A DNA stretch of 13,845 nt from positions 1-13,845 of the forward strand of contig JBIKUX010000042.1 of the NCBI GenBank assembly GCA_044347345.1, written 5' to 3'. Position numbers and translations under genes: made by a program. Below the pieces are notes generated by a model that worked only from the letters and a program-made list of their open reading frames with translations, made no database searches and was not told the origin of the DNA. How positions within the stretch are numbered: the first letter of the stretch is position 1; each line of letters starts with the position of its first letter. Below, one piece after another: positions 1-13,845 of the stretch. Source of the stretch: Bdellovibrionota bacterium (lineage in GTDB: Bacteria; Bdellovibrionota_C; UBA2361; JBIKUX01).

Positions 1-28
1 CTACTACTACTACTACTACTACTACTAC
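1..28 (+). repeat. (CTA/ACT)n trinucleotide microsatellite, at least 9 units, truncated by window edge; encodes poly-Thr
   Basis: ctactactactactactactactactac read directly, then degenerate acg aat act aat act. Confidence 0.95.
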
Positions 29-431
29 GAATACTAATACTAGTCCTGTTACCATTGACGACTTTGGACAAATTTTCGAAGAACCTCACTTCGCACTGGA
101 ATACAATAGACAAGTCATCCCGATTTACACAACCGATTCCAACTTCGAGTCATACCTGGATAAATTTCCGACAAGTGAGGAGACAATAGCAATAGCTAAG
201 TTAGTTTCAAGTGTATACGCGCTCACTCCCTTAGAGGATAATAATTTGAGGGAACCGGCAATTTTTATTGATAACAGCGGTAACCCCTATATAGGGCATA
301 TTTCAGAGAACACGTCAGAAAACACGTCAGAGAAAACGGTGATAATAACACACATGATTACTCGCTTTGACAATAATGGCATTCAAAATATTAGTCTAGT
401 ACCAGCGAGAGCTCAAATAATTATAGAATAA
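3..431 (+). CDS. 5'-truncated hypothetical protein (at least 142 aa) with a Thr-rich linker
   Basis: The frame of the listed 246..431 ORF is open back to position 3: TTTTTTTTTNTNTSPVTIDDFGQIFEEPHFALEYNRQVIPIY...ARAQIIIE*. The TTG at 246 is therefore probably internal. No family recognised. Confidence 0.7.
   Translation, partial: TTTTTTTTTNTNTSPVTIDDFGQIFEEPHFALEYNRQVIPIYTTDSNFESYLDKFPTSEETIAIAKLVSSVYALTPLEDNNLREPAIFIDNSGNPYIGHISENTSENTSEKTVIITHMITRFDNNGIQNISLVPARAQIIIE
303..338 (+). repeat. 12-bp in-frame tandem repeat x3 (SENT-SENT-SEKT)
   Basis: tcagagaacacg / tcagaaaacacg / tcagagaaaacg. Confidence 0.9.
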
Positions 432-453
432 ACGGGAAAACTCAAATATTTTT

Positions 454-502
454 CTAGTTAACTACTTAAATATTTGGTGTTTAAGTTTGGTTAGTTATCT
501 AG
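454..502. terminator. Imperfect AT-rich inverted repeat between convergent genes; possible bidirectional terminator
   Basis: ctagttaacta (454-464) vs tagttatctag (492-502), 1 mismatch; inner acttaaata (464-472) vs tgtttaagt (478-486). Lies between stops at 431 (+) and 538 (-). GC-poor, so weak. Confidence 0.35.
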
Positions 503-537
503 GATTATTTCGTGACCATCAATTTGACCTACAATCC

Positions 538-1617
538 TCATAACATCTGATTTTGATTGCGGTTTCGAATATACCGCAGATTTTGTTTTAGAATAGCAAT
601 TACAGGAGCTACGTTAGGGTCATTACGATACGGTTTTGCTAATTTAAGTGAAAACGACTTGACAACTTGTTTGTATGAAATAGTTGGACTAGCTCGCATC
701 CATCTCAAAAGATTTATAAGACCAAGATTATTACGTAAAGCAAAAAACAATGCTGGGTTATCAGCTAACTGAAATCTAGCCAACCCATTTTTATAATGCC
801 TGTAAATGCAATTAAGCTGCATATCGGTTAGCTTCAATGGGTCAGATGCCACTTTTAACGAAATGTTTCCTAACAAGAGTGCAGGTAGAGCTTGATGAGC
901 GCCTGTTGACCACGAACCCACCCACTTAGTTGCTCCATCAAGGGCAACTATAGCTTTTGGAGTATTTGGCTCCAAAGAATCTGTTGCAAACCAAATACCT
1001 CTGAAGAGATCTCGCAAAAATAGTATTGAACTGCCTGAATGCTCAAAACGAAGCCCTATCTCAGGAACACCAGTAACAAGCCGTAATTTAGCCAACCAAG
1101 ACGCTTGCGCAGTATCTGTAGCTGGCGAAAATAGGGCTTGAGAAGTAAGCCCAGAAAATGTGATCCTAAGCCATCTTTTACTTCCCCAAATAACGGCGAT
1201 ACGAGGTTTTTCGGGCGAATCACCAAAATTCTGATAGCCAATTAGACTTCCGCCCACTAATTTTGGGCTCAATAATAACTTTCTCGCATCATCACTATCC
1301 TTAACCTCTTGCGCTAGTGTTGAGACCGCTGGACCATCTAGCCCGATACTATAAGAAAGCTTCTTTGCAAGTATACGACTTTGTCCGCCATAAGCGTCTT
1401 CATCAGCAAAGAGAGAAACGAGCAGAGGTGAAGAAGGGACACAGAGATGTACAAAAACATATTGTCCGAAGGAAAGTATACTTCCGATTAGCAAGACAAC
1501 AAGTACCGATTTTTTATTTCGAGAGACCGTAAATAAAACTATAATACCGATTAGCGCTGCCACTGCTGGAAGCACTAGCAGCTGAGTAGACGGCAAAAAA
1601 GACAAAGTCCTACTCAT
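538..1617 (-). CDS. Hypothetical membrane-anchored protein: 2 N-terminal TM helices, alpha/beta domain, degenerate TPR-like C-terminus
   Basis: 359-aa ORF. Hydrophobic segments LLVLPAVAALIGIIVLFTV and VLVVLLIGSILSFGQYVFVHL. C-terminal HYKNGLARFQLADNPALFFALRNNLGLI resembles the TPR pattern 'Y..AL......P...A....NNLG'. Overlaps the upstream gene by 8 nt. Confidence 0.7.
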   Translation of the reverse strand: MSRTLSFLPSTQLLVLPAVAALIGIIVLFTVSRNKKSVLVVLLIGSILSFGQYVFVHLCVPSSPLLVSLFADEDAYGGQSRILAKKLSYSIGLDGPAVSTLAQEVKDSDDARKLLLSPKLVGGSLIGYQNFGDSPEKPRIAVIWGSKRWLRITFSGLTSQALFSPATDTAQASWLAKLRLVTGVPEIGLRFEHSGSSILFLRDLFRGIWFATDSLEPNTPKAIVALDGATKWVGSWSTGAHQALPALLLGNISLKVASDPLKLTDMQLNCIYRHYKNGLARFQLADNPALFFALRNNLGLINLLRWMRASPTISYKQVVKSFSLKLAKPYRNDPNVAPVIAILKQNLRYIRNRNQNQML

Positions 1618-2035
1618 CTATTTCCAGATACAAATTAAGAAACTTGGGCAGAGTCAGAGAAGAATTAGGATCTAAAATTTCTTGAAAATCTTTGGTAGTT
1701 AATAGTACTAATTTCACTCCCGATGCTTGCAAAAAATATGGTAATGCCGCCTGACTTTCAAGCAAGCTTAAGTCTATAGCCTCTCCACTTGAGGCTGAAA
1801 AATCAACTACCAAGCGAGGATTTTGGCCGTAATCTACCACAGTAAATAGGCACCGAGTACTTCGTGCCCAGCCAGATAACTCATCACGACTTCTTACCTC
1901 CTTTTCGTCTGGAAAGCTCTCTGGAACCTCTCCACCGCTTACAGCTAATGCGCTCATTCCAAAGATTACTTGATCTTCACCAAAAACGGCTGTGAGCATC
2001 CGAAACAGTTGCGCCTCTTTTACCTCCATCACCAC
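1610..2035 (-). CDS. DUF2726-like (PD-(D/E)xK/Vsr-like fold) protein, catalytic residues apparently degenerate
   Basis: 141-aa ORF. EAQLFRMLTAVFGEDQVIFGM...RCLFTVVD..QNPRLVVDF...FLQASGVKLVLL follows the remembered DUF2726 pattern (E..F...L......VF..V...HVDFV..D....P...IELD.....AGIPL). AAAGGAG lies upstream of the GTG. CDS is likely; the family call is by eye. Confidence 0.55.
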   Translation of the reverse strand: MVMEVKEAQLFRMLTAVFGEDQVIFGMSALAVSGGEVPESFPDEKEVRSRDELSGWARSTRCLFTVVDYGQNPRLVVDFSASSGEAIDLSLLESQAALPYFLQASGVKLVLLTTKDFQEILDPNSSLTLPKFLNLYLEIDE

Positions 2036-2071
2036 TTTGTTCTAATCGCTCCTTTGAATTATAGTCGTAAC

Positions 2072-2584
2072 ATGACCATGCGAAAAATTATCTACTACCC
2101 TAACCCTATATTAAAAGAAACTGCTAATCCGGTTACCTCGTATGACGAAGAACTCACCGAATTAGTAAATGATATGCGAGAAACAATGTATGAATCTCGT
2201 GGAATCGGGTTAGCAGCTCCCCAAATAGGAGTGCTAACTAGAGTCATTGTTGTTGATGTTAGTGATGACCAATCGGGATTCTTCACATTAATTAACCCTG
2301 AAATTATAAGCCACTCTGGCACAGAAAGGTCTCAAGAGGGTTGTCTGAGCATTCCGGAGTATCGAGAAACGATTAACCGTCACAAATCTGTCACAGTAAC
2401 AGGAAATTCTCTTACTGGTGAGATTGTAACCCTAGAGGCTCAGGGGCTACTAGGCTTTTGCCTCCAACATGAAATTGATCACCTTAACGGTATTCTTTTT
2501 ATTGACCGTTTGAGTAGACTTAAAAAAGAATTTTTTAACAAATGGTGGCAAAAGCAATTACTTGAACAAAATCAAACGATTTAA
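2072..2584 (+). CDS. def: Peptide deformylase
   Basis: Motifs GIGLAAPQIG, EGCLSIP, QHEIDHLNG. Start placed at ATG 2072 (MTMRKIIYYPNPILK; 2078 alternative) rather than 1970, which would overlap the divergent gene. Confidence 0.97.
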   Translation: MTMRKIIYYPNPILKETANPVTSYDEELTELVNDMRETMYESRGIGLAAPQIGVLTRVIVVDVSDDQSGFFTLINPEIISHSGTERSQEGCLSIPEYRETINRHKSVTVTGNSLTGEIVTLEAQGLLGFCLQHEIDHLNGILFIDRLSRLKKEFFNKWWQKQLLEQNQTI

Positions 2585-2598
2585 TTAATGTAACCCCA

Positions 2599-3639
2599 GT
2601 GACTATACCAAATAACTTTTCTTCCGAATTAACCCCCCCAGCTAAACCGTTAAGAATTGTTTTTTTTGGAACTCCCGAGTTTGCAGTTACTATTTTACGC
2701 GCCCTTTGTGAACTTAAGGGTATTGAAGTCGTACTATGCGTAACTCAACCTGATACTCCGCAGGGACGCGGCAAAAAAATTACTCCGTCACCTGTAAAAG
2801 CTTATGCAACTGCACAAGGTATCCCCATCTATCAGCCTCAGCGGCTTAAATCTGATAGGAACGAGGTAGAAAAAACTTTAGGTAATTTCGAGCCTTTCGA
2901 TGGAGCCGTAGTGGTTGCGTTTGGACAAATCTTACCTAAGTGGTTACTTGAATTATTTAATAGCCGCTGCGTAAACGTGCATGCTTCATTATTGCCACAA
3001 CTAAGGGGAGCTGCACCAATTATACGAGCTATACTTGAAGGTCATACTCAAACCGGAATCTGCTTAATGAAAATGGAGGAAGGCTTAGATAGTGGCCCCG
3101 TCTATAAATGTGCGGCTATCCCTGTAACCAGTACTACTACCGGTGGAGAACTTCATGATGCATTAGCAGAACTTGGAAGCGCGCTAATAAAAGATTGGAT
3201 TCAAGATATTTTGAGAGGAGATGTAATAGCTAAGCCACAAGACGAAAATAACGCCTCTTATGCCGCTAAAATTTCCTCCACAGATCGCATTATAGATTGG
3301 AAATTATCAGCAGACCAAATAGAAAGAACAATTAGAGCTTTTGCTCCCTCACCTTGCGCTGTTTCAGAAGTAGTACTAAATACTTCTAAATTAGAGCGTA
3401 TAAAAATAGGTGAAGCGCGCGTAAGCAATTTTAACGAAACTTCACCTTATCTATCATCGCCACCAGGCACAATTATTTCTGTAAACGGCGACTCCCTAGG
3501 AGATGGTCTTGTAGTTCGATGCGGAGTTGGTTGTCTCGTCCTTACTCGGCTACAACGTTCAGGTCGTTTAATGAATAATTGGAACGAAATTAAAAAGAGT
3601 GGAATATTTCAACTCGGAATGCAATTTCATATCAATTAA
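2599..3639 (+). CDS. fmt: Methionyl-tRNA formyltransferase
   Basis: LRIVFFGTPEFA, VTQPD..GRG, VVAFGQILP, NVHASLLP..RGAAPI, GLDSGP; directly follows def. Confidence 0.97.
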   Translation: MTIPNNFSSELTPPAKPLRIVFFGTPEFAVTILRALCELKGIEVVLCVTQPDTPQGRGKKITPSPVKAYATAQGIPIYQPQRLKSDRNEVEKTLGNFEPFDGAVVVAFGQILPKWLLELFNSRCVNVHASLLPQLRGAAPIIRAILEGHTQTGICLMKMEEGLDSGPVYKCAAIPVTSTTTGGELHDALAELGSALIKDWIQDILRGDVIAKPQDENNASYAAKISSTDRIIDWKLSADQIERTIRAFAPSPCAVSEVVLNTSKLERIKIGEARVSNFNETSPYLSSPPGTIISVNGDSLGDGLVVRCGVGCLVLTRLQRSGRLMNNWNEIKKSGIFQLGMQFHIN

Positions 3640-3691
3640 CCTCAATGCTTTTTTGAATAAACCGTCTTAATATTTTACTGGTATTTTTTGA

Positions 3692-4372
3692 ATGACAAAA
3701 TCATCAGGCCAAATTCTTCCATCGCTTCTTAACGCTGACATCGGCTCACTTAGGTCGAGCATTGAATCATTAAAACTGACAGGAGCAAGCGGATTTCATC
3801 TCGATATTATGGATGGTCATTTTGTACCACCCATATCATTTGGAGATAATATCTCATCGCTACTAAACTCATTGGGTGTTTCTGAAATAGAAACTCATCT
3901 CATGGTTGCCAATCCAGAGCGTCACATTGATTCATTTATAGCTGCTGGTAGCACCCGCATAATTTTTCATTACGAAGCGTCTCACCATTCACACAGACTT
4001 CTTAGCTATATAAAAACTCAGAAAATAGAAACTGGAATAGCCATAAATCCCGGAACTCCTCTAGCTATGATTGAGGACGTTATTGAGTTATGTGACGTAC
4101 TTCTTATTATGACCGTAAATCCTGGTTGGGGCGGACAATCTTTTATCTCTAGCTCGTTACGTAAGATTTCTGATGCCGCCGAAATTATCAAAAAACGAAG
4201 ACTTGATACAAAAATTGAGGTTGATGGAGGTATTAACGAGGCTACCATTACTTTTTGCCGTAACGCTGGTGCTTCTCTATTTGTTGTGGGAAGTGCTCTC
4301 TTTAAAAATTTAGACCCAGCAGGCCAATTTAATAATCTCAGTAATCTCCTCTGCTCCGAGCAAGCAAATTAA
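3692..4372 (+). CDS. rpe: Ribulose-phosphate 3-epimerase
   Basis: HLDIMDGHFVP, ETHLMV, MTVNPGWGGQSF, IEVDGGIN, VVGSALF. Confidence 0.96.
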   Translation: MTKSSGQILPSLLNADIGSLRSSIESLKLTGASGFHLDIMDGHFVPPISFGDNISSLLNSLGVSEIETHLMVANPERHIDSFIAAGSTRIIFHYEASHHSHRLLSYIKTQKIETGIAINPGTPLAMIEDVIELCDVLLIMTVNPGWGGQSFISSSLRKISDAAEIIKKRRLDTKIEVDGGINEATITFCRNAGASLFVVGSALFKNLDPAGQFNNLSNLLCSEQAN

Positions 4373-4418
4373 GATTTACTGAATAAATAATTGTGCTAAC
4401 AGTTTCGGAAATCTTGGC

Positions 4419-4889
4419 GTGAGAATTTTTTTGGCATTTCTTTACATTTTGCCATTACTTGGATGTAGTCAAACTGCTGAACCACTATCCACTTCTCGCC
4501 TATCCACTTCTCGCTTACCTACTTTTGGCTCATTGCCACAAGCCCTTAAGTATCTGTCAGAAGAAAAGATTGACGGCCTTTTTATTTACTTTTATTCATC
4601 TTCCTGTTTGCCTTGCAGAGTTTTTGAACAAAAAGTTTTAAATGATGAAACATTTAAAAATTCATTCTCTAATATCCCAATTGTTAAAGTACAAGTTGAC
4701 GGAACAGTTAATGAGATGGCTCAAAGTATAAAATTTGGCATCAAACAAACTCCTTCATTTTTCGTTGCGCGAGCAAGAGATATTCCAGTCCAGATACCCC
4801 TAAGATCTCAGAAAGGTTGTGGAATTAAGTGTATAGATTTAACCAAGCTTGTTTATAAAATTAAGCATATTTTAAGGGCGGAAAAGTGA
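4419..4889 (+). CDS. Thioredoxin-fold lipoprotein (CxxC)
   Basis: Signal peptide with lipobox LLG-C16; FYSSSCLPC (C63/C66); cis-Pro-like QTPSF; extra C-terminal GCGIKC. Stop overlaps the receptor start (GTGA). Confidence 0.85.
   Translation: MRIFLAFLYILPLLGCSQTAEPLSTSRLSTSRLPTFGSLPQALKYLSEEKIDGLFIYFYSSSCLPCRVFEQKVLNDETFKNSFSNIPIVKVQVDGTVNEMAQSIKFGIKQTPSFFVARARDIPVQIPLRSQKGCGIKCIDLTKLVYKIKHILRAEK
4485..4529 (+). repeat. 15-bp in-frame tandem repeat (2 perfect + 1 degenerate copy) in the lipoprotein tether
   Basis: ctatccacttctcgc ctatccacttctcgc ttacctacttttggc = LSTSR LSTSR LPTFG. Confidence 0.9.
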
Positions 4890-6958
4890 CGAATTGTCGC
4901 CTATTAAATTGGGTCAGCACCACTATTTTTTCATTAAGTTTTTTCTCATTAGCTATAGCTCAGGAAAATACGGAAATGTTGAATAGTTTTTCAACTGAGG
5001 TAGTTGTAACTGGCACCAGAACGGAAAACACTTTAAGTGAGGTTCCTGTCCGCACCGAAGTTATCAAAAGAAAGCAAATTGAACAGACCAGTTCTCGAAA
5101 TCTAGCCGACGCTGTTGAATTTACTACCGGCGTGCGAGTAGAAGATAATTGTCAAAGTTGCAATTTTTCGCAGATTCGACTGAATGGTCTACCCGGTTCA
5201 TTCACTCAAATTCTTTTCGATTCTCAGCCAACAATATCTTCTTTGGCCGCAGTTTATGGGATTGAGCAAATCCCCTCTCGTCTTATCGAAAGAATTGAAG
5301 TTGTAAAAGGGGGAGCATCTTCTATTTACGGGCCAGGCGCTATCGGAGGGATTATTAACGTAATTCCCTATATTCCGGCAAAAACTGGAGTAAAAGCCGA
5401 ATACCGATTTGAATATATGGACGGCTCTACCGGCGATAGTAGTAGTGGATTTAATCATGGCTCTAATGGCTCACTAGACTACGTCAGTGATGACAGGTAC
5501 TCATTGGGAACTCTCTTTTTTCAAACAGATTTAGTAGAACCACTTGACTTAAACAGAGATGGTTTTACCGAAGTTTCCAATAGAGAGCTACAATCAATAG
5601 GAAGTCGATTTATTGAGCATCTCCCTAGTCAAAACGCTATGATCATATTTTTTTATTCTCATACTAATGAATACCGACGTGGAGGCGATAACATCGTCCG
5701 CCCTCCAACTGAAGTGAGCTTAGCAGAAGAAATTACCACCATTCGAGACGAAATCAGTACAACTTTTAATCAAACTGTTTCTCCATCTTTCGACTATCGA
5801 TTAACTTCAGGATTTTCTTCTGTTCAGCGCTCTTCCTATTACGGAGCCAATGGCAACCCCAATGCATTTGGTGACACGGAGAATCCGCTTATCAATCTTG
5901 ACTCGCAGTTTAACTATTATGGCTCTTTACTTGGTGATCACATTCTTTCATTCGGCATTCAGCGTCGAGACGAATATGTTGAGGATAATCTTCCAGGAGT
6001 TAATCGATTTATTGATGAGCACTACTTCTATACCGGTGTGTATCTACAAGATGAATACTCTCCTGCGGATAAAATTGACTTAGTTATCGGATCTCGAATT
6101 GATAAACATTCAGAAATTAACTCGCCTGTCATATCCCCTCGCCTCTCAATAAAATACTCTCCTAGAAATAACCTTCATCTCAGAAGTAGCGTTTCAACCG
6201 GATTTAGAGCACCACAAGTATTTGATGAAGATCTTCATCTAGCAATAGTCGGGGGTGAAGGCACTGTCATCCGAAACAGTGCAGATTTAGATGAAGAAAA
6301 AAGCATTAGCTACCAAAGTGGGGTTGAATGGACACCGCAACTCACAGATAAAACCATCGGCTTATTTGAGGCCAATCTATTTAACACTCTGATAAGTGAC
6401 TCCTTCTTTGTTGATCCGACGGATAATCCAGACACCATGGATCAATTTGAATTTACACGCATAAATCGTGGTGGTGCTGAAGTTTACGGTGTAGAACTTA
6501 ACCATGGCTACCGCTATGACAACCAATTTTCTGTAGATGCTGGATTTGTTTTTCAACGTGCTCGGTACGATAACCTAGACGATGATTTTAAAATTAGAGA
6601 TTTTTTCCGCACCCCACAAAACTACGGCATACTCTCCGGTTCATGGCAAAACAATGACATGTTTGATTTGTTTGTAGGATTAAAATACACAGGGCGGATG
6701 TTTATCCAGCATTATGCCGGATTTATTCCTGAAGATAAGCTCGAAGAGTCACCTAAATTCCTAACTGTAGATGCCTCTATTTCAAAAAAAATTCTGCTAC
6801 AGTTAATTAATAGAGAAGTTGTACTTACAGTTGGAGGAAGAAACATTACCAATGAATATCAAAGAGATTTTGACCAAGGGATTCTTCGTGATGCAGGGTA
6901 CCGCTATGGCCCCCGCTTTCCGCGGTCTTTCTATACTACCCTAGCGGTTAATTTCTAA
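4886..6958 (+). CDS. TonB-dependent outer-membrane receptor (CirA/FepA-like annotation class), CxxC-plug subtype
   Basis: Signal peptide ending AIA-QE; TonB box EVVVTG; plug motif IERIEVVKGGASSIYGPGAIGGIINVI; GFRAP; C-terminal Phe (LAVNF); plug CQSC. Confidence 0.95.
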   Translation: MTNCRLLNWVSTTIFSLSFFSLAIAQENTEMLNSFSTEVVVTGTRTENTLSEVPVRTEVIKRKQIEQTSSRNLADAVEFTTGVRVEDNCQSCNFSQIRLNGLPGSFTQILFDSQPTISSLAAVYGIEQIPSRLIERIEVVKGGASSIYGPGAIGGIINVIPYIPAKTGVKAEYRFEYMDGSTGDSSSGFNHGSNGSLDYVSDDRYSLGTLFFQTDLVEPLDLNRDGFTEVSNRELQSIGSRFIEHLPSQNAMIIFFYSHTNEYRRGGDNIVRPPTEVSLAEEITTIRDEISTTFNQTVSPSFDYRLTSGFSSVQRSSYYGANGNPNAFGDTENPLINLDSQFNYYGSLLGDHILSFGIQRRDEYVEDNLPGVNRFIDEHYFYTGVYLQDEYSPADKIDLVIGSRIDKHSEINSPVISPRLSIKYSPRNNLHLRSSVSTGFRAPQVFDEDLHLAIVGGEGTVIRNSADLDEEKSISYQSGVEWTPQLTDKTIGLFEANLFNTLISDSFFVDPTDNPDTMDQFEFTRINRGGAEVYGVELNHGYRYDNQFSVDAGFVFQRARYDNLDDDFKIRDFFRTPQNYGILSGSWQNNDMFDLFVGLKYTGRMFIQHYAGFIPEDKLEESPKFLTVDASISKKILLQLINREVVLTVGGRNITNEYQRDFDQGILRDAGYRYGPRFPRSFYTTLAVNF

Positions 6959-6987
6959 TCACAGATAAGTAACTAAGCTTTTATATT

Positions 6988-7680
6988 ATGTTCTGGTTCA
7001 GTATTTTAGCAATTTCATATTTAATCGGAATTTTCCCGACAGGAATGTTAATATCTCGTTATTACGGCATCAGAATAGAAGACGCTGGCAGTGGTAATGT
7101 TGGAGCCACTAATGTAGCTCGAATTATCGGGAAAAAAGCCGGGCTTTTAACACTTTTAGGAGACATGACAAAAGGAATTACAGCAACACTAATCGCTAGA
7201 TTATTGTGGAACCTGTTCATTCAAGACACAGATATAGTAAGTACTACATTACTGGGGAAATCACTTGGAAGCTCTTTTGCCATGGCCTTGGGAGGCCTTT
7301 TTGCAGTGCTGGGCCACTGTTTTTCATTACCATTTAATATTCCATTGCTATTTAATGTAACATTACCAGCACTAAGAGCGCTTAAGGGCGGAAAAGGTGT
7401 GGCTACGGGGCTTGGTGTTTTGCTAGCCGCTCAACCTATCCTAGCTCTTACCACTACTCTTTTATTCATTATCACCTTTTATTTTAGCCGCATCGTATCT
7501 CTTAGCTCTATAGTAGCTACTACATTAATGCCAATTATTTATCTTTTTCTTAACCCAAACGGAGAGCAATTTATTCCCTTTGCCATAATAGCAATAGTCA
7601 TCACTTACCGACATTCCTCAAATATTAAGCGGCTTATCGAGGGAACAGAAAAAAAGTTTACCTCTCGTAAAGAAAGTTAA
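6988..7680 (+). CDS. plsY: Glycerol-3-phosphate acyltransferase (acyl-phosphate dependent)
   Basis: SYLIG..P, GSGNVGATN, D..KG, GH, KGGKGVAT, HSSNIKRL..GTE. Confidence 0.95.
   Translation: MFWFSILAISYLIGIFPTGMLISRYYGIRIEDAGSGNVGATNVARIIGKKAGLLTLLGDMTKGITATLIARLLWNLFIQDTDIVSTTLLGKSLGSSFAMALGGLFAVLGHCFSLPFNIPLLFNVTLPALRALKGGKGVATGLGVLLAAQPILALTTTLLFIITFYFSRIVSLSSIVATTLMPIIYLFLNPNGEQFIPFAIIAIVITYRHSSNIKRLIEGTEKKFTSRKES
7325..7368 (+). repeat. Degenerate 18-bp in-frame tandem repeat inside plsY
   Basis: cattaccatttaatattc / cattgctatttaatgtaa / cattacca... = LPFNIP LLFNVT LP. Confidence 0.65.
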
Positions 7681-7695
7681 ACTTTTCATTGTAGC

Positions 7696-8004
7696 TTAAG
7701 CTAATTCTATTGCATCACTTCCCACGAAAGAGATAGTTCCGTTATCCCACTGAACCTGAATAAGTAAGCTGTTTGGAGTAGACTCTTTTTTATTTGGACG
7801 AGTTTCTTTTCTTATCGAGAGAACGACTCCTTGACCTCCTGAATTAACTTGACTAGCGTGCCTTATTTTCCGAACTACTCTAGAATTCTCAGTTAAACCA
7901 TTCTCTATTGAACCAGTTACCGTTGAAGTAGGCACCTCTTCAGCACAAGACTTACCGACTGAACTCACATCTTCAAAACCTGCTTTTTTGGTATCGCTAG
8001 TCAT
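7696..8004 (-). CDS. Small hypothetical protein; C-terminal SH3-like beta-barrel (DUF4314/Mib-Herc2-like pattern)
   Basis: 102-aa ORF with ATG start and AAGGA RBS just upstream. RVVRK...GGQGVV...IQVQWDNGT pattern; fold call by eye. Confidence 0.65.
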   Translation of the reverse strand: MTSDTKKAGFEDVSSVGKSCAEEVPTSTVTGSIENGLTENSRVVRKIRHASQVNSGGQGVVLSIRKETRPNKKESTPNSLLIQVQWDNGTISFVGSDAIELA

Positions 8005-8270
8005 AGAAATTCCTTTTTTTTCTGTAACAGTATTTCCTTCATCTTTATACCGAGCAATACAATAGTTTTTTCTTAGTTTTACAAATTAATATCACAAGAG
8101 GTTATCTGCCCTAAAGAGTTATCAGATTTTAGCCGACTACAAAGATGTTATAGAGAAAGTATATCTTCTGCCTATTGCTTGTGCCAAGTAGGCCAAGTGG
8201 CAGCTTTGGCTTCCCCACTTGAGCGAAGTGCATCTCAAAAGTAGGAAGTACAAAAGCAGCGGAGGGAAAA

Positions 8271-10935
<2,665 letters not shown>

Positions 10936-11220
10936 GAATCTCAAACTCAAGCGATTTGGTAAAATAAATAATCGCTCATGTCCGGATATCTTACCTTTAA
11001 CCTCGCTCATATCCATCACTAATACTAATAAAAACACGAAATATTGTGCGGGCTCATCATCTCTTAATTTGCTGGTAAATAATTAAGCCTATGCAACAAT
11101 TGACAGTAGCTAATTAAAAAAACCTAAAAATATTTAAGTTGATTTGCTTAAAATATTTGAATTGCTCATTCTGCTATTACGGTACATAAGGGAAAAAATA
11201 GCTGTAGAGGTTTATAGAAA

Positions 11221-12531
11221 ATGACCTGCAAAAAAATGACCTGTCCATTTACCACTGAACAAATTCGAGCCATAGCCAGCGAATACGGAACCCCAGTTTA
11301 TATCTATAACAAAGCTACTATCACCGAGCGTATCTCAGAGCTAAAATCTTTCGATATAATTCGCTATGCACAAAAGGCGAATAGTAACCTTGAAATTTTG
11401 CGGCACATGAGAGCCAACAATGTACTGGTTGATGCCGTAACCGCTGGAGAGGTGTTAAGAGCTATACGAGCCGGTTATAAAGGTGGATTCCAAAGAGTTC
11501 GTGACAATAACAATCATCACCACTATCACGATATTTCTGAAATTGTATACACGGCTGACCTTTTCGACCGCGACGCTCGCCAAATAATCGCGGAACATCA
11601 ACTAACAGTAAATGTGGGTTCTCCAGACATGATTCCTCAACTGGCAGAATTTTCGCCCCAATCTCAGCTTCTTCTAAGAATAAATCCTGGCTTTGGTCAT
11701 GGGCACTCAAAAAAAGTTAATACTGGGGGAGAAACTTCAAAACACGGAATTTGGTTTGAAGACTTACCTCAAACTGTGCGCCTCGCCCACGAGCATGGTT
11801 TTATGATTCATGGCCTTCATCTTCACATTGGTTCAGGTAGTGACCTCACTCATCTGCGTAAAGTTGCCGATGCCCTAAAATCCTTTATTTCAATCGTCGG
11901 AAATGAAGTTGTAACAATTAGTGCTGGTGGTGGACTACCTATTCCCTACCATGAGCGTGATGAGAGAATAAATATATCAGAGTATGTGTCAATTTGGCGG
12001 AATACCAAGGAAGAGATTCAAAGAACGATTAAGCATGAAATTACGCTCGAGGTAGAGCCTGGACGATTTTTAGTAGCAGAAAGTGGTGTTCTTGTTGGAG
12101 AAATATGCTCAATAAAGCGTTCTGGCTCTATTACCTACTATCTGGTGGATTTTGGATTTGATACCTTGATTCGTCCTGCTATGTACGGTGCTTATCATCA
12201 TATTTCTGTAGTAAATCGCACAAATCAATCAGGTACTAAACAATCTAGTTTTTTACAAACTACTAACGTAGCCGTCGCTGGTCCATTATGTGAATCATGT
12301 GACGTATTCACTCAAGGAGAACATGGCGAGTTAGCTCCTCGTACTCTTCCTACCGCCTCAGTAGGAGACCTAATAGTCATTCACGATGCCGGAGCTTACG
12401 GCGCTGCAATGTCGTCAAATTATAATAGCCGACGCCTAGCGGCTGAAGTTACCGTAGAAAATGACGGCAAAGTTAATTTAGTTCGACGTAGGCAACCACT
12501 AGAAGACCTCTTGCGATTAGAAGAGGAATAA
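11221..12531 (+). CDS. lysA: Diaminopimelate decarboxylase, E. coli-like
   Basis: YAQKANSN (PLP Lys), RINPGFGHGHS..NTGG..SKHGIW, HLHIGSG, SAGGG, EPGRFLVAE, RPAMYG, GPLCES, GAYG..MSSNYN; alternative ATG at 11236. Confidence 0.98.
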   Translation: MTCKKMTCPFTTEQIRAIASEYGTPVYIYNKATITERISELKSFDIIRYAQKANSNLEILRHMRANNVLVDAVTAGEVLRAIRAGYKGGFQRVRDNNNHHHYHDISEIVYTADLFDRDARQIIAEHQLTVNVGSPDMIPQLAEFSPQSQLLLRINPGFGHGHSKKVNTGGETSKHGIWFEDLPQTVRLAHEHGFMIHGLHLHIGSGSDLTHLRKVADALKSFISIVGNEVVTISAGGGLPIPYHERDERINISEYVSIWRNTKEEIQRTIKHEITLEVEPGRFLVAESGVLVGEICSIKRSGSITYYLVDFGFDTLIRPAMYGAYHHISVVNRTNQSGTKQSSFLQTTNVAVAGPLCESCDVFTQGEHGELAPRTLPTASVGDLIVIHDAGAYGAAMSSNYNSRRLAAEVTVENDGKVNLVRRRQPLEDLLRLEEE

Positions 12532-12600
12532 CTTTTGCATTAATCTCATAGTCTTAAAAAAAGTTTACTAATAAAAACTGCTTAAGCTCTCATAAATTTA

Positions 12601-13482
12601 ATGAGTATGAATCTAAAATTACTATCAAAAATACCGATTCCTACTCAGGCTCGGACGTTAGTAGAACCATCGAGACAAGGCTTAAGCACCGCCAAAAAAA
12701 ATTTAGGGGAAGATTTTTCCATAACTTTGGATGAAACTGAGCAAGAAATTCTTACAACTCCCTCTTCACCAACGTCATCTGTTTCTTCAGAGTCTTCTTC
12801 AACTATCCCCAAACCACTTCCAGAGCTAGGAGAATTTCTTTCGCGACGTTTTACAATGAGCAATAAGCGATTCAATAAACAAGAAATATCTGAAGAAGAG
12901 GCATACAGACACATAATTTCTCATTCATTAAGACAACAAATTAGCCAAACAATAGGTGTAAACTTTGATACTTTATTTAGTGAAAATTACCCATCGATCT
13001 CACGACAATCTGGATTAGCTGGATTTGAAAAAGCAGCCGACCTTGCTCTGGATGAACTTGTTGAAAAAAGATTGATATCAGTAGACAAAAAAAACTCAAT
13101 TCAGGAAACTGCTTTTAAATTAGCACAATTTGATTCCGACACAAGCCAACTATACGATAGCTTTGCTGAAGGTTCACAAGATAGCACAGTAGCTAAGTTA
13201 TCTATAAATGATGCCTTAAAACGCATCTCTGTTAATTTAACTCAAAACGGGTCTGATACTGATAAAAGACCAAATAATAATAACGGTGACGATACCAACA
13301 ACGATATAGACGATATTACCGAAGAAAATGATAATTTTGCGGTTCCACAAACAGAACCGCGAGTAAGTAGCGTCAGCGTCTCCCCCAAAATAATACCGTC
13401 ATCAATACTTGAAGTTGAAGAAGATGACAATTCAACGGATAATCCCAAAGCACCGCCATCTGCAATAACCATTGTAGTTTAA
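12601..13482 (+). CDS. Hypothetical protein; Ser/Thr-rich N-region, helical core, acidic Asn/Asp-rich disordered tail
   Basis: 293-aa uninterrupted ORF filling the gap between lysA and the OmpA gene; no signal peptide or family recognised. Confidence 0.75.
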   Translation: MSMNLKLLSKIPIPTQARTLVEPSRQGLSTAKKNLGEDFSITLDETEQEILTTPSSPTSSVSSESSSTIPKPLPELGEFLSRRFTMSNKRFNKQEISEEEAYRHIISHSLRQQISQTIGVNFDTLFSENYPSISRQSGLAGFEKAADLALDELVEKRLISVDKKNSIQETAFKLAQFDSDTSQLYDSFAEGSQDSTVAKLSINDALKRISVNLTQNGSDTDKRPNNNNGDDTNNDIDDITEENDNFAVPQTEPRVSSVSVSPKIIPSSILEVEEDDNSTDNPKAPPSAITIVV

Positions 13483-13580
13483 AACTTGCCTATACTGATA
13501 TTAACGAGGCTTTCCAAGCATAGTTTTAGAATAGTAGCCTTAATAAAGAACGTCATTAAAGGCCTTCTAGTTTTTAACGG

Positions 13581-13844
13581 CTAATTTTCAAGAATGACTT
13601 CCACTCTTCTGTTACGCTGCCTACCAACTGCGGTGGTATTTGGAGCAAGTGGTTTAGCTTCACCAAAACCTCTAGTTGAAAGTCTACTAGCTACTACTCC
13701 TTTAGCTTTTAATGCCTTCGATACAGCATCAGCTCGACGCTGCGAAAGTGCCAAATTGTAAGACTCATTCCCTACAGAATCTGTATGCCCTTCAACAGCG
13801 AGTCTTCTAGTAGGTGTGGCCTGAGCTGAATTCACAATTTCTCG
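13581..13844 (-). CDS. OmpA family protein, C-terminal peptidoglycan-binding domain (5'-truncated by window)
   Basis: VEGHTDSVG...YNLALSQRRADAV...GFGEAKP...GRQRNRRVEV; frame is open to the window edge (REIVNSAQ...). Confidence 0.95.
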   Translation of the reverse strand, partial: REIVNSAQATPTRRLAVEGHTDSVGNESYNLALSQRRADAVSKALKAKGVVASRLSTRGFGEAKPLAPNTTAVGRQRNRRVEVILEN

Positions 13845-13845
13845 A

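Follow-up and report, generated by a model that had tools for sequence, protein, structure and literature searches.

[quoted passage not shown] The elements singled out in the initial annotation, namely, CLPC, CQSC, FDEDLH and the start/stop overlap, all lie where it had placed them, and the 4-nt overlap, read directly from the DNA, marks the pair as a real, translationally coupled unit. With respect to the translation start of the receptor, the alignment of P0001-P0004 opens at M1. The same DNA is present in independent lake and freshwater metagenome contigs, and the gene junction is spanned, with 0 differences, by an independent metagenome contig (X12 record 4, 4742-5457). Short identical contigs from two metatranscriptome runs of one study fall on rpe, plsY and the receptor gene (6192-6398) and say nothing on transcription either way; that none of them falls on the thioredoxin gene is not a sign of absent transcription. 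The same-strand run around the pair consists of housekeeping genes, with def, fmt and rpe on one side and plsY on the other. Neither a DtxR/MntR gene nor a recognizable operator adjoining the pair was found among the window ORFs compared with Pfam and in a scan of the upstream region; scans for promoters, terminators and inverted repeats in 3600-7800 and 4300-4480 yielded counts no higher than those in shuffled sequences, and no operator-like palindrome was seen in either segment. Both genes are missing from 40 genomes of the same order.

Table 1. Features of the thioredoxin-receptor gene pair and the evidence for each
Feature	Positions	Strand	Basis
Gene for exported thioredoxin-fold protein, 156 aa, DsbD-gamma/Thioredoxin_7-like, probable lipoprotein	4419..4889	+	ORF, Pfam, model
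Predicted signal peptide ending in L-L-G-C lipobox-like motif, Cys16	4419..4466	+	read from sequence
CLPC (C63, C66), thioredoxin active-site motif	4605..4616	+	A3 alignment, AF2 model
P112, putative cis-Pro position, judged by the thioredoxin fold	4752..4754	+	invariant in A3
Second cysteine pair, C133-G-I-K-C137 (CxxxC)	4815..4829	+	kept in P0122 and P0125
GTGA: receptor GTG (4886-4888) and thioredoxin TGA (4887-4889), 4-nt overlap	4886..4889	+	sequence read
Gene for CQNC-family TonB-dependent receptor, 690 aa, motif here CQSC	4886..6958	+	Pfam, homologues, model
Putative receptor signal peptide, residues 1-25, A-I-A then Q	4886..4960	+	read from sequence
Presumed Ton-box region EVVVTGTR, residues 38-45	4997..5020	+	alignment to Cir/BtuB
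Plug domain, residues 50-156	5033..5353	+	Pfam PF07715
CQSC (C89, C92), first apical loop of plug	5150..5161	+	homologues, A1, BtuB alignment
Beta-barrel, residues 168-690, last residue F690	5387..6955	+	model strands, Pfam PF00593
FDEDLH, residues 446-451, acidic/His segment in loop after barrel strand 13	6221..6238	+	invariant in A1

The receptor matches the Pfam families Plug (PF07715, 3.1e-22) and TonB_dep_Rec_b-barrel (PF00593, 6.2e-34), both above the cut-offs, and its AlphaFold2 (AF2) model (pLDDT 78.9, pTM 0.82) is recognized by Foldseek with a probability of 1.00 (TMq 0.78 to Cir, 9NN6, and 0.73 to PirA, 5FR8), so that, as judged from the model, this protein is a TonB-dependent receptor with the plug-in-barrel fold. 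None of the NCBIfam models reaches its cut-off; assignment to the 'CU motif-type' (21 bits vs cut-off 700), 'TOL_0244' (71 vs 645) or YncD/PRK13483 (131 vs 927) families was dropped. The protein shares with Cir, PirA, FepA and BtuB the 22-strand barrel and plug (TMq 0.70-0.78) along with the sequence framework of the plug, but identity to these receptors is 12-18%, and they lack both C-x-x-C and FDEDLH: the aligned places show a gap and EGDN in Cir and GGSG in BtuB. The segment EVVVTGTR, which we take to be the Ton box, lines up with MVVTAS in Cir and LVVTAN in BtuB, both N-terminal, and V40, V41, T44 and R45 within it are conserved in the receptor alignment A1, where the terminal aromatic residue, F690, is nearly invariant. 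Among 8000 candidates scored, 1973 are homologues of the receptor at E<=0.001, and at least 564 plus at least 334 loci of the family were confirmed; a metagenome scan queried with the single receptor returned no match, and the contigs of the closest relatives, P0002-P0004, were not among the matches when the query was alignment A2. All 120 homologues listed (46-100% identity) carry the plug C-x-x-C followed by N/G-F, most often as CQNC, and C89 and C92, as well as F446-H451, are invariant in A1 (24/24 sequences). Thus, the plug cysteines are invariant across the family, and conservation of the receptor motifs is, on these alignments, far beyond chance. In the AF2 model, FDEDLH includes a short helix (447-450) between strands 430-441 and 459-464, and the strand parity would place it in extracellular loop 7.

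The upstream protein begins with MRIFLAFLYILPLLGC, a hydrophobic N-terminus that leads into L-L-G-C16, as in lipoproteins, but the Pro at -4 is atypical, departing, as we understand it, from the strict PROSITE-type lipobox pattern; the protein, which the initial annotation simply called a lipoprotein, is therefore better described as a probable one. Cys16 is followed by a low-complexity tether of about 20 residues, of which residues 25-31 are modeled at pLDDT<50. Pfam Thioredoxin_7 matches the protein (3.4e-7, 30.7 bits vs cut-off 27), with no match to AhpC-TSA or Redoxin at E<=0.01. In alignment A3 (10 aligned relatives), C66 and P112 are invariant, and C63 nearly so; in the AF2 model (pLDDT 82.7), helix 64-74 starts at CLPC. 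The best Foldseek matches, with a probability of 1.00 to thioredoxins and DsbD-gamma, are Thermus thioredoxin (2LST), the C-terminal domain of DsbD (2FWG/1VRS/1UC7) and DsbH (2JU5). The model thus points to a thioredoxin fold of the oxidoreductase type with predicted redox activity, and apparently of the reducing variety given that DsbD-gamma and Chlamydia DsbH are the nearest solved folds (TMt 0.62-0.73); unlike these, the window protein is free-standing, with a putative signal peptide or lipobox of its own, an additional CxxxC, and a gene coupled to that of the receptor. That second cysteine pair, C133-G-I-K-C137, was overlooked in the initial annotation; its counterparts are found in the relatives P0122 (KKCGITC) and P0125 (ECGVSC) and are missing in P0123.

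The family of the upstream protein appears to be tiny and fast-evolving: only four relatives were recovered at E<1e-10 among 1.84 billion representatives, and a word-index search retrieved only the query itself. One of the relatives, P0125 (29% identity), combines CVPC and CGVSC with the cysteines of a C-S-G-C segment in its hydrophobic N-terminus. It comes from the same source as P0002, the closest relative of the receptor (66% identity), and since the longest contig is 11,130 bases in both cases, the two genes probably share a contig. The genome also encodes a DsbD_TM+Thioredoxin_7 protein, a candidate electron donor, the C-terminal domain of which belongs to the same Pfam family as the window thioredoxin (26% identity over 78 residues), two TonB_C proteins and, outside the window, three DtxR-family genes. 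A ZnuA/TroA-type binding protein is encoded beside a DtxR-type regulator, a possible inner-membrane route.

[quoted passage not shown] 2026, PMC13217887; preprint 10.1101/2025.10.14.682371). According to the published description, this system is regulated by MntR and induced by Mn and Fe limitation (PMC13217887), and its authors propose, strictly as a proposal, that Mn is coordinated by CQNC together with barrel residues and that pTFP acts as the reductase of CQNC (PMC13217887; 10.1101/2025.10.14.682371). As described there, the resemblance to the window pair is in a plug motif of the C-Q-N-C type beside a gene for an exported CxxC thioredoxin-fold protein. The differences are that the motif in the window is CQSC rather than CQNC, that the partner is encoded upstream and overlaps the receptor gene, is Thioredoxin_7/DsbD-gamma-like, probably lipid-anchored, and carries CLPC and the extra CGIKC, and that no MntR gene or box is seen alongside. 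The window pair is a variant of the probable Mn/Fe uptake module proposed in that work (PMC13217887). The published account calls the CQNC family sparsely distributed (PMC13217887), whereas the numbers of matches and confirmed loci given above make it very large.

Gene neighborhoods were compared across 160 loci of the receptor family, 80 from genomes and 80 from metagenomes. A TlpA/ResA-like CxxC protein, mostly with CAPC, is encoded directly downstream on the same strand in 37 of these (19/80 genome and 18/80 metagenome loci), compared with only 7 further matches in the rest of the approximately 1.11 Mb of flanking DNA, a strong association of the receptor family with exported CxxC thioredoxin-fold genes. 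The loci with downstream CAPC match the gene order and motif published for Stenotrophomonas, as far as that description goes. The association, which the initial annotation placed in Bacteroidota, is not a specialty of that phylum: Acidobacteriota, Myxococcota and other MAGs have TlpA-like partners, and the Bacteroidales/gut-type loci in the sample have a small His-rich membrane protein in place of the TlpA-like one. Small membrane proteins with a CPAC or His-rich motif are encoded upstream of the receptor in 79/160 loci and have no significant Pfam or NCBIfam match (DUF2946, E 0.18; LIC10965 family, E 0.008). The type of partner follows the receptor clade in the tree, and many family members have no CxxC partner gene nearby. 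The co-occurrence with DtxR-type metal regulators, raised at the outset as a check, is borne out: DtxR/MntR-type regulators are present at 26 loci (11/80 genome, 15/80 metagenome), in 24 of the 26 within 1 kb, and MntP, ZIP and FeoB each adjoin the receptor in single loci.

No homologue of the window thioredoxin was detected beside the other receptors in the 160 loci (best phmmer E among the 80 genome loci, 0.017). An HMM built from four sequences of its family gives marginal matches to TlpA-like proteins (E 0.0008-0.0024), and the window protein itself reaches 3.8 bits when compared with an HMM of 11 TlpA-like partners; with CLPC instead of CAPC, an upstream position, and a Thioredoxin_7 domain, its classification as a TlpA/ResA-like pTFP was rejected. 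Measured against TlpA-like partners of the published type, then, the window thioredoxin is not orthologous to the published partner. This lack of orthology, the absence of both genes from the 40 same-order genomes, the location among def, fmt, rpe and plsY without a metal regulator, and the tiny, rapidly changing family are what one would expect if the lipoprotein were simply the general periplasmic reductase of this lineage, a DsbH-like housekeeping protein adjacent to the receptor gene without being its partner; we find this unlikely given the 4-nt start/stop overlap, the joint absence from relatives, which fits joint gain, the probable location of the nearest relatives of both genes on one contig, and the strong, position-specific tendency of the receptor family to pair with exported CxxC proteins.

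Where the plug cysteines are located constrains what a periplasmic partner could do to them. The receptor C-x-x-C aligns without gaps to residues 58-61 of BtuB, next to the SB1 sites 63 and 65, which are on the extracellular face according to the published BtuB work (PMC8341980), and this alignment would put the motif in the first apical loop, where the folded plug is exposed to the extracellular side. The loop itself (89-105) is modeled at pLDDT<50, so that the model settles neither the geometry of C-x-x-C nor its nearness to FDEDLH. The initial annotation suggested that the lipoprotein 'maintains or cycles' the plug dithiol; because the motif appears to face outside, a periplasmic lipoprotein is unlikely to cycle the dithiol of a folded plug, and what fits better is maintenance during export and assembly or on a plug unfolded by TonB. 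Most likely, then, the alignment would have the thioredoxin act during biogenesis or plug unfolding and not on the folded state. As described for BtuB, cysteine pairs engineered on the extracellular face stay labelable only in a Dsb-deficient strain (PMC8341980; 10.1101/711663), from which it follows that cysteines of this kind are exposed to the Dsb system on their way out. A complex prediction for receptor residues 27-690 and thioredoxin residues 17-156 scored 0.00 and 0.01 against a mark of 0.32, values that carry no weight either way.

The explanation that, in our estimate, has about an even chance of being correct is that of an importer of Mn/Fe-type metals with a dedicated thiol keeper. 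The two genes would form an operon-like unit whose products import a divalent transition metal in a TonB-dependent manner, Mn2+ and/or Fe2+ being the likeliest substrates. The plug cysteines, as thiol(ate)s, and conserved barrel residues, FDEDLH of loop 7 being the candidate, would make up a metal site that faces the extracellular pocket. A C-x-x-C crossing a Dsb-containing periplasm would become oxidized, and it is for this reason, we propose, that the cell co-expresses an exported thioredoxin-fold reductase, which would keep or reset the pair as a dithiol, acting either on the receptor while it is still unfolded, up to and including its assembly, or on those parts of the plug that TonB draws into the periplasm, with electrons supplied by the DsbD-like membrane protein of the genome. 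In most lineages, the keeper would be TlpA/ResA-like and encoded downstream; here, it would be DsbD-gamma-like, probably lipid-anchored, and encoded upstream. Dedicated exported reductases of metal- or heme-binding cysteines, with one client each, have precedents: TlpA acts on ScoI and CoxB in Bradyrhizobium, and ResA/CcmG on apocytochrome c. The downstream partners of sister clades match ResA/TlpA models, although none reaches an NCBIfam cut-off; the client in the present case would be the plug of an outer-membrane receptor rather than a respiratory protein of the inner membrane.

As for the metal, the original list (Zn/Cu/Ni/Co/Fe) appears too broad, its Fe being retained: the DtxR/MntR-family regulators, MntP, ZIP and FeoB in the neighborhoods speak for Mn/Fe, or possibly Zn. 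Mn2+ is seldom bound by cysteine thiolates, so that Fe2+, Zn2+ or another softer metal could be the substrate instead. Metal-ion TonB-dependent transporters include OprC/NosA for Cu and ZnuD for Zn. Among these and MnoT, we know of none with a plug C-x-x-C and of none for which a thioredoxin partner has been described. The likeness of the present system to OprC/NosA, ZnuD and MnoT, the last a Mn transporter according to the preprint (10.1101/2025.10.14.682371), would consist in TonB-dependent uptake, metal held by receptor side chains, and metal-responsive regulation; the match of the ZnuD model to the receptor is weak (35 bits vs cut-off 950). Counting against a dedicated thiol keeper are the links between the window thioredoxin and the receptor, which come down to their adjacency, the overlap of the genes and a single, probably conserved, pairing; the likely position of C-x-x-C, which a periplasmic protein could not reach in the ground state; and the housekeeping surroundings with no metal regulator beside the pair, together with the many family members that have no CxxC partner.

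Conceivably, the thioredoxin-fold lipoprotein is a Sco-like metallochaperone: after TonB moves the plug, the ion would be transferred to it from the plug cysteines by ligand exchange and then delivered to an ABC importer through the binding protein of the latter. Such a relay would give a role to the second CxxxC retained in P0122 and P0125 and to the ZnuA/TroA-type protein of the genome; the small CPAC/His-rich membrane proteins upstream of the receptor in other clades (79/160) resemble metal ligands rather than enzymes, and partner types that follow receptor clades are expected of interacting proteins. Still, a fold with an invariant CxxC and cis-Pro, nearest to DsbD-gamma and DsbH, is that of redox-active thioredoxins, and sister clades have TlpA/ResA-like partners, members of classic reductase families, which renders the relay improbable in our view. 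A more inclusive formulation, which we hold with similarly little confidence, is that of a thiol/imidazole ligand-exchange route for metals, with CQNC receptors at its outer-membrane end and interchangeable Cys/His partners recruited independently in different lineages: the TlpA-like CAPC protein, the DsbD-gamma-like lipoprotein of the window with CLPC and CxxxC, and the small R-x-P-P-tailed, CPAC/His-rich membrane proteins. The window lipoprotein would then be more than a reductase, namely, a metal-accepting chaperone tethered to the outer membrane that binds beneath the receptor and receives the metal ion from the plug cysteines upon TonB-driven unfolding.

A different possibility, likewise doubtful, is that the C-x-x-C forms a structural or gating disulfide, which the partners form, isomerize or open, for instance, so as to shut the channel under oxidative stress by a redox switch, the ligand being perhaps a chelate or small molecule, with no thiolate-metal bond. 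Exported cysteine pairs are normally oxidized by Dsb (cf. the labeling described for BtuB, PMC8341980), the poorly modeled loop lends metal binding no support from site geometry, and the nearest named relatives, Cir, PirA and BtuB, carry chelates and cofactors. However, a disulfide with two-residue spacing does little to stabilize a protein, and such a spacing is characteristic of redox or metal sites. The partners belong to reductive types (TlpA/ResA/DsbD-gamma), DtxR/MntR regulators and metal transporters are associated with the family, and the invariant acidic/His segment suits an ion site.

To our knowledge, the passage of free metal ions, as opposed to chelates, across the outer membrane via TonB is understood for very few systems, and we know of no described system with a plug dithiol. 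The receptors make up a very large family found across many phyla, with members on gut Bacteroidales-type contigs, and are known mainly from sequence. What is new here is a second, unrelated thioredoxin-fold protein coupled to the same type of receptor, which speaks for the need for an exported CxxC partner being a property of the receptor and not an accident of one lineage. Furthermore, because the cysteines would face outward in the folded state, the reductase step may have to occur before assembly or during plug unfolding, which sharpens the published model.

The pairing of a thioredoxin-fold protein with a TonB-dependent receptor that carries a C-x-x-C in its plug is a module of a known kind, proposed in 2025-2026; what is new in the window, as judged from sequence comparison, is a non-orthologous thioredoxin partner. 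A system of this kind, from Stenotrophomonas maltophilia Sm18, is the subject of a recent report (Argueta-Zepeda et al., Curr Res Microb Sci 2026, PMC13217887, with a bioRxiv version) in which the downstream periplasmic thioredoxin-fold protein (pTFP) carries CAPC, the synteny of the receptor and pTFP genes is conserved, and the authors themselves leave the function of the system to be determined. The initial annotation had proposed a redox-assisted metal-uptake module in the window. This reading is partly supported by the invariance of the plug cysteines and by the linkage of such receptors with CxxC and DtxR genes, but its central idea is in essence a hypothesis already published in that report, where it is still a proposal.

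The thioredoxin and receptor genes stand in a same-strand run of housekeeping genes (see the table), with the TGA stop of the former overlapping the GTG start of the latter in the tetranucleotide GTGA; rereading of the sequence showed that the positions initially assigned to this overlap and to the CLPC, CQSC and FDEDLH motifs were all correct. The base composition of the pair is that of its surroundings, and neither a DtxR gene, among the genes of the window, nor an operator-like repeat, in an inverted-repeat scan, was found beside it. Elsewhere in the window, four open frames lack a Pfam match at E<=0.01, and a fifth frame leaves the 5' end.

Locations of the genes and open frames discussed
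Feature	Location	Remarks
Open frame	3-431 (+)	leaves 5' end; starts with nine threonines in a row, then more Thr/Asn repeats
Open frame, 359 aa	538-1617 (-)	no Pfam match
Open frame, 141 aa	1610-2035 (-)	no Pfam match
def	1970-2584	same-strand run with the pair
fmt	2599-3639	same-strand run with the pair
rpe	3692-4372	same-strand run with the pair
Thioredoxin-fold protein, 156 aa	4419-4889	same-strand run
Receptor, 690 aa	4886-6958	same-strand run
plsY	6988-7680	same-strand run with the pair
Open frame, 102 aa	7696-8004 (-)	no Pfam match
Open frame, 293 aa	12601-13482 (+)	no Pfam match; rich in Ser/Thr/Asp/Asn
ZnuA/TroA-type metal-binding protein gene beside DtxR-family regulator	G000:C59:59372-60825	genome of the window
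DsbD_TM protein	G000:C64, L088:1480-2709	genome of the window
Small upstream R-x-P-P proteins	L005-L027, L035, L071, L074, L076 (e.g. L007:3249-3527)	directly upstream of receptor
Small upstream R-x-P-P proteins	L123-L168 (e.g. L153:3189-3530)	directly upstream of receptor
Tandem duplicate of small His-rich membrane protein plus CQNC receptor	L152:278-5983, L153:277-5983	gut-type metagenome contigs

The receptor has Plug and barrel domains (Pfam), carries EVVVTGTR as a Ton-box-like segment and ends in Phe, and its model (pTM 0.82) superposes on Cir, PirA, FepA and BtuB. Because no NCBIfam model reaches its cut-off against this protein, the family is without a curated name in that collection. 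When 5.8 billion clustered proteins were searched and 8000 candidates scored, at least 1973 homologues came up at E<=0.001. In all 120 of the best homologues (46-100% identical to the receptor), a C-x-x-C followed by N/G-F occupies the same plug position, most commonly as E-N-N-C-Q-N-C-N-F-S-Q-I-R-L-L-G-L, and in a 24-sequence alignment C89 and C92 of the CQSC (residues 89-92) are invariant, as is the whole F-D-E-D-L-H segment (residues 446-451). The plug motif, whose lack of conservation would have counted against a redox role, is a constant feature of these homologues.

Aligned with BtuB, without gaps in this region, C89, C92, F94 and Q96 of the plug correspond to BtuB residues 58, 61, 63 and 65. 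The last two are SB1 sites on the extracellular face of BtuB (PMC8341980), where, according to the same paper, cysteine pairs needed a strain deficient in Dsb. In the receptor model, the loop that follows barrel strand 13 contains FDEDLH; by strand parity this would be extracellular loop 7. Both motifs are thus predicted to face outward and could form one shared site, the C-x-x-C loop being modelled at pLDDT<50. If the C-x-x-C does lie on the outward face, a periplasmic thioredoxin would have no access to the two cysteines as long as the folded plug is in its ground state. Of the suggestion that the lipoprotein maintains or cycles the plug dithiol, maintenance during export and assembly or upon unfolding by TonB is the better fit, whereas cycling of the folded plug is disfavored by the BtuB alignment. 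That the C-x-x-C is instead a structural or gating disulfide we consider unlikely.

The 156-aa protein, with CLPC at residues 63-66, opens with a hydrophobic signal sequence up to L-L-G-C16 and a low-complexity tether, and is probably a lipoprotein. It matches Pfam Thioredoxin_7 above the cut-off (3.4e-7), and the structures nearest to its AF2 model (pLDDT 82.7) are Thermus thioredoxin, the C-terminal (gamma) domain of DsbD, and DsbH. Its 10 aligned relatives all share C66 as well as P112, the position of the cis-Pro, and almost all share C63. A second cysteine pair, C133-G-I-K-C137, which the initial annotation did not mention, is retained by two of three close relatives. HMMER, run exhaustively against 1.84 billion representatives, recovered only four relatives at E<1e-10. 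One of these, P0125, is 29% identical to the window's protein, with CVPC, CGVSC and a hydrophobic N-terminus containing two cysteines; it shares its source with P0002, the closest relative of the receptor (66% identical), the longest contig is 11,130 bases for both, and the two are probably encoded on one contig. P0124 is a giant protein of 3455 aa in which 10 separate stretches match residues 83-130 of the window's thioredoxin (E 8e-13), suggesting a repeat protein made from part of a thioredoxin-like unit.

For the genomic context across the family, we fetched 80 receptor loci from species-representative genomes and 80 from metagenomes, called ORFs, scanned the immediate neighbors in the genome loci against Pfam, and ran local HMMs on all ORFs of both sets. 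A TlpA/ResA-like CxxC protein is encoded directly downstream on the same strand in 37 of the 160 loci (genome 19/80, or 18/69 with enough downstream DNA; metagenome 18/80, or 17/64); these neighbors match AhpC-TSA, Redoxin and Thioredoxin_8, most carry CAPC, and only 7 further such genes occur elsewhere in ~1.11 Mb of flanking DNA. A DtxR/MntR-family regulator is present in 26 loci (11/80 and 15/80), within 1 kb of the receptor in 24, and the unit of receptor, CAPC protein and divergent regulator recurs in L110-L120. MntP, a ZIP transporter and FeoB are each neighbors at single genome loci, and TonB, ExbD or DUF3450 adjoins the receptor in several. By regex count, small R-x-P-P-tailed membrane proteins of 90-135 aa, with CPAC or His-rich H-x-H...H-S-H, are encoded directly upstream in 79/160 loci (genome 36/80, metagenome 43/80); an HMM for the CPAC type hits 24 genome and 4 metagenome loci. 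Neither Pfam nor NCBIfam gives a significant match for these proteins (DUF2946 scores no better than E 0.18); they may bind metal as partners of the receptor or serve as its sensors. In two gut-type contigs, the small His-rich protein and the receptor are tandemly duplicated.

The window departs from this pattern: its thioredoxin gene lies upstream of the receptor, whereas that of the Stenotrophomonas pTFP lies downstream, and the protein is Thioredoxin_7/DsbD-gamma-like, in contrast to the TlpA-like partners, scoring 3.8 bits against an HMM of 11 such partners. No homologue of it adjoins any other receptor in the 160 loci, and by sequence it is a non-orthologous partner, of another type than the published one. 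In a rough, midpoint-rooted FastTree of 143 receptors (21 truncated ones left out, branch supports not inspected), partner type follows receptor clade; the window's receptor and its relatives P0002-P0004 fall within the larger group, in which receptors are accompanied by a TlpA-like partner, by a DtxR regulator or by neither of the two. A search of 40 genomes from the same order recovered neither the thioredoxin nor the receptor, even though the pair is flanked by rpe and plsY and does not differ from its surroundings in base composition. This points to an old gain specific to the lineage, or to repeated loss. That the adjacency of the two genes is functionally meaningless seems to us improbable; the absence of homologues of the thioredoxin from the other loci speaks for this view, the overlapping frames and the probable P0125-P0002 linkage against it.

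The genome of the window encodes three further TonB-dependent receptors, two TonB_C proteins and three DtxR-family regulators, one adjoining the ZnuA/TroA-type gene; a second DtxR-family match, with a 459-aa open frame, lies ~3 kb from that gene. Nramp was not found in this genome (95.8% complete). Its only DsbD_TM protein, a 409-aa membrane domain plus C-terminal Thioredoxin_7 with no detectable N-terminal (alpha) domain, could be the electron donor for the window's thioredoxin.

The reading we favor, with evenly balanced confidence, makes the receptor a TonB-dependent importer of a metal under DtxR/MntR control, Mn2+ and/or Fe2+ (or possibly Zn2+), with the thioredoxin as keeper of the plug. 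The plug dithiol would be part of the ion site, and an exported thioredoxin-fold reductase would hold the pair reduced against Dsb oxidation, acting during export and assembly or once the plug has been unfolded by TonB. A DsbD-gamma-like lipoprotein would have replaced the TlpA-like partner in the lineage of the window. It is doubtful that the lipoprotein is instead a thiol-based metal acceptor; its second cysteine pair speaks for such a role, its conserved thioredoxin features against it.

The window occurs at full length in lake-water metagenome runs of many studies, some possibly its source, and an independent freshwater run bridges the thioredoxin/receptor junction with 0 differences. Short identical RNA-library contigs from one study map to rpe, to plsY and to positions 6192-6398 in the receptor gene, a weak hint of expression. 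The CQNC receptors form a very large, uncharacterised family; of what is new here, most can be learned from the fact that different CxxC/His partners have been recruited repeatedly.
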